Program-made: the position numbers and the translations under genes
Shown here: positions 1 through 64,000 of the stretch, one piece after another
Layout: each line of letters starts with the position of its first letter
Position numbering within the stretch: position 1 is the first letter of the stretch
Notes under the pieces: model-generated
Told to the model about the DNA's origin: nothing
Databases searched by the model: none
The model's input: only the letters and a program-made list of their open reading frames with translations
DNA from: Candidatus Krumholzibacteriia bacterium
GTDB taxonomy: Bacteria; Krumholzibacteriota; Krumholzibacteriia; LZORAL124-64-63
NCBI GenBank assembly: GCA_046484865.1
Contig: JAWOID010000063.1
Location: forward strand, 41,784-105,783
Direction: 5' to 3'
Length of the DNA: 64,000 nucleotides

Positions 1-235
1 GGCCACCGCGCCGCTCCACCCGCAGCCGCCACAGCAGCGCGGCGGCGGCGACGAACTCGATGATGCTGTCGAGCCCGAAGCCGATCAGCGCGATGCTGCC
101 AGCCGCGACGCCGCTCCAGATGGCGATGCCGGCCTCCACCGCATTGTAGGCCATGGTCGCGACCACGAGCTGCAACCCGATCCGCGTCCAGTCGCGGCCG
201 GTGGACGAGGATGAAGATGTCGATTTCCCGTTCAT
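1..235 (-). CDS. Cation transporter / CDF-like membrane protein (5' part; runs off window)
   Basis: Own translation from ATG at 235: MNGKSTSSSSSTGRDWTRIGLQLVVATMAYNAVEAGIAIWSGVAAGSIALIGFGLDSIIEFVAAAALLWRL. The 'YN.VE...AGS.AL.GFGLDS.IE' segment is typical of cation-efflux-related membrane proteins. Confidence 0.75.
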   Translation of the reverse strand, partial: MNGKSTSSSSSTGRDWTRIGLQLVVATMAYNAVEAGIAIWSGVAAGSIALIGFGLDSIIEFVAAAALLWRLRVERRGG

Positions 236-280
236 GCGCCGGCAGACCGCCTCTGTTGGATCCCTCTCGCCCCGCGCCGC

Positions 281-694
281 CTAGGCCCTCACCCGCTCGT
301 ACGTCTCGTCGAGCACGATGTCCGGGTGGATCGAATGCCGCAGCGGGCAGGTCTTCCCCGCATTGACCAGCTTCTGGAAGTCGGCCTCGCTGCAGTCGGT
401 GACGATCTCGTACCGGAGGGCGAGTCGTCCGATACGCCGGGGGTTCGCCGACATCTCCTTGTCCGCCGTGTAGCGGATCTCCTGGACCCGAATCCCGCTG
501 CGGTGCGCGAACATGTTCATGATCGTGGCGGCGCAACAGCCCAGCGACGTCGCGCAGAGGTCGGTCGGGGAGAACAGCAATCCCTCGCCGCCGTTGTCCT
601 TCGGCGCCATCGTCTCGATGACCGAGCCCGAGTCGAGATGCACGATCCGGGTCGTGGTCCTGCCGGTGGTCCGGCCCGCGGTGCGGACGATCAT
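281..694 (-). CDS. OsmC/Ohr family protein
   Basis: APKDNGGEGLLFSPTDLCATSLGCC...CPLRHSIHPD, the two-Cys OsmC/YhfA-like pattern. Start taken at ATG 694 (MIVRT). Confidence 0.85.
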   Translation of the reverse strand: MIVRTAGRTTGRTTTRIVHLDSGSVIETMAPKDNGGEGLLFSPTDLCATSLGCCAATIMNMFAHRSGIRVQEIRYTADKEMSANPRRIGRLALRYEIVTDCSEADFQKLVNAGKTCPLRHSIHPDIVLDETYERVRA

Positions 695-908
695 GGATGA
701 ACTCCCGGGTCCGGTGCCTGGGTCGGGGGCATGCTCAGCATCGTACGTCTCCTCGGTGGGTGCAAGGCCGCGGGCCTGGCCGCAGGTTGCGGAGCGCCTT
801 CGCGGCGGCGCCACGCAAGGTCGTCTTGACGAAACCGCGTCGCACCTCTATGGGATTGTGGACACCATCCCGGCCGGCATGCCGGCGCCGCACCTCAGGA
901 GGCTCGCC

Positions 909-1721
909 GTGAAGCTCGAAGAACTCGCCGACGTCCCCGCCTGGGACTGGCCTGAAGACGCCGCCGAGACCATTCGCACCGTGCTTGGTGATGGCTCGGC
1001 CGGGCTGGAGCAGCGCCTGCTGGCCGCCGACCTGGCCGGCATGGTCGAGGTCATGGACGACGACACCGCCGACGCGCTCCTGGCCGTCGCCGGCAAGGCG
1101 GAAGAGGAGCTGGAACTGCGCATCCGGGCTGCCATCTCGCTGGGGCCGCTCTTCGAGTACACCGACATGATGCGGGGCCAGGGCGAGGAGGAGGTGCTGG
1201 TGTCCGCCGCCACCTACGAGCGCGTGGACGACGCCACCCGGGCGCTCTTCCGGGACGAGAGCGTGCCGGCCGAGGTGAGGCGCGCGGTGCTCGAGGCATC
1301 GTCGCGCGCACCGCGAGACTGGCACCGCGACGCGGTGCGGGCGGCCTACCGGTCCGACGATCCCGACTGGCGGCTGACCGCCGTCTTCTGCATGCGTTCG
1401 GTGCCGGGCTTCCAGGACGAGATCCTGCAGTCCCTCGCGAGTAACGAGCCGGGCATGCAGTATCAGGCGGTCTGTGCGGCCGGCGAGCAGCGCGTGGACC
1501 CCGCCTGGCTCGTCGTGTCGGCGCTGGTGCGCGAACCCATCGCCGACCAGCCGCTGCTTCTGGCGGCCATCGAGTCGGCGGCGGAGATCCGCCCGTCCGA
1601 GGCCCTGACGCTGCTGCAGCCGCTGACCGGGTCTCCGGACGAGGAGATCGCAGCGGCTGCCGAGGACGCGCTCGATCTCGCTCGGGCGCTGCTCGAGAAC
1701 GACACGGACAACCGGCGCTGA
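909..1721 (+). CDS. HEAT/ARM-repeat helical protein
   Basis: AGGAGG RBS ahead of GTG 909; repeated 'R..A..ALG / VR.A.LEA / EIAAAAEDAL' helical units. Confidence 0.65.
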   Translation: MKLEELADVPAWDWPEDAAETIRTVLGDGSAGLEQRLLAADLAGMVEVMDDDTADALLAVAGKAEEELELRIRAAISLGPLFEYTDMMRGQGEEEVLVSAATYERVDDATRALFRDESVPAEVRRAVLEASSRAPRDWHRDAVRAAYRSDDPDWRLTAVFCMRSVPGFQDEILQSLASNEPGMQYQAVCAAGEQRVDPAWLVVSALVREPIADQPLLLAAIESAAEIRPSEALTLLQPLTGSPDEEIAAAAEDALDLARALLENDTDNRR

Positions 1722-1827
1722 TCGCGGCGGCGGCGAGGCCGCGTCCGATACTCGGCGACGGCGGCGCCAGGTCCATGACCCGGAGATGGCCGCCGCGCCC
1801 GCCATCGTGGCCGGCACGGGCACCGGG

Positions 1828-2313
1828 TCAGCGGTCGGCCGATCCCGTGAAGCGGTACTGCAGGTGGCACTGCGCGCAGTACTCGCCCATCTCGCCAACC
1901 TGCACGTTGACCTCGGGTAGCTGCCGCTGCTCGGCGGCGCTGGACGCCTGCTTCGCGTGGCTTGCCAGTTCGCCCGCGAGTTCACGGAAGCCCTCGCCCT
2001 CGTCCTCGCCGAACTCCTTCCGCACACGCTCGGCCAGCTCGGCGGTGGCGCTCGCGTCTCGCTGCAGTTGCCGGAAGTCTTCGGCCTCGAGCGGCTCATC
2101 GAGACTCTGCATCAGCGCGATGCGCACGATGTCCTCGAAGTGGTCTCGATTGCGCTCCATGAGGGCTGCGAGACTGCCCTCGGCATGCTCGCCGTGTTCG
2201 GCCTTCGCGGCGTCCTCGTCGGTGTCGTCGGTGTCGTCGGCGAGAACGGTGATCGTTCCCGCGAGCAGGATGACCGCGGCGGCGGCCACGATCCAGCGCT
2301 GCCTCACCGTCAT
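1828..2313 (-). CDS. Periplasmic monoheme cytochrome c, class II (cytochrome c'-like)
   Basis: N-terminal signal peptide, helical acidic body, single CAQCH heme motif near the C-terminus. Confidence 0.75.
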   Translation of the reverse strand: MTVRQRWIVAAAAVILLAGTITVLADDTDDTDEDAAKAEHGEHAEGSLAALMERNRDHFEDIVRIALMQSLDEPLEAEDFRQLQRDASATAELAERVRKEFGEDEGEGFRELAGELASHAKQASSAAEQRQLPEVNVQVGEMGEYCAQCHLQYRFTGSADR

Positions 2314-2632
2314 GGATTCCCTCCCTCGATGGCGGCGTGTGTCCGCGGGGACCGCTCGCGGCGCCGGCGCGTCCGGTCCGGAGAGTCCTCGCCCGCTCTC
2401 AAGGTAGCGCCAGGAAGGGGCGGGCCGCCGCCGCTGGAGCAGACGTCCGATCGACCGGTCGTTGCACGTCGGAGCAGGCGTCTGCTGCTGGGTACGATCG
2501 GCCGGTCGCTGGTGGCGAAGCGGGAATCTGCCTACGCTGAACGCGGTCGGCAGCGAGAGCGGTCAGCGGGGTCGGCTGCGCCACCCAGCAATCCCCGCGC
2601 TCCAGGAGAGCATACCCCGCTGGAGGAACCGG

Positions 2633-3385
2633 ATGAGACGCTGGAAGAATCGGATGACGGGCCTGCCGGGTTCCCGCGAGCCGAGCGACTTTCGTCGGCA
2701 TCTTCCCGCCCGGCTCGCGATCATCGTTGCCGCTGCCGCGGTGCTGACCATCGGCGTGGCCGCGGCGCAATCCGCCGGATGGGCCGACACGAGTCGGCCC
2801 GGGTCGGTTGCGGACCGCCCCGAGGACATCTGCCCCATCCTGGTGGGTAGCGAGCTACCGCCCATCGAGCTTCGGACTCCGACGGGCGCCGCTTTCGACC
2901 TGAACGCCGCCGCCAGGGCGCAACCGACGGTCCTGATCTTCTATCGCGGTGGCTGGTGTCCGTTCTGCAGCCGTCATCTGGCCCAGTTGCAGACCGTCCA
3001 GCAGGATCTGTCCGCTCTCGGCTATCAGATCCTGGCGGTGAGCGCCGATCGGCCTGCCAAGCTGACGGCACCCGTCGAGGAACACGACCTCGAGTACCAG
3101 CTCCTGTCGGACAGCACCATGGCCGCTGCGCGGGCGCTCGGAATCGCGTTCGAGGTCCCTGACGAGACGGTCCAGAAGTACAAGAACGATTACAACATCG
3201 ATCTCGAGGCGGACTCGGGCGAGACCCATCACCAGCTTCCCGTGCCGGCGGCCATCGTTCTCGACCGCGAGGGCATGGTCCGCTTCATCCATGTGGATCC
3301 GGACTACCGCTCGCGCATCGATCCGGAGTTGCTGCTGGCGGCGGCGCGGGTGGCGCTGGAGAAGGAGAAGGAGAACGAGCAGTAG
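2633..3385 (+). CDS. Exported peroxiredoxin-like (AhpC/TSA family) protein
   Basis: FYRGGWCPFC motif and LPVPA near the C-terminus; hydrophobic N-terminal segment; GGAGG upstream of ATG 2633. Confidence 0.85.
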   Translation: MRRWKNRMTGLPGSREPSDFRRHLPARLAIIVAAAAVLTIGVAAAQSAGWADTSRPGSVADRPEDICPILVGSELPPIELRTPTGAAFDLNAAARAQPTVLIFYRGGWCPFCSRHLAQLQTVQQDLSALGYQILAVSADRPAKLTAPVEEHDLEYQLLSDSTMAAARALGIAFEVPDETVQKYKNDYNIDLEADSGETHHQLPVPAAIVLDREGMVRFIHVDPDYRSRIDPELLLAAARVALEKEKENEQ

Positions 3386-3512
3386 AACGAGCACGGCGGT
3401 CGCAGGCCGGGCCTCCGGGGCCGGAGACGACGCGTCGACCCGGTTCCATGAGCCCTGACCGGACCCGGCTCGGTTCACGAGAGCTGGTCGCCGGGCAGGC
3501 TAGCCGGGCAGG

Positions 3513-4169
3513 CTATCGGTCAGCCGGATCTTCTGCCTGCAGGTCCTCGATCGTGCGGCCGCTGAGCACCGATTCCGGCCGCGTCGCGGTGAGATCGTCG
3601 CGGGTGCCGGTGCCGTCGCCGGCGCCGGCCTCGTCGCGGGCGCTGACCTCGTCGCCGGCATCGCCGCCGCCGACGGTATCTTCGCGCATCTTGACCAGCA
3701 GCCAGCGCTCGCGCTTGCCGGCCCCGGTGCGTCGCAGGGCGAAACCGCCGCTGAGCTTCTCGCCCTCGAGCTGGAAGAGGAAGTGGCCGCGCTCGATGGC
3801 GGCGGCTGCGGGTTGCGGGCTTTCCTCGTTCCCGGTGACGTTGCGATAGGTTCCGCGGTCCCAGACGATCATGCTGCCGCCGCCGTACTCGCCGGCCGGA
3901 ATGCGGCCCTCGAACCCGGCGTACTCCAGCGGATGGTCCTCCGTGCGCATGGCCAGACGCTTCACTGACGGATCGGTCGACGGCCCCTTCGGCACTGCCC
4001 ACGAGGCGAGCACGCCGTCCACCTCCAGGCGCAGGTCGTAGTGCAGGCTCGACGCCTGATGCTTCTGGACGACGAAGATGGGCGGATCGTTGGTCGGAGC
4101 GGGCTCTTGGCCGGCGGGCTCGGGGGTCTTGCTGAAATCGCGCTTCGCGCGGTACTCGTCCAGCGGCAT
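3513..4169 (-). CDS. Stand-alone LigD 3'-phosphoesterase (DNA ligase D N-terminal) domain protein
   Basis: LDEYRAKRDFSKTPEP, FVVQKHQASSLHYDLRLE, SWAVPKGPS, EDHPLEY and YGGGSMIVWDRG are the LigD PE-domain signatures. Confidence 0.92.
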   Translation of the reverse strand: MPLDEYRAKRDFSKTPEPAGQEPAPTNDPPIFVVQKHQASSLHYDLRLEVDGVLASWAVPKGPSTDPSVKRLAMRTEDHPLEYAGFEGRIPAGEYGGGSMIVWDRGTYRNVTGNEESPQPAAAAIERGHFLFQLEGEKLSGGFALRRTGAGKRERWLLVKMREDTVGGGDAGDEVSARDEAGAGDGTGTRDDLTATRPESVLSGRTIEDLQAEDPADR

Positions 4170-4185
4170 GGGGGAACCTCGCGGC

Positions 4186-4629
4186 TCAGTCGTAAGCGCT
4201 CATGATCGCCGGATCCTCCTTCATCAGATCACCGGCCATGTCCGCCATGCGCGTCTCCTGCCAGAACGGGAGCTGCTGGTGTACGTCGCGGTACTTCGCG
4301 GGGATCGGGTGCGTGCCGACCACCACCGGCACGCCATAGCGCGTCTCGATGAAATCCTTGAAGCGCCGGAGGTTGGGACAGGGGGGATACCCGACGACCA
4401 GACCCGTGGCGAGATGGATCACCTCGGCTCCGTTCTTGATCATCTCCTCGGGGACGTACTCCACGTTGCCGCCCGGGCAGTCGCCGCAGTAGGAGTAGCC
4501 CACCAGTTGCAGCTCCTCGTCGGCGGGATAACGGGCGAAGCCGCCCACGTGCTCACGCATCGATCTCAGGCACTTGCCGCCACCACAGGACTTGTAACGG
4601 CCACAGATGATGATGCCGATCTTCTTCAT
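4186..4629 (-). CDS. CGGC domain protein
   Basis: KIGIIICGRYKSCGGGKC, CGDCPG, PPCP and VVVGTH motifs. Confidence 0.88.
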   Translation of the reverse strand: MKKIGIIICGRYKSCGGGKCLRSMREHVGGFARYPADEELQLVGYSYCGDCPGGNVEYVPEEMIKNGAEVIHLATGLVVGYPPCPNLRRFKDFIETRYGVPVVVGTHPIPAKYRDVHQQLPFWQETRMADMAGDLMKEDPAIMSAYD

Positions 4630-4678
4630 CGCCGCTCTCCTCTCGGTTCCGGACCCGGGCTCTCCGGCAACTCCCTCG

Positions 4679-6358
4679 TCAGCTTCCGAGGCGAGCCTGC
4701 GTGGTGTCCTCCGCGGCCGGGCTCCACTCGCCCACCGCCTCCTCGTGCACCTTCACCGGGCCGCGGGCGGTCCAGCTCTGCTCGTAGTTGTAGTTCCAGC
4801 CGAGATACTCCGAGGCGCCGCCGCCCTCGGTGGTGATCAGGAAGCGGTTGGGCAGGGCGCCGATCGACTCGGCCACCTGGCCCGGCAGCTCCTTGTCGCC
4901 ACCCTGGGGGTCGATGTGGATCCACCCGTAGGGCGGCAGGTAGACCTGGCTCCAGCGGTGGAAGACATCGTCGCTGCTGGCGGCGTCGCCGCGCACCACC
5001 ACGGCACCCACGTAGCGGGCGGGGATGCCGGCGGCGCGGCACATCGAGATGAACAGGAAGGTGTACTCGCTGCAGGAGCCGTTGCCGCGCTCGAGCACCC
5101 GGGGCGCCACGTTCCAGCCGCCGGCCAGCTCGTAGTGAAGCCGCTCGCGGATGTACCGGTGGATGTTCCGCATCATCCAGTACGGATTGGTCTCGTCGCC
5201 CACGGCTTCCTTCACCGCCGACACGATGCGCGGATCGCCGATGCGGTACTTGTCTTCGTCCACCAGATACTGCTCGCGCACAGCCCGGGGAATGTCCTCC
5301 AGCTCGCCGACCTCGTGCGGGAACACGTACCAGCGCGTGTCGAACAGCTCGCAGCGGACGTCCATGGTCAGCCGCTGCCGTTCCGCGATGGGCAGGTCGG
5401 TCAGGCGCCAGTGCGCCACCTTCTGCTGCCAGCGATCCTCCAGGAATTCGTCCGGCTCCGGTGAGAAGGAGGGTTCGACGATGATGTCCTGCATGGGGGA
5501 CCCGCTCGGGACGGCGATGTAGACGTCCAGCGACGTCAACTCGCCCGGACCGTAGTTGCGGAACTCGTGGGTGAGCAGCAGATCGAGCTTCTGGCCGTTG
5601 CTGCGGCCCACCAGCTCTCCGTCCTGGGCGACCACCCGGTAGACCACGTCGTCCTGGTAGTCGGCGACCCAGAGGTGGTCGCCGTCGGCCGCCAGCCCGT
5701 ACGCGTGCGGGCCCGGCGCGGCGATGCTGAGCACCACCTCGCCGCCGTGCCGCGGATCGACGAGGTAGATGCGGTCTTGAAGCCGGTCGGCCGACCACAG
5801 GTAGCCCTGCCACCAGGTCAGGCCGGTGGGCGACTTCATGGGCGCCGCGAACTCCTCCACCGTGGTGCCGTCGGCCGTGGAGATCTGCATGAGCTTGTCG
5901 TCGGCGTCGTCGGCGAGCCACAGGTAACGGCCGTCCCAGGCGAGACCCTGCGGCACGGTGGCCGGCGATTCGAGACTCGCGAGCGTCGTCCCGCTCTCCG
6001 GGTCGAGCATGACGATGCGCTTCTCCTCGCCATCGACCACCCACAGATGCGCGCCGTCCCACGCCAGTCCGCGCGGGATGAAGCCGGGCGCGGGCAGGGT
6101 GCGCACGACCTCGCCCGTGGCCGGATCGAGCGCGTACAATTCGTCGGTGAGCCGGTCGGCGACCCAGAGGTGATGGCCGTCGAAGGCGAGGCCCGTGGGC
6201 GTGCGGCCAGGCGTGGCGAACTTGCCGGCCACGTCGCCGGGGGCGGCCAGCGCGTCGCTGACGGCAGGGGAGAAGGGACCGGCGGCGGCGACCAGGGTCG
6301 CCAGCGTCAGGGCGCCCAGCGCGAGCGCCCGGGGACTCGAAATGCTACAGCGTTCCAT
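4679..6358 (-). CDS. Secreted beta-propeller + transglutaminase-like domain protein
   Basis: Signal peptide; repeated P.GLAWDG..LWVAD propeller blades; C-terminal GSCSEY...FHRW...IHIDP Cys-His-Asp triad. Confidence 0.85.
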   Translation of the reverse strand: MERCSISSPRALALGALTLATLVAAAGPFSPAVSDALAAPGDVAGKFATPGRTPTGLAFDGHHLWVADRLTDELYALDPATGEVVRTLPAPGFIPRGLAWDGAHLWVVDGEEKRIVMLDPESGTTLASLESPATVPQGLAWDGRYLWLADDADDKLMQISTADGTTVEEFAAPMKSPTGLTWWQGYLWSADRLQDRIYLVDPRHGGEVVLSIAAPGPHAYGLAADGDHLWVADYQDDVVYRVVAQDGELVGRSNGQKLDLLLTHEFRNYGPGELTSLDVYIAVPSGSPMQDIIVEPSFSPEPDEFLEDRWQQKVAHWRLTDLPIAERQRLTMDVRCELFDTRWYVFPHEVGELEDIPRAVREQYLVDEDKYRIGDPRIVSAVKEAVGDETNPYWMMRNIHRYIRERLHYELAGGWNVAPRVLERGNGSCSEYTFLFISMCRAAGIPARYVGAVVVRGDAASSDDVFHRWSQVYLPPYGWIHIDPQGGDKELPGQVAESIGALPNRFLITTEGGGASEYLGWNYNYEQSWTARGPVKVHEEAVGEWSPAAEDTTQARLGS

Positions 6359-6385
6359 GGGGGCTCCCTCGAGGTGGGTCGGGCC

Positions 6386-8185
6386 TCAGCTCGTCATCGC
6401 TCCGGTCGCCGGGACGGCCGTCAGCTCGTCCTGCAGGATCTGCAGCCGCTCGAGAAAACGCTCGCGGTACGGTGCCGTGAAGGTGTTCGCCAGCTCACGA
6501 TAGTACTGCACGCCGCTGCGCAGGTTCTCGCGGCACTCCGCGATGGTCCGGGCCAGGCGATCCGACGGTTCGGCACCGTGCCGGACGATGTCGCCGTGCA
6601 GCCGCTCGAGGTGCAAGGCCAGCTCCTTGAGCAGCATGTGCGGGCGGTCGGGGTCGACCGGCAGCGACGCCCGGCCGTAGATGTGGTCGACCATGGCCTC
6701 GAGCGTGGTCGCCTGGTGGAAGTAGGCGGCGTTCGGACCGCAGCAGACCGCCGTCGCCGCGCCCGGATCGATGCCCATCGGTCCGGTGACGCCGCCCGCC
6801 AGGTCGTGGCAGATGCAGGCTCGCGCCATCGCCGTCTCGCGCGCGCGTCGTTGCTCGGCGGTGGACAGGTCCGAAGCGGCGATCTGCTCGAGCTTGCGTC
6901 GCTGGAACGCCCGGCTGGCGGTGCAGAGCGGAGACGAGGTGAACTCGGTGGAGGAGACCAGGAACCCCTTGGGGCAGGGGCTGCCGGGCTTGCCCTCGGC
7001 GATGCGTTGCACGCGCAGGTCCTCGCTCGTCGAGGTCCGCAGGGACCAGAAAGGGACGCCCAGCGGCGACGCATCGCTCAGGTAAATGTCGTCCTCGCCG
7101 GCCGCCGCGAGCCGTTCCAGGCTCTCGGGATCGAGATTGACCACCTCGGGCACGAAGAGGAACGCGCTACCCCAGCCGGTGCCGTCCACGCCGTAGTACT
7201 CGCGCAGGAAGCGGTCCTCGTACGCTTCGCCGATGCCCCCCTGGACGGTGATGCGCAGGGGTGCGGGCTCTGTCTGTTCCGCTCGCCCCAGCGCTGCCAG
7301 CGCCTGGTTGCGAATCTTGCGCAGGCTCCGGCCCAGGTTCTCCCGCTCGCGCCGGAAATCTTCGAGAATCGGTCCCATCAGCTGACCCTTGCCGCCGAAC
7401 GCGTGTCCGCCGCAGTTGAGCCCCGATTCCACCCGGAACTCCGAGACATGGAGTCCGAGCCGGGCCAGCAGCGTGCCCTGCAGCAGGGCGGAACGGTAGT
7501 CGCTCACCTTCAGCACGATCCGCTTGCGCAACTCGCCGTCCTGGTCGGGGAACATGGCGCCGAACTCGGCCATGTAGGAGAACAGGCGGCGATTCATGCC
7601 CGCCGAGAGCACCACCGAGGCGTCGGCACGGCTGTTCATGAAACCGCGCAGCGCGCTCAGGGCATCGGAGCCGTGCTCGGGGAACGGGCGGCCGCGCCGG
7701 TCGTGGCGGCGGTCGACCTTGGTCATGATGTTGACGTCGATGGCGCCGGGCTGGACGAACTCCCGCAACCGCTCCTGCAGCCCGCGGCGCGCCTCCGGAT
7801 CGTCGGTGGCCTGCATGCGCTCGAACAGTTGCCGCAGCGGCGATGGCGGCAGCATCTCGAAGTAGCGCACGATCTCGCTGCCCGCCTCGAACACCGCTCC
7901 GCGCACCCGCTCCACCTGGCGCTGCACCAGCGTGTCCAGGAGATCGAGGTACAGGGTGATGCGGCGGGCGCGGGCGTCGGGGGCGCTGTCCTCGATGGGT
8001 TCGCACGGTTCGTCGTGCTCGCGGCACACGCGCCGGCGCACCTGCTCGATGAGGATGTCGTCCACCAGCGACACCACCGAGGCGATGCCGTAGCGTGCCA
8101 CCTTCAGCGGCGTGTCGATCGTGAAGCCCGTTCCCATCACGGGGATATGGAAGGTGTGAACGGGCGGGCGAGAGGCGGGACCCAT
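6386..8185 (-). CDS. Conserved hypothetical protein, possible FMN TIM-barrel with Cys clusters
   Basis: HTFHIPVMGTGFTIDTP N-terminus; ESGLNCGGHAF, TVQGGIG and GWGSAFL resemble nitronate monooxygenase/IMPDH-like phosphate-binding motifs; CPKG, CTAS and CICH Cys motifs. Confidence 0.7.
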   Translation of the reverse strand: MGPASRPPVHTFHIPVMGTGFTIDTPLKVARYGIASVVSLVDDILIEQVRRRVCREHDEPCEPIEDSAPDARARRITLYLDLLDTLVQRQVERVRGAVFEAGSEIVRYFEMLPPSPLRQLFERMQATDDPEARRGLQERLREFVQPGAIDVNIMTKVDRRHDRRGRPFPEHGSDALSALRGFMNSRADASVVLSAGMNRRLFSYMAEFGAMFPDQDGELRKRIVLKVSDYRSALLQGTLLARLGLHVSEFRVESGLNCGGHAFGGKGQLMGPILEDFRRERENLGRSLRKIRNQALAALGRAEQTEPAPLRITVQGGIGEAYEDRFLREYYGVDGTGWGSAFLFVPEVVNLDPESLERLAAAGEDDIYLSDASPLGVPFWSLRTSTSEDLRVQRIAEGKPGSPCPKGFLVSSTEFTSSPLCTASRAFQRRKLEQIAASDLSTAEQRRARETAMARACICHDLAGGVTGPMGIDPGAATAVCCGPNAAYFHQATTLEAMVDHIYGRASLPVDPDRPHMLLKELALHLERLHGDIVRHGAEPSDRLARTIAECRENLRSGVQYYRELANTFTAPYRERFLERLQILQDELTAVPATGAMTS

Positions 8186-8357
8186 GGCAACTCCGGAACG
8201 AAGAGGTACCCTGATCGACGCGGAGCGCGCAGAACCGAGTGATGACACCAACAGGAAGTGTTCGTCCGGCGGGGACAAAAAGCCAGCGGAAACATTCATC
8301 CGGGGGGAACAGTCGCCGGGATCGAACTCCCGGAGATCGGCCTCCAGACTCGGAAGG

Positions 8358-9605
8358 ATGGCAACCTTGCGGGGGAACCTGCTGTTTGCGCCGATCGCCC
8401 TGACGCTCGCCTGCGGCGCGTCGACCGTCACGGCCCAGTCCGGAGTCGAACAGCCCCCGGCATGGCCCCATCAGCGCGGGTTCCACGAGGCGCTCCTGTT
8501 CGTGCATCCCCTGGTGAACTACGCCGTGCCGCCGGACCGGCAGGTGGCCTGGGAACGCGAGCGGCTGGCGGCAGGCGCCCTGCTGGGCGGCTTCGGCAGC
8601 GTCTCGACCGACGATCTGATGATCGATGCGCACTGGGCCCTGAACCCGGTGCTGGGTCGCGGCCTGCGTCTGCGCAACCGGATCGACTGGCAGCAGCTGC
8701 GGCACCTGCCGCGTGACCGGCTGGACATCGAACTGGGGTTCGAGGCGACGCTTTGGCACGGCGTGGGGGCGGTGGTGACCAGCAGCCCGGCCGCCGCCAA
8801 GGAAGACCTGGACCTGCAGGTGGGCGGCGTCTGGACGAGTGCCGACCGCACCCGATACGTCCAGGTCCGCTACGTGGCCGAGGATCTGGTCCACGACGAG
8901 AAGAACGATCGCGGTGCGCAGACCCGGACCAGTCCCCGTGGCGTGGACTGGCAACTGCGGTTGACGCGCAGCGCCTGGACCGTCGCCTCCGAGGGACGGT
9001 GGTTGTGCACCTTCGATCGCATCTATCCCGACCTGCATCGCTCCGGCGGTCTCGCGCGGCACCGGTTCGCCGACAACGAGTTGACCGTCCGCGTGGACCG
9101 CCGGCTCGGCGAGGGCGGCCCCGCCGGCGGCGGCCTGGTCCAGGCTTCATTCCTGCTCGTCGAGCATCGCGAGGCCCGCGCCTACCGGGACGTCGCCTTC
9201 GATCACGATGTGTCCGGCCGGTTCCGGTCGCTCTCGCTGCGAGGCCTCTGGCCTCTGGACGGCCGCTGGCGCCTGCGCGGCGAGCTGCACCGTCTCGACC
9301 GGCGAGCCGACGGAGCGGGCTGGCGCGCCTTTCGCTATCGCCGCGACGAGACCATCCCCGCGGTTCTCGTCCAGCGCTCCTTCGGCATGCATCACGCTGA
9401 AGCCGGCTACGTGGCCACCTTCTACCGGTGGCGCGAGGAGTCGGCGAACGGGTCCGTCAGGCAGGACGACGGCTACGCCGACAAGGTGATGGCCAGCTTC
9501 GTGCTTGCCCTCGCGCGCGGCTCCGAGCTGCAGTTCTCCGTCAGTCACGAGGTGTCGGACGGCGATTTCGGCGGTGGCAGCATCCAGGTGCTCGCCTATT
9601 TCTGA
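8358..9605 (+). CDS. Putative outer-membrane beta-barrel protein
   Basis: Signal peptide, alternating amphipathic strands, C-terminal aromatic residue (…IQVLAYF). Confidence 0.55.
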   Translation: MATLRGNLLFAPIALTLACGASTVTAQSGVEQPPAWPHQRGFHEALLFVHPLVNYAVPPDRQVAWERERLAAGALLGGFGSVSTDDLMIDAHWALNPVLGRGLRLRNRIDWQQLRHLPRDRLDIELGFEATLWHGVGAVVTSSPAAAKEDLDLQVGGVWTSADRTRYVQVRYVAEDLVHDEKNDRGAQTRTSPRGVDWQLRLTRSAWTVASEGRWLCTFDRIYPDLHRSGGLARHRFADNELTVRVDRRLGEGGPAGGGLVQASFLLVEHREARAYRDVAFDHDVSGRFRSLSLRGLWPLDGRWRLRGELHRLDRRADGAGWRAFRYRRDETIPAVLVQRSFGMHHAEAGYVATFYRWREESANGSVRQDDGYADKVMASFVLALARGSELQFSVSHEVSDGDFGGGSIQVLAYF

Positions 9606-9740
9606 GCGCGTCGGAGCGCACCCGAGCGCCGCGTCGCTCATGGGCCACGGGGGGCGCGGAAACCGGACTAATTTCGTAAACTGACAAGTCCCGGCGGCGG
9701 GGTGTGCCACGATTTTCGCCGATTTCCCGATGGATCAACC

Positions 9741-12506
9741 ATGAACGAACATGACAGGACCACCGGGGTTCGACCGCGCGCCACGGTCTCGCTGGACGCA
9801 GTTCCCGGCGTGCGACGCATGGGTCAGTATGTGCTGCGCCAGAAGCTGGGCGAGGGCGGCATGGGCGAGGTCTGGCTGGCCGAGCAGGCCGAGCCTCTGA
9901 AGCGGCGGGTGGCGCTGAAGATCATCAAGTCCGGCGCCGACTCGCGGTCGGTGCTCGGCCGGTTCGAGGCCGAACGCCAGGCTCTCGCCCTCATGGACCA
10001 CCCCTACGTGGCCCGGGTGTACGAGGCCGGCACGACGCCCGGCGGACGTTCCTACTTCGCCATGGAGTACGTGGCGGGCATTCCCATCACCGAGCACTGC
10101 GCACGGAACCAGGCGACCACCAACGAGCGGATCGAGCTGATCGCGAAGGTGTGCGAAGGGGTTCAGCACGCTCACCAGAAGGCCGTGATCCACCGCGATC
10201 TCAAGCCGTCGAACATCCTGATCTCGTTCCACCAGGGGCTGGCGACTCCGAAGATCATCGACTTCGGAATCGCCAAGGCGTTGGTGCAGAAGCTGACCGA
10301 GACCACGCTGTTCACCGAGATCGGCGTGCTGCTCGGCACGCCCGAGTACATGAGCCCCGAGCAAGCGCAGAAGAGCGGTCAGGACGTGGACACGCGCACC
10401 GACGTCTACTCGCTGGGCGTGATCCTCTACGAGCTGCTGGTGGGCGCTCTGCCGTTCGAGCCGGATGAACTGCGCGAGGGTGGCTACGAGGACGTGATCC
10501 GCCGGTTGCGGGAGAACCAGCCGCCGCGACCGTCGGTGCGGCTGCGCGCCCTGGGCGATCGCGCGACGGAGCATGCTCGAGCGCAGAAGCTGGACGTGCC
10601 CGCTCTCCGCCGGCGTCTCGAGGGCGACCTGGACTGGATCGTCATGCGCGCGCTGGAGAAGGATCGCGCCAGGCGGTATGGTTCGCCGTCCGAGTTGCGC
10701 GACGACCTGCTGCGCCACCTGCGGAACCTCCCGGTGGTCGCCCGCCCGCCGAGCCTGCGCTACCGCGCAGGCCGATTCGTCCGCCGCCACCGGGCCCCGG
10801 TCATGGCGGTCCTGCTGGTGGCGGGGGCTCTGCTGGGTGGAATTGCGGGCACCACGACCTTCGCCCTGCGTGCGGCGCGGCAGAGCGAACTGGCGAACCA
10901 CAATGCTCGCCTCGCAATGCAGCGCAGCGACGAGACCCAGCGGGTGGCCGAATTCCAGGCGGCGATGTTGCGGAACATCGACCAGCAGGAGCTGGGATCG
11001 GCCCTGCTGAACGGCCTGCGGGACCAGGCTCGGGACGCCATGGAACTCCAGTGGATCGCCGGATCGGACGGCAGCCTGCGCCAGCGGACGGCGGCGGAGG
11101 TACAGGAGCAGATGGCGTTGCTCGATCAAGCGCTGGGGCCCGGCGGCGCCGTGGATGCGGTGGTGGACATGCTCTGCGGCAGCATCCTCGATCCCGCGGT
11201 GGCGGTGATCCACAACGACTTCGCCGGTCAGCCGGGCATCCAGGCGTCGCTGCTGCGCACGGTCGGCAACACGTTCGTCTCGCTGGGCAGATACGAGGAG
11301 GGAGATCGGCACCTCACGGACGCGCTCGCGCTGCAGCGGCAGCGCGGAGAGCACGAGGAGGTCCGCGCCATCCTGGTGGATCTGGGTGGCGCCAGGGTCC
11401 ACCAGGACCTGTACGACGACGCCGAGGCCCTCCACCAGGAGGCGCTGTCCCTGGCCCGCCGGCTCTACGGCGGGCAGGAACACGCCGGCCTGGCGGAATC
11501 CCTGCTGGCCCTCGGCCACACGCGCTGGCAACGCGGCGACCTGGCAGGCGGCGAGGCGTTGCTGGCGGAAGCCCTGGCGATGAACACCGCGCTGTACGGC
11601 CGCCGCAGCCTGGAGGTGGTGAAGACGCTGGAGTCGCAGGCCGGCCTCTACCTGTACGCGGATCGGCCGCAGAGGGCAGAGCCGCTCCTGGACGAGGCTC
11701 TGGAGATCGTTCGCACGCTCGGCGACGCGAAGGAGCGTGAGCTGCAGATCCGCAACCGTCTCGTCCAGGTGCTGTGGAAGCAGGACCGACTGGACGAGGC
11801 CAGACGGCAGTGCGAGGCCAACCTCGCCGCCTTCCGCCGCGCCAAGGGTGACGACCATCCCGGCTCGGCCACCATCGTGGGACAGCTCGGCGCCATCGCC
11901 TACATGGACAGCGACTACGATGCCGCCGAGCGCTACTATCGGGAGGCGATGCGCATCAACCGGCGCGCCCTGGGACCGCGCAGCCGTAATCTCGGCGTCC
12001 AGATGTTCAACCTCGGACTCGCGCTGCAGATGAAGGGCGAGCTGGAGGAGGCGGAATCGCTGTATCGCCAGGTGCTCGATCTCCGGCTGGAGATCCTGGG
12101 ACCCGACCATCCTGGCGTTGCGCACATCCTCTACGCTCTCGGCTGGTTCCTCCAGGAATCGGACCGGCACGAGGAGGCCGTTCCCGTCCTCGAGCGGGCG
12201 CTGGCGATCCGGGTGGACAGGATGCCGTCCAGCGCGGTCACCGCCGACACACGCGGCGCGCTCGCGGCGTCGCTGACGCAGCTCGGACGGTACCAGGAGG
12301 CAGAGACGCAGCTACTGACGATCTTCGACGAATGGGACCCTCTCGAACATCCCTCGGAGTCGACCCGACAGACCGTTCTGGATCACCTGACCGTCCTCTA
12401 CGAGACCTGGGACGAGGCGGAGCCGGGGCAGGGCCACGGAGCCGAGGCCCAAAGGTGGCGGCAGTTCGAGGATGACGACGCCGGGGCGCTGGCCGTTCGG
12501 GAATGA
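9741..12506 (+). CDS. Hanks-type Ser/Thr protein kinase with TM helix and C-terminal TPR repeats
   Basis: LGEGGMGEV, VALK, HRDLKPSN, DFG and GTPEYMSPE motifs; hydrophobic segment; many TPR units. Confidence 0.95.
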   Translation: MNEHDRTTGVRPRATVSLDAVPGVRRMGQYVLRQKLGEGGMGEVWLAEQAEPLKRRVALKIIKSGADSRSVLGRFEAERQALALMDHPYVARVYEAGTTPGGRSYFAMEYVAGIPITEHCARNQATTNERIELIAKVCEGVQHAHQKAVIHRDLKPSNILISFHQGLATPKIIDFGIAKALVQKLTETTLFTEIGVLLGTPEYMSPEQAQKSGQDVDTRTDVYSLGVILYELLVGALPFEPDELREGGYEDVIRRLRENQPPRPSVRLRALGDRATEHARAQKLDVPALRRRLEGDLDWIVMRALEKDRARRYGSPSELRDDLLRHLRNLPVVARPPSLRYRAGRFVRRHRAPVMAVLLVAGALLGGIAGTTTFALRAARQSELANHNARLAMQRSDETQRVAEFQAAMLRNIDQQELGSALLNGLRDQARDAMELQWIAGSDGSLRQRTAAEVQEQMALLDQALGPGGAVDAVVDMLCGSILDPAVAVIHNDFAGQPGIQASLLRTVGNTFVSLGRYEEGDRHLTDALALQRQRGEHEEVRAILVDLGGARVHQDLYDDAEALHQEALSLARRLYGGQEHAGLAESLLALGHTRWQRGDLAGGEALLAEALAMNTALYGRRSLEVVKTLESQAGLYLYADRPQRAEPLLDEALEIVRTLGDAKERELQIRNRLVQVLWKQDRLDEARRQCEANLAAFRRAKGDDHPGSATIVGQLGAIAYMDSDYDAAERYYREAMRINRRALGPRSRNLGVQMFNLGLALQMKGELEEAESLYRQVLDLRLEILGPDHPGVAHILYALGWFLQESDRHEEAVPVLERALAIRVDRMPSSAVTADTRGALAASLTQLGRYQEAETQLLTIFDEWDPLEHPSESTRQTVLDHLTVLYETWDEAEPGQGHGAEAQRWRQFEDDDAGALAVRE

Positions 12507-12779
12507 CCATTCCTCACCGGGGCGACCTCGGCGATGCCGCGGCCGTGCAGCAGTGGCTGCGGGAACTGGCAGTGTGGCCGCGGTACGTCTCCTGACCACC
12601 CACTCGGCATCGCGCTCCATTCCGGCGGCCTGCGGGCCGCCGACACCCATCGATTGAATTATCTACAAAAGCGCAACACATCATGTTTGCGGGGACCGGG
12701 ATCTGCCCCCGCGATCGTCCGCATACATGGCGGTTTGATTCGCTATCCACGGAAATATGCCGGTGGCACTCTGGCGGTC

Positions 12780-12817
12780 TGTCCAGGAAATGTTTATAAT
12801 TAAAGGATCCATTGGAC
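12780..12817 (+). promoter_or_regulatory. AT-rich promoter region with perfect TATAAT (12795-12800) upstream of the renalase-like gene
   Basis: TATAAT about 50 nt upstream of GTG 12850, in an AT-rich patch of a GC-rich genome; no clear -35. Confidence 0.5.
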
Positions 12818-12849
12818 GCGCAATCGAAACCTCGGCGAGGGAGGCGGGC

Positions 12850-13974
12850 GTGAAAAGCATAGCAGTCATCGGGGCCGGGATCGCCGGATTGACATGCGCG
12901 CGAGGTCTGGTCCGGAGCGGCGCCGACGTGAAGGTCTACGACCGCGGTCGGGGTCCGGGCGGTCGTGCCTCGACGAGGCGAGACGGGACGCACCGGTTCG
13001 AGCACGGGGCGCCGTTCTTCCAGGCGGCCCAGCGTGAATTCATGGCCCAGGTGGCGGAATGGGTGGAAGACGGCCACGCGCGGCCGGCCTTGCCGCGCCT
13101 GGTGCACCTGAACCGCGGCCGGGTCAGTGCGGAACTCGACAACGGCGGTCTCTTCACCGGCGCACCTGCCCTGAACCGACTGGTGCGGCATCTCGCCACC
13201 GACCTCGACCTCGTGTCCGGGGTCCGGGTGGAACAGCTGGTGCGCCGCTCCGCCTGGTCGGAAGCACCGCGCTGGCAGCTGGTGGTCGATGGGCGGCTCG
13301 CTGCCGATGTCTTCGACACGGTGGTCATCGCGGCTCCGCCGTCAGAGGCCATCTCGCTGCTGCAGGATGCGCCGCACTGGCAGCGCCGGTTGCTGGGCGT
13401 GGTCATGGATCCATGCCTGACGGCGATGGTCACCTTCGCCGAACCGCTGGCCGTGGACTGGGACGGAGCCCGCGTGACCGCCAGTCCGCTGGAGTGGATC
13501 CACCGGCAGACCGGCGCGGGCGGCACGGGCATTGCCGAAGGCCCCGGCGGGGCGGGTGTCGCCGGCGGCCCCGGCGACGCGGAGGAGACCGGCGACGGGG
13601 CGGCACCCGGGGAGTCCTGGGTGTTGCACGCCACGGCCGCGTACAGTCGCGAGCATCTGCGCGACGATCCGCAGGCGACGGCCTGGGATCTGGTTCGCCG
13701 TCTGGCGGAGGAGGTCGACCGTCCCCTGCCGGCCGTGCAGTTCGTGCGGGGGCATCGCTGGCGCTATGCTCGGACCCATCGGCCGCTGGGGGCGGATCAC
13801 CTCCACGACGAGTCGCTGGGCCTGGCGGTCTGCGGCGACTGGTGCCGCGGTGAGGGCCTGGAAGACGCCTACGTCAGCGGCGCCGCTCTCGCGAAGGAGA
13901 TCGTCGCCCGAGCTCGGGCCGCGGCAGACGGCGGGATCAGCGACCCGCCTCGACGACAGGATATCGCGTCGTGA
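12850..13974 (+). CDS. Renalase-like NAD(P)/FAD-dependent oxidoreductase
   Basis: IAVIGAGIAG Rossmann motif, DRGRGPGGRASTRR, FEHGAPFF, HRWRYA and CGDWC.G..LEDAYVSG. Confidence 0.9.
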   Translation: MKSIAVIGAGIAGLTCARGLVRSGADVKVYDRGRGPGGRASTRRDGTHRFEHGAPFFQAAQREFMAQVAEWVEDGHARPALPRLVHLNRGRVSAELDNGGLFTGAPALNRLVRHLATDLDLVSGVRVEQLVRRSAWSEAPRWQLVVDGRLAADVFDTVVIAAPPSEAISLLQDAPHWQRRLLGVVMDPCLTAMVTFAEPLAVDWDGARVTASPLEWIHRQTGAGGTGIAEGPGGAGVAGGPGDAEETGDGAAPGESWVLHATAAYSREHLRDDPQATAWDLVRRLAEEVDRPLPAVQFVRGHRWRYARTHRPLGADHLHDESLGLAVCGDWCRGEGLEDAYVSGAALAKEIVARARAAADGGISDPPRRQDIAS

Positions 13975-15406
13975 CCAGCCAGTCGTGCAGTTCCGGTCCG
14001 AAGCCCGGCACGTGCTCGAGAACGATCGCCTCGAACGACGTGCAGTCCAGACCGTCGTGCGCGAAGAGATCGCGCGTGAAAGCGGTGAAGCGGTCGGGAC
14101 CGAGGCGGCGGCGCAGCGCATCGAAGAACAGCACCACCCGGTCGGGCAGCACGAATCGATCCTTGTAGATGCCGATCTCGTCGGGACCGATGGCGTAGAT
14201 CGGTTTCTCCGGCGGCAGCGGCCGCCCCCGGGAGTCGTTGCCGCTGGATCTGCGCTGCCGGTAGCCCTGCTCGATCCGGGAGACGATGTCGTCGTAGAAC
14301 GTGTCGCCGAGAGACTCGCCCAGGACGGGCAGATGGAAGTAACTGGGGAAGCCTTCCACGGCGAGAGCGAACAGCGGATCGGCGCGAGGCACGTCGACGC
14401 GCACGCGGTCGTGCACCAGCTCGTGGGCGATGGTGCGGCCGGAGTGGCTCTCGGGATCGAACTCCATCCAGCTCCCGGTTTCGATGCCGATCACGTTCCC
14501 GCTCGCGATGTCGCCGAACCTGGGCATCTGCATCAGGTGGAGCTGACGTCCGGGGTCGCCGGTCCGGTACCGGTCGCGGAAGATCGTGTCCAGCCGCCGG
14601 CTGAAATCGAGGATCCGGGCAGCCGCGGCCAGGACCTCCGGATCGTCGAGGACCCAGGCCGTGCAGTTTTCCTCGCTGCGGGTGACGAATCGACGGGCCG
14701 TGAGCTGAGCGGCGAACAGGTCGAGATTCTCGGCCCGCCACCGGTACCGCATCAGGTCGCCGTCTCGCTCGCGGGCCAGCCAGTCGCCCGCGAACACGGC
14801 GGCGAATTCCGCCGGGACCGTGATCTCGACTCGCGGGAAATCGGCCGCGTGTCCGTCGCGGCCGGAATCGAGGAAGACGGGAAACCACAGCGAGTAGCCG
14901 TATGACCTGAGCAGGGCGCCGTCCTGGTCGATACGCATGTAGTCGGATCGGGACCGGGCGCGGGACGGATGGAAGTGACCGGAGTACCAGACGGTCAACC
15001 CGGCCGACAGCTTCCGCCCCTGCAGCACGGCCTCGACTCGGCGTGCGACGAGCGAATAGTCGTAAGGATAGAACACCGGCGTCTGGCTCACCGGCAACGG
15101 CTCGCCGTCGATGGCGAGCGAGTCGACCGCCAGCTCCCCGTGCAGGTAGAACACGATGGTGTCGGGATTCGCCACCCCTGCCGGGAAGCGCACGTCGGCT
15201 CGTCCGCGCAGCGCATGCTCGGCCGGAACGATCGCCACCTCCAGCTCGTAGGCCGCGGGCAGCGGCTCCTCGGCGGCGAGAGGCGAACCGGCGGCCGGCC
15301 CCGGCAGGAAGGCCAGGACGACCAGGATCGCCCCGACGGTCGTGATCGTCGGAGCCGTGCGCGGTCTCGACCGCGCCGGTCGGATTGGAAACGGCATTGC
15401 CGGCAT
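13937..15406 (-). CDS. Secreted gluzincin metallopeptidase (M1 aminopeptidase-like)
   Basis: Signal peptide; IAHELVH followed by EGFPSY (HExxH…E zinc motif). Confidence 0.75.
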   Translation of the reverse strand: MPAMPFPIRPARSRPRTAPTITTVGAILVVLAFLPGPAAGSPLAAEEPLPAAYELEVAIVPAEHALRGRADVRFPAGVANPDTIVFYLHGELAVDSLAIDGEPLPVSQTPVFYPYDYSLVARRVEAVLQGRKLSAGLTVWYSGHFHPSRARSRSDYMRIDQDGALLRSYGYSLWFPVFLDSGRDGHAADFPRVEITVPAEFAAVFAGDWLARERDGDLMRYRWRAENLDLFAAQLTARRFVTRSEENCTAWVLDDPEVLAAAARILDFSRRLDTIFRDRYRTGDPGRQLHLMQMPRFGDIASGNVIGIETGSWMEFDPESHSGRTIAHELVHDRVRVDVPRADPLFALAVEGFPSYFHLPVLGESLGDTFYDDIVSRIEQGYRQRRSSGNDSRGRPLPPEKPIYAIGPDEIGIYKDRFVLPDRVVLFFDALRRRLGPDRFTAFTRDLFAHDGLDCTSFEAIVLEHVPGFGPELHDWLVTTRYPVVEAGR

Positions 15407-15558
15407 CAGGGGGCCCTCCGGTCCGTGGTGACGTCCGGAGATACGATCGCACGGGCCGAAGGTTACCGCGCGGCCACGCTTGCCGGCGGTCAGCCGTCGC
15501 GGACTCCGCGCGGGCGGGAGCGCGCTCGGGGATGCCCCCGAAACCACCGGCACCGAAC

Positions 15559-15588
15559 TTGACGAGGGAATTGCAACGGTGCTAGAGT
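15559..15588 (+). promoter_or_regulatory. Putative sigma70 promoter for the 15830 gene
   Basis: TTGACG-N18-TAGAGT with TG extension before the -10. Confidence 0.4.
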
Positions 15589-15829
15589 GCGGTCGGGAAG
15601 TTGCAGGGGGACCGATCGGCAGGCGGCAGGTGGGGGACCTGTCCTCGATCCGGGCGTTTCACGACCACTCTCGGCATCTCAGTCAATGGCATGGCGCCGC
15701 ACCTCGTGTCGCGCGATGTCTGCAATATCGTCGTCATCGCGGTCTTCTCCTGTGATCTCCGATCGCCGTATGGCTGCGGGCCAGTGCCCACGCGCCGATC
15801 TGCGGATCTCGAGTCCAGGGAGGCCGATC

Positions 15830-17980
15830 ATGACGAGAACGATCACGAACCGCGCGATTCCACTCCTTTCCGCTCTGGCCGCCGCCGGCATCGTCTCACT
15901 GGTCGGACTTGCCGGCGTCCCCGCGCAGGCCGACCAGCTGGAGTCGGTGCACACGATCTACTACGGAGAGAGCTGGGAGTCCGGCGATGGCGACTGGTAC
16001 GCCGACGGCGGCATCTGGGAGGTGGGCACCCCGACGTTTACCCACGCGCACGACGGTGCTCGCTGCGCCGGCACCAACATCGACGGCAACTATCCTGATA
16101 ACGCCAGTTCTCGCTTCATCAGTCCCGTCATCGACCTCCCGACGCTCGGTACGCTGAACGACGGCGTGCTCTGGTTGCGGTTCTTCCACCTCTGGAGTTA
16201 CAGCGACGCCGACAACGGGCGCGTGGACATCAGCGTGCGCGACGGTGGCGTCTGGGGCCCGTGGGAGACGGTCAGCGGGTCGTTCGCGGGCAGCAGCGCG
16301 ATCTGGTCGCAGTCGCTGATCGACATCACCGCTCATGCCGGACAGACGGTCCGGTTCGGACTGCGGCACACCGAGGGCGGCACCTACGAGGGCCCGGGCT
16401 GGTACGTGGATGCCGTGGAGGTCGTCGATGGCGCGTTCCGGTGGAATACCCCGGAGACCTTCGAGGCCAACGTGATGGGCGATCCGGTCTGGGGTGGGTG
16501 GTATACCGAACAGGGCGTCTGGGAGATCGGCGAGCCGACCTCCGGACCGGGCGGTGCTCTCAGCGGTCGCATGTGCGCGGCCACGGTCCTCGCCGGCAAT
16601 TACCCGGATAACCAAAGCAGCCGATTCGTCAGTCCCGAGCTGTCGCTGCCGGCCTCGCCGCTGGAGGGCGAGCTCTGGCTCAGTGCGATCCACTACTACC
16701 ACCTGGCGGACAGCGATTACGGCAAGTTCCAGATCAAGGCGGGCGACACGTGGGTGGACCTCAGCCACGCCTTTTACGGCTACTCGGGGGGCTGGACCGA
16801 GAGCATCATGGATCTGGCGCCGTACGCGGGCCAGGTCGTACGTCTGGGCCTGTTCTTCGGAGAGGGCGGCTCCTACGAGGGCCCGGGCTGGTACGTGGAC
16901 GACATCGCCGTGGTGGAGGGTCCTCGCATCTTCAACAATCCGGACAGCTTCGAGACGGGGACGCGTGGCTGGTACGCGAGCGACGGCGTCTGGCAGGTGG
17001 GCGAGCCGACGTACGGTCCCGCAGGCGCCTTCACCGGCACCATGTGCTGGGGCACGAACCTCGGTGGGAATTACCCGGACGACAACAGCAGCGTGCTCTT
17101 CACCCCCGACGTGACGCTGCCCGGCGGCGTCAGTCCCCTGCGGCTGGACTACCAGCAGTGGTACGTGTTCTCCGACTCCGATTACGGCGAGGTCTGGGTG
17201 TATCCGGAGGGCGGCGAACCGGCGCTGATCAGCGATCGGTTCACCACCACCAGCGACGGCTGGCACCGCTATTACATCGACCTCACTCCCTGGGCGGGCC
17301 AGACCGTGCACTTCGGGTTCAAGTTCCAGGAGGGTGGCTCCTACGAGGGCCCGGGCTGGTACATCGATGACGTCCGCATCGACGGGATGGACCAGAGCGA
17401 GCCGATGGCGCCGTTCTGGGTGACGACCGAATACTCGGCGGGGCCGCCGGTCGTCAACTGGACCCTGGTACCCTACGAGCCCCACTACACCTGCATCTAT
17501 GCCTCGCGTCGCGAGGATGCCTACCTGCCGAATCTGGGCAACCGCATCGCCATGTTCCGACAGACGGGGACCACGTACGAGGACATCGACCGGCCGGGCT
17601 GGGGCGTCTACTTCTACCAGGTGGGACTGGTGGACGACCTGATGCACGAGTCGCAGACCCTGGGCAGTGGACCGCCGCATACCGGCGTGGGCGACGGCGG
17701 CGTTCCCGGCCTCTCGGCCAACGCGACGCTCTTGGGCAACACGCCGAACCCGTTCAATCCGACCACGGTGGTCAGCTTCAGGCTCGCCGCCACGACGCAC
17801 ACCGTCCTGCAGATCTTCGACGCCGCCGGCCGTCGGGTGGCGACACTCGTGGACGCGGAACTGGCGCCCGGCACCTACGACCTGCCCTTCGCGGCGAAGC
17901 AACTGCCCTCGGGCGTCTACTTCAGTCGCCTCGCGGCCGGCGGGGTGGTGGAGACGCGCAAGATGATGCTGGTCCGATGA
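15830..17980 (+). CDS. Secreted protein with three tandem jelly-roll (MAM/choice-of-anchor J/immune-inhibitor-A-like) repeats and a C-terminal FlgD/T9SS-like domain
   Basis: Signal peptide; three repeats of W…GVWE.G.PT…GNYPD…EGG.YEGPGWY.DD; C-terminal NTPNPFNPTT…IFDAAGRRVATLV…LPSGVYF.RL…KMMLVR. Confidence 0.85.
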   Translation: MTRTITNRAIPLLSALAAAGIVSLVGLAGVPAQADQLESVHTIYYGESWESGDGDWYADGGIWEVGTPTFTHAHDGARCAGTNIDGNYPDNASSRFISPVIDLPTLGTLNDGVLWLRFFHLWSYSDADNGRVDISVRDGGVWGPWETVSGSFAGSSAIWSQSLIDITAHAGQTVRFGLRHTEGGTYEGPGWYVDAVEVVDGAFRWNTPETFEANVMGDPVWGGWYTEQGVWEIGEPTSGPGGALSGRMCAATVLAGNYPDNQSSRFVSPELSLPASPLEGELWLSAIHYYHLADSDYGKFQIKAGDTWVDLSHAFYGYSGGWTESIMDLAPYAGQVVRLGLFFGEGGSYEGPGWYVDDIAVVEGPRIFNNPDSFETGTRGWYASDGVWQVGEPTYGPAGAFTGTMCWGTNLGGNYPDDNSSVLFTPDVTLPGGVSPLRLDYQQWYVFSDSDYGEVWVYPEGGEPALISDRFTTTSDGWHRYYIDLTPWAGQTVHFGFKFQEGGSYEGPGWYIDDVRIDGMDQSEPMAPFWVTTEYSAGPPVVNWTLVPYEPHYTCIYASRREDAYLPNLGNRIAMFRQTGTTYEDIDRPGWGVYFYQVGLVDDLMHESQTLGSGPPHTGVGDGGVPGLSANATLLGNTPNPFNPTTVVSFRLAATTHTVLQIFDAAGRRVATLVDAELAPGTYDLPFAAKQLPSGVYFSRLAAGGVVETRKMMLVR

Positions 17981-17988
17981 CGACGGGT

Positions 17989-18015
17989 GGGGCTCGCGCC
18001 AGGTGCGCGGGCCCC
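17989..18015. terminator. GC hairpin between convergent genes
   Basis: GGGGCTCGCGC-CAGGT-GCGCGGGCCCC stem-loop; no clear U tract. Confidence 0.35.
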
Positions 18016-18044
18016 CGCCGCCGGCAAATCCGGCTCGGCGCGGC

Positions 18045-19325
18045 TCAGGCCTCTTGCCCACCGGTGGTGTGCGGGGGGGGCTCAGCGGGCGATGTCGTGG
18101 CGATGGGGCCGTCGTCCTGCACCACCACGTGGACGACGCTCCCGGCGCCGGGGCGGCTGCTGACGGACACGCGACCGCCGAGCAGTTCGGCGCGCTGGCC
18201 GATCCTGAGCAGACCCGTGCCGGTCGGACCGCCCGGGCCTTCCTGCCGGAACCCGCGGCCCAGATCGGAGACCGAGAGACGGATGTACCGGCCGCGCCGC
18301 CGCAGGCGCATCACGGCGGCGCCGGTCCGCGCATGCTTGACCACGTTGAAGAGCAGTTCCTGCGTCGTTCTGAGCAGGAACACCTGGAGTCCCACTTCGC
18401 TCGGGTTCACGTCCTGGCCGATCTCGACGGCGACGCGCAAGCCGTGGTCGGTCTCCATGCGGTGCGCCAGCAGGCGAAGGACACCGGGAAGATCGGTCTG
18501 CTGGAGACCGTCGGGCGTCAGCTCGTGCGAGATGCTGCGGGTGGTGTCGATGGCCGTGCGCAGCAGGACGTTCAACCTGTGCACGGCCTCCATCAGATCA
18601 GGTTCGCGTTCGGCGAGGCGCTGCAGCCGGTCCACCTGATAGCACGCCGCCGCGATCCGTTGCTGCAGGTCGTCGTGCAGGAGCTCGGAGATCCGGCACC
18701 GCTCGCGCTCCTCGGCTTGTACCAGCTCGGCGGCCAGCTTCCGCAGCCTCTGGTCGCGACGGTCCAGCTCCATCCCCTGTGACTCCACCAGCTGCCCGAG
18801 CCGCGCCAGCCGCCGGCGCGCGGCCGATTCGGACCGGCGCATCGTGGTCACGTCGCGACAGATCGCGCAGGCAAACATCCGCTTTCCCCGGACGATGCCG
18901 AAGAGCAGGGAATGCACGAGGCGCCGGGAGCCGTCTGGACGCTCGATCTCGTCCTCGAGGTCGCGCTCGAGGCGCGCCCCTTCCTGCAAGCCCCGCAGGA
19001 CCTTCTCGCGGGCCTGCTCCAGGAACTGCGCGGTGCGCCTGCCGGCGGGAGCCAGCCGGTACTGCACCTCCCACATGGACCGGCCGATCGCGTCGGCGCG
19101 AGGAATCCCGCAGATCCGCTCCTGGGCCGCGTTCCATTCCACCACCTTGCCGCTGCCGTCGATGACGACGATGCCGTCCCGCGATTGCTGCGCGAACAGA
19201 CGCAGGCTGGTCACGAGCCTGAACTGCGACGAGGGGTCGGGGTGCCGGCCCGGGTGGGCCGGGCGAGGTCCGGGCGCGTCGAACTCGCCGGCCGCATCGA
19301 CCATGATCACGACCCCCACGGACAT
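18045..19325 (-). CDS. Cytoplasmic PAS-domain sensor histidine kinase (HisKA_3, NarX/UhpB type)
   Basis: PAS domain (DGIVVID…EWNAAQERI); EERER.RISELLHDDLQQ H-box; ELLFNVVKHA and DLGRGF ATPase motifs. Start uncertain. Confidence 0.9.
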   Translation of the reverse strand: MSVGVVIMVDAAGEFDAPGPRPAHPGRHPDPSSQFRLVTSLRLFAQQSRDGIVVIDGSGKVVEWNAAQERICGIPRADAIGRSMWEVQYRLAPAGRRTAQFLEQAREKVLRGLQEGARLERDLEDEIERPDGSRRLVHSLLFGIVRGKRMFACAICRDVTTMRRSESAARRRLARLGQLVESQGMELDRRDQRLRKLAAELVQAEERERCRISELLHDDLQQRIAAACYQVDRLQRLAEREPDLMEAVHRLNVLLRTAIDTTRSISHELTPDGLQQTDLPGVLRLLAHRMETDHGLRVAVEIGQDVNPSEVGLQVFLLRTTQELLFNVVKHARTGAAVMRLRRRGRYIRLSVSDLGRGFRQEGPGGPTGTGLLRIGQRAELLGGRVSVSSRPGAGSVVHVVVQDDGPIATTSPAEPPPHTTGGQEA

Positions 19326-19682
19326 CCACCGGGACTTCCGGGCCGTCGTTGATCGCCGGTTGGCGAGGCGCCTGGCCCAGGCGCGGTTTCCAGTTCGGGC
19401 GTCCTGTCTAGCAGTAACGATTCTCAGGTCGCGGTGAATCTAGCACGGACGTCCGGACGGGACAAGCCGGGTCGCCGCGCGATCGAGCAAGATGAACCTC
19501 ACCGCTGTCGCCGTGGTGTGGTGGCCGTCGACGTCTCGATCGATGTGGCGCTGGTGAAGTGTCCCCCGACGCGATACGAGCAGATCCAGGCCGATCCGTC
19601 GCGGTGATTCGATCACATGAGCCCTCCCGCTCCGAGCCCGCTTGCGGTAGCATCGCCGGGGTACGAACCGAGGAGGCGACAG

Positions 19683-22151
19683 GTGCCGAGCGAATCGATC
19701 ATCGGAGGCCGGCAAGTCCGACGAGACGCCTGGGAAAAGGTCTCGGGAGTCTGCGCGTACGTGGACGACGTGCAGGTGGCGGGAGCCTGGTTCGGCGGGA
19801 CCGTGCGGTCCGCGGTGCCGCGCGGCCGTTTGCGCCGGGTGGTCCGCGACCCCGCCTTCGACTGGTCGCAGGCGATCTGTCTGACCGCTGCCGATCTTCC
19901 CGGTCCCAACACGGTGGCGATGATCCGCGAGGACCACCCGATCCTGGCGCAGGACGCGGTGAGCTTCGTCGGCGAGGCGGTGGCCCTGGTCGCTGCTCCC
20001 ACGCGAGAATCGCTCGCCCGGGCACTGGCCGCGGTGCAGGTGGAGATCGACGAGTTGCCGGCCGTCCTCTCCATCGAGGATGCCCTGGCGCCACGGGCGG
20101 TGATCTGGGGCGAGGACAACCTGCTCGCCGAGTACACCATCGCCGCGGGGGATCTCGCGCGAGGGTTCGCCGAGGCCGAGGTGATCCTCGAGCAGACCTA
20201 TCGCACCGGCTACCAGGAGCATCTCTACCTCGAGCCGAACGGCATGATCGCCTGGCCGCGCGAGGACGGCGGGACGGTGGTACTCGGTTCGCTGCAGTGC
20301 CCGTACTACGTGCACGCGGCACTCTGCCGCGGCCTGGGGCTGGCCGCCGACCAGGTCGTGGTGAAGCAGGCTCCCACCGGCGGCGCCTTCGGCGGCAAGG
20401 AGGACTTCCCGTCGGTGATCGCGCTGCACGCCGCGATCCTCGCGCGGGCGGCACAGCGGCCGGTACGCCTCGTCTACGAGCGCGGCGAGGACATCCGCGC
20501 CACGACCAAGCGCCACCCGTCGCGGACGGTGATCCGTACGGGCGTCCGGCGTGACGGCACGATCCTGGCCGCGGACGTCGACCTGGTCCTGGACGGCGGC
20601 GCCTGCACGACGCTCAGCCCGGTCGTGCTCTCGCGCGCGGTGCTGCACGCGGGCGGGGCCTACCGCATCCCGCACGTGCGGTTGCACGGGCGCGCGGTGG
20701 CGACCAACACCCCGCCCAACGGCGCTTTCCGCGGTTTCGGAGCGCCGCAGAGCATCTTCGCCATCGAGCGGCAGGTGGATCGCATCGCCCGGGCGCTGGA
20801 CATGGATCCGCTGGAGGTCCGCCGGCGCAACCTGCTGCGGGACGGCGATACGCTGCCCTGCGGGCAGCATCTCGAGCAGGACGTCGGAGCGTCGCTGGTG
20901 CTCGAGCGCGCGGTCGAGCTGGCCGGCTACGTTCGACGGCGGCCGCAGATCGCGACGGCGAACCAGGCGGTGCGCGTCGCCCGAGCCGGTGCCGCTGACG
21001 CTGCCAGTGCCAGTGCCGGTGCCAGTGCCAGTGCCAGTGCCGGTGCCAGTGCCAGTGCCGGTGCCGGTGCGACCGGCGGAGTCGCTGCGCCGGACGCCCG
21101 GCTGCGCGGCGTCGGACTGGCGGTCTGCTTCCACGGCGGCGGCTTCACCGGCGCCGGCGAGGAGCGGATGATGGGACGCGCGCGGGTCTGCTACCTTCCG
21201 GACGGGCTGGAGATCCTCGTCAGCAACGTCGAGATGGGGCAGGGGGCGAGCACCGTGCTGCCCATGATCGCAGCCGAGGCCCTGGGCTTGCCGCTGGAGG
21301 AGGTCCGCCACCCGCTGCCGGACACCTCGCGGGTGCCCGACAGCGGCCCGACCGTGGCCTCGCGCACCACGATGATCGTCGGGCGCATCATCATCGACGC
21401 CTGTGGCGACCTGCTCGTGCGCCTGAGGGAGCGCCTGGCTGCGCGCGAGGGTGTGGAACCCGCGGCGGTCTCGGTGGACGGTGACGGCGTGGCGTGTGCC
21501 GGCAGACGGCTGGGCAGTCTCGCGCAGGTAGCCAGGGACCTGGCGGCCGACGGACCGATCGTGGGCGAGGCGGTCTACGAGCCCATTCCGGGGCTGCGCT
21601 GGGACGAGGAGTCCTACCGTGGCGACGCCTACAAGTCCTACTCGTGGGGCGCCAGCGTCGTGGAGGTGGCCGTGGATCCGGACACGCTCGAGGTGCAGCC
21701 CGTGCGGGCGGTGTCCGTGGTCGAGATCGGTCGCGCGATCCACCCGGTGCTCGCTGCGGGCCAGGTGGAGGGTGGAACGCTGCAAGCCCTGGCCTGGGCC
21801 TATCAGGAAGAGGTGAAGACCGACGGCGGCCGCTACCTCAACGACCGCATGGCCACCTACATCGTGCCCACGAGCCTCGATGCGCCGGACATCGACGTGG
21901 AGATCGCGGCGTTGCCCTACGAGCGCGGTCCGTTCGGCGCCAAGGGGCTGGGCGAACTGCCCATGGACATCGGCGCGCCGGCGCTCGCCGCCGCGCTCGA
22001 CCAGGCGCTCGGCTGCTTCGTCGACGAGATCCCGGCCACGCCGGAGCGGCTGTTCACGCTCGTGCGGCGCTCGACGGCACAGCCGGCCGCCGCAGATGCC
22101 GGCTCGCCCGGGCGGCCGGACGCACGCGGGCCGGGGAAGGGGCCGGCATGA
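19683..22151 (+). CDS. Xanthine dehydrogenase family molybdopterin-binding subunit (set 1)
   Basis: QEHLYLEP, GGAFGGK, AFRGFGAPQ, EMGQG, TVASR and AKGLGE motifs; AGGAGG RBS before GTG 19683. Confidence 0.95.
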   Translation: MPSESIIGGRQVRRDAWEKVSGVCAYVDDVQVAGAWFGGTVRSAVPRGRLRRVVRDPAFDWSQAICLTAADLPGPNTVAMIREDHPILAQDAVSFVGEAVALVAAPTRESLARALAAVQVEIDELPAVLSIEDALAPRAVIWGEDNLLAEYTIAAGDLARGFAEAEVILEQTYRTGYQEHLYLEPNGMIAWPREDGGTVVLGSLQCPYYVHAALCRGLGLAADQVVVKQAPTGGAFGGKEDFPSVIALHAAILARAAQRPVRLVYERGEDIRATTKRHPSRTVIRTGVRRDGTILAADVDLVLDGGACTTLSPVVLSRAVLHAGGAYRIPHVRLHGRAVATNTPPNGAFRGFGAPQSIFAIERQVDRIARALDMDPLEVRRRNLLRDGDTLPCGQHLEQDVGASLVLERAVELAGYVRRRPQIATANQAVRVARAGAADAASASAGASASASAGASASAGAGATGGVAAPDARLRGVGLAVCFHGGGFTGAGEERMMGRARVCYLPDGLEILVSNVEMGQGASTVLPMIAAEALGLPLEEVRHPLPDTSRVPDSGPTVASRTTMIVGRIIIDACGDLLVRLRERLAAREGVEPAAVSVDGDGVACAGRRLGSLAQVARDLAADGPIVGEAVYEPIPGLRWDEESYRGDAYKSYSWGASVVEVAVDPDTLEVQPVRAVSVVEIGRAIHPVLAAGQVEGGTLQALAWAYQEEVKTDGGRYLNDRMATYIVPTSLDAPDIDVEIAALPYERGPFGAKGLGELPMDIGAPALAAALDQALGCFVDEIPATPERLFTLVRRSTAQPAAADAGSPGRPDARGPGKGPA
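21003..21068 (+). repeat. In-frame hexamer tandem repeat (GCCRGT)x11 encoding an (AS/AG)n insert
   Basis: Directly visible tandem gccagt/gccggt units. Confidence 0.95.
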
Positions 22152-23599
22152 GGTTCACGTTCACGGTGAACGGGGTGGCGCGCCCGGTGGAGGCTCCGCC
22201 GCTGCGCCGCCTGCTGGACATCCTGCGCGAGGACCTGCGGCTGACCGGCAGCAAGGAGGGCTGCGGCGAGGGCGAGTGCGGCGCCTGCGCCGTCCTGCTG
22301 GACGGGCGGCTGGTGGATGCCTGCCTCGTGCCGGCCCTGCAGCTGCCCGGGCGTCGGGTGCTCACGATCGAGGGGCTCGGCACGGCGGCTGCGCCCGACG
22401 CGATGCAGCTGGCGTTCCTGGTCGAGGGAGCGGTGCAGTGCGGTTTCTGCATCCCGGGGATGGTGATGGCCGGGCACGCCCTGCTCGAGTCGGAGCCGCG
22501 GCCCACGCGGCAGCGGGTGCGCGAGTCGCTCGCCGGGAACATCTGTCGCTGCACGGGCTACGAGCGCATCTTCCGCGCGGTGGAGCTGGCGGCCGACCTG
22601 CGGGCGGGAAAAGGCGGCGAGGCGGCGGCTGGAATCGCAGACGCGGCGAGCCTGGCGGCGGCAGCCCAGGCGAGCGAGGCGCCGGCGGCCCAGGCGAGCG
22701 AGGCGCCGGCGCCGGTCTCGGTCGGAGCTGACCCCGCCGCGGCCTTCGCCCCCGCCAGCCTCGGCGAGGCGCTGCGGCTGCTGGCCGAGCACGGCTCCAG
22801 CCTGGTGCCGGTGGCCGGCGCCACGGACCTGCTCGTCGAGCAGAAGCTCGGCCGCCCGTCGCCGGTGGCCGTTCTCGACCTGACGGGGCTGGCGGAGCTG
22901 CGCGAGATCAGCCTCACCGGCGACCGGCTGCGGATCGGCGCCGCGGCGACGTTCGCGGATCTGCACGCCGCATCGCTCGTCGTGCGCCACTTCCCCGCCA
23001 TCGCCGCCATGGCGCGGCAGGTGGGTTCCGTCGCGATCCAGAACCGCGCCACCCTGGGCGGTAACCTGGTGACGGCCTCGCCCGCGGCCGACTCGCCGCC
23101 GGTCCTCATCGCCCTCGACGCCGCGGCGCGCCTGAAGAGCAGCGCAGGGGAGCGCACGGTGCCGCTGGCTTCCTTCTTCACCGGGTACCGGCAGACCGCG
23201 CGGCGGCCGGACGAGCTGCTGGTGGCGGTGGAGGTGCCGCTGGCGTCCGAGGGATCGTGGCAGGCCTTCTACAAGGTGGGCACCCGGCGGGCGCAGGCGA
23301 TCGCGAAGGTCTGCCTGGGCGCGAGCGCCCGGCGTGATCCAGGCGGCAGGCTGGTCGACGTGCGTCTGGCCGCCGGCAGCGTGGCGCCGGTACCGCTGCC
23401 GCTGCGCGCCGTGGAGGCAGCTCTCGTGGGACGCGAACTGACGGCGGCCACCCTCGAGGCGGTGACCGACGCGGCCGACGCCGCCGCAGCCGGGTCGGTG
23501 CGGCCCATCGACGACGTCCGCTCCACCGCCGCGTATCGCCTGGACGTCCTCGTGCGGCTGGTCGGCCGCTTCCTGAGCGAGGTCGTCCATGCCGGTTGA
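22148..23599 (+). CDS. Fused xanthine dehydrogenase 2Fe-2S + FAD-binding subunit (Fe-S N-terminal)
   Basis: GCGEGECGAC, QCGFC and CRCTGY followed by VAGATDL and IQNRATLGGN…ASPAAD; ATGA overlap with the upstream gene. Confidence 0.93.
   Translation: MRFTFTVNGVARPVEAPPLRRLLDILREDLRLTGSKEGCGEGECGACAVLLDGRLVDACLVPALQLPGRRVLTIEGLGTAAAPDAMQLAFLVEGAVQCGFCIPGMVMAGHALLESEPRPTRQRVRESLAGNICRCTGYERIFRAVELAADLRAGKGGEAAAGIADAASLAAAAQASEAPAAQASEAPAPVSVGADPAAAFAPASLGEALRLLAEHGSSLVPVAGATDLLVEQKLGRPSPVAVLDLTGLAELREISLTGDRLRIGAAATFADLHAASLVVRHFPAIAAMARQVGSVAIQNRATLGGNLVTASPAADSPPVLIALDAAARLKSSAGERTVPLASFFTGYRQTARRPDELLVAVEVPLASEGSWQAFYKVGTRRAQAIAKVCLGASARRDPGGRLVDVRLAAGSVAPVPLPLRAVEAALVGRELTAATLEAVTDAADAAAAGSVRPIDDVRSTAAYRLDVLVRLVGRFLSEVVHAG
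22664..22711 (+). repeat. 24-bp tandem duplication in the Fe-S/FAD linker
   Basis: GCCCAGGCGAGCGAGGCGCCGGCG x2 (AQASEAPA x2). Confidence 0.9.
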
Positions 23600-24269
23600 G
23601 GTGGCGACGCTCGTACTCGCGGCGGGTGCGGGCCGCCGCTGGGGCGGCCCCAAGGCGCTGGCTCGTCTGGGAGAGCGCACGTGGCTCGAACTGGCCGTCG
23701 AGCGCAGCCGCGGCGCCGGCTGCGCCCCGGTGGTCGTGGTCGTGGGCTGTCGTGCGGACGAGGTGAGGAGATCGCTTGCCGGCCGAGCGGCGGCCGCCGA
23801 CCCCGGCACAAACCATCCGCCGCCGACGGGGCCGGTCGCCGACGACATCGTGTGGATCGAGAACCCGCGCTGGGAACAGGGCCGCACCGGGAGTATCATC
23901 GTCGGGCTACGGGCGCTGCCCGCGACGGCAGCGGGGGCCCTGCTCATGCCGGTGGACTTTCCGCTCGTCCGCACGGCCACGCTGCGCGCGCTGTGCGCGG
24001 GTTTCGCGGCTGCCGCCGATCCGGCCGCCCGGATCACGGTGCCGGTCCACGCCGGCCACCGCGGCCATCCCATCGTGCTCGGCCGCGCGGTCTGGGCGGA
24101 GGTCATGGCGCTCGGTCGCGACGCCCCCTTGCGCGCCGTGGTGCGGCAGGATCCCGCCCGGATCGTCACGGTGACCGTGGACGACCCCGGTATCCTGCGC
24201 AACGTGAACACGCCGGAAGATCTGGAGGCTCCGTCCGACCGGCCGCCACGGAACAGCCGTCGCCGGTAG
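23589..24269 (+). CDS. mocA: Molybdenum cofactor cytidylyltransferase-like nucleotidyltransferase (MocA/YgfJ family)
   Basis: LVLAAGAGRRWGGPKAL, PVDFP, GHPIV and NVNTPED motifs; adjacent to the xdh genes. Confidence 0.8.
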   Translation: MPVEVATLVLAAGAGRRWGGPKALARLGERTWLELAVERSRGAGCAPVVVVVGCRADEVRRSLAGRAAAADPGTNHPPPTGPVADDIVWIENPRWEQGRTGSIIVGLRALPATAAGALLMPVDFPLVRTATLRALCAGFAAAADPAARITVPVHAGHRGHPIVLGRAVWAEVMALGRDAPLRAVVRQDPARIVTVTVDDPGILRNVNTPEDLEAPSDRPPRNSRRR

Positions 24270-24304
24270 GATGCGAGCGGAGCAGGATCGCGCCGCGCGT
24301 GGCG

Positions 24305-24360
24305 GGATCGAGCGACGAGGATCGAGCGACAAGGACCGAGCGACGAGGACCGAGCGACGG
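24305..24360 (+). repeat. Intergenic 14-bp direct repeat x4 (GGAYCGAGCGACRR)
   Basis: GGATCGAGCGACGA / GGATCGAGCGACAA / GGACCGAGCGACGA / GGACCGAGCGACGG in tandem. Confidence 0.9.
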
Positions 24361-24416
24361 GCATCGACCCCGGCCGTTCCACCATCGGGTTCGAGCAACG
24401 GGAGGGCGACGGCGAG

Positions 24417-25889
24417 ATGGGTCCCAAGATCATCCAGGAGATTCACGAGGACGTCCTCGCCCGGACCGTGGAGCGTTGCCGCGAGCGCGGGATCCTCATT
24501 CCGACCTTCGCCGAGCAGCGTGATCCGCGGCTGGTGCCCGAGGCCGTGCGCGCGCGGCTGCGCGAGGTGGGCCTGTGGGACGTGGACCCGGTCAATCTCT
24601 TTCGCATCACCTGGAAGAACGAGCCCCGGGAACACGGAGGGCTGTACCACGACGGCAACTGGATCGAGTTCCCGGCCGCGCTGACCGGCGTGGCGGCGCG
24701 GGTCGTGGGACTCGTGGGGCACTGGTTCCCCACCGGCGCTCACAAGGTGGGGGCCGGCTTCGGCTGCCTGGTGCCGCGGCTGGTCTCGGGGAACTTCGAC
24801 CCGACGACGCAGAAGGCGGTCTGGCCGTCGACGGGCAACTACTGCCGCGGCGGCGCCTTCGACTGCGCGCTGCTGGCCTGCCCCGCCGTGGCCATCCTGC
24901 CCGAGGAGATGAGCCGCGAACGATTCGAGTGGCTGCGCGAGGTCGGCACCGACGAGATCTTCGCCACGCCGGGCTGCGAGTCGAACGTCAAGGAGATCTA
25001 CGACAAGTGTTGGGAACTGCGCCGCGAACGCGGGCGCGACATCGTGATCTTCAACCAGTTCGAGGAGTTCGGCAACGCCATCTGGCACTACCACGTCACC
25101 GGTGGCGTGGTGGACGAGATCTTCCGGCGCCTGGCTGCGCCCGGCGACCGCCTGGCGGCCTGGGTGAGCGCCACCGGATCGGCCGGGACGATCGCCGCGG
25201 GCGACTTCCTCAAGGAGCACCACCGCGGTGCGCGGGTCGTCGCGCTCGAGGCGCTGCAGTGCCCCACGCTGCTGCGCTGCGGCTTCGGCGGGCACCGCAT
25301 CGAGGGGATCGGCGACAAGCACGTGCCGTGGATCCACAACGTCCGCAACACCGACCTCGTGGCGGCCGTCGACGACGAGCAGGTGGTGCACCTCATGCGG
25401 CTCTTCAACGAACCGGAGGGCCAGGCGTACCTGCGCGGAGCCGGCGTGCCGGACGAGACCGTGGCGGCACTGCCGTTGCTCGGTCTCAGCTCCATCTGCA
25501 ACCTGGTGGGGGCGATCAAGGCGGCGCGATACTGGGGGCTAACCGCGCATGACGTGATCTTCCTGCCGCTGACCGACGCCATGCAGCTCTACGCCTCGCG
25601 CCTGGAGGAGCAGCGACAGGAGCAGGGATCCTACAGCGAGTTGCAGGCCGCCCGTCATTTCGGACGCCACCTGGAGGCCGTCACCACCGACCATCTGCGC
25701 GAGCTGACCCACGAGGACCAGCTGGCGCTCCACAACTTGAAGTACTTCACCTGGGTGGAACAGCAGGGCCGCACCGTGGAGGAACTGCGCGAGCTGTGGG
25801 AGCCCGAGTTCTGGCACGAGACCTTCGCTCAGGTGGAGGACTGGGACGACCTGATCCGCGCGTTCAATCGCCGGACGGGCCTCGGCTGA
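24417..25889 (+). CDS. PLP-dependent enzyme, fold type II (beta family)
   Basis: PTGAHKVG (PLP Lys), STGNYC, ATGSAGT and HRIEGIG motifs. Confidence 0.88.
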   Translation: MGPKIIQEIHEDVLARTVERCRERGILIPTFAEQRDPRLVPEAVRARLREVGLWDVDPVNLFRITWKNEPREHGGLYHDGNWIEFPAALTGVAARVVGLVGHWFPTGAHKVGAGFGCLVPRLVSGNFDPTTQKAVWPSTGNYCRGGAFDCALLACPAVAILPEEMSRERFEWLREVGTDEIFATPGCESNVKEIYDKCWELRRERGRDIVIFNQFEEFGNAIWHYHVTGGVVDEIFRRLAAPGDRLAAWVSATGSAGTIAAGDFLKEHHRGARVVALEALQCPTLLRCGFGGHRIEGIGDKHVPWIHNVRNTDLVAAVDDEQVVHLMRLFNEPEGQAYLRGAGVPDETVAALPLLGLSSICNLVGAIKAARYWGLTAHDVIFLPLTDAMQLYASRLEEQRQEQGSYSELQAARHFGRHLEAVTTDHLRELTHEDQLALHNLKYFTWVEQQGRTVEELRELWEPEFWHETFAQVEDWDDLIRAFNRRTGLG

Positions 25890-25982
25890 TCATCGCACGC
25901 TCGAGCCGGACGCCGGTCACGGTCCAGGGTGTCAGGTCCCCGGCTCGTTCTTGATCCTTCCTCGTGGTCAGGAGACTTCGCC

Positions 25983-28900
25983 ATGCCGCATCCTCGCCAG
26001 CAATCGTCCAGCTTCGTCGTGCTCCTTCTGGTGGTCGCCACCGTCGCCGCCGGTCTCTGCACCGCCGCTGCCGCACCGGTCGCGCAGGCGCCGGCGACCG
26101 GCCTCCGCCAGCCGCCGCCGCCCACGGAGCTGCCCGGTCTCGCGTACGAGGCGCCGTTCTTCCCGGCGGCGCGGCACGAGCTGCCGGTGCCCTCCCCCGA
26201 GACGCTGCTGGGGCATCCGATCGGTGCCCGCTTCGCCTCGGCCGCACAGATCACCGACTGCCTGCGGGCGTGGGCGGAGGCGAGCCCGCGGGTGGCGGTG
26301 GTGGAGTATGCACGCAGCCACGAGGGGCGGCCGCTGCACTACGCCTTGATCACCGCGCCCGAGAATCACGCCCGGCTGCACGAGATCAGGGCCGGTATCG
26401 CCCGCCTGGCCGACCCGCGTGGTCTCGACCAGGACGAGGCCGATCGTCTGCTGGCGGATCTGCCGGCGGTGGGCTGGTTCGCGTATTCCATCCACGGCAA
26501 CGAGACCAGCGGCGCCGACGCCGCGCTGGCCGTGATCCACCACCTCGCGGCCGACGCCGCCGAGGAGACGGAGCAATTGCTGCGCGACCTGATCGTCATC
26601 GTCGATCCGCTGATGAACCCGGACGGGCGCACCCGCTTCGCCCAGCAGGTGGTGGAGCACCGCGGTCGAGCCCCGAACGTGGACGATCAGTCGCTGCTGC
26701 GGCGGGGCGACTGGCCGAGCGGCCGCACCAATCATTACTTCTTCGACCTGAATCGCGACTTCCTGGTGGCCGTCCACCCCGAGACCCGCGGCCGGATGCG
26801 GGAGATCGGCGCGTGGTATCCGTTGCTGCTGGTCGACGGCCACGAGATGGGTTCGCAGGACACCTACCTCTTCTCGCCGCCCCGCGATCCGATCAACCCG
26901 CACCTGCCGCCGAGCCGCCTGCAGTGGGGCGAGGTGTTCGCGGCCGACCAGGCCCGCGCCTTCGACCGATACGGCTGGCCGTACTACACCGGCGAGTGGA
27001 ACGACGAGTGGTATCTGGGCTACAGCTCCTGGGCGTCTTACCGCGCGGGACTCTTCGTCCTCTACGAGCAGGCGCGGGTGGCCGAGGATGCCGTCCGCCA
27101 GGGCGGCGACAAGCTGCTGAGCTACCGGGAGGCGGTGCACCACCAGGTGGTCAGCACGATGGCCAACCTGCGGACGCTGCATGATCACCGCCAGGAACTG
27201 AAGCGCGACTTCCTGCGGCAGCGCCGGCTGGCGGCCGGGCCCGAATCGCCTTACGCCGGCCGCAGCTGGGCCGTGGTGCCGGGCCGGAGCCCGGAGCGGG
27301 AGCAGCGCTTCCGCGAGTTGATGGACCTGCACGGTGTCGAGCTGCGCTTCCTGCCGGCGGCGGCGACGGTCCGCGCTGCGCGCGATCCGCTCGGCCGCCG
27401 TCACGACCGGTTGACGCTGCCCGCCGGTACGCTGATCGTCGCCGGCCGTCAGCCCGAGGGCTACCTGGCCGCGGCCCTGCTCGACCTCGACCCGCGCGTT
27501 CCCGACGAGACCCTCCGCAAGGAACGGCAGGAATTGCTGCGGAAGGGCCGTTCGCGCATGTACGACGTGACCGCCTGGAGCCTGCCGCTGATGCTCGATC
27601 TGGAGGTCTACGAGATCCCGTCGGCGCCGCCGGGCGAGGCGCGGCTCCTGGAGGCGGGGCGGATGCCCCCAGGCGTGGGGCGGTCGGGCGAGGCCCCGGC
27701 GGACGGAGCGGCCGGCGCGTCCGACGCGGCCCGCGTCGAGCCGGTGGGCTGGGCCGTGGACGGACGTGACGACGGTTCGCTGGGGTTCGCCACCCGGCTG
27801 CTCGAGCAGGGGGTGCAGGTGCGGCTGGCGGAACGGGCGTTCCGGGGCGCAGACCACCCGTTCGTGCGCGGCAGCCTCGTGGTGACGCTGGACGACAATC
27901 GTGCGCGCCGGGACGAGCTCGACCGTCTGGTGTCCGCCGCGGCCGAGGCCTGGGGGCAGACAGCCGTGCCGCTGGGCGGCGGCCTCGGCGCCGGCGATCT
28001 GCCCGACCTGGGCGGGCGCCATTTCCGTCGCCTCGAGGCGCCGAGCATCGGTCTGGTCGGCCGTGGCGGCACGAGCACCGCCGATTTCGGCGAGATCTGG
28101 TTCGCGCTGGACCACCAGCTCGGCATCCGGCACTCGCATCTGGACGAGGACCGGCTCACCCGCGACGATCTGCGTCGCTACAACCTCCTGATCCTGCCGC
28201 ACCGCTGGGGGGCCGGTCTGCCGGAGGGTCTGCCGGCCGCCCTGTCGGCCTGGGTCGAGGCGGGCGGGACATTGATCGCGATCGGCGGCGCGGCGGCAGC
28301 CCTGGTGGGCTCCGAGGAGTTCCCGAGCCAGGCGCAGGATCTGGCCGCGACGCTCGACGACCCCGCGCCCTACGAGCTGGCGATCTGGCGCGAGTGGCTG
28401 GCGCAGACCGGCACGTGGGCCGAGGACCTGGATGTCTGGTCGCACACCGTGCCGTCCGACGTCCCGGCGCCGCCCATCACCGGCGCCGCGCCGGATTCAC
28501 GAAACCGCCGCGGCCGTGGCGAGAGGCTTGCGGAGGGGTCGGACCAGGAGCGAGCGACGAAAGAGGCTTCTGCAGCCTCCGGGCCCACCGGTGCCGAGGC
28601 GCGCCGGCGCCTGGACACCTGGCAGCGTCTGTTCATGCCGCAGGGCGCCTTCCTGTCCGCCCGCGTCGACACCCTGCACTGGCTGACCGCCGGCTGCGGG
28701 CAGGTGCTTCCGGTGCTGACCGGCTCGGCCGTGGGCCGCGGACCGGTGCTGGTCACGAAGGGGACCGCCGAGGCGCCGGTGCGTTTCGGCGTGTTCCAGC
28801 CCGCGGTGGATGCCGGCGGCGACAGCGGTACCGATGCCGGCGCCGGGCGGATCGGCTGGAGCCCGGTGCCCCCCGGACACGAGGTGCGCCTGCGCATGAG

Positions 28901-29099
28901 CGGTCTGCTCTGGCCCGAGGCGGCTCACCGCCTGACCAGTTCGGCCTACGTGACGCGCGAACGTCGCGGGCGTGGTCAGGTGATCCTCTTCGCCGGGCCC
29001 GCAGCGTTCCGCGGCGCGACGATCGGGACTCAGCGGCTCCTGCTCAACGCGATCGTCTACGGCCCGGGAGCGGGGGCGGATCAGCCGATCCGGCCCTGA
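25983..29099 (+). CDS. Secreted M14 zinc carboxypeptidase family protein with C-terminal GATase-like domain
   Basis: Signal peptide; SIHGNE, NPDG, NHYFFDLNRD and DGHEMG motifs. Confidence 0.9.
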   Translation: MPHPRQQSSSFVVLLLVVATVAAGLCTAAAAPVAQAPATGLRQPPPPTELPGLAYEAPFFPAARHELPVPSPETLLGHPIGARFASAAQITDCLRAWAEASPRVAVVEYARSHEGRPLHYALITAPENHARLHEIRAGIARLADPRGLDQDEADRLLADLPAVGWFAYSIHGNETSGADAALAVIHHLAADAAEETEQLLRDLIVIVDPLMNPDGRTRFAQQVVEHRGRAPNVDDQSLLRRGDWPSGRTNHYFFDLNRDFLVAVHPETRGRMREIGAWYPLLLVDGHEMGSQDTYLFSPPRDPINPHLPPSRLQWGEVFAADQARAFDRYGWPYYTGEWNDEWYLGYSSWASYRAGLFVLYEQARVAEDAVRQGGDKLLSYREAVHHQVVSTMANLRTLHDHRQELKRDFLRQRRLAAGPESPYAGRSWAVVPGRSPEREQRFRELMDLHGVELRFLPAAATVRAARDPLGRRHDRLTLPAGTLIVAGRQPEGYLAAALLDLDPRVPDETLRKERQELLRKGRSRMYDVTAWSLPLMLDLEVYEIPSAPPGEARLLEAGRMPPGVGRSGEAPADGAAGASDAARVEPVGWAVDGRDDGSLGFATRLLEQGVQVRLAERAFRGADHPFVRGSLVVTLDDNRARRDELDRLVSAAAEAWGQTAVPLGGGLGAGDLPDLGGRHFRRLEAPSIGLVGRGGTSTADFGEIWFALDHQLGIRHSHLDEDRLTRDDLRRYNLLILPHRWGAGLPEGLPAALSAWVEAGGTLIAIGGAAAALVGSEEFPSQAQDLAATLDDPAPYELAIWREWLAQTGTWAEDLDVWSHTVPSDVPAPPITGAAPDSRNRRGRGERLAEGSDQERATKEASAASGPTGAEARRRLDTWQRLFMPQGAFLSARVDTLHWLTAGCGQVLPVLTGSAVGRGPVLVTKGTAEAPVRFGVFQPAVDAGGDSGTDAGAGRIGWSPVPPGHEVRLRMSGLLWPEAAHRLTSSAYVTRERRGRGQVILFAGPAAFRGATIGTQRLLLNAIVYGPGAGADQPIRP

Positions 29100-29225
29100 G
29101 GCCGCGGGTTGCGCACGGGAGATGAATGATCGGGTCGGGCTCTGGCAATTCCGTGCCGAGAGTATGGTAGGATCGGGCATTCTTATTTTGTATCCAGCAC
29201 TGATGAGAGCCCGATCGGAGACGAC

Positions 29226-30050
29226 ATGCCAGAGGCCCTCGCAGAGCAACGCTACTGGGATAGTGTCTACGCCACCCTGGACGACTACCTCGACCGACCG
29301 CGGACCGATCCGGTCTGGCGCAGCTACGGCCGTCTCTTCGACACCATGTTCCGGCCCGACCCGGACCTGCGGCTGGTCGAGATCGGCGGTGCACGATCAC
29401 AGCATGTCGTCCACCTGCACCGCCGCTTCGGCTTCCGGACATCGATCATCGACTACTCGGAGGTCGGCTGTGCGGGAACCGCTCACTCGCTCGCTCGTCA
29501 CGGCGTGGACCTCGGTGGCGAGATCATCTGCAGAGACGTGTTCGACTGCGCGGACCTCGCCGGGTCGTTCGACGTGGTCACGTCGTTCGGCGTCCTCGAA
29601 CATTTCTCCGATCCGGCGGCGGCGCTGCGCAACATATGCCGACTGCTGCGACCAGGCGGCTGGATATTCACGGCAATCCCCAACACCGCCGGTCTGATGT
29701 TCGGCATGTACAAGCATCTTGCTCCTGAAATCTACCGCATGCACCAGGTGATCGATCGGTCCCGCCTCCTGGACATCCACCGGCAGGCCGGACTCTCAGT
29801 CCGGTTCGTGCGGTACTTCGGCATGTTCAATCCCGGCCTGCTCGGCGCCGTTCCCGGAACGCTCGGAAAGACGGTCGCCGGCCTGCTGCGGGTTCCGAAC
29901 CGAGGGTTGTGGTTCGTCGCCGACAGGCTGCACCGATATCCCGAGACCGGATGGTTCTCGCCGTACATCGTGGCCTTTGCGCAGCCGCTGGACAGCGATC
30001 CCCACGACTCGCGCCCGGGCATCGCGCCCTGGCCCGCGCCTCAGCTCTGA
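29226..30050 (+). CDS. Class I SAM-dependent methyltransferase
   Basis: LVEIGG, IIDYS, FDVVTSFGVLEH…LRPGG and IPN motifs. Confidence 0.88.
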   Translation: MPEALAEQRYWDSVYATLDDYLDRPRTDPVWRSYGRLFDTMFRPDPDLRLVEIGGARSQHVVHLHRRFGFRTSIIDYSEVGCAGTAHSLARHGVDLGGEIICRDVFDCADLAGSFDVVTSFGVLEHFSDPAAALRNICRLLRPGGWIFTAIPNTAGLMFGMYKHLAPEIYRMHQVIDRSRLLDIHRQAGLSVRFVRYFGMFNPGLLGAVPGTLGKTVAGLLRVPNRGLWFVADRLHRYPETGWFSPYIVAFAQPLDSDPHDSRPGIAPWPAPQL

Positions 30051-30111
30051 GCGGAGCGCTCGGGCTCTTCGAGGTCGCGCGACGCCTGATACGAGCGGCT
30101 GCTCTGCCGAG

Positions 30112-31695
30112 TCACGCCAGCAACGTTCCGGCAGGATGGGGCTCCGCACCGAACGGCCTCTCCAGTCGTAGCCCCCGCAGGTAGACGCCGGTCACCTGGC
30201 CGCCCGCCGCCAGGTGGGCGTAGGGACTGAAGTCGGTCGCGGTGCGCAGGCCGGCGGCGTCGAGGCGGCCGCCGGCGCCGGGCGCGAACAGCACCAGGTC
30301 GGCGTCGGCGCCGATCCGGATCGAACCCTTGCGGTCCGCCAGCCCGAGGATCCGGGCAGGAGCGGCGGCGAGCACCTCGACCAGGAGGCGCCAGCTCGCA
30401 TCGTCCAGGTCGGCGGGGGCATCGCTCCGAGCTCCATCACGACCGTCGCTTCGGGCGAGCAGGGCGTGGACCAGGGCGAGGCGGGTCTCCACTCCGGGCA
30501 GCCCCCGCGGGAGCCGGGTGAACGGGGTTCCCGGGCGGTCCTTCTGACCGCGCCGGAAGCAGCAGTGATCGGTGGCCACCACGTCGACGGTGCCGTCACG
30601 GAGAGCCTCTCTCAGGGCCCGGCGGTCGTCCTCCGTCCGCAATGGCGGTGCCACGAGGTACTGCGCGCCGTTCGCTCCCTCGTACAGCGATTCCTCCAGC
30701 AGCAGGTACTGCGGGCAGGTCTCCAGCCGGATCAGCGGCGTGTCGCCCAGCGCGCGCGCCTCGCGGATCGCCGCCACCGCGGCGGCGGTGCTGACGTGCA
30801 CGAAGTAGACCGGTGCGCCGGTGTCGCGGGCCGCATCGATCACGTCGCGCACGGCCTTCGCCTCCGCCCCGGCGGGCCGTGACGCCGGGTAGTCGCGTGG
30901 CGAGGTGCGTCCGTCGGCCACCAGGCGCGTCGTCGCCTCGGCCACCAGGGCGCCGTCCTCGGCGTGCACCAGCACCACGAGACCGTGACGGCGGGCGGCG
31001 GTCAGCAGCACGCGCAGGTTACCGGGGGAGACGGCGTAACCGATCTCCTCATAGCAGGTGAAGACCTTCAGGCTACGGCCGCCCACCTGGCGCAGGGCGG
31101 CCAGCTCGTCGTCGATCCGGCCGGCGAAGTCGGCACCGTACTCGGTCACGTTGGCATGGAACGTGAAGTCGCACCGGGCACGGCCGTCGAACTCGACCCG
31201 GCGGGCCTTGAAGTCGCCGGCGAGAGTGCGGCCCGGCCGATGCAGGGTGAAATCAGCGACCGTGGTCACGCCCCCGGCCAGGGCCGCGGCGGTGCCGGTG
31301 TCGGGGTCGTCGGCGGTCGTCTGGTCGCCCATGGGCAGACCGAGATGGACGTGGGGATCCACGAGTCCGGGCAGGACCACGAGGCCGTCGGCGCGAACGT
31401 GCTCGCGGGTGGCCGGCAGGGAACCGGCCACGCCGGCAGGACCGGTTCGCCCGCGAAGCTCGCCGGTGCCGGCGGTCCCTGTCGCGGCGGCGCGTGTGCC
31501 GGGACCCAGGTAGGCGATCCTGCCGTCGCGGACGCCCACTGCCAGGTCGGCCGGACCGTCGGGCGTGACCACCCGGCCGCCGGTGATCAGCAGGTCGAGC
31601 GGTCGGTCGGCGCCACCACCGGACGGAGCGTCGGGCAGGCTGCTGCCGCCGCCGGCGGATCGGTCCGCGCGCTCGTCCTCGCCGTCGGTTCGCAC
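30112..31695 (-). CDS. Dihydropyrimidinase/hydantoinase (HydA/HyuA-like amidohydrolase)
   Basis: LPGLVDPHVH, GGVTT, HAED, HVS, ETCPQYL, APPLR, ATDHC and GADADLV motifs; GTG start with GGAGG RBS (start uncertain). Confidence 0.88.
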   Translation of the reverse strand: MRTDGEDERADRSAGGGSSLPDAPSGGGADRPLDLLITGGRVVTPDGPADLAVGVRDGRIAYLGPGTRAAATGTAGTGELRGRTGPAGVAGSLPATREHVRADGLVVLPGLVDPHVHLGLPMGDQTTADDPDTGTAAALAGGVTTVADFTLHRPGRTLAGDFKARRVEFDGRARCDFTFHANVTEYGADFAGRIDDELAALRQVGGRSLKVFTCYEEIGYAVSPGNLRVLLTAARRHGLVVLVHAEDGALVAEATTRLVADGRTSPRDYPASRPAGAEAKAVRDVIDAARDTGAPVYFVHVSTAAAVAAIREARALGDTPLIRLETCPQYLLLEESLYEGANGAQYLVAPPLRTEDDRRALREALRDGTVDVVATDHCCFRRGQKDRPGTPFTRLPRGLPGVETRLALVHALLARSDGRDGARSDAPADLDDASWRLLVEVLAAAPARILGLADRKGSIRIGADADLVLFAPGAGGRLDAAGLRTATDFSPYAHLAAGGQVTGVYLRGLRLERPFGAEPHPAGTLLA

Positions 31696-31733
31696 GTCCG
31701 CACCTCCGCTGTCAGCTCCGCCGGCGGGAGCTC

Positions 31734-32759
31734 TTACATCAAGGCCGCCATCAGCGCCTTGCAGGTGTGCAGGCGGTTCTCCGCCTCGTCGTACACGACC
31801 GAGTTCGGGCCGTCGATCACCGCGTCGGTGACCTCGGTGCCACGGTCGGCGGGCAGGCAATGCATGTAGAGCGCCGCCGGATCGGCCAGGCCCATCCGCC
31901 GCTCGTCGCAGATCCAGTCCCGGTAGTTCGCTCCCAGCGCCAGCGACTCCTGCGGGCGATCGAACAGATCCAGGCAGCCCCAGCTCTTGGGATAGACCAC
32001 GTGTGCGCCGGCGAAGGCGGCGTCCATGTCGTCGACGATCTCGAAACTGCCGCCGCTCGCCGCCGCGTTCGCGCGGGCGATCGCGAGCTGGTCGTCCATC
32101 AGCCGGAACTCCGGCGGGTGGGCCAGGGACACGTCCATGCCGAACCGGGTCAGCAGCGTGATCAGTCCCTGGGGAACCGACAGCGGCTTGGCGTACGTCT
32201 TCGTGTACGCCCATGATACCGCGATCTTCTTGCCGCGCAGGTCGCGGCCGAGCTTCTCCTGGATCGTCATCAGGTCGGCGAGCGTCTGGCACGGGTGGTC
32301 GACGTCGCACTGCATGTTGATCACCGGTTTGTCGGCCCAGCGCGCCACCTCGCGCAGATAGGCGTTGCCCTCGCCGGGGATCTTGTCGTGCCGGATGGCG
32401 ATGCCGTGCCCGTAGCGGCTGAGGATGATGCCGGTGTCCTTGGCCGACTCGCCGTGCGCCACCTGCGAGGTCTCGGCGCTGATGAAGTGGGCGTGCGCGC
32501 CCAGCTGCGTGGCACCCGCCTCGAACGAGTTCCGCGTGCGGGTGGAGTTGTCGAAGAAGAGCAGGAACACGGTCTTGTGCGACTGCGCCAGCGTCGGCTC
32601 GCCACGCCGGAAGCGGTCCTTCAGCTCGCTCGAGAGCGCCAGCAGCCGCTCGATTTCGGGCACGCTCCAGTCCTGGGTGACGATCCAGTCGCGGCCGCGC
32701 AGTTCGCCGCCGAGGGTGAGGTCGGGCACGATGGGATAGGGACGGTTCTCGGTGCTCAT
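31734..32759 (-). CDS. ygeW: YgeW-like carbamoyltransferase (ATCase/OTCase family)
   Basis: STRTRNSF, HPCQTLAD and MHCLP motifs, plus YgeW-type WAY…KPLSVPQ and YPKSWG. Confidence 0.82.
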   Translation of the reverse strand: MSTENRPYPIVPDLTLGGELRGRDWIVTQDWSVPEIERLLALSSELKDRFRRGEPTLAQSHKTVFLLFFDNSTRTRNSFEAGATQLGAHAHFISAETSQVAHGESAKDTGIILSRYGHGIAIRHDKIPGEGNAYLREVARWADKPVINMQCDVDHPCQTLADLMTIQEKLGRDLRGKKIAVSWAYTKTYAKPLSVPQGLITLLTRFGMDVSLAHPPEFRLMDDQLAIARANAAASGGSFEIVDDMDAAFAGAHVVYPKSWGCLDLFDRPQESLALGANYRDWICDERRMGLADPAALYMHCLPADRGTEVTDAVIDGPNSVVYDEAENRLHTCKALMAALM

Positions 32760-32763
32760 CGGG

Positions 32764-34092
32764 TCAACGCTCCTTGGCGCCGGGCCAGTCGCCGGCACGG
32801 GCGGCGAGCAGGCTGACGAGGGTGGTGTAGAAGGCGATCGCCCGGCCGACGTGGGCGACCGGACACTGGTCGGTCGGGGCATGGGCGTGGATCTCGTTCG
32901 CGGGTCCGAAGCCGATGGTGGGCACGCCATGCAGACCGCAGGTGGCCACGCCGTTGGTGGAGAAGGTCCACTTGCCGGCGGTTCCGGGCTCGCCGAGGGC
33001 ACGCCGGCGGGCGTCCAGGGCCACGGCGAGCAGCGGGTCGTCCTCGGGCAGCGTCCACGCAGGGAAATACTGGCGCATCGGGTAGACGAGTCCCGTGTGG
33101 CTCGGCCGCTGGAACAGCGGCACCTCGACGCGCGACGGCGCGATCCTGGCGGCGGCGCCGTCCGCGGCGGCGGCCCCGGTGCCGGCAACCCCGGGACCGG
33201 CAGCTGTGCCCGCGTCCGTCGTTGCCGCCGGCGGCGGCGCCTCGCGGGCGAGGATCCGCTCGATCTCCGCGATCGCGGTCGCGTCCGTCTCCCCGAAGGT
33301 GAGGCGGCGGTCGAGATGGATCGTGCAGGCGTCGGCCACCGCGCAAAGGGAAGGCGCCTGGGAACGGATCTCGCTCGTGGTGATCGTGCCGCGGCCGAGG
33401 AAGGGGTCGTCGGCCAGTTCGGCGCCCAGGCGCCCGATCGCCTGCAGCACCGGTGCCATGCGATGGATCGCGTTCACGCCGCGTTCGGGCGCCGAGCCGT
33501 GGCAGGAGAGGCCGCCGAGAGTCACCTCGAGCTCCATGCGGCCGCGCTGGCCGCGGTAGACCTGCAGGTCGGTGGGCTCGGTGAGCACCACCAGGTCCGG
33601 CCGCATCAGCCCCTCGTTCAGGATGTAGTGCCAGCAGAGCCCGTCGCAGTCCTCCTCCAGCACCGAACCGACGAACCAGAGGGTGAGATCGCCGTCCCAC
33701 GCCAGCTGCTTCAGCAGCGCGCCGGTGTACACCAGCGCCGCCATGCCCGCCTTCTGGTCGGAGGCGCCGCGGCCGTACACGACGCCGTCCACGATCTCGG
33801 CGCCGAACGGGTCCACCTGCCACAGCGAGCGGTCGCCCACGTCCACGGTGTCCACGTGGGCGTCGAACGCCACCACCCGGCGGCCGTGGCCGATCCGGCC
33901 CCAGACGTTGCCGAAGGGGTCCACCTTCACCTCGTCGAAATAGAGGGCGGTCATGCGGTCGTGGATCAGGGCGACCGCGCGCTCCTCGCGTCCCGACATG
34001 GAGGGGGTGCGGATCAGGTCCCGCAGGAAGTCGGTCGCGTCGTCGGCCATGCGCTCGGCGCCGGCGCGGATCTGCTGGTCGGTCAGGGGCAT
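32764..34092 (-). CDS. ygeY: YgeY family M20 metallohydrolase
   Basis: FDAHVDTV, GRGASDQKAG, EEDCDG, YRGQRGR, SCHGSAPERG and WTFSTNGV motifs. Confidence 0.88.
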   Translation of the reverse strand: MPLTDQQIRAGAERMADDATDFLRDLIRTPSMSGREERAVALIHDRMTALYFDEVKVDPFGNVWGRIGHGRRVVAFDAHVDTVDVGDRSLWQVDPFGAEIVDGVVYGRGASDQKAGMAALVYTGALLKQLAWDGDLTLWFVGSVLEEDCDGLCWHYILNEGLMRPDLVVLTEPTDLQVYRGQRGRMELEVTLGGLSCHGSAPERGVNAIHRMAPVLQAIGRLGAELADDPFLGRGTITTSEIRSQAPSLCAVADACTIHLDRRLTFGETDATAIAEIERILAREAPPPAATTDAGTAAGPGVAGTGAAAADGAAARIAPSRVEVPLFQRPSHTGLVYPMRQYFPAWTLPEDDPLLAVALDARRRALGEPGTAGKWTFSTNGVATCGLHGVPTIGFGPANEIHAHAPTDQCPVAHVGRAIAFYTTLVSLLAARAGDWPGAKER

Positions 34093-35414
34093 CGCTCGCC
34101 TTCCTCGTCGTCGGTGGGTGTCGGGAGCTTGCCGGTGGCCGTCCACCGGAGCAGCTGCTGAAGGGCGTCGGCCGTGGGCACCAGGGTTCGAGGCGGGTTG
34201 GCGGCGGCGCACCGCTCCACCGCGTTCATGTCCTTCAGGCCGTGCCCGGTGTGCAGGAGCACCACCTCGGCGTCCGGGGCGACCACGCCCTCGAGAGCGG
34301 CCCGGCCGAGCCCGGCCAGCGCCGCCGCCGCGGCAGGCTCCACCAGCATGCCGGCACGCGTGGCGAGACGGCTCTGGGCCCGCAGGATGTCCACGTCAGC
34401 GACGGTGACGAAGGCACCTCCGCTCTCGCGCACGGCGCGCAGGGCCTTGCGCTGGTCGCGAGGCCGGCCGACGGCGATCGAATCGGCCAGCGTCAGCGCG
34501 ACGACCTCGTCGCAGACGTCGGCGCCGGCTCGCCAGGCCCGTGCCAAAGCGGCCGAGCCCTCGGCCTGCACGCCGAGCAGTCGTGGTGGCCGCGCGATCA
34601 GGCCGAGCGCCTCGAGGTCGTGGAAACCCTTGTGCACGCCGCCGATGATGCAGCCGTCGCCCACCGGGACGACCACCCAGTCGGGCGCGCGGTAGCCGAG
34701 CTGTTCCCAGATCTCGAGAGCCAGGGTCTTCTTCCCCTCGCCGAGCACGAAGTTGGTGGCGGTGTTGCGATCGTAGCAACCGGCGGCGCGACAGTAGGCG
34801 GCGCACAGATCGAAGGCCTGGTCGTAGGTGCCCGCCACGGCCCAGAGCCGCGCGCCGTGGGCGCGGATCTGCAGCAGCTTCACCGGTGGTGCGCTCGCCG
34901 GGGCGAAGATCGTGCAGCGAAGCCCCGCGCGGGCGGCAAACATCGCCACCGACGACGCCGCGTTGCCGGTGGAGGCGGCCGCGATCTCTTCGCGGCCCAG
35001 CTCCAGCGCGTGGCTGACCGCCACGGAGGAGGCGCGGTCCTTGGTCGAGCCGCTCGCCAGGCGCGTATCGTCCTTGACGAGCAGACGCACGGGCAGGACG
35101 ACCTCCAGCTCCCTGGCGAGCGTGGCCACCAGCCGGTCCTCGAGGCGGATCAAGGGCGTCATTCCCGTCGGCAGGTGCACCACAGCCTCGGGTCGCCGGA
35201 CGGGCAGCAGCTCGTGATAGCGCCAGAGGGTCGGATCGTCGCGGCTCGCGAGCAGGGCCGGCCCGAAGCGGCCACGCAGCGCCTCCAGGTCGTAGCGCAC
35301 GTCCAGGGTGCCGGCCAGGGGACCGCAGTCGGGACAGGTGAACACCGTCCCGTCCAGCGGATAGACGCGGCCGCACTCGATGCACACCACGTCCTGGACG
35401 CTGGAGTACCTCAT
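34083..35414 (-). CDS. Threonine synthase-like PLP enzyme
   Basis: N-terminal CxxC…CPDC; SGSTKDR (PLP Lys); ASTGNAA, EGKKT, PVGDG and TGHGLK motifs. Confidence 0.88.
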   Translation of the reverse strand: MRYSSVQDVVCIECGRVYPLDGTVFTCPDCGPLAGTLDVRYDLEALRGRFGPALLASRDDPTLWRYHELLPVRRPEAVVHLPTGMTPLIRLEDRLVATLARELEVVLPVRLLVKDDTRLASGSTKDRASSVAVSHALELGREEIAAASTGNAASSVAMFAARAGLRCTIFAPASAPPVKLLQIRAHGARLWAVAGTYDQAFDLCAAYCRAAGCYDRNTATNFVLGEGKKTLALEIWEQLGYRAPDWVVVPVGDGCIIGGVHKGFHDLEALGLIARPPRLLGVQAEGSAALARAWRAGADVCDEVVALTLADSIAVGRPRDQRKALRAVRESGGAFVTVADVDILRAQSRLATRAGMLVEPAAAAALAGLGRAALEGVVAPDAEVVLLHTGHGLKDMNAVERCAAANPPRTLVPTADALQQLLRWTATGKLPTPTDDEEGERCP

Positions 35415-35415
35415 C

Positions 35416-36765
35416 TCAGAATCGCTCCCACAGCGCGGCCGCGGCCGCGCGGCACTCCGCGCGCAGCGCCGCTTCGTCCAGCCGCGTCGCACGTCCGTTC
35501 GCGAGCACCTGCTCGCCGCCCACGAACACGTCGGCCGCGCGAGCGTGGGTCAGGCCGAACATCAGGTGCCCGTGCAGGTTCTCGGCGTCGAGCGGCGTCG
35601 CGGGCAGGTAGTCCCAGACCGTCAGGTCGGCGGGATCGCCGACCTGCAGCCGGCCCAGACCGGCAGCGAACGTCTCGCGCGCCAGCTCGGCGTTGGCGTG
35701 GAACAGCAGACGTGGTACCTGGGCCCAGCCCGCGCGAGGGTCGCCCGCGGCGTGGTTCTGCAGCAGGTGGGCGCACAGGGCGTCGCGGCGCGGGTCGGCC
35801 GTGAAGCCGTCGGTGCCCAGGGCCAGGCGTACCCCCGCATCGCCCAAAAGCTGCAGATTCGCGGCGCCCACTGCGTTGTTCATGTTCGATTGCGGGCAAT
35901 GTACGAGCCACGACCCGCTGGCGCCGAGCAACGCCCGCTCCGCGTCGTCCAGGTGGACGCCATGCACGCAGATCGTCCGGGGCCCCAGCACGCCGGCCTG
36001 GGCCAGCCGCTCGATCACGCGCCGGCCGCTGCGACGCAGCGCGTCGGCCTGATCGGCCACCGCCTCGGCCACGTGCACGTGGCAGCCGGTCCCATGGTCC
36101 TCGGCCAGCCGGCGGCAGGCAGCCAGTGTGGCATCGCTCAGGGTGAGCGAGGCGTGCAGGCCCACGAGCGCTCTGAGACGATCGCCCGGCATGGCCGCCG
36201 CCCGGTCGAGGCCGCGCGCGTTCTCGGCGATGCCCGCACTCGCGGCATCCTCGCCGCCGCGATCGGAGACCTCGAAGCACACGCAGGCACGCTGCCCGGC
36301 GGCCAGGAACCCGTCGGCCAGCGCGGCCAGCGAACCGGCGACGTTCGCCTGCGAGGCATGGTGATCGAAGACACAGGTGACACCGGCATGGAGACCGGCC
36401 ACCGCATGCAGGCGGGCCGACAGCTCGATGTCGCGCAACCCGAGAGCCCGGTCGAGGCGCCACCAGAGCCGCTCGAGCGTCTGCACGAAGTCGGCCGGCG
36501 GCGCGTCCTTCAGGGCGATGCCGCAGGCCAGGGTCGAGTAGGCGTGGGTGTGGGCGTTCACGAGTCCGGGCGTGACGAGCCGGCCGGCAGCGTCGATCAC
36601 CCCGGCGCCGTCTGATGCGACCGCGCCGCCTGGCGCGACCGCGCCGCCGTCTCCCGGAGTGGCGCCGATCGCGGCCACCACGCCGTCCTCGACGAGCAGG
36701 TCGACGCCCGCGCGCACCGTCGCTCCGTCGAAGAGGAGCGCGTCACGAACGAGGACGCGGCTCAC
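35416..36765 (-). CDS. ssnA: SsnA-like aminohydrolase
   Basis: PGLVNAHTHAYS, LERLWWRLDRAL, DHHAS, GLHASLT, HVHVAE, PQSNMNNAVG and GTDG motifs. Confidence 0.85.
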   Translation of the reverse strand: MSRVLVRDALLFDGATVRAGVDLLVEDGVVAAIGATPGDGGAVAPGGAVASDGAGVIDAAGRLVTPGLVNAHTHAYSTLACGIALKDAPPADFVQTLERLWWRLDRALGLRDIELSARLHAVAGLHAGVTCVFDHHASQANVAGSLAALADGFLAAGQRACVCFEVSDRGGEDAASAGIAENARGLDRAAAMPGDRLRALVGLHASLTLSDATLAACRRLAEDHGTGCHVHVAEAVADQADALRRSGRRVIERLAQAGVLGPRTICVHGVHLDDAERALLGASGSWLVHCPQSNMNNAVGAANLQLLGDAGVRLALGTDGFTADPRRDALCAHLLQNHAAGDPRAGWAQVPRLLFHANAELARETFAAGLGRLQVGDPADLTVWDYLPATPLDAENLHGHLMFGLTHARAADVFVGGEQVLANGRATRLDEAALRAECRAAAAALWERF

Positions 36766-38072
36766 GGCCGGCCTCCGGTCGCCGGCAGCTCCACCAGCTC
36801 CAGGCAGCCGGCCACGGGCGCCACCGTCAGGCACAGCCCGCAGCCCACGCACAGTTCCGGATCCACCTCGGGCAGGCGGCCGTCCGCCGGCCACCTGACA
36901 GCCTCGTGACCGCCGTCGCGACAGGCCACGTGGCACAGGCCGCAGCCGATGCACCGCTCGGCGACGACCCGGCTGCGGACCTCGCGACGCGGCAACGCGT
37001 CGTGATCGACGAGGTGGGGCAGGCTCCGGCCGACCAGCGCGGCCGGCGAGGCCAACTCCTTGCGCGTCAGGTACCGGGAGAGCCCGCTGGTCAGATCGTC
37101 GATGATGCGGAAGCCGTGGTGCATGGGTGCGGTGCAGTACTGCACCACGCCGGCGCCGACGAGCATGAACTCCACCGCGTCGCGCCAGTCGCCGGCGCCG
37201 CCGGTGCCCAGGATGGGGAGCGAGACGTGCCGCGCGATCTCGGCGATGGTGCGCAGCGTGATCGGCTTGATCGCCGGGCCAGTGAGCCCGGAGTAGGTGG
37301 AAAGGCCGCGCAGCGCCGGCCGGGGGACGAAGGTCTCGATGTCCACGCCCATCAGCGCCGGCACGGAGTTGCTGGCGGTGATCGCGTCGACGCCGGCCCG
37401 CTCCAGGGCGCGGGCCACGGCCACGATGTCGGTGACCTGGGGGGTGATCTTGATCGCGACGGGCACGCTGCCCGCCGCCTCCTTCACCCAGCGGGCCACC
37501 CGCTCGGTCGCGTCGGGCGACTGGGCGAGCATCTTGCCCGCGTCCTCGCCCATGCTGCCCTGCGGGCACGAGAAGGAGCACTCGATCATGTCGGCGCCGG
37601 CGGCGGCCAGCCGGCTCGCCACGTCCTGCCAGTCGTCGCGGCTGGCGCCCATCATGGAGGCGATGACCACCCGGTCGGGAAAGCGACGCTTCAGACGGCG
37701 GACCCGCCGGACCACCTCGCCGGCGTGGTGGCGGCTGATCAGGTCGATGTTGCCCATGCCCACCAGCCGCTGGTCGCCGTGGTCGAGCGAGGACATCATC
37801 GGGTAGGCCAGGTCCACCCGCGTCCCCTCGCGCGAGGTGGTCTTGAGCACGGCGCCCGCCCAGCCCATCTCGAAGGCGCGCTCCACCATGGCCAGCTCGT
37901 CGGTGCACGGGGAAGCGGCCAGCAAGAAGGGATTCACGAACCGCAGGCCGCAGAAGTCGGTCGCCAGCCCCGGGTATTCGTAGAGGTCGGCCTGCTCGAA
38001 CCGACGCTCCGGGTCGGGAGCGCCGGCGATGCGGCGGCGGGCCGCGGCGCCGGGATCGGGGCGGCTGCTCAT
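36762..38072 (-). CDS. preA: NAD-dependent dihydropyrimidine dehydrogenase subunit PreA-like
   Basis: NPFLLAASP, GWAGAVLKT, NIDLIS, SFSCPQG and KITP motifs; C-terminal 2x[4Fe-4S] CIGCGLC/CVGCGLC. Confidence 0.88.
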   Translation of the reverse strand: MSSRPDPGAAARRRIAGAPDPERRFEQADLYEYPGLATDFCGLRFVNPFLLAASPCTDELAMVERAFEMGWAGAVLKTTSREGTRVDLAYPMMSSLDHGDQRLVGMGNIDLISRHHAGEVVRRVRRLKRRFPDRVVIASMMGASRDDWQDVASRLAAAGADMIECSFSCPQGSMGEDAGKMLAQSPDATERVARWVKEAAGSVPVAIKITPQVTDIVAVARALERAGVDAITASNSVPALMGVDIETFVPRPALRGLSTYSGLTGPAIKPITLRTIAEIARHVSLPILGTGGAGDWRDAVEFMLVGAGVVQYCTAPMHHGFRIIDDLTSGLSRYLTRKELASPAALVGRSLPHLVDHDALPRREVRSRVVAERCIGCGLCHVACRDGGHEAVRWPADGRLPEVDPELCVGCGLCLTVAPVAGCLELVELPATGGRP

Positions 38073-39469
38073 CGCGACCTCCGCAGGCGGGCGGCGATGG
38101 CGCGCGCGGCCGCCTTGCCGTCGCGGACCGCCGCCACGATGGTCTGATCCGAGCCGACGGCGTCGCCGCCCGCGTACACGTTGTCCCGCACCAGGCCCGT
38201 GGCCGGTTGCACCCTGATCCACCGCGCGCGCGAGCGCGGCAGCTGATCGGCCAGAGCGGGCGGCTCGAGTCCCGTGGCCAGGAGCACGCGATCGCAGGCC
38301 AGGGCGAGCTCGTCGCCCGGCACCGCGACCGGTCTGGGACGACCGCTGCGGTCGGGCGCGCCGGGTCGGGTCCGCTGCAGGCGGATGCCGGCGACCCTGC
38401 CCCGGTCGCCCTCGATCGCGATCGGCGCCACCTGCAGGTGCAGCTGCACGCCCACGCGTTCGGCCTCGCGGATCTCGCGGTCCCAGGCGGGCATCGCGGC
38501 GCGCTCGCGTCGGTACACCAGGTGCACCGCGGTGCCCGCCGCGTCCGACCCGTTCAGCCCGCAACGGACGGCGGCCATGGCGGCGTCCACCGCCACGTTG
38601 CCGCCGCCGATGACCACCACCGACCGGCCCACCGGGTTGCGGTAGTTCCGTCGCCGGCACCGCTCCAGGAACTCCAGCGCGGACGATACCCCGCGCAGCT
38701 CGGCGCCCGGCAGGGCCGGTTGTCGGGCCACCGCTCCGGGCGCCACGTAGAGCGCATCGTATCGCGCGGCGAGCGCGGCGAGGTCGCGCACCGGACGGCC
38801 GTCGAGGATCCGCAGCGACGCCGGTCCGCGCGCGACGCGGCGGCGGGTCGACCCGGCGCCGCCGGCGCGCTCCTCTGGCGCGATCCAGCGCACATCGCCG
38901 GCGAGCGCCCGGTCGGCGAACCGGTAGGCCGGGATGGCGTGGGCGAGCACGCCGCCGGCGCGCGCGCGGGCCTCGTGGATGTCGACATCGATCCCCAGGC
39001 GCCACAGCTCGCCGGCGCAGGCGAGCCCCGCGGGCCCGGCCCCCACCACGGCCACCCGGCAACCGAGCCGCTCGGCCGATCGCACCGGACGCGCACCGAG
39101 CGTCTCGCCCGCCTCGGTGGCGTGGCGATGCAGCCGCCGGATCGCGATCGGTCGGTCGATCCGTGCGCGGGTGCACGCGGCTGCGCAGTACTGCTCGTCG
39201 GGGCAGGCCAGGCCGCAGCTGCCGGCCAGCGGGTTGGCGCTGCGCACCACCTCGGCCGCGCTCCCGAGGTTCCCGCTGCGGATCATGCGGATGAAGCGGG
39301 GGATGGCGATGCCTGCCGGGCAGTGCCGCTGGCAGGGCGGATCGAAGCACTGCAGGCAGCGCGTCGCCTCGGCCAGCGCCTCGTCGGGCGAGAGCGCTGG
39401 CTCGGGGGCGAAAGCCGCGGCCTGGGCGGCGGTCCAGCCGGCGGACGGGTGGTCACGTCGCGGTGCCAC
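38069..39469 (-). CDS. preT: Dihydropyrimidine dehydrogenase subunit PreT / GltD-like flavoprotein
   Basis: EATRCLQCFDPPC..CP, CGLACP…C, VGAGPAG, IGGGNVAVD and YAGGD motifs. Confidence 0.85.
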   Translation of the reverse strand: MAPRRDHPSAGWTAAQAAAFAPEPALSPDEALAEATRCLQCFDPPCQRHCPAGIAIPRFIRMIRSGNLGSAAEVVRSANPLAGSCGLACPDEQYCAAACTRARIDRPIAIRRLHRHATEAGETLGARPVRSAERLGCRVAVVGAGPAGLACAGELWRLGIDVDIHEARARAGGVLAHAIPAYRFADRALAGDVRWIAPEERAGGAGSTRRRVARGPASLRILDGRPVRDLAALAARYDALYVAPGAVARQPALPGAELRGVSSALEFLERCRRRNYRNPVGRSVVVIGGGNVAVDAAMAAVRCGLNGSDAAGTAVHLVYRRERAAMPAWDREIREAERVGVQLHLQVAPIAIEGDRGRVAGIRLQRTRPGAPDRSGRPRPVAVPGDELALACDRVLLATGLEPPALADQLPRSRARWIRVQPATGLVRDNVYAGGDAVGSDQTIVAAVRDGKAAARAIAARLRRSR

Positions 39470-40940
39470 GGGTTCTCTCCAGGTCGCGGGCCGCCTGCTC
39501 GACGGCCGCGATGATCGGATGGTAGCCGGTGCAGCGGCAGAGCGTGCCGCTGAGGGCGCACTGGATCTCCTGCCGCGTGGGCTGCGGGTTGCGGTCGAGC
39601 AGGGCGCGCGCGGCCATCAGCATGCCCGGCGTGCAGAAGCCGCAGGCCACGGCGTCCTGATCGAGGAACGCCCGCTGCAGGGGGTGCAGGCCGGTCCCGT
39701 CCGGCGCCACGGCGGCGGCGAGGCCCTCCACCGTCGTCACCCGGCGGCCGGCGACCTGGCCGATCAGGAGCAGGCAGCTGCAGGCCGTCTCGCCGTCCAG
39801 GATCACCGTGCAGGCGCCGCATTCGCCGATCTCGCAGCCGCACTTGGTGCCGGTCAGCAGCAGCTCGTCGCGCAGCACCTGCAGCAGCGTCGCCTGTGGC
39901 GGGGCCGTCACATGCACGAGCCGGCCGTTGAGGACGAAGGCGACTCCCGCGTCGTGGCCGCTCCCCGGACGCAGAGAGGAGACGGCGGGGTCACCGGGCG
40001 CCGGCGGCCGCACGCCGGCCGGCGGGAACGGCCGCTCCGGGAGAGACGATGGCGTCCCTCGCCCGATCGCGGCCTCGATGCTCTCCGCTGCCGCCTGCAG
40101 GGCGCGCTCCAGCAGGCTGGCCGCCACCGGCTCCTTGTACGGCGTGGACCAGCGGCGGCCGGTGATCCGCACCATCTCCTCGGCGAGCCGGCGGCCGGCA
40201 GCGGCCATCACCGTGGGCTCGACGATCTGCCCGTCCAGCAACTCCTCGACGGCCGGGAACCGGCAGGGCGTCGGCACCACCGAGCCCGCCGCCACCCGCA
40301 CGTCCGCGAACCGGCCGCCGTCGTCCCGACGGAAGCGCACGGCCACGCTCATGCGCGACACGGCGAGCGCGTTCCTGCGCCCGAGCTTCACGAATGCCGT
40401 GCCCGTGCCGGCGGCAGGGCGGGGGAACGTCACGGCCACCAGGATCTCGTCCGCCTCGAGCGCCGTGCGGTACGGAGCGAGGAGGGCGGCGTCCAGCGGC
40501 ACCCGGCGCTCGCCGCGCACGGAGCGCAGCACGAGCTGGGCGTCGAGGGCGATCAGGGGCGGCGCCGTGTCCGCGCACGGCGACGCGTTGACCAGGTTGC
40601 CGCCGAGGGTGCCGCGGTGGCGGATCTGGGGCGAGCCCACGGCGGCGCAGGCGTCCGCGAGCAGCGGCACCGCGACGCGCAGCGCGGGGTGATCGGCGAT
40701 CTGCGCATGCGTGGCCAGGGCTCCCAGCACGACGGCGTCGTCACCGACCGCGATCTGCGCCAGATCGGCCAGCTGTCCCAAGTCGATCACTTCGATCGGC
40801 GGTGCGCTGGCGGGTTCCTGGCGCAGGGCGATCAGCAGGTCCGTGCCGCCGGCCAGCAGGCGAGCATCCGGGCCCAGCTCGGCCTTCAGCGCGAGGGCCT
40901 CGCCGATCGAGGCGGGCGTGTGGTGGATCACCCGGCGCAC
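39453..40940 (-). CDS. Fused xanthine dehydrogenase FAD-binding + 2Fe-2S subunit (FAD N-terminal)
   Basis: LAGGTDL and QIRHRGTLGGN…ASPCAD, then GTKCGCEIGECGAC, CGFCTPG and CRCTGY. Confidence 0.92.
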   Translation of the reverse strand: MRRVIHHTPASIGEALALKAELGPDARLLAGGTDLLIALRQEPASAPPIEVIDLGQLADLAQIAVGDDAVVLGALATHAQIADHPALRVAVPLLADACAAVGSPQIRHRGTLGGNLVNASPCADTAPPLIALDAQLVLRSVRGERRVPLDAALLAPYRTALEADEILVAVTFPRPAAGTGTAFVKLGRRNALAVSRMSVAVRFRRDDGGRFADVRVAAGSVVPTPCRFPAVEELLDGQIVEPTVMAAAGRRLAEEMVRITGRRWSTPYKEPVAASLLERALQAAAESIEAAIGRGTPSSLPERPFPPAGVRPPAPGDPAVSSLRPGSGHDAGVAFVLNGRLVHVTAPPQATLLQVLRDELLLTGTKCGCEIGECGACTVILDGETACSCLLLIGQVAGRRVTTVEGLAAAVAPDGTGLHPLQRAFLDQDAVACGFCTPGMLMAARALLDRNPQPTRQEIQCALSGTLCRCTGYHPIIAAVEQAARDLERTRGTAT

Positions 40941-43417
40941 GGCTTGCCTCCGGACTTCGGCGCGGCGGCCAGCGCGGCCGCCCGCCGCGTGGGTCGCGCA
41001 AGCGGCGCGCCGAGCAGGACGGACTCGAGGTCGGCGGGCAGGGAGCGCACGCGCTGTCCGGTGGCGTGCGCAACGGCGTTGGCGATGGCCGGGGCGGCGA
41101 TCTCGGTGGCCGGCTCGCCGACGCTCTTGGCCCCGAAGGGCCCGGCGGGATCGGGGTTCTCGACGATGACGACGTCGATGTCCGGCAGGTCCATGGCGGT
41201 GGGCAGCAGGTACTCGTCGAAGTTGTGCGTCGCGGGCACGCCCTCGTGCTGCAGGTACTGCTCGAGCACGCCGTAGCCCATGCCCATCACCACGCCGCCG
41301 TACACCTGGCTGCGGACCATGGCGGGCGAGATGGCGCGGCCCACGTCGTGCACGGCCACCACGCGCAGCACGTCGACCTTGCCGGTGGCCGTGTCCACCT
41401 CCACCTCGGCCACGTTGGCGCCGTAGACAAAGGTGAAGTAGGCGTCGCCGCGGCCGGTCTTCTCGTTCCAGGTCGTCGGCTCGCCCTTGTGCCAGCCGAA
41501 GCCCAGCAGCGGCCGGCCCAGGGCGAAGGCGCGGGCCGCCACCTCGGCGAACGGCACCGTGTCGGCGCCGCCGGCAGCGGCAGGGCGTTCGCCGCCGGCC
41601 GTCCGGAAGAAGCGTCCGCCGCGGCAGCGGACCTCGTTCGCCGGCGCGCGGAGCATCTCGGCCGCCACCTCGTCGAGGATCTGTCGCACCTGCACGGCGG
41701 CCTTGCGCACCGCCTGTCCGCCCATGACGGTGGAGCGACTGGCCACGGTGGGACCCGAGTCGGGCACGCGGCCGGTGTGCACGTCGAAGAACTTCACCCG
41801 CGTCACGTCGATGCCGAGCACCTCGGCGGCGATCAACGACATCGTGGTCGCCACGCCTTGACCCATGTCCGTCAGCCCGATGCTCACCAGCACGGAGCCG
41901 TCGGTCTGCACCGAGACGATGGCGCCGGCAGCGTCGACGCCTTCGGCGCCGAGGCTCACACCCCGGTAGGAGCACGCCAGCCCGAGGCCGCGGCGGCGCG
42001 CGTCGCCCGACCGTGAACGCTCGGCGTTCGCCGCGGCGAGCGCCGAGCGCCGCTCCGCCCAGCCGCTGCGTTCCTCGGCCAGCTCGAGCACCTGGGCGAG
42101 CGAAACACCCGGCGGCAGCGCCTGCCCCGTGGCCGTCACCGCGCCCTCGCGGAAGATGTTGCGGCGCCGCAGCTCGAGCGGGTCGAGATCGAGTGCCGCG
42201 GCCAGCTCGTCCATCAGCGACTCGATGGCGAAGTTCACCTGGGGCGAGCCGAAGCCGCGCATGGCCCCGGTGTAGACGTTGTTGGTGAAGGCGGCCACCA
42301 CCTCCACGTCCACGTTCTCGCAGGCGTAGGGTCCGGTGGCCTGCACCGCCGAGCGCCAGGTGACGAACGGCGAGGTGGCGGTGTACGCGCCGGCGTCGGC
42401 GACGATGCGCGCGTGGACAGCGGTCAGCCGGCCGTCCCGGCTCGCTCCCACCCGGTAGTGCAGCACGTAGGGATGGCGCTTGTACGACTCGGCCAGCGAC
42501 TCCTCGCGCGTGTTCACCAGCTTCACCGGCCGGCCGGTCATCTGCGCGAGCAGCGCGGCCCGGCAGGCCATCTGCGACATCACCTCGTCCTTACCGCCGA
42601 ACGATCCGCCCATCGTCGCGTGCTCGACCGTCACCCGTGCCAGGTCGAGCTGCAGGATCTCGCCCAGGGCCCGGCGGGTGGTGAAGATGTTCTGGATCGA
42701 CCCGATGATCCGGATGCCGCCGTCCGGAGTGACCTCGGCGAGCACCGCCTCGGGCTCCAGGTAGGCATGCTCGATGGCCTGGGTCCGGTACGTGCGCTCA
42801 AGGACCAGCTCGGCGGCGGCCAGGGCCGCGTTCGCGTCGCCCTGCCGCACGTGATGGCGGGCGCAGAGGTTGGCGCGCGGGTCGCGGTCGTCGTCGGACG
42901 GGCCGCCGTCGCCGGCGTCTGCGCCGTGCTCGCCCCGTCCGTCGTGCGCCGCGGCGCCGGCGCTGTGGCCGCCGCCGGGCTCATGAACCAGGGGCGCGTC
43001 CGGCGCGAGGGCGGCCTCGGGATCGAAGATGGGCGGCAGATCCTCGTACTCCACGCGGATCGCCGCCGCCGCCGTCGCGGCCTGCTCGGGCGTGTCGGCC
43101 GCCACCGCGGCCACGCCGTCGCCCCAGTGGCGCACGCGGTCCCAGGCCAGCACGGGAATGTCCCTGACGATGCCGCCGAAGGTGCGTGCGGCGGGCAGGT
43201 CGGCGCCCGTGAGCACGGCGCGGACGCCCGGCAGCGCCAGGGCGGCACCGGTGTCGATGGTGAGGATGCGGGCGTGTGGCCGCCGCGCCCGCAGCACCGC
43301 GCCGAACAGCATGCCCGGGGCGCGCAGGTCGGCCCCGAAGCGGGCGCTGCCGGTCACCTTTCCCAGGGCATCCACGCGCCAGTGCGGCCGGCCGATGGTG
43401 TCGTGTTCGTGCGGCAT
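40928..43417 (-). CDS. Xanthine dehydrogenase family molybdopterin-binding subunit (set 2)
   Basis: IEHAYLEP, GGSFGGK, AMRGFGSPQ, DMGQG, TVASR and AKSVGE motifs. Confidence 0.95.
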   Translation of the reverse strand: MPHEHDTIGRPHWRVDALGKVTGSARFGADLRAPGMLFGAVLRARRPHARILTIDTGAALALPGVRAVLTGADLPAARTFGGIVRDIPVLAWDRVRHWGDGVAAVAADTPEQAATAAAAIRVEYEDLPPIFDPEAALAPDAPLVHEPGGGHSAGAAAHDGRGEHGADAGDGGPSDDDRDPRANLCARHHVRQGDANAALAAAELVLERTYRTQAIEHAYLEPEAVLAEVTPDGGIRIIGSIQNIFTTRRALGEILQLDLARVTVEHATMGGSFGGKDEVMSQMACRAALLAQMTGRPVKLVNTREESLAESYKRHPYVLHYRVGASRDGRLTAVHARIVADAGAYTATSPFVTWRSAVQATGPYACENVDVEVVAAFTNNVYTGAMRGFGSPQVNFAIESLMDELAAALDLDPLELRRRNIFREGAVTATGQALPPGVSLAQVLELAEERSGWAERRSALAAANAERSRSGDARRRGLGLACSYRGVSLGAEGVDAAGAIVSVQTDGSVLVSIGLTDMGQGVATTMSLIAAEVLGIDVTRVKFFDVHTGRVPDSGPTVASRSTVMGGQAVRKAAVQVRQILDEVAAEMLRAPANEVRCRGGRFFRTAGGERPAAAGGADTVPFAEVAARAFALGRPLLGFGWHKGEPTTWNEKTGRGDAYFTFVYGANVAEVEVDTATGKVDVLRVVAVHDVGRAISPAMVRSQVYGGVVMGMGYGVLEQYLQHEGVPATHNFDEYLLPTAMDLPDIDVVIVENPDPAGPFGAKSVGEPATEIAAPAIANAVAHATGQRVRSLPADLESVLLGAPLARPTRRAAALAAAPKSGGKPCAG

Positions 43418-43442
43418 GGTCTCTTCCATCCGGTGGTCGCCA

Positions 43443-43471
43443 ATGGTGCCCGATCGCCGGGCCGCTGACAA
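43443..43471 (-). promoter_or_regulatory. Possible sigma70 promoter of the long minus-strand catabolic operon
   Basis: Minus strand TTGTCA-N17-CACCAT, about 25 nt upstream of ATG 43417. Confidence 0.35.
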
Positions 43472-43534
43472 GGCGGTTTGTCCGGCACACGGTTGCGGCG
43501 AGGTGGACACGCCGAACTGGTCCGACGACTCCCG

Positions 43535-43570
43535 AAAAGACGAGGCCCCGCTCCCTGGGGGAGCGGGGCC
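43535..43570 (-). terminator. Intrinsic terminator downstream of the RRM gene
   Basis: Perfect 12-bp stem GGCCCCGCTCCC/GGGAGCGGGGCC (43544-43570) followed on the minus strand by TCGTCTTTT. Confidence 0.75.
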
Positions 43571-43617
43571 CGTTTCATCCGGTCACCGGGTCGAGAGACC
43601 CGCCGCCCGACGGCAGA

Positions 43618-43884
43618 CTACCAGCCGCTACGGCGCGGCTCGCGCGGGCGTGCCTCGTTGACGTTCAGGGCCCGGCCATCGACCTGCCTGGTGTTCACGG
43701 CCTCGATGGCGCGCATGGCGGCCGAATCGTCCTCCATCTCCACGAACCCGAAGCCGCGCGAGCGGCCGGTCTCACGGTCGAGGACGACGGTGGCGCTGGC
43801 GACCTCGCCGTGCTCGGCGAAGAGGTCCTTCAGCTCCTGGTCCGACATGTTCCAGCTGAGGTTGCCCACGTAGATCTTCTTCAA
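43618..43884 (-). CDS. RRM-domain RNA-binding protein
   Basis: KIYVGNL (RNP2), RSRGFGFVEM (RNP1), LNVNEARPR; TTG start with AAGGAAG RBS. Confidence 0.93.
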   Translation of the reverse strand: MKKIYVGNLSWNMSDQELKDLFAEHGEVASATVVLDRETGRSRGFGFVEMEDDSAAMRAIEAVNTRQVDGRALNVNEARPREPRRSGW

Positions 43885-44180
43885 ATGATCACTTCCTTGA
43901 ACCATGGAGACCGGCGTCGTATCCAGGAATCGGTTCTGCTCGCCGGGCTCCCAAAAACGGGACTGGCGTGGTCGCCAGCCCGCGCGCCACGTTAACCGCT
44001 CACCGTGAAAGCGCAAGGTCCATCTGAAAACCGCTCGCGGTGGATCGACCGTCGTGTCGAGTTCCCGTCCGGATCGAGGTGCACGCCGCCGGGCCGTGTC
44101 GCGGGCGAGACTGCTGCCGGGTGACGGGAATCGTCTTATCTTGCAGTCATCCCTGCTCCGCCGGGAAGAATGGAGAGCCG

Positions 44181-45650
44181 GTGAAGGTCCTGCTGGTCGA
44201 GCCGCGGACTCCCGATACGTTCTGGAGTCTGCGCCACGCGCTTCGCTTCGTCGGCAAGCGCGCTGCGAACCCCCCGCTGGGGGCGCTGACGGTGGCCGGG
44301 CTGCTGCCGACGTCGTGGCAGTGCCGTCTCGTCGATCTGAACGTCCGCGACCTGGACGATGCGACCATCGCCTGGGCCGACTACGTGCTGGTGAGCGCGA
44401 TGCTGGTCCAGCGCTCCTCGGTGCTGGAGGTCGTGCGTCGCTGCCGGGCGGCCGGCAAGCCGGTGATCGGCGGCGGCCCGCTCTTCGGCGCCGAAGCGGA
44501 GAACCTGGATGTCGATCACGTCGTGGTGGGGGAGGCGGAGGAGATCGCCGAGGAACTGGTCGCCGACATGGAGTGCGGTACGGTCAAGCCGCTGTACACC
44601 GCGCCCCGGTTCCCCGACCTCTCCCTGACGCCTTTGCCGCGCTGGGACCTCGTCGACCTGGACGACTACGCGACGATGTCCGTGCAATCGTGCCGCGGGT
44701 GTCCGTTCGACTGCGAGTTCTGCGACGTGGTCGCCCTGAACGGCCGCCGGCCGCGCACCAAGTCGCCCGACCGGTTCCTGGCCGAACTGGACGCCCTGCG
44801 AGCGAGAGGCTGGCGGGGTCCGGTGTTCGTCGTGGACGACAACTTCGTGGGCCACCGCCGGCGCTGCCTCGAACTGCTGCGCGCGATGATCGACTGGCGC
44901 CGCCGGACGGGCACGCGCATGACGTTTCTGACCGAAGCCTCCGTCGACATGGCCGAGGACCCCGAACTCCTGGAGTTGATGGTAGCGGCCGGTTTCAAGA
45001 AGGTCTTCCTCGGTCTGGAGACACCCAGCGCCGCGAGCCTGCGGGAGTGCCGCAAGCTGCAGAACCTGCGCGGCGATCTGGTCGCGGCCGTCCACACGAT
45101 CCAGGCCGCGGGGATCGAGGTCATGGGCGGCTTCATCGTGGGCTTCGACAACGACGGGCCCGACATCTTCGAGCGCCAGTTCGAGTTCATCCAGAACGCC
45201 GGCGTGGTCACCGCGATGGTGGGGCTGCTGCAGGCGTTGCCGCGCAGCCGTCTCTACCGGCGGCTGGCCGCGGAGGGAAGGCTGCGCGGCGACAGCGCCG
45301 GCGACAACACCGAGGCGTCCTTCAACTTCGAGCCGTGCCTCGATCGCGAGTTCCTGATCGACGGCTACCGTCGGCTGGTCCAGCGCCTCTACGAACCCGA
45401 CCCGTTCTACAGTCGCGTACGGACGTTCCTTCAGACCCACCATCCCTCGGGACCGCGGCCGACCGTCAGCAGGGCCGATCTCGAGGCCGTGCTGAGGTCG
45501 CTGTGGGTCATGGGCGTGGTCCATCGCGGTCGCCGTGCCTACTGGCGCCTGCTCGCCACGGTCCTGCTGCGGCAACCCGGTCACATCGGCATCGCCGTCA
45601 CGCTCGCCATCATGGGCCATCATTTCCGGGAGACGGCGAAGGTGATCTGA
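44181..45650 (+). CDS. B12-binding radical SAM protein (DUF4070 C-terminus)
   Basis: N-terminal cobalamin-binding-like region (PPLGALTVAG…GGP); RGCPFDCEFC CxxxCxxC; VDDNF, LGLET and GFIVGFD motifs. Confidence 0.92.
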   Translation: MKVLLVEPRTPDTFWSLRHALRFVGKRAANPPLGALTVAGLLPTSWQCRLVDLNVRDLDDATIAWADYVLVSAMLVQRSSVLEVVRRCRAAGKPVIGGGPLFGAEAENLDVDHVVVGEAEEIAEELVADMECGTVKPLYTAPRFPDLSLTPLPRWDLVDLDDYATMSVQSCRGCPFDCEFCDVVALNGRRPRTKSPDRFLAELDALRARGWRGPVFVVDDNFVGHRRRCLELLRAMIDWRRRTGTRMTFLTEASVDMAEDPELLELMVAAGFKKVFLGLETPSAASLRECRKLQNLRGDLVAAVHTIQAAGIEVMGGFIVGFDNDGPDIFERQFEFIQNAGVVTAMVGLLQALPRSRLYRRLAAEGRLRGDSAGDNTEASFNFEPCLDREFLIDGYRRLVQRLYEPDPFYSRVRTFLQTHHPSGPRPTVSRADLEAVLRSLWVMGVVHRGRRAYWRLLATVLLRQPGHIGIAVTLAIMGHHFRETAKVI

Positions 45651-45739
45651 GCCCGACGGCTCCGGTCACGACGCGAACTCCTGCCGCCCGTGAGGCGACC
45701 GCCGGGGCCGATATGCTACTTGAACGATTGGAGTTGAGG

Positions 45740-47134
45740 GTGAGCGAACTCATCGACAACAGCCGGCAACGCGTGGAGACGCTCAAGGAGGTCATCCGGG
45801 GGCTCCACGAGGGCGCCGATCCGGCCGTGGTCAAGCAGCGGCTGAAGGACCTGGTGCAGGCCACCACGAGCGAGGAGATCGTGGCCATGGAAGCCCAGCT
45901 CATGGAGGAGGGCATGACGGTCGAGGAGATCAAGGCCATGTGCGACCTCCACTCGCAGGTCACGGCCGAGTTGCTGGGCGATCGCCTCGAGACCACCACC
46001 GCCGGCCATCCCCACGACAGCTTCCGCCGCGAGAACGAGGCCATCGCCGCGGCCGCCGACCGCATGCAGCAGGTCCTCGACGAGCTGGACGAGATGCCGG
46101 CGGAGAGGGCCGATCGCGACCTGGAGCCTCTGCTCGACCGCTGGCGCCGGACGCTGGAGGATCTGCTTGAGGTCGAGAAGCACTACGCCCGCAAGGAGAA
46201 CCTCCTCTTCGCCTATCTCGAACGGCACGGCGTCACGGGTCCCTCGAAGGTCATGTGGGGCAAGGACGACGACATCCGGGCCATGTTGCGAGCGCTGCGC
46301 GAGGCCCTCACCGAGCAAGACGCCGGGGCGGACGAGTGGCGTCTGGTGGCGCAGCAGGTGGCCCGGCCGCTGCTCGACCAGATCCGCGAGATGATCCACA
46401 AGGAGGAGCGCATCCTGCTGCCGCTGAGCCTGCGCAAGCTGACGCCCGCGCAGTGGGGAGCGATCCACGTGCAGTCGCCCCGGTTCGGCTGGTGCCTGGT
46501 GGAGCCCGGCACGGATTACACGCCCCCGCCCGAGACCGAGGCCGAACTGACACGCACCGCCGCCGAGACGGCCGGCGATCCGGCGGCGGGCAGCGGTGAG
46601 CAGGACGGGACTTCCGGCGCCGCCGGCGATGCTGCTGCCGGCGATGCTGCTGCCGGCGATGCTGCTGCCGCCGCCGCCTTCTCCGGCGCCGCCGCCGCCG
46701 CGCCCGCCGCGCACGTCCCGCTACGGGTCGGAGTCGGGACGCTGACGCTCGCGCAGTTGCGCGGCCTCGTGCGTGTTCTGCCGGTGGACCTGACCTTCGT
46801 CGACGCCGACGACCGGGTCGTCTTCTTCTCCGAGGGCGACCGGGTGTTCGAGCGGCCGCCGGCGATCATCGGCCGGCAGGTGCAGAACTGCCATCCGCCG
46901 GCCAGCGTCGACACCGTGGAGCGCATCCTGGACGACTTCAAGGCGGGCCGTGAGTCGGCGGCCGAGTTCTGGATCGAGTTGCGCGGGCGCTTCGTGCACA
47001 TCCGCTACTTCGCGGTGCGCGACGACGGCGGCGGCTACCTGGGCACGCTCGAGGTCACCCAGGACCTGACGCCGCTGCGCGCCCTGGCCGGCGAGCGGCG
47101 TCTGCTGCAGTACGACGAGGAGCCGCACGGATGA
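45740..47134 (+). CDS. DUF438 + hemerythrin-like + PAS_10 domain protein
   Basis: LKEVIRGLHEG…MCDLHS, GHP..F.REN, HYARKENLLF…GPSKVMW, EMIHKEERIL; C-terminal LPVDLTFVD…IGRQVQNCHPP. Confidence 0.88.
   Translation: MSELIDNSRQRVETLKEVIRGLHEGADPAVVKQRLKDLVQATTSEEIVAMEAQLMEEGMTVEEIKAMCDLHSQVTAELLGDRLETTTAGHPHDSFRRENEAIAAAADRMQQVLDELDEMPAERADRDLEPLLDRWRRTLEDLLEVEKHYARKENLLFAYLERHGVTGPSKVMWGKDDDIRAMLRALREALTEQDAGADEWRLVAQQVARPLLDQIREMIHKEERILLPLSLRKLTPAQWGAIHVQSPRFGWCLVEPGTDYTPPPETEAELTRTAAETAGDPAAGSGEQDGTSGAAGDAAAGDAAAGDAAAAAAFSGAAAAAPAAHVPLRVGVGTLTLAQLRGLVRVLPVDLTFVDADDRVVFFSEGDRVFERPPAIIGRQVQNCHPPASVDTVERILDDFKAGRESAAEFWIELRGRFVHIRYFAVRDDGGGYLGTLEVTQDLTPLRALAGERRLLQYDEEPHG
46622..46666 (+). repeat. 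In-frame 15-bp tandem repeat x3 (AGDAA)
   Basis: GCCGGCGATGCTGCT x3. Confidence 0.9.
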
Positions 47135-47781
47135 GCATCACCATCGATGCCGAGACGCGGGTAGGCGATCTCCTGCGCGCGCATCCCGAGCTGGAGGAGG
47201 TGCTCATCGCCCAGGCGCCAGCCTTCGCGAAGCTGCGCAACCCGGTCCTGCGGCGGACGGTGGCGAAGGTGGCCACGCTGCGAGCCGCGGCCCAGATGGC
47301 GGGCGTCGACGTGGAGGCGCTGGTGCGGGTGCTGCGGCAGGCGGCGGCAGAGATCACGGCTACGCCGGACCCGGCGCCGGGGGTGGTGGGGGGCGAGGAG
47401 GCAGATTCGCGGACCGCCGATCGGGTCGAAGAGCGGAGGGCCGCCGGCCCGCCCGCCGGGTCACCCGCCGGGCCACCCGCGTGGCCGCCCGCCCGGCCGG
47501 ACCCGTCGGAACTCGGCCCGACGGCGGCTCCGCCTGCGTGGGCTCGCGATGAGCCGGTCGAGGTTCTCCACGTCGACGACATGCTCGCGCGTGGCGAGCA
47601 TCCACTCGGCCGCGTCCAGAAACTCCTGCGCGGTGTGGCCCCGGACCGGTACATCCTGCTGCGCAGCAGCTTCCGTCCCGAGCCGCTGATCGAGGCGGTC
47701 GGCGAAGCCGGCCACGAGACGCACTGCCGCGCCGTGGGACCCGACGACTGGGAGACCTACCTGCGCGCCGGCCGGCCGTGA
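47131..47781 (+). CDS. DUF1858 + DUF2249 domain protein
   Basis: TRVGDLLRAHPEL…FAKLRNPVLRRTVAKVATL; C-terminal GEHP…SFRPEPLI; ATGA overlap with the DUF438 gene. Confidence 0.8.
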   Translation: MSITIDAETRVGDLLRAHPELEEVLIAQAPAFAKLRNPVLRRTVAKVATLRAAAQMAGVDVEALVRVLRQAAAEITATPDPAPGVVGGEEADSRTADRVEERRAAGPPAGSPAGPPAWPPARPDPSELGPTAAPPAWARDEPVEVLHVDDMLARGEHPLGRVQKLLRGVAPDRYILLRSSFRPEPLIEAVGEAGHETHCRAVGPDDWETYLRAGRP

Positions 47782-47914
47782 GCGCCGCGATCGGGAGGCG
47801 CCGGAACGATGTCCCGACGCCTCCCTCGCCCGAGCGACCGCCGTCTCGGTCGCGAGCCGCGAGTCGCGACTCGTGAGCCGTGAGCCCCGTCGACAGCGCG
47901 AACCTACCCGGCCG

Positions 47915-50221
47915 TCACGCCGTTCGCACCGTGGCACCGCCCCGCAGCGGCGCGGTTTCCTGCGCCGGCAGGTCCACCTCGTCCTTCACCGACCAGCCGG
48001 TCTTCAGGCCGAGGACGAACCAGGCCAGAGCCAGCGTGCCGATGGCGAAGATCGAGTCGCCGATCACACGCATCCAGCGCAAGGTATTCAGCCAGTCCTG
48101 CTGCAGGAACTCGGCCGAACGGGCGTACCAGAGCCCGTGCTCGTGGCTGGCCAGGGTCTGGGCAAGCCCCACCGGCAGCACGCTGAGCAGCACCATGGCC
48201 GCCAGGCCGATGTTGATGGACCAGAACGCGAACCGGATGACGCCGTCCTTCCAGACCTTGCGCGCGGCCAGACCTTTCAGCACGAACAGCATCAACCCGA
48301 TGCCCAGCATGCCGTACACGCCGAACAGCGCCGTGTGTCCGTGCACCGGCGTGGTGTTCAGGCCCTGCATGTAATAGAGAGCGATGGGCGGGTTGATGAG
48401 GAAGCCGAAGATTCCCGCGCCCACCAGGTTCCAGAACGCCACCGCCACGAAGCAGTAGATGGGCCACTTGTACGCCTTGATCCAGGGGGTGGCCCGGCTG
48501 AGGGTCAGATTGTGGTAGGCCTCGAAGCCGAGCAGCACCAGCGGCACCACCTCGAGGGCGCTGAAGGTGGCGCCCAGGGCCAGCACCGCCGTCGGGGTGC
48601 CGGTGAAGTAGAGGTGATGGAAGGTGCCGATGATCCCACCGGCGAGGAACACGTTGGTGGCGAAGAGGGCCGCCGCCGTGGCCAGGTGGACGCGCAGGAG
48701 CCCCAGGCGCACGAAGAGGAAGGCGATCACCACGGTGGCGAAGACTTCGAAGAAGCCCTCGACCCAGAGGTGGACCACCCACCAGCGCCAGTACTCGGCA
48801 ATGGCGAGGTTGGTCTGCTGCCCCCACATCAGGCCCGCGCCGTAGAATCCGGCGATCGCTGCCGACGAGATCACGAACATGGCCAGCAACGGCCGGTTCT
48901 CGTCGCCGCGGCGCAGGGCCGGCAGCAGGGCGCGCACCATCAGGAACAGCCAGAGGAACAGTCCCACCAGCAACAGGATCTGCCACAGGCGGCCCAGGTC
49001 GACGTACTCGTAGCCCTGGTGGCCGAGCCAGAAGTTCTGGGTCAGGCCGAGCCGCTGCATGATGCCGAACCACTGCCCGGCGAGCGAGCCGCCCACCACG
49101 ATCAGCAGCGCACCGAAAAGGACGTTCACGCCCAGGCGCTGGAAGCGTGGCTCGTGTCCCGACACCGCCGGCGCCACGAACAGGCCGGTGGCCAGCCACG
49201 AGGTGGCGATCCAGAAGATGGCGAGCTGGACGTGCCAGGTGCGCGACAGGGAGTAGGGGAGGATGTTGCCGAGATCGATGCCGTAGAAGCCGCCGCCCTC
49301 CACGCTGTAGTGCGCTGTCACCGCACCCATGAACACCTGCACCACGATGAGCGCCACCACCACCCACATGTACTTGAGGGTGGCCTGCATCGACGGCGTG
49401 GGCCGCAGCCCCAGCAGCGGGTCGCGGTCGGGCATCATCGTCGGGTCCACTTCGTCCTCGCGGTGCGACGCGTAGTACCACGCCAGCAGGGCGATGCCCG
49501 CGATGAGCAGGATCACCGAGAACCCGGTCCAGAGCAGCAGGCTGGCGGTGGGCCGGTTGCCCACCAGGTCGTCCGCAGGCCAGTTGTTGGTGTAGGTGAT
49601 GTCCTGGCCCGGCCGCTGGGTGACGCAGGCCCAGGCGGTCCAGAAGAAGAACGCCGTCAGGTCGTCGCGCCGCTCCGGCGTGCTGACGGTGCCCAGGCGC
49701 ATGGCGTAGTCTTCGCGGAGATGGTCCAGGGCCGGGTCGTCGCCGAAGAGCGCGATGTAGTGCGCGGCCACCTCCGCGACGACCGCGGCCCTGTCGTCGC
49801 TCACCACGAGGTCGCCGCTGGCGGGGTCGTAGGTGTTCTCGCGCAGGTGGGCCTGCAGGCGAGCGGTCAGTCCGGCGCGCTGCTCCGGGTCCAGTTCGGT
49901 CGCCGGTCGGCCATGGTGCTCCAGCGACCAGCGCGTGAGCAGCGCGTCGGCTTCCCGGTGCAGCCAGTCGGCCGACCAGTCCGGCGCCAGATATGCGCCG
50001 TGGCCCCAGATCGAGCCCAGCTCGTGGCCGCCGGTGGACTGCCAGACGTTCTGTCCGTCCTTGATCTGCTTGCCGGTGAAGACCACGCGGCCGGATTCGG
50101 TCACCACCCGGTCGGGCACCGGTGGCGCCGAGCGGTAGATCTCGCCGCCGTAGTAGCCGAGCACCGCGAACGAGCCGACGATGACGATCGCGAAGACGAT
50201 CCAGAGCTTCTTGTAGTTCAT
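47915..50221 (-). CDS. norB: Quinol-dependent nitric-oxide reductase (qNor, single subunit)
   Basis: GSIWGHGAYLAPDWSADWLHRE, YTNNWP, RTWHVQ, WWVVHLWVEGFFE, GTFHHLY and HGHTALFGVYG motifs. Confidence 0.95.
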   Translation of the reverse strand: MNYKKLWIVFAIVIVGSFAVLGYYGGEIYRSAPPVPDRVVTESGRVVFTGKQIKDGQNVWQSTGGHELGSIWGHGAYLAPDWSADWLHREADALLTRWSLEHHGRPATELDPEQRAGLTARLQAHLRENTYDPASGDLVVSDDRAAVVAEVAAHYIALFGDDPALDHLREDYAMRLGTVSTPERRDDLTAFFFWTAWACVTQRPGQDITYTNNWPADDLVGNRPTASLLLWTGFSVILLIAGIALLAWYYASHREDEVDPTMMPDRDPLLGLRPTPSMQATLKYMWVVVALIVVQVFMGAVTAHYSVEGGGFYGIDLGNILPYSLSRTWHVQLAIFWIATSWLATGLFVAPAVSGHEPRFQRLGVNVLFGALLIVVGGSLAGQWFGIMQRLGLTQNFWLGHQGYEYVDLGRLWQILLLVGLFLWLFLMVRALLPALRRGDENRPLLAMFVISSAAIAGFYGAGLMWGQQTNLAIAEYWRWWVVHLWVEGFFEVFATVVIAFLFVRLGLLRVHLATAAALFATNVFLAGGIIGTFHHLYFTGTPTAVLALGATFSALEVVPLVLLGFEAYHNLTLSRATPWIKAYKWPIYCFVAVAFWNLVGAGIFGFLINPPIALYYMQGLNTTPVHGHTALFGVYGMLGIGLMLFVLKGLAARKVWKDGVIRFAFWSINIGLAAMVLLSVLPVGLAQTLASHEHGLWYARSAEFLQQDWLNTLRWMRVIGDSIFAIGTLALAWFVLGLKTGWSVKDEVDLPAQETAPLRGGATVRTA

Positions 50222-50320
50222 CGTTCCCCCTTTCTGCCGCCGCCGGCCCGTGGCCGGGCAGGCCGCATCCTGCCAGTCCCCTCAAAAGCTCACCGCATGT
50301 CCAGATGCGCTGAGCAGCCC

Positions 50321-50359
50321 AAAAAAAAGGCCGATCTCTGCGTTGCGGCGTCGATCAGC
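50321..50359 (-). terminator. Terminator-like hairpin + U8 at the end of the Rrf2 gene
   Basis: Minus strand GCTGATC…GATCGGC stem (one G-U pair) followed by C-TTTTTTTT; the stem overlaps the rrf2 stop codon. Confidence 0.55.
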
Positions 50360-50756
50360 GGCTCCCCAGGTCGGCCACCCGCCGGGACGAGACCAGGTCC
50401 TCGTAGGTCTGACGCACCTTCATCCAGTCGTCGTGCATGACGCAGGGGTTCTGCGGGTCGCACTGCGGCCGTCCGAAGGCGCACTCGTCCCGGATCGTGC
50501 TGCCAGGTCCGTCGAAGATCTCCACCACGTCCTTGATCGGCCGGCCGGGTGCGTCCGCGTGCAGCCGGAAGCCGCCGCCCCATCCCTTCTGCGACTCCAC
50601 CAGTCCCGCCTTTCGCAACTGGTTGAGGATCTTGGACAGGTAGTTGGCCGGTATGCCCGTCTGTTGCGCGATCTCCTCGCCGCGGACCATGGCACCAGGC
50701 CGGTCGGCCAGGTGACCGAGAACGTTCAGTGCGTAGCGTGCCGTCCGGCTGATCAT
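50355..50756 (-). CDS. Rrf2 family transcriptional regulator (three C-terminal Cys)
   Basis: YLSKILNQLRKAGLVESQKGWGGGFRL wHTH; CAFGRPQCDPQNPC. Confidence 0.93.
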   Translation of the reverse strand: MISRTARYALNVLGHLADRPGAMVRGEEIAQQTGIPANYLSKILNQLRKAGLVESQKGWGGGFRLHADAPGRPIKDVVEIFDGPGSTIRDECAFGRPQCDPQNPCVMHDDWMKVRQTYEDLVSSRRVADLGSR

Positions 50757-50765
50757 ATTCAGGAC

Positions 50766-50805
50766 CTCAATGGATGATCTTATCTCTTGAGTGCGAAAAC
50801 GTCAA
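50766..50805 (-). promoter_or_regulatory. Sigma70 promoter of rrf2 overlapped by an inverted repeat (candidate operator)
   Basis: Minus strand TTGACG-N17-TAAGAT; plus strand CTCAATGGAT-N6-ATCTCTTGAG (8/10 inverted match) spans the -10. Confidence 0.65.
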
Positions 50806-50947
50806 CTCCCTTGTGCCAGGGGAAATGTGTCCAGCGGTTCGAGGCGCCGAGTGGCAGCATGATGGCTACCACCGGACGGACGAAGGATCAAATCCAGTGC
50901 CCGTGCAGGGGTGCTCGGAGCCCTGGACACATTTTCCCTGGCAGAAC

Positions 50948-51568
50948 CTAGGAGCCCCAGAGGTCGTTGGTATCGACTTTCCGGCCCATCAGCTTCAGAT
51001 AGTAGAACAACTGCGCCTTGTGGGTGGCGAGATGCAACACCATGTGCAACAGGTGCCGGCCCAGCGGCATCTGTCGCTGATCCCAGGGTGCGGCGAAGGA
51101 ATCGAAGGACAGGCGGTTCTCGCCGGCTTGCTCCAGCATGTCCAGTGCGATCGTGCGGTCCTCTGCCAGGGCGTCGCGGGCCTGCTGCACGCTGGCGACG
51201 GAGGGCATTCTCTCCGCGGGCGGAAGCCAGTCCTGGTCGCCACCGGCCCCGGTTGCAGCGGTGTCGCCGGTCGCACCGCCGGCCGCATCACCGGCCGCGC
51301 CGCCGGCGGCACCACCGGTCGCATCGCCCGTCGTCGTATCGCTCTCGGCAGCGCCCTCGGCGCCGGGCGTCCAGTCGCCCGTGACGAACCCGCGGAAACA
51401 GAAGCCGCAAGCGCTCGTCATGTGCATGAGGAGCTGGCCGAGGTTCATCCAGTTCTCGCCGCTGGCGGGTTTCCAGCCCAGCTCGTCGTCCTGCACCATG
51501 GACATGAGGCGATCGGATGCCTGGTAGGTGTCCTCGATCTCTTCCTTCAGCAGTTCGGACCAGTTCAT
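50948..51568 (-). CDS. DinB/YfiT family protein
   Basis: LGWKP…GQLLMHM…HMVLHLATHKAQLFYYLKLMG His pattern; Gly/Ala-rich insert. Confidence 0.85.
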   Translation of the reverse strand: MNWSELLKEEIEDTYQASDRLMSMVQDDELGWKPASGENWMNLGQLLMHMTSACGFCFRGFVTGDWTPGAEGAAESDTTTGDATGGAAGGAAGDAAGGATGDTAATGAGGDQDWLPPAERMPSVASVQQARDALAEDRTIALDMLEQAGENRLSFDSFAAPWDQRQMPLGRHLLHMVLHLATHKAQLFYYLKLMGRKVDTNDLWGS

Positions 51569-51783
51569 GGCGTACCTCCATTGCGCGTCGGGTGCGGGGC
51601 CGATGATGCCCGGGAACCTGGCCGACGGGTAGGCGAAAGTCAAGCGAATATCCTGGCGGGCGTCGCCGGCGGCGACCGGCGGGACATCGCGACGGCACCG
51701 GTTGTGGCAGCGGATTGAAACCCACCTTTCTTTTCTGGCGCGGGCCGAGGCCGCTGGCTATTTTCGTGACATTGACGACGGCG

Positions 51784-51796
51784 TAACTCCTTGATT
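51784..51796 (-). promoter_or_regulatory. IHF-consensus-like site
   Basis: Minus strand AATCAAGGAGTTA matches WATCAANNNNTTR; lies just upstream of the 51813 gene. Confidence 0.4.
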
Positions 51797-51812
51797 TTCG
51801 AGAGGAAAATCA

Positions 51813-52094
51813 ATGTCAAGCGACACTTCTTCCAGGTGCCCCCACTGCGGTCAGACCTTGCTGCCCTGGCGCAGTCCCGACATGACCAGCTGGGGCGGCA
51901 ACATCCAGCTCGTGTGCTTCAACGACGAGTGCCCCTACTTCCAGGAGGGGTGGGAGTGGATGTTGTCCCAGTACAACGTCAAGGCCTCGTACCGCCACCG
52001 CCTCGATCCGCAGACCGGCGAGTCGGGCCCGCTGGCGGTCTGGAACAAGAACGCGCTCAAGGACAAGATCATGGCGGGTGGACAGGACGGCTAG
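51813..52094 (+). CDS. Small zinc-finger-like protein (CPHC…CFNDEC)
   Basis: GAGGA RBS; CPHC and VCFNDECPY Cys pairs. Confidence 0.8.
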   Translation: MSSDTSSRCPHCGQTLLPWRSPDMTSWGGNIQLVCFNDECPYFQEGWEWMLSQYNVKASYRHRLDPQTGESGPLAVWNKNALKDKIMAGGQDG

Positions 52095-52142
52095 CCGGCC
52101 GTCCGTCCGCAGCCGCCATGCACATCACGACGGGAGAATCCC

Positions 52143-53018
52143 ATGTCCGAAGCTTCCCGCCCTCGGGACATCTCCGCGCCCGGTGCAGCCGGCGATGATC
52201 GCGACGACGCCAGCCCGATCGATCGCCTCAAGGAGAAGATCCTCTCCGACTACGAGCGCATGAGCCTCGACGACGGTTTCGCGTTCGGGTGCCACCCCGG
52301 CGTGCCCTGTTTCAACGAGTGCTGCGGCGACGTCAACATCTTCCTGACGCCGTACGACGTCCTGCGCATGAAGAACGCGCTGGGCATGGGCTCGGCGGAG
52401 TTCCTCGAGCGCTACACCCAGATCCCGATCGAGCGCAATCAGGCGTTCCCGGTGGTGATGCTCAAGCTCGACGACGCCGCCGAGGGCAAGCCGTGCCAGC
52501 TCGTCGGCGACAGGGGCTGCTCCATCTACAACGACCGGCCCTGGCCCTGCCGGATGTACCCTCTGGGCCTGGCCAGTCCCAAGGACAAGGACGCCAAGGA
52601 CTTCTACTTCCTCATGAAGGAAGACGTCTGCCGCGGCTTCGAGGAGAGCGGCCGCTGGACGGTCCGCGAATGGCTCGAGGACCAGGGCATCGGTCCCTAC
52701 GACGAGTTCGGCCGGCTGTTCAAGGAGATCACGCTCCACGACTACTTCGGCACGGGTCGCAAGCTGACGCCGGAGCGGTTGGAACTGTTCTACATGGCCT
52801 GTTACGACCTGGACAGCTTCCGCCGGTTCGTCTTCCGCAGCACCTTCCTCAAGCGCTTCGATCTCGAACCGGATCTGATCGAGCGCATCCGGGACGACGA
52901 CGAGGAACTGCTACGGTTCGCCTTCCGCTGGCTGAAACTGGCGCTCTTCGGCGAGCCCACGGTGAAGATCCGGCCCGACGCCATGCCGCCGGCGGCCATG
53001 GCGCCCAAGGACGCCTGA
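52143..53018 (+). CDS. YkgJ family cysteine-cluster (CxxCxxCC) protein
   Basis: CHPGVPCFNECC, C…GCSIY..RP..CRMYP and CRG motifs. Confidence 0.88.
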   Translation: MSEASRPRDISAPGAAGDDRDDASPIDRLKEKILSDYERMSLDDGFAFGCHPGVPCFNECCGDVNIFLTPYDVLRMKNALGMGSAEFLERYTQIPIERNQAFPVVMLKLDDAAEGKPCQLVGDRGCSIYNDRPWPCRMYPLGLASPKDKDAKDFYFLMKEDVCRGFEESGRWTVREWLEDQGIGPYDEFGRLFKEITLHDYFGTGRKLTPERLELFYMACYDLDSFRRFVFRSTFLKRFDLEPDLIERIRDDDEELLRFAFRWLKLALFGEPTVKIRPDAMPPAAMAPKDA

Positions 53019-53031
53019 GAACGGCCGCTCG

Positions 53032-53604
53032 ATGACCGACGGGATCCGCATACGCACGGCCAGGATGAACGACGTGCCCGCGCTGCTGCACTACGCGCAC
53101 GCCATGTTCTCCGAGCGACTGCCCACGCTCTTCGACGTCGATCCCCTGCCTGATCTGCGCGCCGAGGAAGCCTTCGTCCGGCCGTACGTGGAGCGGCCCG
53201 GGTGGGTACTGTTCCTGGCCCTCGAAGGCCGGCGTGTCGTCGGACTGCTGAGCTTCAAACGTCACGACCATCCGCAGCTCTGTCACGGCGGCGAACTGGG
53301 CATCTCGCTGCTCGACGGCTGGCGCGGGCGCGGCGTCGGCACGCGCCTGCTGCAGGCAGTCGAGGAATGGGCGCCGCGCCACCAACTGCGGCGTCTCGAG
53401 TTGCAGGTGTTCGAGAACAACACCGGCGCCATCCGCCTCTACGAGCGGCTCGGCTACGAGCACGAAGGCCGGCGCCGGGGCGCCGTCAAGGTGCAGGGCC
53501 GCTATCTCGACATCCTGCTCATGGTGAAACGGATCGACCCGGTCGCGGCCCGCATGCAGCCGCGCAGCCGGCGTCGTCCTGCCGATCATCCGAAGAAGAC
53601 GTAG
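53032..53604 (+). CDS. GNAT family N-acetyltransferase (YhhY/AaaT-like)
   Basis: ELGISLLDGWRGRGVGTRLL and LELQVFENNTGAIRLYERLGY..EG. Confidence 0.9.
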   Translation: MTDGIRIRTARMNDVPALLHYAHAMFSERLPTLFDVDPLPDLRAEEAFVRPYVERPGWVLFLALEGRRVVGLLSFKRHDHPQLCHGGELGISLLDGWRGRGVGTRLLQAVEEWAPRHQLRRLELQVFENNTGAIRLYERLGYEHEGRRRGAVKVQGRYLDILLMVKRIDPVAARMQPRSRRRPADHPKKT

Positions 53605-54815
53605 GCCACCAGGATGGCGGCGAGGACGCCGGCCGCATCGGCCGCCAGCCCGCAGGCCGCCGCGTAGCGCGTGCGGCGCACCCCGACGCTGCCGAAGTAG
53701 ACCGCCAGGACGTAGAACGTGGTCTCGGTCGATCCCTGCATGACGCTGACCAGGCGACCGGCGAAGCTGTCGGCTCCGTGGACGGTCATCGTCTCCACCA
53801 TCATGCCGCGGGCGCCGCTGCCCGACAGCGGCTTCATGAGGGCGGTCGGCAGGCCGTCCACCCAGCGGGTGTCCACGCCGGCGGCGGCGGCGGCGGAGCG
53901 CACGCCTTCGAGCAGGAACTCCAGGGCGCCGCTGGCACGGAAGACGCCGATGGCCACCAGCATCCCCACCAGGTAGGGGATGATGCGTACGGCGACCTTG
54001 AACCCGTCCTTGGCGCCCTCCACGAACGTCTCGTACACCGGGATCCTCTGGAGCAGGGCGGCCACCAGGAAGGCGGCGATCACCAGGAAGATGAGCAGGT
54101 TGGCCAGCAGCGCCGAGGTGGGGGCGACCTGCTCCTCGGGCATGCTCGCGAACCAGGCCACCAGGCCGCCCACCAGGGCCGTCAATCCGCCGAGGTACGC
54201 CAGGACCACCGGATCCCACAAGCGCAGTCTCTGGACCGCCGCCACCGTCAGCAGCCCGACCAGGGTGGAGCAGTAGGTGGCCACCAGGATGGGCAGGAAG
54301 ACGTCGGTGGGGTCGGCCGCGCCCAGCTGTGCGCGGAAGGTGAAGATGGTCACCGGCACCACCGTCACCGACGACGTGTTGATCACCAGGAACAGGATCT
54401 GAGCGTCGGTGGCGCGGTCGGGGTCGGGGTTCAGCTCCTGCAATTCGCGCATGGCCTTGAGGCCCAGGGGCGTGGCCGCGTTGTCCAGCCCGAGCACGTT
54501 CGCGGCCATGTTCATGACGATGCTGCCGTGGGCGGGATGATCGGGAGGCACGTCGCGCAGCAGGCGCGTGAGCAGCGGGCGGAAGGCGCGGGCCAGCAAC
54601 TGCACCAGGCCGCCCTTCTCGCCCAGGCGCATGATCCCCAGCCACAGCGCCATGATGCCGGTCAGGCCGAGGGAGATCTCGAAGGCGGTGGCGCTCATCT
54701 CGAACGCGGCGCCCACCATCTCCTGCCACACGCCGGGCTCGCCCAGCAGCAGCCAGCGCGCCAGACCAGCCACCAGCGCAGCGAGGAAGAAGAAGGCCCA
54801 GATCGCGTTCAGCAT
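53586..54815 (-). CDS. Fused SpmA/SpmB nucleoside-recognition (gate) domain membrane protein
   Basis: ANVLGLDNAATPLGLKAM, INTSS, KPLSGSGARG and GSTETTFYVLAVYFGSV motifs. Confidence 0.92.
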   Translation of the reverse strand: MLNAIWAFFFLAALVAGLARWLLLGEPGVWQEMVGAAFEMSATAFEISLGLTGIMALWLGIMRLGEKGGLVQLLARAFRPLLTRLLRDVPPDHPAHGSIVMNMAANVLGLDNAATPLGLKAMRELQELNPDPDRATDAQILFLVINTSSVTVVPVTIFTFRAQLGAADPTDVFLPILVATYCSTLVGLLTVAAVQRLRLWDPVVLAYLGGLTALVGGLVAWFASMPEEQVAPTSALLANLLIFLVIAAFLVAALLQRIPVYETFVEGAKDGFKVAVRIIPYLVGMLVAIGVFRASGALEFLLEGVRSAAAAAGVDTRWVDGLPTALMKPLSGSGARGMMVETMTVHGADSFAGRLVSVMQGSTETTFYVLAVYFGSVGVRRTRYAAACGLAADAAGVLAAILVAYVFFG

Positions 54816-55214
54816 CGCCTCGGTCGCGCTCCGTCGATGGTCCCGTGGCTTGCGACGGCGCCGCCGCTCCGTCGGCGTCCGGTCCGCGGGAGCATAGCCC
54901 CCCGCGGCGTGATTGTCATCGGGCGATCGTGCGCTTGCCTCCTCCTGCTGCCCCGACTGGTCGCTTGACGCGGCCGGTCCGGCCGTTCCTGTCACCTGTC
55001 GCCGCCGGCTGACGGTTCCGCGGTCGCCGGTCGCCGGCCGGGGACACGGCGCCGCCGACGTGGCCTCTCGCCGCACGCCACAGATCTCCTCCTGACCGTC
55101 CCGGCACATCCCGGATCACGTGAACGGCACCCGCGGCGGCGGGCGGGCACCCGGATTGCCTCGCCGGTCGGTGCGGCCGCATGGGCAGGTATCCATCTCA
55201 TGGAGGAGGGCACG

Positions 55215-55397
55215 ATGATGACCGACGACCGTACCAAGCACGACCTGCATCCGCTGGACCTGGAGGAGGTGGAGCAGCGCCTGGAGGTGAGTCCGCTGCT
55301 CGTCGCAGGCGCCGACGACCCGCTCGTCGGGGGCGACACCACGTGCTGTTCGTGCAAGCTGCCGCCTCGCCCGGAGGATCCGGACGTCGGGGAGTAG
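55215..55397 (+). CDS. 60-aa putative RiPP/signal precursor peptide
   Basis: Strong RBS GGAGGAGG; MMTDDRTKHDLHPLDLEEVEQRLEVSPLLVAGADDPLVGGDTTCCSCKLPPRPEDPDVGE; sits directly upstream of the acyltransferase and protease genes. Confidence 0.7.
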   Translation: MMTDDRTKHDLHPLDLEEVEQRLEVSPLLVAGADDPLVGGDTTCCSCKLPPRPEDPDVGE

Positions 55398-55565
55398 CCG
55401 CTCGCCGGAGCGTCGCCGGCCGTGCCTCGCCCCCGGGTGGCGGCCGGCGGCGCCGCCGGTGCCGGAGCCGGACGGCTCCACGCCCGCGGGCGGAGCCCCG
55501 CCGCGCGCGGCGGGGAGGCGAGCCGGACCCGCCACGATCACCTGACGCCGCCAGGGAGGGCGCCG

Positions 55566-56825
55566 ATGAATCAGCAGACCGGTGCGCGAACGTCGCGAAC
55601 GTTGCGAACGTCGCGAACGTCGCGCTCGTCGCCGGGCGCGCAGCCGGGATCGTCCCCGGCGCCGGCGATCGAGGTGACGACGGATCGGCCGGGGCTCGAG
55701 CCGGGGGCTCTCGTCGCCGGAGCGAGTCGCCACTGGGAACTGTGGCTGCTGCGGTCGCTGCTGCCGGAGGCCGGCCCGGCCGACCTGGCGGAGATGCGGG
55801 CGCGGCGTCGTCGTTTCGCCGACCACGAGCGAGCCGCCCTGGCGCGGCTGCTGGCCGGTGACACCGCGCCGCTGCACCCCGGCCGCCGCTTCGTGGCCGG
55901 CCTGCCGGACCTGCTGCGGCGTGGCCTCGTCGTGACGATGCACGTCGGCCCGTACCAGTTCCTGCCGGAGCCATTCCTTACCGCCGGGGTGTCCCCTGGC
56001 ATCCTGCTGGACGAGGAGGCGGAGCGTCGGCTGCGACCGCGCGCCGAGTTCATGATCCGGCGTCTGTGCCTGCGCGCGCAGCCGGAGTGGATCGTAGCGA
56101 CGCAGCCGGCAGCCATCCGGCGCATGATGCGGGTGCTACGCGAGGAGCGGCCGTTGCTCGCCTTCCTCGACGGGAACGCCGGCCAGGGCGGCTTCGCGGC
56201 CACGCGCCGCGACGGCATGCCCTATCGTCTGCCGGGACGCGAGATCCGCATGCGCACGGGCCTGGCGCGACTCGTGTGTCGGCTGGAATGCCCGGTGCGC
56301 CCGGTGGTGGTGCGCTGGAGCGCCGAGGGGGCCGTGACCTGGACCGGCGACATCCGCCGCACGTACCGCCGCACCGACGATCCCCGTCAGGTCACCCGCG
56401 AACTTTGCGACTGGGGCTTCGGGGCGGTGCTCGCCGACCCCGCGCAGTGGGGCTACTGGGAGATGATCCGCGCCGCAGCCTCCTGCTTCGCGCCGGTGGC
56501 GCGGCCCGCGGCGGGCTTGCCGGGGGGATTGCATGCGGACTACGAGCGGGCGTTCGCCATCTGCCTGAAGCGCGCTCCGGACTGCGTGCGCGTGCTGCCG
56601 GCCCGCGAGGCCGAGGTGTGGAACGATTCGGTCCTCGTGGATCTGGAGGAGGACCGTTTCTACGCGTCGGAGGGACTCACCTCGGCGGCGCTGGTCAGCA
56701 TCCGGGACGAGCGGCCCACCCTCGCAGCGCTGGCCGAGCGATACGGCGAGGAATGGGTGAGGCGGCACGTGCTGCGCCTCTGCCTGCTGGGGCTCGCTCG
56801 ACTCGGAGGCGGGGCCGGTGGATGA
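55566..56825 (+). CDS. LPLAT (lipid A lauroyltransferase-like) acyltransferase with possible C-terminal RRE/PqqD-like domain
   Basis: GGGAGGG RBS; VVTMHVGPYQ (Hx4 motif), LAFLDGNAG, GLARL…CPVRPV and ADPAQW..W match the LpxL-like layout; extra C-terminal strand-strand-helix region. Confidence 0.7.
   Translation: MNQQTGARTSRTLRTSRTSRSSPGAQPGSSPAPAIEVTTDRPGLEPGALVAGASRHWELWLLRSLLPEAGPADLAEMRARRRRFADHERAALARLLAGDTAPLHPGRRFVAGLPDLLRRGLVVTMHVGPYQFLPEPFLTAGVSPGILLDEEAERRLRPRAEFMIRRLCLRAQPEWIVATQPAAIRRMMRVLREERPLLAFLDGNAGQGGFAATRRDGMPYRLPGREIRMRTGLARLVCRLECPVRPVVVRWSAEGAVTWTGDIRRTYRRTDDPRQVTRELCDWGFGAVLADPAQWGYWEMIRAAASCFAPVARPAAGLPGGLHADYERAFAICLKRAPDCVRVLPAREAEVWNDSVLVDLEEDRFYASEGLTSAALVSIRDERPTLAALAERYGEEWVRRHVLRLCLLGLARLGGGAGG
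55586..55621 (+). repeat. 9-bp tandem repeat x4 (GCGAACGTY) in the acyltransferase N-terminus
   Basis: Directly visible; encodes RTS/RTL units. Confidence 0.85.
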
Positions 56826-57981
56826 CCCGGTGGATCTGCCGGATGCCATGCGTCTGGTGCCGCACCCGCGTGGCGCCTGGCTGCTGCAGGCGCGCGGGCG
56901 GTGCTTCCTGGTCCCACCGGAGCTGGGAAGGAGCCTGGCCCGCGCGGCCGGGGGCGCCGCCCCCGCCACCACCGCCGCGCCCGCCATCTCCCCCGTCATC
57001 CCGTCTCCGGCCTCCCCTGACGACCCGCACCATGCCCGGCGGATCCTGGCCGCCGTCGAGGCCGCCGTCAGTGCCGCGCCGCGCCGCCGCCGCCGTACCG
57101 CCGGCCCCTGGCTGCGCGTGCCGCTCGTGCCGGCCGCGCTCGTGCAGCGCGTGTCGGCTCGGCTGGCGCCGCTGGCGGCCTGGCCCGCCCTCGCGGCTCA
57201 GACGGGAATGGGGGTCGCCGGTTACGTGCTGGGCACCGTCGTGCCGCTGGACGCCACCCTGCCGGCGGACGGCGGGGCGCCGTTGGCCGTCGCGACGCTG
57301 GTCTTCCTGATGCTGGCCCTGTGGCACGAGCTCGGTCATGCGGCGGCTTTGCGGCGCGAGGGCTACCCGCCCGGGCGCATCGGCGCGGGCTTGCTGCTGA
57401 TCGTACCGGTCCTCTACTGCGACGTGACCCCGGTGGCCGCCCTGCCGCGCTCCGGACGGCTGCGCGTGGACCTGGCCGGCGTGGCGTTCCAGCTCGCTGC
57501 GGGAGGCCTGGTCTGCCTGGCTGCGCGCGGCTTGCAGCTCGAGGCCCTGCGCTGGGCGGCGGCCGCGGCGCTGGCAGCCGTGGCCTGGAGCCTGCTGCCT
57601 TTCCTGCGGACCGACGGGCACTGGATCGTGGCCGACCTTCTGGACCACCACGCGCTCGACCGGCCCCTGAGCCCGGAGCGGACGGCCGGCGCCCGCCCGC
57701 CCGCGGCGCTGCGCCGCCGCGCGGGAGCCCTGGTGGCGTACCGCCTGCTCCATCTCGCGGTCGTCGGCGCCGTGCTCGGCGTCCTGCCCCTGCGCATCGC
57801 CCGGCACCTGCCGCTCGACGCGATCGCCGGGAAGCTGCCCGGCCGTCCGGACGTCGCCGTTCCGGTCCTGCGCGGCGTCCTCCTGCTGGCGGCTGCGCTC
57901 CTCGTCGGCCGGTATCTGCGGCGGGGCACACGTCTGATCAGGGCCGCCCTCAGCGATCTGCGTACCGCGCTCGGTCGCTGA
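56818..57981 (+). CDS. M50 family (site-2 protease-like) membrane zinc metalloprotease, peptide-processing type
   Basis: LWHELGH within a TM segment; GAGLLLIVPVLYCDV, RLRVDLAG and SLLPFLRTDG (NxxPxxxxDG equivalent); GTG start overlaps the acyltransferase stop. Confidence 0.8.
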   Translation: MDDPVDLPDAMRLVPHPRGAWLLQARGRCFLVPPELGRSLARAAGGAAPATTAAPAISPVIPSPASPDDPHHARRILAAVEAAVSAAPRRRRRTAGPWLRVPLVPAALVQRVSARLAPLAAWPALAAQTGMGVAGYVLGTVVPLDATLPADGGAPLAVATLVFLMLALWHELGHAAALRREGYPPGRIGAGLLLIVPVLYCDVTPVAALPRSGRLRVDLAGVAFQLAAGGLVCLAARGLQLEALRWAAAAALAAVAWSLLPFLRTDGHWIVADLLDHHALDRPLSPERTAGARPPAALRRRAGALVAYRLLHLAVVGAVLGVLPLRIARHLPLDAIAGKLPGRPDVAVPVLRGVLLLAAALLVGRYLRRGTRLIRAALSDLRTALGR

Positions 57982-58056
57982 GGCCGGGCGGGCGCCGGTC
58001 TCCGGGACGGCCGCCTGCGCTGCCGGGGAGTGGCCGGCCGGCGGGGCCCCGTCCAC

Positions 58057-58950
58057 TCACGGCGTCGCGGGCGCCTGTCCGAGCAGCGCGAGTGCCTCGT
58101 CGTGCACGAGGCCGTTGCTCGACACCAGGCTGCCTGCCTGCAGGGAGCGCTCTCCCGTCAGAGCAGTGACGCGGCCGCCAGCCTCCTCGACGATCACCAC
58201 CAGCGGCGCCACGTCCCACGGCTTGACGATGGGATCCAGCGCCAGTTCGCCGCAGCCCTCGGCCACCAGCAGGTGCTGATAGAAGTCGCCGAATCCACGC
58301 GTCCTGCGTCCGCGCCGGTAGAGCGCGGCCCACTCGGGCGGGAGGAAGGTGCCGGCCGCATCGCGCAGATCGGCGTGGAAGAGCTGAGCGTCCTCGAGCT
58401 TCGCCACCGACGAGACCTGCAATCGACGGTCGCCGCGGTAGGCGCCATGGCCGCGGGCGGCTTGCCAGCGGACGCCCAGCGCCGGGGCCGAGACGAGCCC
58501 GGCCGTCACCTCGCCGTCCTCCTCGATCGCCAGCAGGGTGGCGAAGATGGGGATGCCGCGGATGAAGTTGGCGGTGCCGTCGATGGGATCGATGATCAGG
58601 CGGGCGGCGGTGGGGCCCGGTTCGTCGCCGGCCTCCTCGCCGAGCACGCCCAGCTCGGGATGACGCAGTCTCACGATGGTGCGGGCTGCAGCCTCGATGG
58701 CCTCGTCCGCCTCGGTCACGGGGCTCGCGTCGGGCTTGGTGGCGACGCGCAGATCGCGGGCGCGAAAATGGCGCAGGGCGATGGAGTCCGCCTGGTCGGC
58801 GATGCCGTCCAGGAACGGCAGCCAGCGCTCGGCCGGCGATTCGGTCGTCGCCTGATCGGCGACGCCCTGTCTCAGAGGGGGGGCGTCGGCGGCATGGCCG
58901 GAGCCAGGATCCGAAGCGTGGTCCGGAGCATGATCGGTGGGGGCGGGCAT
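58057..58950 (-). CDS. hisN: Histidinol-phosphatase / inositol monophosphatase family
   Basis: KPDASPVTEAD, GEE, IIDPIDGTANF, RGFGDFY and WDVAP motifs. Confidence 0.8.
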   Translation of the reverse strand: MPAPTDHAPDHASDPGSGHAADAPPLRQGVADQATTESPAERWLPFLDGIADQADSIALRHFRARDLRVATKPDASPVTEADEAIEAAARTIVRLRHPELGVLGEEAGDEPGPTAARLIIDPIDGTANFIRGIPIFATLLAIEEDGEVTAGLVSAPALGVRWQAARGHGAYRGDRRLQVSSVAKLEDAQLFHADLRDAAGTFLPPEWAALYRRGRRTRGFGDFYQHLLVAEGCGELALDPIVKPWDVAPLVVIVEEAGGRVTALTGERSLQAGSLVSSNGLVHDEALALLGQAPATP

Positions 58951-59177
58951 GGTGGAATCCTTTCCTCGCCGGAGGCCGTCAGCCAGGGAGGCCCGGGCCG
59001 CCGATCGCGGTGGCGGCCGGAACGCCGGGTCTCCATCCGGGGTACTTCCGGAGTCTACAGCATGGCGGGCCTCGTGACGAGCCGGGCCCGGAGCTCTTCT
59101 TGTGGTGCCCGCGGGCGGCGGGTATCGTCACGCAGGGTTCCTTGCCCCGCGGCGCGAGCGGCGCCGAAGGAGTGCCG

Positions 59178-59519
59178 ATGGCCAGCGAACACGACGCGAA
59201 CGAGAGGCATCCCTTCGCCGGCGAGCCGCAGGAGCTGCCGATCGACGGCTGCCTCGATCTGCACCAGTTCTCGCCTCGCGACGTGAAGGACCTGGTCCCC
59301 GATTACCTGGAGGCCTGCCTCGAGCGCGGTATCCTCGACGTGCGCATCGTTCACGGCAAGGGGATCGGCGTGCTGCGGACCATCGTGCAGGGCATCCTCG
59401 AGCGGCATCCCGCCGTGGAGTGGTTCGGGCACCGTCCGGACGCCGGCTCCTGGGGCGCCACGCTGGTTCGACTGCGGCCGGAGGCCGACGATACGCCGCC
59501 CGCGCCAGGAGAACGGTGA
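59178..59519 (+). CDS. Stand-alone Smr domain protein 1
   Basis: LDLHQF, VRIVHGKGIGVLR and WGAT motifs; AAGGAG RBS. Confidence 0.9.
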   Translation: MASEHDANERHPFAGEPQELPIDGCLDLHQFSPRDVKDLVPDYLEACLERGILDVRIVHGKGIGVLRTIVQGILERHPAVEWFGHRPDAGSWGATLVRLRPEADDTPPAPGER

Positions 59520-59902
59520 TGGGGCGGAAGAGTCGCCAGCCCGGCAAGAGCGGCGTCAAGCGGGGCAAGCTCCGCTCCATCCGGTACGAGGCCGAGACCA
59601 CCGGCCCGCTCGACCGCCCGGCCCGCGCCGCCGATGCCCCGCCGGCCATCCACCTGCGTCAACTCACGCGCGACGAGGCGCTGCAACGGCTCGGGCACCA
59701 GCTCGGCGGCTACCGTGCGCGAGGCATCCGCGAGGTCCTGGTCGTGCACGGGCGCGGGCACAACTCCCCGGGGGGAGTGCCGGTGCTCGGCCCGGCCGTG
59801 CGCGAGTGGTGCGGGGCCCACCCGGACCTGGTGGGCTCGTGGCGCGAGGCGCCCCCGCGCTGGGGCGGCCCGGGTGCCATCGTGGTGGTCTTGCGGGGCT
59901 GA
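59519..59902 (+). CDS. Stand-alone Smr domain protein 2 (degenerate DLH motif)
   Basis: IHLRQLTRDEA, VLVVHGRG and GGPGAIVV; TGATG coupling to the upstream Smr gene. Confidence 0.8.
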   Translation: MGRKSRQPGKSGVKRGKLRSIRYEAETTGPLDRPARAADAPPAIHLRQLTRDEALQRLGHQLGGYRARGIREVLVVHGRGHNSPGGVPVLGPAVREWCGAHPDLVGSWREAPPRWGGPGAIVVVLRG

Positions 59903-60037
59903 TGCCCGAGAGTCGGCGGCAAAACCGCCGCTCCGCCCGCCCGGCTCGCCCGGCTCGCCCGGCGCGCGGAACACTGGCGTCGCGCCCCCCGGCCGGGCTA
60001 CACTGGCCGGGCGAACGGGAGCAGGGAGGTTTCGCCG

Positions 60038-60790
60038 ATGACGGCCGGGCACGCAGCGGGGCTCGACGATCGCGTGGCGCTGGTCACCGGCGGCGCGCGC
60101 CGCGTGGGCCGTCGACTCGTGCTCGATTTGGCGCGGGCCGGCGCCGCGGTGGCCCTGCACTACAACACCTCCTCCGAAGAGGCCGAACGCACCGCCGCGG
60201 AGGCTCGCGAGCAGGGCGCCAGGCAGGTCGTCCTCGTGCGCGGCGACCTGTCCCATGCCGCCACGGCCGAGCAGGTGATCGCCGAGAGCGCCGCTGCGCT
60301 GGGGCCGGTGGACGTGCTGGTGAACAACGCGTCCATCTTCGAGCCGGGCGACGTCCTCGCCACCGGTGCGGACGCGTGGGACCGCCACCACGCGGTGAAC
60401 CTGCGGGCCCCCTTCCTGCTGGCCCGCGCCATGGCCCGCGCATTGCCGGAGGACCGCGCGGGGGCGATCGTCAACCTGAACGACTGGCGCGCCCTGCGTC
60501 CCGGCGCCGATCACTTCGCCTACACCGTCAGCAAGGTCGGACTGGGCGGCCTCACGCGGGCGCTGGCCGTGTCCCTCGCCCCCCGCGTCCGGGTGAACGA
60601 GCTGGCGCTGGGCGCCGTGCTGGCGCCCGAAGGCGCCTCGGAGGATTACGTGCACACGCTCCGGCGCGAGATCCCGCTGCGTCGCTTCGGCGCGCTGGAG
60701 TCGGTCGGCGAGGCGCTGCTGTACCTGCTGCGCGCCCGTGACGTCACCGGACAGACGCTGCTGGTCGACGGCGGGCGGCACCTGGTGTGA
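60038..60790 (+). CDS. SDR oxidoreductase, pteridine reductase/FolM-like
   Basis: TGGARRVG, HYNTS, VNNASIF and YTVSK motifs; upstream of folB-folK. Confidence 0.85.
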   Translation: MTAGHAAGLDDRVALVTGGARRVGRRLVLDLARAGAAVALHYNTSSEEAERTAAEAREQGARQVVLVRGDLSHAATAEQVIAESAAALGPVDVLVNNASIFEPGDVLATGADAWDRHHAVNLRAPFLLARAMARALPEDRAGAIVNLNDWRALRPGADHFAYTVSKVGLGGLTRALAVSLAPRVRVNELALGAVLAPEGASEDYVHTLRREIPLRRFGALESVGEALLYLLRARDVTGQTLLVDGGRHLV

Positions 60791-60806
60791 ACGGCGAGGA
60801 GGATCC

Positions 60807-61190
60807 ATGGCCGAGCAGCCGATCCGTGACCGCATCGTCATCGCCGACCTGCTGCTGCGCGGGATCGTCGGCATCAAGGACGAGGAGCGCGAGAAGCCCC
60901 AGGACATCCTGGTGAACCTCGAACTGGTCTGCGATCTGCGTGCGGTGAGCGAGAGCGACCGCGTCGACGACGGCGTGAACTACCGCACCGTGGCCAAGCA
61001 GGTGATCGCGCTGGTGGAGTCGTCGTCCTTCTACACGGTGGAGCGCATGGCCACGGAGATCGCGCGGCTCATTCTCGGCGGCTTCGCCGTGGCGGAGGTC
61101 ACGGTGAGCGTCGACAAGCCTGGAGCACTGCGGTTCGCGCGCTCGGTGGGGGTGCGGATCACGCGCAACCGGGGAGATCTGGTCTCGTGA
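60807..61190 (+). CDS. folB: Dihydroneopterin aldolase
   Basis: DRIVI.DL..RGIVG…EER..PQ, VNYRTV and KPGALRFARSVGV motifs. Confidence 0.9.
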   Translation: MAEQPIRDRIVIADLLLRGIVGIKDEEREKPQDILVNLELVCDLRAVSESDRVDDGVNYRTVAKQVIALVESSSFYTVERMATEIARLILGGFAVAEVTVSVDKPGALRFARSVGVRITRNRGDLVS

Positions 61191-61723
61191 CACCCCGAGT
61201 CGCCAGCCGCCCGACGCTCGCGCGCGTCCTGCTCAGCCTCGGTTCCAACCGTGCGCCGGAGGAGAACCTGCCGCGGGCGGTGCGCGCCCTGGCCGATCAC
61301 GGGCGAGTGCTGTCGGTGTCCGCCGCCTACGAGACGCAGCCCGTGGACACCGCCGATCCGGCGCCCTTCCTCAACGCCGCCGTGCTGCTGGAGACCGGCG
61401 AGACCCCGGAGCGGCTCAAGGGCGAGATCATTCCCGCCATCGAGGCGCGCCTGGGCCGCCGCCGCGATCCGGGCGACCGCAACGCTCCGCGGACCATCGA
61501 CATCGACATCGCGCTCTGGAACGACCACGTCGGCAGGATCCTCGAGCGACCGGTGCCTGACCCGGACGTCCTGAGCCACCTGCACGTGGCGTGGCCGCTG
61601 TCCGAGATCGCCCCCGATCTGCGCCACCCGGTCGACGGCCGGACGCTGGCGGCCATCGCCGGGGCGCTGGTGCACGAGGGCGCTTTGCCCATCCTGCGCC
61701 ACGATGTTATCCTGCGCGCCTGA
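61187..61723 (+). CDS. folK: 2-amino-4-hydroxy-6-hydroxymethyldihydropteridine diphosphokinase
   Basis: LSLGSN, YETQP, FLNAAV, IEARLGR and PRTIDIDI motifs. Confidence 0.92.
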   Translation: MTPRVASRPTLARVLLSLGSNRAPEENLPRAVRALADHGRVLSVSAAYETQPVDTADPAPFLNAAVLLETGETPERLKGEIIPAIEARLGRRRDPGDRNAPRTIDIDIALWNDHVGRILERPVPDPDVLSHLHVAWPLSEIAPDLRHPVDGRTLAAIAGALVHEGALPILRHDVILRA

Positions 61724-61815
61724 TCGCGCCGGCCGCCGTCCGCGACCTTGGTCCGGTATCACGGACGCCATGGCCACCGTCGTCCGACCCCCGACCCTGC
61801 CCCTGGAGGTCATCC

Positions 61816-62247
61816 GTGCCCCGGCTCCGCAAGAAGCTCATCGTGGTGGGCGACCGCATCCTCGTCCGGCCCGAGGAGGGGGAGGAGCGCACCGGCGGCG
61901 GCCTCTACCTGCCGCAAACGGCCATCAGCGCGCGGCAGGCCGGCGGCGGCTGGGTCGTGACGGTGGGCCCGGGCTTGCCGGTCGCCGAGCCTGCCGATCT
62001 CGAGGACGACGACTGGCACGACAGTGCCCGTCCCATGCGCTACCTGCCGCTGCAGGCGCAGGAGGGCGACTACTGCCTGTTCCTGAAGAAGGCGGCCGTC
62101 GAGATCACGTTCGAGAAGAAGAACTACCTCATCGTTCCGAATGCCGCGGTTCTGGTGCTCGTACGCGAGGACTTCGAGACGGGCCAGGACGCCTGGGAAC
62201 TGGCCGACGAGTCAGGCGAATCCGAGGACGCCGGCCCGAGGGAGTAG
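61816..62247 (+). CDS. GroES-family co-chaperonin (atypical, no adjacent groEL)
   Basis: VGDRILVRP…ERTGGGLYLP…VGPG…GD…; GGAGGT RBS before GTG. Confidence 0.85.
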   Translation: MPRLRKKLIVVGDRILVRPEEGEERTGGGLYLPQTAISARQAGGGWVVTVGPGLPVAEPADLEDDDWHDSARPMRYLPLQAQEGDYCLFLKKAAVEITFEKKNYLIVPNAAVLVLVREDFETGQDAWELADESGESEDAGPRE

Positions 62248-62366
62248 CCGGGCACGACGTCCTGCTCATCGCCGTCGACATCCTGCGGTGCCGGCGGTGA
62301 ACCTACCGGTCCTGCGCGCGGACCGCCCGGGTCGACACGGCCATGCCCGCCCGAGCGCGAGCCCGG

Positions 62367-64000
62367 CTACCTCCGATCGTCCGCGGCCGCGGACGCCTCC
62401 TCCGGCGCGCGATCCGGGTCCGGGTACAGCGAACGCCACCACTGCGGGCGGTCCTTCAGGTACCGGGCGAAGTACGCCAGGATGGTGTCATTCCACACCA
62501 CCCGCTGATCGTGATCCAGGATGTGGTGGTCCTGTCCCGCCACCTGGACGTACTCCACCTCGCGCCCGAGCAGCTTCAGGGCGGTGAAGAGCTGATCGCT
62601 CTCGCCGACCGGGACGTTGGTGTCGCCGGTGCCGTGCAGCAGCAGCAGGGGCGTTTGGATGCGATCGGCCAGGAACAGGGGGCTCTGCTGCACGTACAGG
62701 TCGCGCTCACGCCAGGGGAAGGCGTCCGCCAGTGCGCGCGCGCCGTACACGTAACCCCACAGGCCCTCGCCCCAGTAGCTCGAGATGCTCGAGATGCCCG
62801 CGTGGCTGACGGCAGCGGCGAACTGGTCGGTCTGGGTCACGATGTACTGCGTCAGGAAGCCGCCGTAGGAGGCGCCGATGCAGGCCATGCGACCCGCGTC
62901 GGCGAACGGGTGGGCGGCCAGGAAGGCGCGGGTGCCCTCGATGACTTCCCACGCCGTGCGCTTGCCCCAGTCGTTCACGTGACGCGCCGCGAACTCCTGG
63001 CCGTAGCCGATCGCCCCGCTGGGCTGGGGGACGTACACCAGGTAACCCTGGCCCGCCCACACCTCCTTGGGATACCGGCCGCCGTAGTCGCGCTCCACGG
63101 GCGAGGTGCCGCCGTAGTAGTAGACGATCACGGGGTAGCGCCGCTGCGGGTCGAAATCGCGGGGATAGTAGACGCGGCCGTCGAGCACCTCGCCGTCGGG
63201 CAGCGTGGCGGTCCAGTCCTCGACCGCGCCGAAGCTCACGTGCTCGTAGTGGTGTGCCGCGGGGTCGAGCAGGGTGCGCGGACGGCCCGCCGGCAAGTCC
63301 AGCACCTGCAGGCGCGGGGGGATGGACGCGCCGCTGCCCCAGGCCAGGGCCCGCGGCGCATCGGCGGCCAGGTCGATCGCCCTGGTCACCTCGAGAGCCG
63401 TCGGCACCCGGCGCCACGGCATCGCACCCTCGGCCGGTAGCCGGGCCACGTCGAGCACGTAGAGATTCTGCTCCTGGCGATCCGCGGTCACCACGTAGAT
63501 GCGCCGGTCCGCCGACGACCAGTGCAGAGACGTCACGGCCGGATCGAACTCGCGGGTCAACGCCCGGGCCTGTCCGGTGGCACGATCGTAGAGGTATACC
63601 TGACCGCCATAATCGTTGGCCGGCATGCCGGCGGGCAGGTTGCGGCCGAGCCCGTCGAAGGCGGACGGCGACCCGGTGAGCGCCAGCAGATCGCCGCCGC
63701 GAGGGTCGTAGGCGGCGCCGCCGATCCAGCGCTCGGACAGCAGTCGCCGGGCCTCCAGGCTGGCGAGGTCCAGCTCCCACAGCTCGCTGCTGAAGAAGGG
63801 GCGTTCGGTCAGGTCCTGCTCGGAGGCGAGGAACAGCAGGCGTTCGCCGTCGGGCGAGATGCTCCAGTCGTCCGGCCGCACCGGACCGGCGGTGAGCCGG
63901 CGGGTGACGCCGTCGGGGACGCTGACCTGCACCAGGTGCTTGCGGTCGCCCCACCAGCCCTGGCGGCCGGCGGGCTCGCGAACGAGCTTCACCCGGCGCG
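62367..64000 (-). CDS. S9 family prolyl oligopeptidase/acylaminoacyl peptidase (3' part; starts beyond window)
   Basis: GASYGG nucleophile elbow, HGTGDTNV Asp and DHHI His; propeller N-terminal region. Confidence 0.92.
   Translation of the reverse strand, partial: RRVKLVREPAGRQGWWGDRKHLVQVSVPDGVTRRLTAGPVRPDDWSISPDGERLLFLASEQDLTERPFFSSELWELDLASLEARRLLSERWIGGAAYDPRGGDLLALTGSPSAFDGLGRNLPAGMPANDYGGQVYLYDRATGQARALTREFDPAVTSLHWSSADRRIYVVTADRQEQNLYVLDVARLPAEGAMPWRRVPTALEVTRAIDLAADAPRALAWGSGASIPPRLQVLDLPAGRPRTLLDPAAHHYEHVSFGAVEDWTATLPDGEVLDGRVYYPRDFDPQRRYPVIVYYYGGTSPVERDYGGRYPKEVWAGQGYLVYVPQPSGAIGYGQEFAARHVNDWGKRTAWEVIEGTRAFLAAHPFADAGRMACIGASYGGFLTQYIVTQTDQFAAAVSHAGISSISSYWGEGLWGYVYGARALADAFPWRERDLYVQQSPLFLADRIQTPLLLLHGTGDTNVPVGESDQLFTALKLLGREVEYVQVAGQDHHILDHDQRVVWNDTILAYFARYLKDRPQWWRSLYPDPDRAPEEASAAADDRR

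Follow-up and report, generated by a model that had tools for sequence, protein, structure and literature searches.

The window analysed here, a 64,000-nucleotide stretch from a Candidatus Krumholzibacteriia bacterium, carries three co-directional genes between positions 55215 and 57981 with opposite-strand genes on either side, all located where an initial annotation of this DNA had placed them (Table 1). Together, these genes look like an undescribed bacterial route to a fat-tagged ribosomal peptide. The flank before the cassette encodes an spmAB-like membrane protein whose two Gate stretches are of the nucleoside recognition type, and this gene is syntenic in 16 related loci. The hisN-like flank on the other side scored 246 bits against a HisN model (TIGR02067) with a cut-off of 275 bits; it is an insertion relative to the other loci, which have no counterpart at that position and carry Smr genes directly after the protease gene. 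The remaining neighbours, two Smr genes and SDR, folB and folK genes, form a conserved housekeeping neighbourhood around the cassette block, and the sole GNAT gene nearby (53032-53604) had no counterpart in related loci. Within the cassette itself, neither an exporter nor a second tailoring enzyme is encoded. Radical-SAM and ABC genes were not found there, in agreement with the annotation's statement that the cassette has no radical-SAM enzyme or transporter, and the ORFs and a Pfam search of the cassette gave no acyl-activating gene and no ACP.

Table 1. Features of the three-gene cassette and its flanks, with positions in the window.
Feature	Position	Strand	Basis
spmAB-like membrane protein, flank outside the cassette	53586..55109	-	Pfam Gate E 1.1e-20, 2 stretches
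Shine-Dalgarno-like GGAGGAGGG before the precursor ATG	55202..55210	+	read from sequence
Precursor gene, 60 aa, MMTDDRTKHDLHPLDLEEVEQRLEVSPLLVAGADDPLVGGDTTCCSCKLPPRPEDPDVGE	55215..55397	+	ORF; homologous small ORFs upstream in related loci
Leader recognition stretch, residues 10-24, DLHPLDLEEVEQRLE	55242..55286	+	most conserved part of A3
Core motif CCSCK (C44-K48), candidate acyl-acceptor site	55344..55358	+	C45 at least 90% conserved in A3
LPLAT-fold acyltransferase with C-terminal RRE-like domain, 419 aa	55566..56825	+	AlphaFold, Foldseek, homologues
His126 codon, block-1 catalytic His candidate, motif HVGPYQ	55941..55943	+	at least 90% conserved in A1
Asp202 codon, LDGN motif, block-3 acid candidate	56169..56171	+	invariant in A1
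RRE-like winged-helix domain, residues 310-419	56493..56822	+	domain model pLDDT 87, structural matches
HExxH intramembrane metalloprotease, 387 aa, candidate leader peptidase	56818..57981	+	NCBIfam sub-threshold, A4 conservation
HELGH zinc-binding motif	57325..57339	+	sequence; invariant in A4
Asp266 codon in LPFLRTDGHW, candidate third metal ligand	57613..57615	+	D266-G267 invariant in A4
hisN-like phosphatase, flank outside the cassette	58057..58950	-	TIGR02067 246 bits, Inositol_P E 1e-41

The first gene had been described as a 60-residue peptide with a strong ribosome-binding site, and both are present. The Shine-Dalgarno-like sequence ends 4 nt before the ATG at 55215 and the ORF runs to a stop at 55397; an alternative in-frame ATG at 55200 would give a peptide of 65 residues. 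In an alignment of 34 precursors (A3), the leader followed the consensus L..L.RLG[IV].ELEERLE.SPLL, with L11, L14, R22 and E24 invariant. The core is acidic and Pro-rich and bears a Cys cluster, as a rule with a single Lys (CCxCK); its typical content is 3-4 Cys and 1 Lys. This Lys adjoins a Cys in 27 of the 34 precursors, which belong to the arginase-less Krumholzibacteria type. In the other seven a Lys next to Cys is missing, three having Arg there despite the lack of an arginase and four having neither residue, so that Lys is not a universal acceptor. Ser or Thr occurs within the Cys cluster of many cores (CC[ST]CK), and cores of the CCCCK form have neither.

The arrangement of the three genes recurred throughout the close relatives. 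In all 46 related loci that have at least 250 nt of upstream DNA, the acyltransferase gene is immediately preceded by a small ORF, and the protease gene follows the acyltransferase gene in 43 of 45 loci. We searched a precursor profile against all 7,806 six-frame open segments in the 438,664 bases of 51 related loci. It matched 48 segments, spread over 46 loci, which all lie upstream of the acyltransferase gene and on its strand, and it matched none elsewhere in the searched loci. Fifteen of these 46 loci had been absent from profile building. The gene arrangement is far beyond chance. As the initial annotation had anticipated, homologues of the acyltransferase and protease do not stand without a conserved small neighbour: a short ORF that encodes the predicted leader and a Cys-rich core consistently comes before the pair. 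The cassette is present and syntenic in 75 of 90 genomes of one Krumholzibacteriota family, where synteny is largely vertical and 50 loci do not amount to 50 independent observations. A cassette that is nearly core and syntenic would suggest a physiological Cys peptide, acting in metal or redox handling or in an envelope function, and not an accessory antibiotic.

For the middle gene we placed the start at ATG 55566, with GGGAGGG 6 nt upstream, as this fits the homologues better than the GTG at 55422 of the ORF list. An AlphaFold model of the 419-residue protein had a pLDDT of 83, with residues 52-419 mostly above 90, and showed a PatA/LpxM (LPLAT) fold over residues ~55-300. The earlier description of the protein as LpxL-like held at the level of fold, where Foldseek returned PatA (5oce, E 1.3e-8, TM by target about 0.6; 7ojt, TM by target 0.66) and LpxM (5knk, E 2.2e-7), but not in direct Pfam scoring (PF03279, 13.4 bits, E 0.044, cut-off 22.3). 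PF03279 was also named in Atlas structure rows and was precomputed on 16 of a set of 61 homologues (43-64% identity, the window's own protein included), and phmmer tied the protein to distant relatives that pass the PF03279 cut-off. There was no NCBIfam match and no PDB sequence match to the protein, and a profile-to-PDB search gave marginal similarity to PatA/LpxM-type sequences (E about 0.6).

Conservation in this family outlined a candidate active site. His126 stands at the histidine position of the LPLAT HX4D motif and G128 is invariant in A1; across orthologues of 43-64% identity, His126, G128, P129, D202-G203-N204 and many residues of the pocket region are invariant or nearly so. The canonical acid of HX4(D/E) is absent: the +5 residue was Q, K, N, R, H, W or P in 24 sequences, never D or E, and is Gln in the window protein. 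In extracts of PMC4792965, PatA, HtrB and MsbB combine the His with a block-3 Glu or Asp. By motif order, Asp202 may be the equivalent of PatA E200; the HMM alignment with PatA begins just after Asp202. Distant relatives keep HxGP as well, and in them [LI]DGN is likewise invariant. One homologue, P0044, has lost the His and the DGN motif as well, and the two thus appear to go together.

The C-terminal part of the middle protein contains a domain that had escaped the first reading of the sequence. Its model runs through a helix, four strands, three helices and a final strand, and DSSP assigned strands at 40-43, 47-50 and 55-58 of the domain model followed by helices at 64-73, 77-84 and 86-98, which is the three-stranded sheet and then three helices of the winged helix-turn-helix in RREs. 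VIA-align returned RRE-bearing chains across much of its top list (PbtF, TbtB, TigE, LynD, TbiB1, PqqD, NisB and CteB; 8t19, 6ec8, 8vpo, 4v1t, 5v1u, 5sxy, 6jx3, 4wd9 and 5wgg), the PbtF RRE (8t19) aligning over 76 residues with Z 5.8 and rmsd 2.8; their Z of 4.2-6.1 is middling, a Z below 8 can reflect a common arrangement, and the top two rows, CmlS and Rv2067c (Z 6.5), are non-RREs. The best Foldseek match to the domain was TbiB1, a weak one (E 0.15). PqqD (PF05402) did not match the middle protein at E up to 10 and the A2 profile had no PDB sequence match; the distant relative P0097 stayed below threshold with both PqqD (E 0.094) and ApyI (E 0.097).

The co-fold of peptide and enzyme that the initial annotation proposed was run, and in silico the conserved leader docked on this RRE-like domain. 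The ipSAE was 0.73 (runs 0.73, 0.71 and 0.76) against 0.03 for the best control, and the mark applied separates solved complexes (116 of 157 reach it) from mismatched pairs (2 of 215). At least 25% of contacts were common to the runs and the partner pLDDT was at least 44. Only peptide residues 10-24, and not the core, were confidently placed; they pack against strand 364-367 and the last helix, 404-408, in the edge-strand/last-helix mode of RREs, and the predicted leader-binding surface comprises residues 352-356, 364-367 and 404-408. Because solved RRE-leader complexes exist, this pass may partly reflect likeness to them. Leader binding by the RRE-like domain of the middle protein is, on these models, predicted.

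The start of the protease gene lies over the acyltransferase stop, as had been reported: GTG 56818 gives an overlap of 8 nt that includes the TGA at 56823-56825, and a further possible start, ATG 56848, follows that stop at a distance of 22 nt. The M50 label was borne out by the HExxH motif, a downstream DG Asp and about five hydrophobic spans in a hydropathy scan, but not by the Pfam score (20.4 bits, cut-off 27.2). H170, E171, H174, D266 and G267 were invariant in A4; by analogy with the M50 family, Asp266 may be the third metal ligand, in the style of site-2 proteases. The best NCBIfam match was daptide_HExxH (NF041824), at 63.1 bits against a cut-off of 300 and over residues 105-280 only, and YydH/LiaK (NF058609) gave 27.7 bits against a cut-off of 225. 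The suggested tie to RiPP-processing proteases holds in the form of a kinship, below threshold, with the leader peptidases DapP and YydH/LiaK; the enzyme is more like RiPP leader peptidases than like the RseP type.

Distant relatives of the acyltransferase sit in clear RiPP clusters. Related enzymes in Bacteroidota, Acidobacteriota and one cyanobacterium adjoin ELEERLE-type precursors and the same protease type, and the trio recurs in other phyla with its genes differently ordered and the precursor present as several tandem copies. The same protease type is found in 19 of 71 distant loci, 12 of which also have an arginase-family gene. Further neighbours include MNIO enzymes and a fatty-acyl-AMP-ligase/ACP protein: at locus L056 two such acyltransferases lie by a protein in which AMP-binding, acyl-CoA-dehydrogenase and PP-binding domains are combined, and at L055 a PqqD protein, a DapP-like protease and MbnB/TglH/ChrH enzymes accompany two. 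Where a distant locus has a small ORF of the leader type, a core Arg adjoins Cys in seven of eight cases with an arginase-family gene and in none of six without one. The precursor/protease/acyltransferase trio is also present in Flavobacterium maritimum (L092), which is recorded as a strain and not a MAG.

Together, these data suggest that the locus is, on balance probably, a leader-dependent RiPP-type maturation cassette with an LPLAT-family acyltransferase as its tailoring enzyme. The precursor leader would dock on the C-terminal RRE-like winged-helix domain of the 419-residue enzyme, and the LPLAT domain, with His126 and Asp202 as a PatA-type pair, would pass an acyl chain from acyl-ACP or acyl-CoA to a side chain of the core; the Lys N-epsilon beside the Cys cluster is the favoured acceptor and a Cys thiol the alternative. 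The DapP/YydH-like HExxH protease, judged by homology, would then cut the leader off the acylated, membrane-attached peptide and yield a side-chain-lipidated, Cys-rich peptide. As the enzyme appears to require the leader, acylation would come before cleavage and fall on a side chain, not on the new N-terminus. We infer three elements of this proposal: peptide acylation, the acceptor residue, and lipidation as the sole modification.

An LPLAT-fold enzyme might also serve a RiPP cassette without fatty acylation, by adding a short or unusual acyl group, by forming a transient Cys thioester that leads to a cyclic thiolactone or lactam, or by O-acylating Ser/Thr to create a leaving group for dehydration and thioether formation with the adjacent Cys. 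Such chemistry would agree with a core that always keeps Cys (C45 at least 90%) and not always Lys, with the Ser/Thr inside many CC[ST]CK clusters, with the missing HX4D acid and with a cassette that has no acyl-ACP or ligase gene. We consider it unlikely, however, given that the nearest solved folds are long-chain acyltransferases, that a distant relative adjoins the fatty-acyl-AMP-ligase/acyl-CoA-dehydrogenase/ACP-domain protein, that the pattern of Arg with arginase versus Lys points to an amine acceptor, and that CCCCK cores offer no Ser/Thr.

The conservation of His126, G128, P129 and D202-G203-N204 would be hard to explain without catalysis, HxGP and DGN are kept in distant relatives, and P0044 lost its His and DGN together; these observations make it quite improbable that the LPLAT-like protein has no catalytic role and, like the daptide DUF-RRE protein MpaB, acts as a scaffold or chaperone that binds the leader. 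In that case it would present the Cys-rich peptide to the protease or to enzymes from other loci, and the mature product would be a Cys peptide without a lipid, active with metals or in redox reactions. That idea would account for 3-4 Cys in an acidic setting, for a sub-threshold direct family match with Gln at +5, and for a distribution (75 of 90 genomes of one family) more like that of a cofactor or housekeeping system than of an antibiotic. The operon might finally combine an ordinary acyltransferase for envelope lipids (lipid A or glycolipids) with a site-2 protease of general function and a small ORF for a regulatory or unrelated peptide, as the fold, the nearest named families (lipid A and PIM acyltransferases) and the conserved housekeeping neighbourhood (Smr, SDR, folB, folK) might suggest. 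This we hold to be very improbable: the enzyme has an extra RRE-like domain, the predicted leader docking is specific (0.73 vs 0.03), the peptide is strictly co-conserved, the protease is nearer to RiPP leader peptidases than to the RseP type, and the trio recurs in other gene orders and phyla with tandem precursor copies.

Extending the favoured reading, leader-dependent acylation by the LPLAT enzyme, across phyla leads to a tentative proposal that we judge slightly short of probable: an undescribed RiPP class with an ELEERLE-type leader, a DapP-like peptidase and an LPLAT acyltransferase, often RRE-fused, that would acylate the side chain of Lys, Arg-derived Orn or Cys in Cys-rich cores. Such a class would constitute a second route to ribosomal lipopeptides, evolved independently of the GNAT one, and its product in the Krumholzibacteriota family may be a physiological Cys peptide anchored in the membrane. 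Interest in ribosomal lipopeptides comes from the search for programmable substitutes for non-ribosomal lipopeptide drugs. If true, an RRE-guided LPLAT would be a new enzyme superfamily for RiPP chemistry and a class-defining handle for genome mining, would join the field of lipid A/PIM acyltransferases to RiPP leader recognition, and would offer an initial clue to what a conserved gene set of the uncultured Krumholzibacteriota does. The trio of F. maritimum would allow a bench test if the strain is available. In the extracts drawn from a 2026 paper (PMC13647313), all RiPP fatty-acyltransferases named are GNATs.

We found no curated family or publication that describes this system. Daptides (MpaA, DapP/MpaP and MpaB), as portrayed in extracts of PMC10036551, are like the cassette in their acidic leader (ELExMEAP there and ELEERLE.SP here, a likeness by eye) and in having a tailoring protein with a C-terminal RRE and a HExxH intramembrane leader peptidase; in the same extracts DapP/MpaP is an RRE-fused intramembrane protease and MpaB a DUF-RRE protein. 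Daptides use a set of oxidative decarboxylase, aminotransferase and methyltransferase with the DUF-RRE protein, whereas the neighbours of the cassette carry none; their core is an aliphatic helix, the one here polar and Cys-rich, and their RRE is joined to a DUF, the RRE-like domain here to an LPLAT. Membership of the daptide class was rejected, the cassette having no oxidoreductase, aminotransferase or methyltransferase of the MpaC/D/M type, as was identity with the DapP equivalog (63.1 vs the 300-bit cut-off). All 34 precursors lack the C-terminal Thr that is invariant in daptides, and no NCBIfam precursor model matched eight precursors at E up to 10.

The YydF/YydG/YydH epipeptide system of Bacillus likewise has a small peptide and a related HExxH membrane protease; the YydH/LiaK assignment was rejected at 27.7 vs 225 bits, and the cassette has neither a radical-SAM epimerase nor an ABC exporter. 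PatA, the mycobacterial PIM acyltransferase, and LpxM/LpxL, the best structural matches, have an arrangement of block-1 His and block-3 acid to which His126 and Asp202 may correspond, but they acylate glycolipids and have no RRE, and HxGPY and LDGNxGxGG are motifs particular to the family described here.

Selidamides (kamptornamide, phaeornamide and the nostolysamides) are, in the extracts drawn from PMC8784127 and PMC13647313, RiPPs with GNAT-acylated Lys or Orn. We rejected this class too, as it requires a GNAT maturase and the fold here is LPLAT (PF03279-like). The leaders here are not of the NHLP/Nif11 type, a lanthionine synthetase is absent, and the arginase family differs, PF00491 in the relatives here vs OspR-type PF12640 in the selidamides of PMC8784127. 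As those parts of PMC8784127 describe it, N-acylation follows the conversion of Arg to Orn, and it falls on Lys where there is no arginase. The relatives' Arg with arginase versus Lys without it parallels that description, the arginase-less types having Lys or no basic residue beside Cys apart from exceptions with Arg (3 of 34). The proposal made here matches the logic of selidamides, in that a fatty acyl group would be placed, in a manner that depends on the leader, on the side chain of Lys or of an Orn made from Arg.

Inspection of the ORFs in the window indicated that the cassette consists of three co-directional genes lying between two opposite-strand genes, and the gene description in the initial annotation (a 60-aa ORF with an RBS, an acyltransferase, an overlapping HExxH protease and opposite-strand flanks) was accurate. 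The first ~50 residues of the acyltransferase (hereafter the enzyme) are low-complexity, predicted to be disordered and without counterpart in most homologues; near-identical 9-nt units in series give rise to a repetitive stretch within this N-terminus. A GC-only palindrome sits inside the 168-nt spacer from precursor stop to enzyme start and could be a candidate hairpin for attenuation, tuning the amount of precursor relative to enzyme. This spacer is unconserved elsewhere, and in other loci both genes often abut. A promoter/terminator scan of 54900-58300 returned 0 sites. Upstream of the spmAB-like gene, we observed genes for a CxxCxxCC-domain protein and a GNAT acetyltransferase, which we took as unrelated to the cassette because neither has a counterpart in related loci. 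Part of the stretch is present in two soil-metagenome DNA runs, and no RNA run is listed with it.

Features of the window and of related loci (window scale unless a locus is named)
Feature	Position	Remarks
CxxCxxCC-domain protein	52143-53018	
GNAT acetyltransferase	53032-53604	
spmAB-like, Gate-domain protein	53586-55109	flank; opposite strand to cassette
Precursor ORF, 60 aa	55215-55397	GGAGGAGGG 4 nt ahead of ATG
GC-only palindrome	55496-55515	CCCCGCCGCGCGCGGCGGGG
Enzyme gene, 419 aa	best start ATG 55566	GGGAGGG 6 nt upstream
9-nt units in series	55596-55640	CGAACGTCG-like; giving RTSRTLRTSRTSRSS
Protease gene, 387 aa	56818-57981	GTG start overlaps enzyme stop by 8 nt; carries HELGH
HisN/inositol-monophosphatase-family protein	58057-58950	flank; opposite strand to cassette
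Two Smr-domain genes	59010-59902	
SDR	60038-60790	
L055 cluster	L055:211-8926	DapP-like protease, arginase-family protein, two LPLAT, two MNIO (MbnB/TglH/ChrH), PqqD-domain protein
Product with Frankia_peptide-like N-terminus	L055:6203-7123	weak match, E 0.0078
1,387-aa frame	L056:4905-9068	AMP-binding, acyl-CoA-dehydrogenase and phosphopantetheine-binding (ACP) domains
Tandem precursor genes (three to six, near-identical), LEERLEM leaders	L059:7432-8880; L062:1343-1915; L066:922-1684; L068:212-843	adjoin protease and LPLAT
Minimal trio, precursor + protease + LPLAT	L092:3166-6032	record Flavobacterium maritimum strain SYSU M80005, not a MAG
Second, paralogous cassettes	L045:2546-5126; L046:4767-8310; L047:4732-6020	genomes also hold the main cassette

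A protein search of about 5.8 billion sequences with the enzyme gave 61 matches including the window's own (43-64% identity), and a related-loci scan using one genome per species gave 50 loci. Twenty-six of these are titled Krumholzibacteria or Krumholzibacteriota; the remaining titles are bacterium, Latescibacterota, Fibrobacteraceae/Fibrobacter, Gemmatimonadales and delta proteobacterium. Such MAG labels are unreliable as taxonomy. Locus-by-locus inspection of the upstream DNA repeatedly revealed a short ORF with the same N-terminal leader and a Cys-rich core. A strict leader-motif regex matched only the window and one further locus (L001), the remainder being recovered by looser inspection and by a profile. 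This profile, built from 34 peptides, matched in 46/46 loci having at least 250 nt upstream, which bears out the expectation of the initial annotation that homologues of the acyltransferase would be preceded by a leader-type short ORF. A protease profile matched in 43/45 loci having at least 600 nt downstream. As a specificity control, we ran the precursor profile against the full set of six-frame open segments (7,806) from 51 loci: the 48 matches, in 46 loci, were all on the strand of the enzyme gene and upstream of it, with 0 elsewhere, and 15 of the matched loci had given no sequence to the profile. One peptide (L008) is truncated by the contig end and fell below threshold in this larger segment search.

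The 34 aligned precursors share the leader consensus L..L.RLG[IV].ELEERLE.SPLL, in which L11, L14, R22 and E24 are invariant, followed by a variable linker, a Cys cluster and an acidic, Pro-rich tail. The cluster is mostly CC[STVC]CK, with CCxDKCSGND, CxCxCxC and others also seen, and a typical core contains 3-4 Cys and exactly one Lys. This Lys adjoins a Cys in 27/34 precursors; Arg does so in 3, and neither in 4. No arginase-like gene was found in the Krumholzibacteria set (L001-L051) or in the window. When eight precursors were compared with NCBIfam, no model matched at E up to 10.

To the enzyme itself, the initial annotation had given the name 'LpxL-like', which held at the level of fold and did not hold by direct Pfam match, as the hit to PF03279 was marginal (E 0.044). 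Direct searches gave no NCBIfam and no PDB sequence match, and a whole-protein profile against the PDB returned only marginal PatA matches (E about 0.6). An AlphaFold model from 24 homologues (pLDDT 83, with residues 52-419 mostly above 90) matched mycobacterial PatA in Foldseek (E 1.3e-8 to 1e-7, TM by target 0.59-0.66) and Acinetobacter baumannii LpxM (E 2.2e-7). The ESM Atlas agrees with a PatA/LpxM-type fold, and exhaustive phmmer connects the enzyme to proteins above Pfam's PF03279 cut-off. The enzyme and its homologues depart from the canonical HX4D/E motif, with a conserved His126 and never an acidic residue at +5; Asp202 is invariant within an LDGNxGxGG motif. In PatA, HtrB and MsbB, it is a block-3 Glu/Asp, and not the acid of HX4D, that pairs with the block-1 His, according to the available text of PMC4792965, and by this analogy His126/Asp202 is a plausible putative catalytic pair. 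Several of the family assignments made here fall below threshold in sequence searches and depend on predicted structures.

A separate domain (pLDDT 87) is formed by residues 310-419, in which a helix is followed by four short strands, three further helices and a last strand. The best Foldseek match for this domain was the lasso-peptide RRE TbiB1, at a weak E of 0.15, and a search against representative structures gave Z-scores of 4.2-6.1 to many RRE-bearing chains (PbtF RRE, TbtB, TigE, MibB, LynD, TbiB1 and MccB, and further PqqD, lasso B1, MadB, NisB, McbB, ThcOx and CteB); the same list was headed by two non-RRE proteins (Z 6.5), and similarities below Z 8 may be generic. A profile of the domain had no match among PDB sequences. 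In a distant relative (P0097), sub-threshold PqqD and ApyI matches are located exactly in the corresponding domain. We then consider the co-fold of precursor and acyltransferase proposed in the initial annotation, for which enzyme residues 52-419 were used: it scored 0.73 (runs 0.73, 0.71 and 0.76) against 0.03 for the best control, passing a mark reached by 116/157 solved complexes and 2/215 mismatched pairs, with at least 25% of contacts in common between runs and a partner pLDDT of at least 44. On the peptide side, the confident contacts fell on residues 10-24, the conserved leader, and the core was not placed. On the enzyme side, they involved strands 352-356 and 364-367 and the last helix (404-408) of the RRE-like domain, together with residues 53-57, 214 and 302-308 of the catalytic domain. 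In solved RRE complexes, the leader lies against an edge strand and a helix; since such complexes are already solved, the pass may partly reflect likeness to them. The predicted interface supports leader binding by the enzyme, with the RRE assignment itself resting on middling Z-scores and a co-fold that possibly borrows from these complexes.

Among curated families, the protease best matched the intramembrane metalloprotease of daptides, at 63 bits against a cut-off of 300, and next the epipeptide protease YydH/LiaK, at 27.7 bits against 225, indicating by sequence a relative of RiPP leader peptidases that is a member of neither equivalog. HExxH and the downstream D-G in LPFxRxDG[HY]W are invariant in 20 homologues, and a hydropathy scan gave about five hydrophobic spans. 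The N-terminal 45 residues of the protease are conserved. Aligning the C-terminal domain of the enzyme with the protease family by hhalign, to look for an RRE common to the two, found nothing (probability 0.03). An Smr domain (PF01713) is annotated as fused in 6/65 protease homologues (P0203, P0205, P0217, P0221, P0222 and P0227); these are either real fusions or read-through gene calls.

Proteins sharing the HxGP and [LI]DGNxGxG motifs and the C-terminal extension were 24-38% identical to the enzyme, and a cluster look-up gave them no informative names. One Pyrinomonadaceae MAG (L055) has two such acyltransferase genes together; its DapP-like protease shares 30% identity with that of the window across 201 residues (E 3e-21) and matches NF041824 at 91 bits, its arginase-family protein has an RRE-like N-terminus, and no precursor was found in the locus DNA examined. 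In L056, the 1,387-aa protein, a fatty-acid activating and carrying unit, is encoded directly after two LPLAT genes, between which an Rce1-like membrane protein is encoded. Another scan yielded 68 loci, most of them from Bacteroidota. Across the 71 distant loci (L055-L125), the window-type protease occurs in 19, an arginase-family gene in 13 and both in 12; the arginase-bearing loci include those of Arcicella and Hymenobacter. These cassettes are accompanied by small ORFs, from a single one up to six in tandem, whose leaders are of the [IV]ELEERLEM type and whose cores contain Cys, the loci tabulated with tandem precursors being Bacteroidota (Dysgonomonas, Arcicella, Cytophagales). Some cores of distant loci (RCNGND, RCSGND) are very similar to the KCSGND found in four Krumholzibacteria loci. 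The F. maritimum locus offers a possible experimental model. The paralogous cassettes have a single-Cys core, SY[VI]C[NT]I, an acyltransferase 31-33% identical to the window's and no protease of their own. Two of these loci, L045 and L046, are close relatives and account for the two protease-less loci in the 45-locus count; in each, the genes that follow include a FabH-like one and an ABC transporter, and in L046 the cassette is preceded by a CusA-like RND pump.

Together, these in silico data show a co-conserved peptide-enzyme-protease trio, an LPLAT fold, conserved candidate catalytic residues and an RRE-like domain, as well as a predicted leader interface that beats its controls and protease homology to leader peptidases. 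From these we infer the acylation chemistry of the cassette: with housekeeping acyl-ACP or acyl-CoA as donor, the enzyme would attach a fatty acyl group to the core. As the enzyme apparently depends on the leader, acylation is expected to come before leader removal and to fall on a side chain. Which side chain may be indicated by the distant loci with a recognisable small ORF, where Arg adjoins Cys in 7/8 arginase-bearing and 0/6 arginase-less cases, counts that, like those over the Krumholzibacteria set, are descriptive and carry no statistical test, the related loci being phylogenetically clustered. The arginase-bearing exception, L095, has Lys beside Cys, and no leader-type ORF was seen in the locus DNA examined for L055, L056, L096 and L097 (arginase-bearing). 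In selidamides, as described in the available portion of PMC8784127, N-acylation takes place on Orn formed from Arg, and Lys is acylated where the arginase is absent; this precedent and the Arg/arginase versus Lys pattern favour, by analogy, the core Lys next to the Cys cluster as acyl acceptor. S-acylation stays a live alternative, as Cys is the sole near-universal core residue. An acyl chain would tether the polar core to the membrane, which an intramembrane protease presumably requires of its substrate.

The cassette is present in one copy in the window's genome (4.07 Mb, 148 contigs, 88% complete), and the enzyme was found in 76/208 genomes of the phylum (G000 included): 75/90 in its own family and 0/117 across eight other families. 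This near-universal vertical inheritance is unusual for an accessory antibiotic cluster and, speculatively, hints at a physiological role. The block order in the family is spmAB-like, DUF2797, precursor, enzyme, protease, Smr, Smr, SDR, folB-like and folK-like, from which the window differs in that DUF2797 is missing and hisN is inserted. In most related loci, the next genes after the protease are the two with Smr domains; in the window, hisN sits between. DUF2797 lies directly upstream of the precursor in many loci but was rejected as a system component, being absent from the window's 88%-complete genome. The SDR, considered as a tailoring enzyme, is syntenic but adjoins folB/folK-like genes and is probably folate-related.

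NCBIfam (June 2026) has no model for precursor or enzyme. Full-text searches of the openly accessible literature found no paper joining PF03279 with RiPP or the LEERLE string with 'leader', and none with four of the five terms RiPP, arginase, acyltransferase, intramembrane and Bacteroidota; among the papers listed for RiPP plus LPLAT/LpxL/HtrB terms, none concerned RiPP biosynthesis. By term search of the available main text, acyltransferases are unmentioned in a structure-based RRE survey (PMC12710340) and in a 2025 daptide-diversity preprint. The RiPP fatty-acyltransferases named in the available text of an October 2026 paper (PMC13647313) are all GNATs.

Among known systems, daptides parallel the cassette in architecture, with an RRE-bearing protein, an intramembrane protease and an ELE-type leader: in the portion of PMC10036551 available, DapP is an RRE fused to a site-2-type protease, MpaB is a DUF with a C-terminal RRE and the leader logo reads ELExMEAP. 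Unlike the aliphatic daptide cores described in the same portion, however, the cassette core is polar, and the daptide hallmarks of a C-terminal Thr and the MpaC/D/M enzymes are absent from the cassette.

Follow-up and report, generated by a model that had tools for sequence, protein, structure and literature searches.

A window of 64,000 nt (the whole stretch of DNA analysed, from contig JAWOID010000063.1 of a Krumholzibacteriia bacterium) contains three adjacent forward-strand genes, encoding a putative precursor peptide, an LPLAT-type acyltransferase with a C-terminal extension, and a membrane metalloprotease-like protein (Table 1).

Table 1. Positions, within the window, of the three genes and of the features assigned to them
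Feature	Position	Strand	Remarks
Precursor peptide gene (P0190)	55215..55397	+	60 aa; directly upstream of the enzyme gene
Conserved leader motif	55245..55301	+	LHPLDLEEVEQRLEVSPLL in the window; family consensus L-x2-LGIxELEERxExSPLL
Core motif CCSCK (C44-K48)	55344..55358	+	Cys-rich core
LPLAT-type acyltransferase with fused C-terminal RRE-like domain (P0001)	55566..56825	+	419 aa
9-bp tandem repeat, CGCGAACGT x 5.3	55585..55632	+	Encodes RTSRT repeats; within the first 52 residues, which are disordered
LPLAT (PatA/LpxM/LpxL-like) catalytic domain	55728..56465	+	Residues ~55-300, ending at ADPAQWGYW
Motif H126-V-G-P-Y-Q131	55941..55958	+	Aligns with H-x4-D/E of LpxL paralogs
Asp202, F-L-D-G-N block (block 3)	56169..56171	+	Candidate charge-relay partner of His126
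C-terminal RRE-like winged-helix domain	56517..56822	+	Residues 318-419; predicted helix, four strands, three helices, final strand
M50/site-2-protease-like membrane metalloprotease	56818..57981	+	387 aa; GTG start overlaps the enzyme stop codon

The peptide gene has an alternative ATG start at 55200, and GGAGGAGGG immediately precedes the start at 55215. For the enzyme, the ATG at 55566 is the most likely start, with GGGAGG six bases 5′ of it, and the 419-aa product is the one recorded; a longer version beginning with the GTG at 55422 was rejected, since neither the homologs (n = 39) nor the recorded gene call support it. From the precursor stop codon into the 5′ end of the enzyme gene (55395-55700), the RNA fold z-score is -0.23, which leaves an attenuator unsupported, and a promoter and terminator scan returned 0 sites.

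The strings quoted in a first-pass annotation of this DNA are all found in the forward-strand ORF ending at 56825 (HVGPYQ at residues 126-131, ADPAQWGYW at 290-298, and the C-terminal EVWNDSVLVDLEEDRFYASEGL...RLCLLGL), and the extension it put at “about 120 aa” comes to 121 residues, from W298 to G419. Its interval 56580-56825 corresponds to residues 339-419 plus the stop codon, taking in strands and helices without the first helix of the domain (~320-336). The full-length model has a mean pLDDT of 86.1, with residues 1-52 below 50. No transmembrane segment is predicted for the enzyme, which would fit a peripheral membrane protein.

The putative protease has HELGH at residues 170-174, beside a hydrophobic segment, and at least five hydrophobic segments in all; a later Asp-Gly motif lies in the stretch LPFLRTDGHW, so that both the motifs and the membrane segments of an M50 protein are present. 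The Asp-Gly motif is taken here to supply the third zinc ligand. Matches to existing models are weak: PF02163 scores 20.4 bits (E 3.5e-4), below its cut-off of 27.2; the NCBIfam daptide_HExxH model 63.1 bits (E 2.5e-17), far under its cut-off of 300; and YydH/LiaK 27.7 bits (E 2e-6), far under 225.

The acyltransferase and its C-terminal domain

The N-terminal part of the enzyme is a divergent PatA/LpxM-type LPLAT domain, an assignment made in the first-pass annotation and confirmed by structure and profile comparisons. Foldseek gave 14 matches at E ≤ 0.001; among the 13 listed, 11 are PatA and two are LpxM chains (E 9.5e-9 and 2.5e-6, respectively), with TM-scores by target of 0.51-0.66 overall and 0.57-0.66 for PatA. 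Against the three LpxL-type paralogs encoded by the same genome, hhalign gave a probability of 97.1% (E 5e-11), and the enzyme can therefore be considered homologous to LPLATs even though it misses the Pfam threshold (13.1-13.4 bits against PF03279, under the gathering threshold of 22.3). Among the 39 members of the enzyme family, PF03279 matches 34 at E ≤ 1 (best 1e-9), and a PatA-type NCBIfam model matches 21. A profile of the full-length enzyme (A1) found only chance matches among PDB sequences (E ≥ 0.25).

In the hhalign comparison, H126 stands opposite the H of the paralogs' H-x4-D/E motif, and Q131 opposite its D. Within the 39 main-family sequences the His is present in 38 (the single exception has R), the Gly in 39, the Pro in 38, and the Tyr in 36; the +5 residue is Q in 32, and is neither D nor E in any of 46 sequences (these 39 and seven divergent members). 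The HVGPYQ motif had been read as hinting at altered acceptor chemistry. This now seems a weak hint: in PatA, the closest structure, the +5 Asp has a structural role, and it is a block-3 carboxylate, E200, that partners the catalytic His (H126-E200; PMC4792965), while here D202 is D in 39 of 39 sequences, aligns by hhalign with the D of the LDQ block in the LpxL paralogs, and lies in an LDGN block unchanged in all seven divergent members. Loss of the +5 acid is thus by itself no sign of new acceptor chemistry. As a counterpoint, PDB entry 5knk, by its title, treats the +5 residue of LpxM as catalytic. H126, G128, P129, D202, G203, and N204 show little or no variation among sequences as distant as about 30% identity, and the same holds for the LPGR and RTGLARL blocks. 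The conservation of His126 and the block-3 Asp202, as in PatA, suggests that the enzyme is probably active.

The C-terminal extension, present and aligned in all 39 homologs, has invariant W352, F365, G370, L386, L389, W397, R404, and L408, and is modelled confidently in isolation (pLDDT 89.7), which together argue that it is more than a chance addition. The model has strands at 30-34, 38-41, 45-48, and 53-56 and helices at 62-71, 75-82, and 84-96 (domain numbering), with one additional helix before this core and one strand after it; the same elements recur in the full-length model. The predicted domain therefore has the antiparallel β-sheet followed by three helices of the RiPP recognition element (RRE) fold. 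Canonical RREs lack the fourth strand and the C-terminal strand.

The first-pass description of this domain as RRE/PqqD-like holds up in part. The order of strands followed by three helices is there, and a PqqD-family cluster came first among its structural neighbors in the ESM Atlas (TM 0.67, as a lead only). Membership in PqqD by sequence did not stand: PF05402 matches none of the 39 family members at E ≤ 1, and when the domain alignment (A2) was compared by hhalign with 12 genuine PqqD domains taken from related genomes, the probability was 1.5%. The A2 profile had no matches among PDB sequences, and Foldseek with the domain alone gave none at E ≤ 0.001. Against 1.84 billion representatives, the profile found 30 matches, all of the same architecture or gene fragments, with no stand-alone or otherwise fused relatives among them. 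RREs are sequence-divergent, as noted in part of a survey (PMC12710340), and this domain would be a concrete case of an RRE-like fold missed by sequence models and suggested only by fold comparison.

The peptide family and its genomic context

Among the 32 related loci for which upstream DNA is present, 31 have a homologous small ORF immediately before the enzyme gene, and there is one partial copy in addition. The peptide family comprises 131 protein clusters at E ≤ 0.01. Among the matches listed, a regular expression for the leader fits 115 of 120 members, and 103 of these 115 leader-bearing peptides have CCxC, the next residue being K in every case (103 of 103); x is T or S in 67 of the 103, and V, L, or N also occur. 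Other core classes have no Lys, namely a CxCxCxC-D class and the ICTIN class of a divergent clade (see below). C45 is invariant in all the peptide classes aligned, and is the sole core residue kept in every one. With a gene for a conserved leader and core directly upstream, the first-pass annotation was on firm ground in linking the LPLAT to a peptide substrate.

The peptide-enzyme-protease trio recurs in related Krumholzibacteriia loci, the protease gene lying directly downstream of the enzyme gene in 35 of 36. Of 86 genomes sampled from the window's family, 71 have full-length enzyme homologs; among 114 genomes of the phylum's other eight families, none does. The flanking genes (for a Gate-domain protein and Smr) are also syntenic within this family, making gene adjacency there weak evidence when taken alone. 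Outside this setting, a divergent clade of enzymes, about 30% identical, is flanked by rpoA/rplQ; at both of its loci with upstream DNA, the leader motif is directly upstream of the enzyme, and it is kept in the alignment of L042 and L045. Since leader and enzyme are paired there among other neighbors, the pairing is not merely inherited synteny. The genomic context as a whole bears most of the weight in the interpretation below.

In the divergent clade, the genes next after the enzyme are for a KAS III (FabH-like) protein and an ABC transporter in 3 of 3 loci; these loci are close relatives of each other, and so not independent, and FabH could simply have a housekeeping function. A metagenome scan with a three-sequence alignment found 5 loci, and one with P0054 alone had no matches. 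In two related loci (L003 and L016), ORFs are inserted between the cassette genes; they belong to no Pfam family, and no additional tailoring enzyme was identified among them. One further candidate (L046), an LPLAT with a C-terminal extension adjoining FabA-like and ketosynthase genes, was set aside as too distant, being 22% identical and seemingly without the His in the aligned motif.

A proposed maturation route and its alternatives

On balance, the three genes would appear to form a RiPP-type maturation cassette, in which the peptide is acylated under the guidance of its leader, and the leader is then removed by the protease. The cassette points to a family of peptides not described before, which are probably lipid-modified. 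The 60-aa precursor would bring the conserved leader and the Cys-rich CCSCK core. Judging from its modelled fold, the winged-helix domain (~318-419) may hold the leader as a built-in RRE, while the LPLAT domain would move an acyl chain from acyl-ACP or acyl-CoA onto a nucleophile in the core, with His126 as the putative base, polarized by Asp202 of block 3. The acceptor would most likely be the thiol of a cysteine, since a single Cys is all that the cores of the different classes have in common; the Lys of CCxCK is the alternative. Finally, the M50 metalloprotease, with its apparent translational coupling to the enzyme, might cut off the leader at the membrane, and may free the lipidated peptide. 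The proteases of epipeptides and daptides are the model for this suggested role; M50 proteases serve epipeptide and pearlin pathways, as described in part of PMC10885120.

A more specific version can be offered tentatively: that these are new ribosomal lipopeptides, in which the leader-directed LPLAT S-acylates the CCxCK cluster and the intramembrane M50 protein trims the peptide, to give a core product of the lineage. To our knowledge, LPLAT-superfamily enzymes have so far been found to act on lipid and glycolipid acceptors only. If the S-acylation reading is true, the system would amount to a leader-guided, bacterial equivalent of protein palmitoylation, and the acylated peptide would partition into the membrane, with M50 trimming taking place there. 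Within one family-level lineage, almost all genomes sampled have the cassette, always with the same housekeeping flanks, and this would then argue for a core physiological molecule and not an accessory antibiotic. The cassette would also offer a way in to the study of a conserved small molecule from a phylum without cultured members.

Several other explanations can be considered. As one, which seems unlikely, the peptide is modified, but with a group other than a fatty acyl chain or at a residue other than Cys: N-acylation of Lys (as in selidamides), O-acylation of Ser/Thr, or addition of a short or unusual acyl group. The Lys following CCxC in all 103 cases among the matches listed would suit this, as would the frequent T or S within that motif, hydroxyl groups being the usual LPLAT acceptors; the existence of Lys-less classes, the V, L, or N found at x in other peptides, and the restriction of the shared core to just one Cys all count against it.

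As another possibility, also improbable, the acceptor of the LPLAT is a membrane lipid or glycolipid, as for PatA and LpxL, and the small ORF does no more than encode a substrate or regulator for the M50 protein; as part of the same reading, the winged helix would serve, for example, in ACP docking, dimerization, or regulation. The idea that the LPLAT domain is a dead scaffold, in a protein that acts as a chaperone presenting the precursor to the M50 protein (like stand-alone PqqD-type chaperones), can draw on the loss of the +5 acid in every member, the score of only 13 bits against PF03279, and the one member with R for His, but is made very doubtful by the near-invariance of the residues and blocks named above, the pattern of a working site, and by PatA, in which, by part of the same account, the +5 acid is dispensable given the block-3 carboxylate (PMC4792965).

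Comparison with known systems

Leader-guided acylation by this enzyme, as preferred here, can be set against several characterized systems. PatA (the phosphatidylinositol-mannoside acyltransferase of Mycolicibacterium smegmatis) and LpxM/LpxL share with it the α/β fold (by Foldseek), a catalytic His in the same block, a conserved block-3 carboxylate, and a P-x-Q-W domain end. They differ in that the enzyme here never has the +5 acid, reaches 13 bits where PF03279 requires 22.3, adds a 120-residue C-terminal winged-helix domain, and is encoded between leader-type peptide and M50 genes, and not among lipid A or PIM genes.

To known RREs (the PbtF RRE, 8t19; LynD, 4v1t; TbiB1, 5v1u; NisB, 4wd9; PqqD, 5sxy) the C-terminal domain has no detectable sequence similarity; its model shows one more helix at the N-terminus, a fourth strand, and another strand at the end, and it is fused to the C-terminus of an LPLAT. 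Such a fusion is unmentioned in the main text and one supplement of a 2025 RRE survey (PMC12710340). EpeP/YydH (epipeptides), the daptide HExxH protease, and TglG/TmoG (pearlins) are likewise membrane-embedded HExxH metalloproteases encoded in their cassettes (in the relevant part of PMC10885120); in contrast to these M50 leader peptidases, the protein here is far under the equivalog cut-offs, with about 100 N-terminal residues uncovered by the models.

The closest parallel in proposed outcome, a leader-guided, fatty-acylated ribosomal peptide, is found in the selidamides, lipolanthines, goadvionins, and lipoavitides. Their acyltransferases belong to an unrelated superfamily, GNAT as against LPLAT here, and N-acylate Lys, Orn, or the N-terminus, whereas the universally kept core residue here is Cys. 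The RiPP lipopeptide acyltransferases listed in part of a 2026 paper are GNATs only (PMC13647313), a literature search found no LPLAT-type or PF03279 enzyme tied to a RiPP, and neither the enzyme nor the peptide is covered by a model in NCBIfam (June 2026). If the proposed acylation is true, a second, unrelated enzyme superfamily would take part in ribosomal peptide lipidation, and the acceptors of LPLATs would extend from lipids to peptides. With only three genes, the system would be small enough to try out in a heterologous host and could serve for the lipidation of designed peptides.

Gene cassette and precursor peptides

The acyltransferase gene (P0001) lies between a small gene for a putative precursor peptide (P0190), directly upstream, and a gene for an M50-type membrane protein, directly downstream (table of features). 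We propose that the C-terminal domain of the enzyme would hold the precursor leader while its LPLAT domain would transfer an acyl group to the core, the acceptor most likely being a conserved Cys, or else the Lys of a CCxCK motif; the membrane protease would then cut the leader off the now membrane-seeking peptide. This reading as a whole, leader-guided acylation followed by leader removal, seems to us to have a somewhat better than even chance: the anatomy and co-occurrence of the genes are observed, and each chemical step is one that we infer.

Coordinates of features in the window and, where so marked, in other contigs
Feature	Coordinates	Description
Upstream genes	51813-53604 (+)	93-aa Ogr/Delta-type zinc-finger protein, CxxCxxCC (PF03692) protein, GNAT acetyltransferase
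Precursor peptide gene	55215..55397 (+)	60 aa; GGAGGAGGG just before; also a called protein on record (P0190)
Predicted hairpin	55412-55452	GC-rich
Enzyme gene	55566..56825 (+)	419 aa (P0001)
9-bp tandem repeat	55585-55632	CGCGAACGT x 5.3
C-terminal segment, first-pass annotation	56580-56825	enzyme residues 339-419
M50-type membrane protein gene	56818..57981 (+)	387 aa; GTG start overlaps enzyme stop codon
M50 protein, cytoplasmic part	56818-57120	residues 1-100
PqqD-domain genes, same genome	G000:C16:16221-16421; G000:C27:13357-13500	E 2.4e-19; E 4e-6
Tandem precursor genes	L014 4205-4663	
Broken cassette	L033 4451-6244	
Divergent locus	L042 2538-7870	
AT-rich metagenome contig	L046 2-2510	

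The enzyme gene likely starts at ATG 55566, with GGGAGG six bases upstream, giving the product on record; a longer frame from GTG 55422 finds no support from homologs. The strings quoted in the first-pass annotation (HVGPYQ, ADPAQWGYW, and the C-terminal EVWNDS...RLCLLGL) all lie within this plus-strand ORF, and the extension it put at about 120 aa past the LPLAT end is 121 residues, counted after W298. A word-indexed search (8,000 scored candidates) returned 39 proteins at E <= 0.001, all unnamed or labelled "hypothetical" or "lauroyl/myristoyl acyltransferase." All 39 carry the C-terminal extension, with eight invariant residues and the last helix, H-x-LRLCLLG, as its best-conserved part. 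A scan of one genome per species gave 36 loci, almost all under the title Candidatus Krumholzibacteriia or Krumholzibacteriota. In a set of 201 genomes sampled from the phylum, strong matches over the full length (E < 1e-90) are present in 71 of the 86 belonging to the window's own family (with a contig-end fragment in one more) and in none of the 114 from the other eight families; in six of the latter the LPLAT part alone has weak matches (E 5e-6 to 6e-4), and those proteins are ordinary LpxL paralogs.

A homologous small ORF precedes the enzyme in 31 of the 32 related loci with upstream DNA, and a partial copy does so in the other one; the remaining four loci begin at or inside the enzyme gene. 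In the peptide alignment, a common leader (L-x2-LGIxELEERxExSPLL) is followed by a variable linker, a core rich in Cys, and a tail rich in Pro. At E <= 0.01 the family comprises 131 clusters, and no cluster name is informative. Of the 120 peptides listed, 115 match the leader pattern; 103 of these have CCxC, in every case followed by Lys, with T (59), V (32), S (8), L (3), or N (1) at the variable position. Minor core classes have CxCxCxC or CCxxxC. One locus (L014) has two tandem precursor genes ahead of a single enzyme gene, with differing cores (GCCGGKC and CIICCYHHKC). In one Krumholzibacteria MAG (L033) the cassette looks broken, by either frameshifts or assembly errors: the leader ORF continues as a frame of 242 aa, and matches to the enzyme are spread over several frames. 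A strong hairpin is predicted after the window's precursor stop codon; it has no U tract, and the z-score of the region is not significant.

Because synteny inside one family could explain this adjacency, divergent relatives were sought, and five metagenome loci were found. Two of them (L042 and L045) encode an enzyme with about 30% identity to the main family that keeps the H-L-G-P-Y-S and LDGN blocks and the C-terminal domain; the small gene ahead of it encodes the same leader (here LEKLGIR(Q/E)IHERIEVSPII) but a single-Cys core (SYICTINF), and the genes upstream are rpoA and rplQ (recognised from translations by eye). Downstream in L042, L043, and L044, a KAS III (FabH-like) gene and an ABC transporter stand in place of M50 (Pfam calls for L042, by eye for the others); as close relatives, these three make one observation. 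The transporter of this clade carries a GldG-like auxiliary domain, and the available DNA of L042-L045 contains no M50 gene. On the L046 contig, a Lip_A_acyltrans protein of 373 aa (E 6e-6) also has a C-terminal extension, and genes for a FabA-like dehydratase and a ketosynthase come after it; the His seems to be missing from the protein's aligned motif, and the locus may represent an unrelated lipid or polyene cluster.

Across all aligned precursor classes the sole invariant core residue is one Cys. A different kind of peptide modification, or a different site, we consider unlikely.

The C-terminal domain

Residues 312-419, modelled alone with a 34-row alignment from the loci, gave pLDDT 89.7 and pTM 0.82, with (in model numbering) a helix at 9-25, strands at 30-34, 38-41, 45-48, and 53-56, helices at 62-71, 75-82, and 84-96, and a strand at 100-104; the full-length model agrees on the C-terminal elements. 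Foldseek found no PDB match to the domain at E <= 0.001; its first rows, all above that value, include TbiB1 with leader (rank 2, E 0.38) and LynD (ranks 9 and 14). As leads only, the top ESM Atlas structural neighbour is a PqqD-family cluster, with 91 residues aligned at TM 0.67 by query (0.62 by that row), and the feature neighbours are MftB chaperones (score 0.77).

Domain comparison values for the C-terminal domain
Protein	Value
TigE	6.9
PbtF RRE (8t19)	6.8
TbtB	6.7
MibB	6.6
BmdC oxidase	6.4
LynD	6.3
TbiB1	6.1
MccB	5.9
ThcOx	5.8
Lasso B1 (6jx3)	5.7
MadB	5.5
NisB	5.5
McbB	5.3
PqqD	5.1
CteB	5.1

By sequence, PF05402 matches none of the 39 family members at E <= 1, a PDB profile search with the domain was empty, and hhalign against 12 genuine PqqD domains of related genomes gave a probability of 1.5%. 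Among 1.84 billion representatives, a profile search found just 30 proteins at E <= 0.001, and all are either gene fragments or the same enzyme with the domain at its C-terminus. Together these results indicate an RRE-like fold in a domain that is private to this enzyme and, by sequence, not of the PqqD family. The C-terminal RRE of the first-pass annotation stands as a modelled fold but not as a PqqD member; its main point, that an RRE-like domain links the LPLAT to a peptide, is supported, and we propose that the domain would bind the leader. Two genuine PqqD-domain genes elsewhere in the genome mean that it probably has other RRE-dependent peptide pathways.

Catalytic domain and membrane protease

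The window's enzyme falls under the PF03279 cut-off (E 0.054, 13 bits against 22.3); in the family, 34 of 39 members match this model at E <= 1 (best 1e-9), 19 match PF01553, and 21 the NCBIfam phosphatidylinositol-mannoside acyltransferase model. The full-length AlphaFold2 model (mean pLDDT 86.1, residues 1-52 disordered) has 14 Foldseek matches at E <= 0.001; among the 13 listed, 11 are to PatA chains (E about 1e-8, TM by target 0.57-0.66) and 2 to LpxM chains. That the enzyme acts on a lipid acceptor, its winged helix being unrelated to a peptide, seems to us improbable.

The genome's three ordinary Lip_A_acyltrans genes (over the cut-off) align with the enzyme family by hhalign (probability 97.1%, E 5e-11, 222 columns), which puts H126 and Q131 opposite the His and the Asp/Glu, respectively, of the paralogs' H-Y-G-N-W-D/E motifs, and F-L-D-G-N opposite their L-D-Q block. 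In HVGPYQ, H is found in 38 of 39 members, G in 39, P in 38, and Y in 36; the +5 position is Q (32), K (2), P (2), R, W, or S (1 each), and never acidic. D202 is invariant (39/39). In seven divergent members H-x-G-P-Y is conserved and the next residue is A, S, V, P, or T; LDGN is invariant in them. Absence of the +5 acid is therefore real and family-wide. To read it as a hint of altered acceptor chemistry, as was first done, is an overstatement: in PatA, by its structure report, the His pairs with E200 of "block 3" (PMC4792965), so that this loss alone implies neither a dead enzyme nor new chemistry. The title of PDB entry 5knk, naming LpxM E127 as a catalytic residue, counts against playing it down. 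A dead scaffold or chaperone is the least probable alternative.

No transmembrane segment is predicted in the enzyme. The tandem repeat encodes RTSRT repeats in its disordered N-terminus, where many homologs have a conserved basic Ser/Arg/Gly motif (about SRSGxSRSSGPxRR); this region could be a membrane contact or an RNA-level element.

The M50-type protein has HELGH at 170-174, five or more hydrophobic segments, a weak match to Peptidase_M50, and matches far under cut-off to the NCBIfam daptide and YydH/LiaK epipeptide protease models. In 35 of 36 loci its gene comes after that of the enzyme, and the one other locus stops 417 bases past the enzyme gene. Epipeptide and pearlin pathways are known to use M50 enzymes as leader or scaffold peptidases (PMC10885120). 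The cytoplasmic part lies outside M50 and daptide model coverage; weak Atlas leads (TM about 0.5) from the N-terminal ~110 residues to radical SAM enzymes, in clusters partly carrying PqqD, make a second leader-binding domain possible there. The flanking genes are of housekeeping type (Gate-domain membrane protein, GNAT, inositol monophosphatase, Smr, folate genes), partly syntenic as well; the related loci gave no tblastn match to the upstream CxxCxxCC and GNAT proteins.

Relation to known RiPP acyltransferases

Full-text searches of the open literature gave nothing relevant tying LPLAT, lipid A acyltransferase, or PF03279 to RiPPs, and the main text and one supplement of a 2025 structure-based RRE survey (PMC12710340) do not mention acyltransferases, PF03279, or M50. 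We would group the cassette with RRE-guided peptide tailoring systems, its catalytic domain having no earlier link to RiPPs in the literature covered. In the available text of a 2026 paper, the RiPP N-acyltransferases named, for selidamides, lipolanthines, goadvionins, lipoavitides, and aphotorhaptins, are GNAT only (PMC13647313), whereas the acyltransferase domain here is of the LPLAT type.
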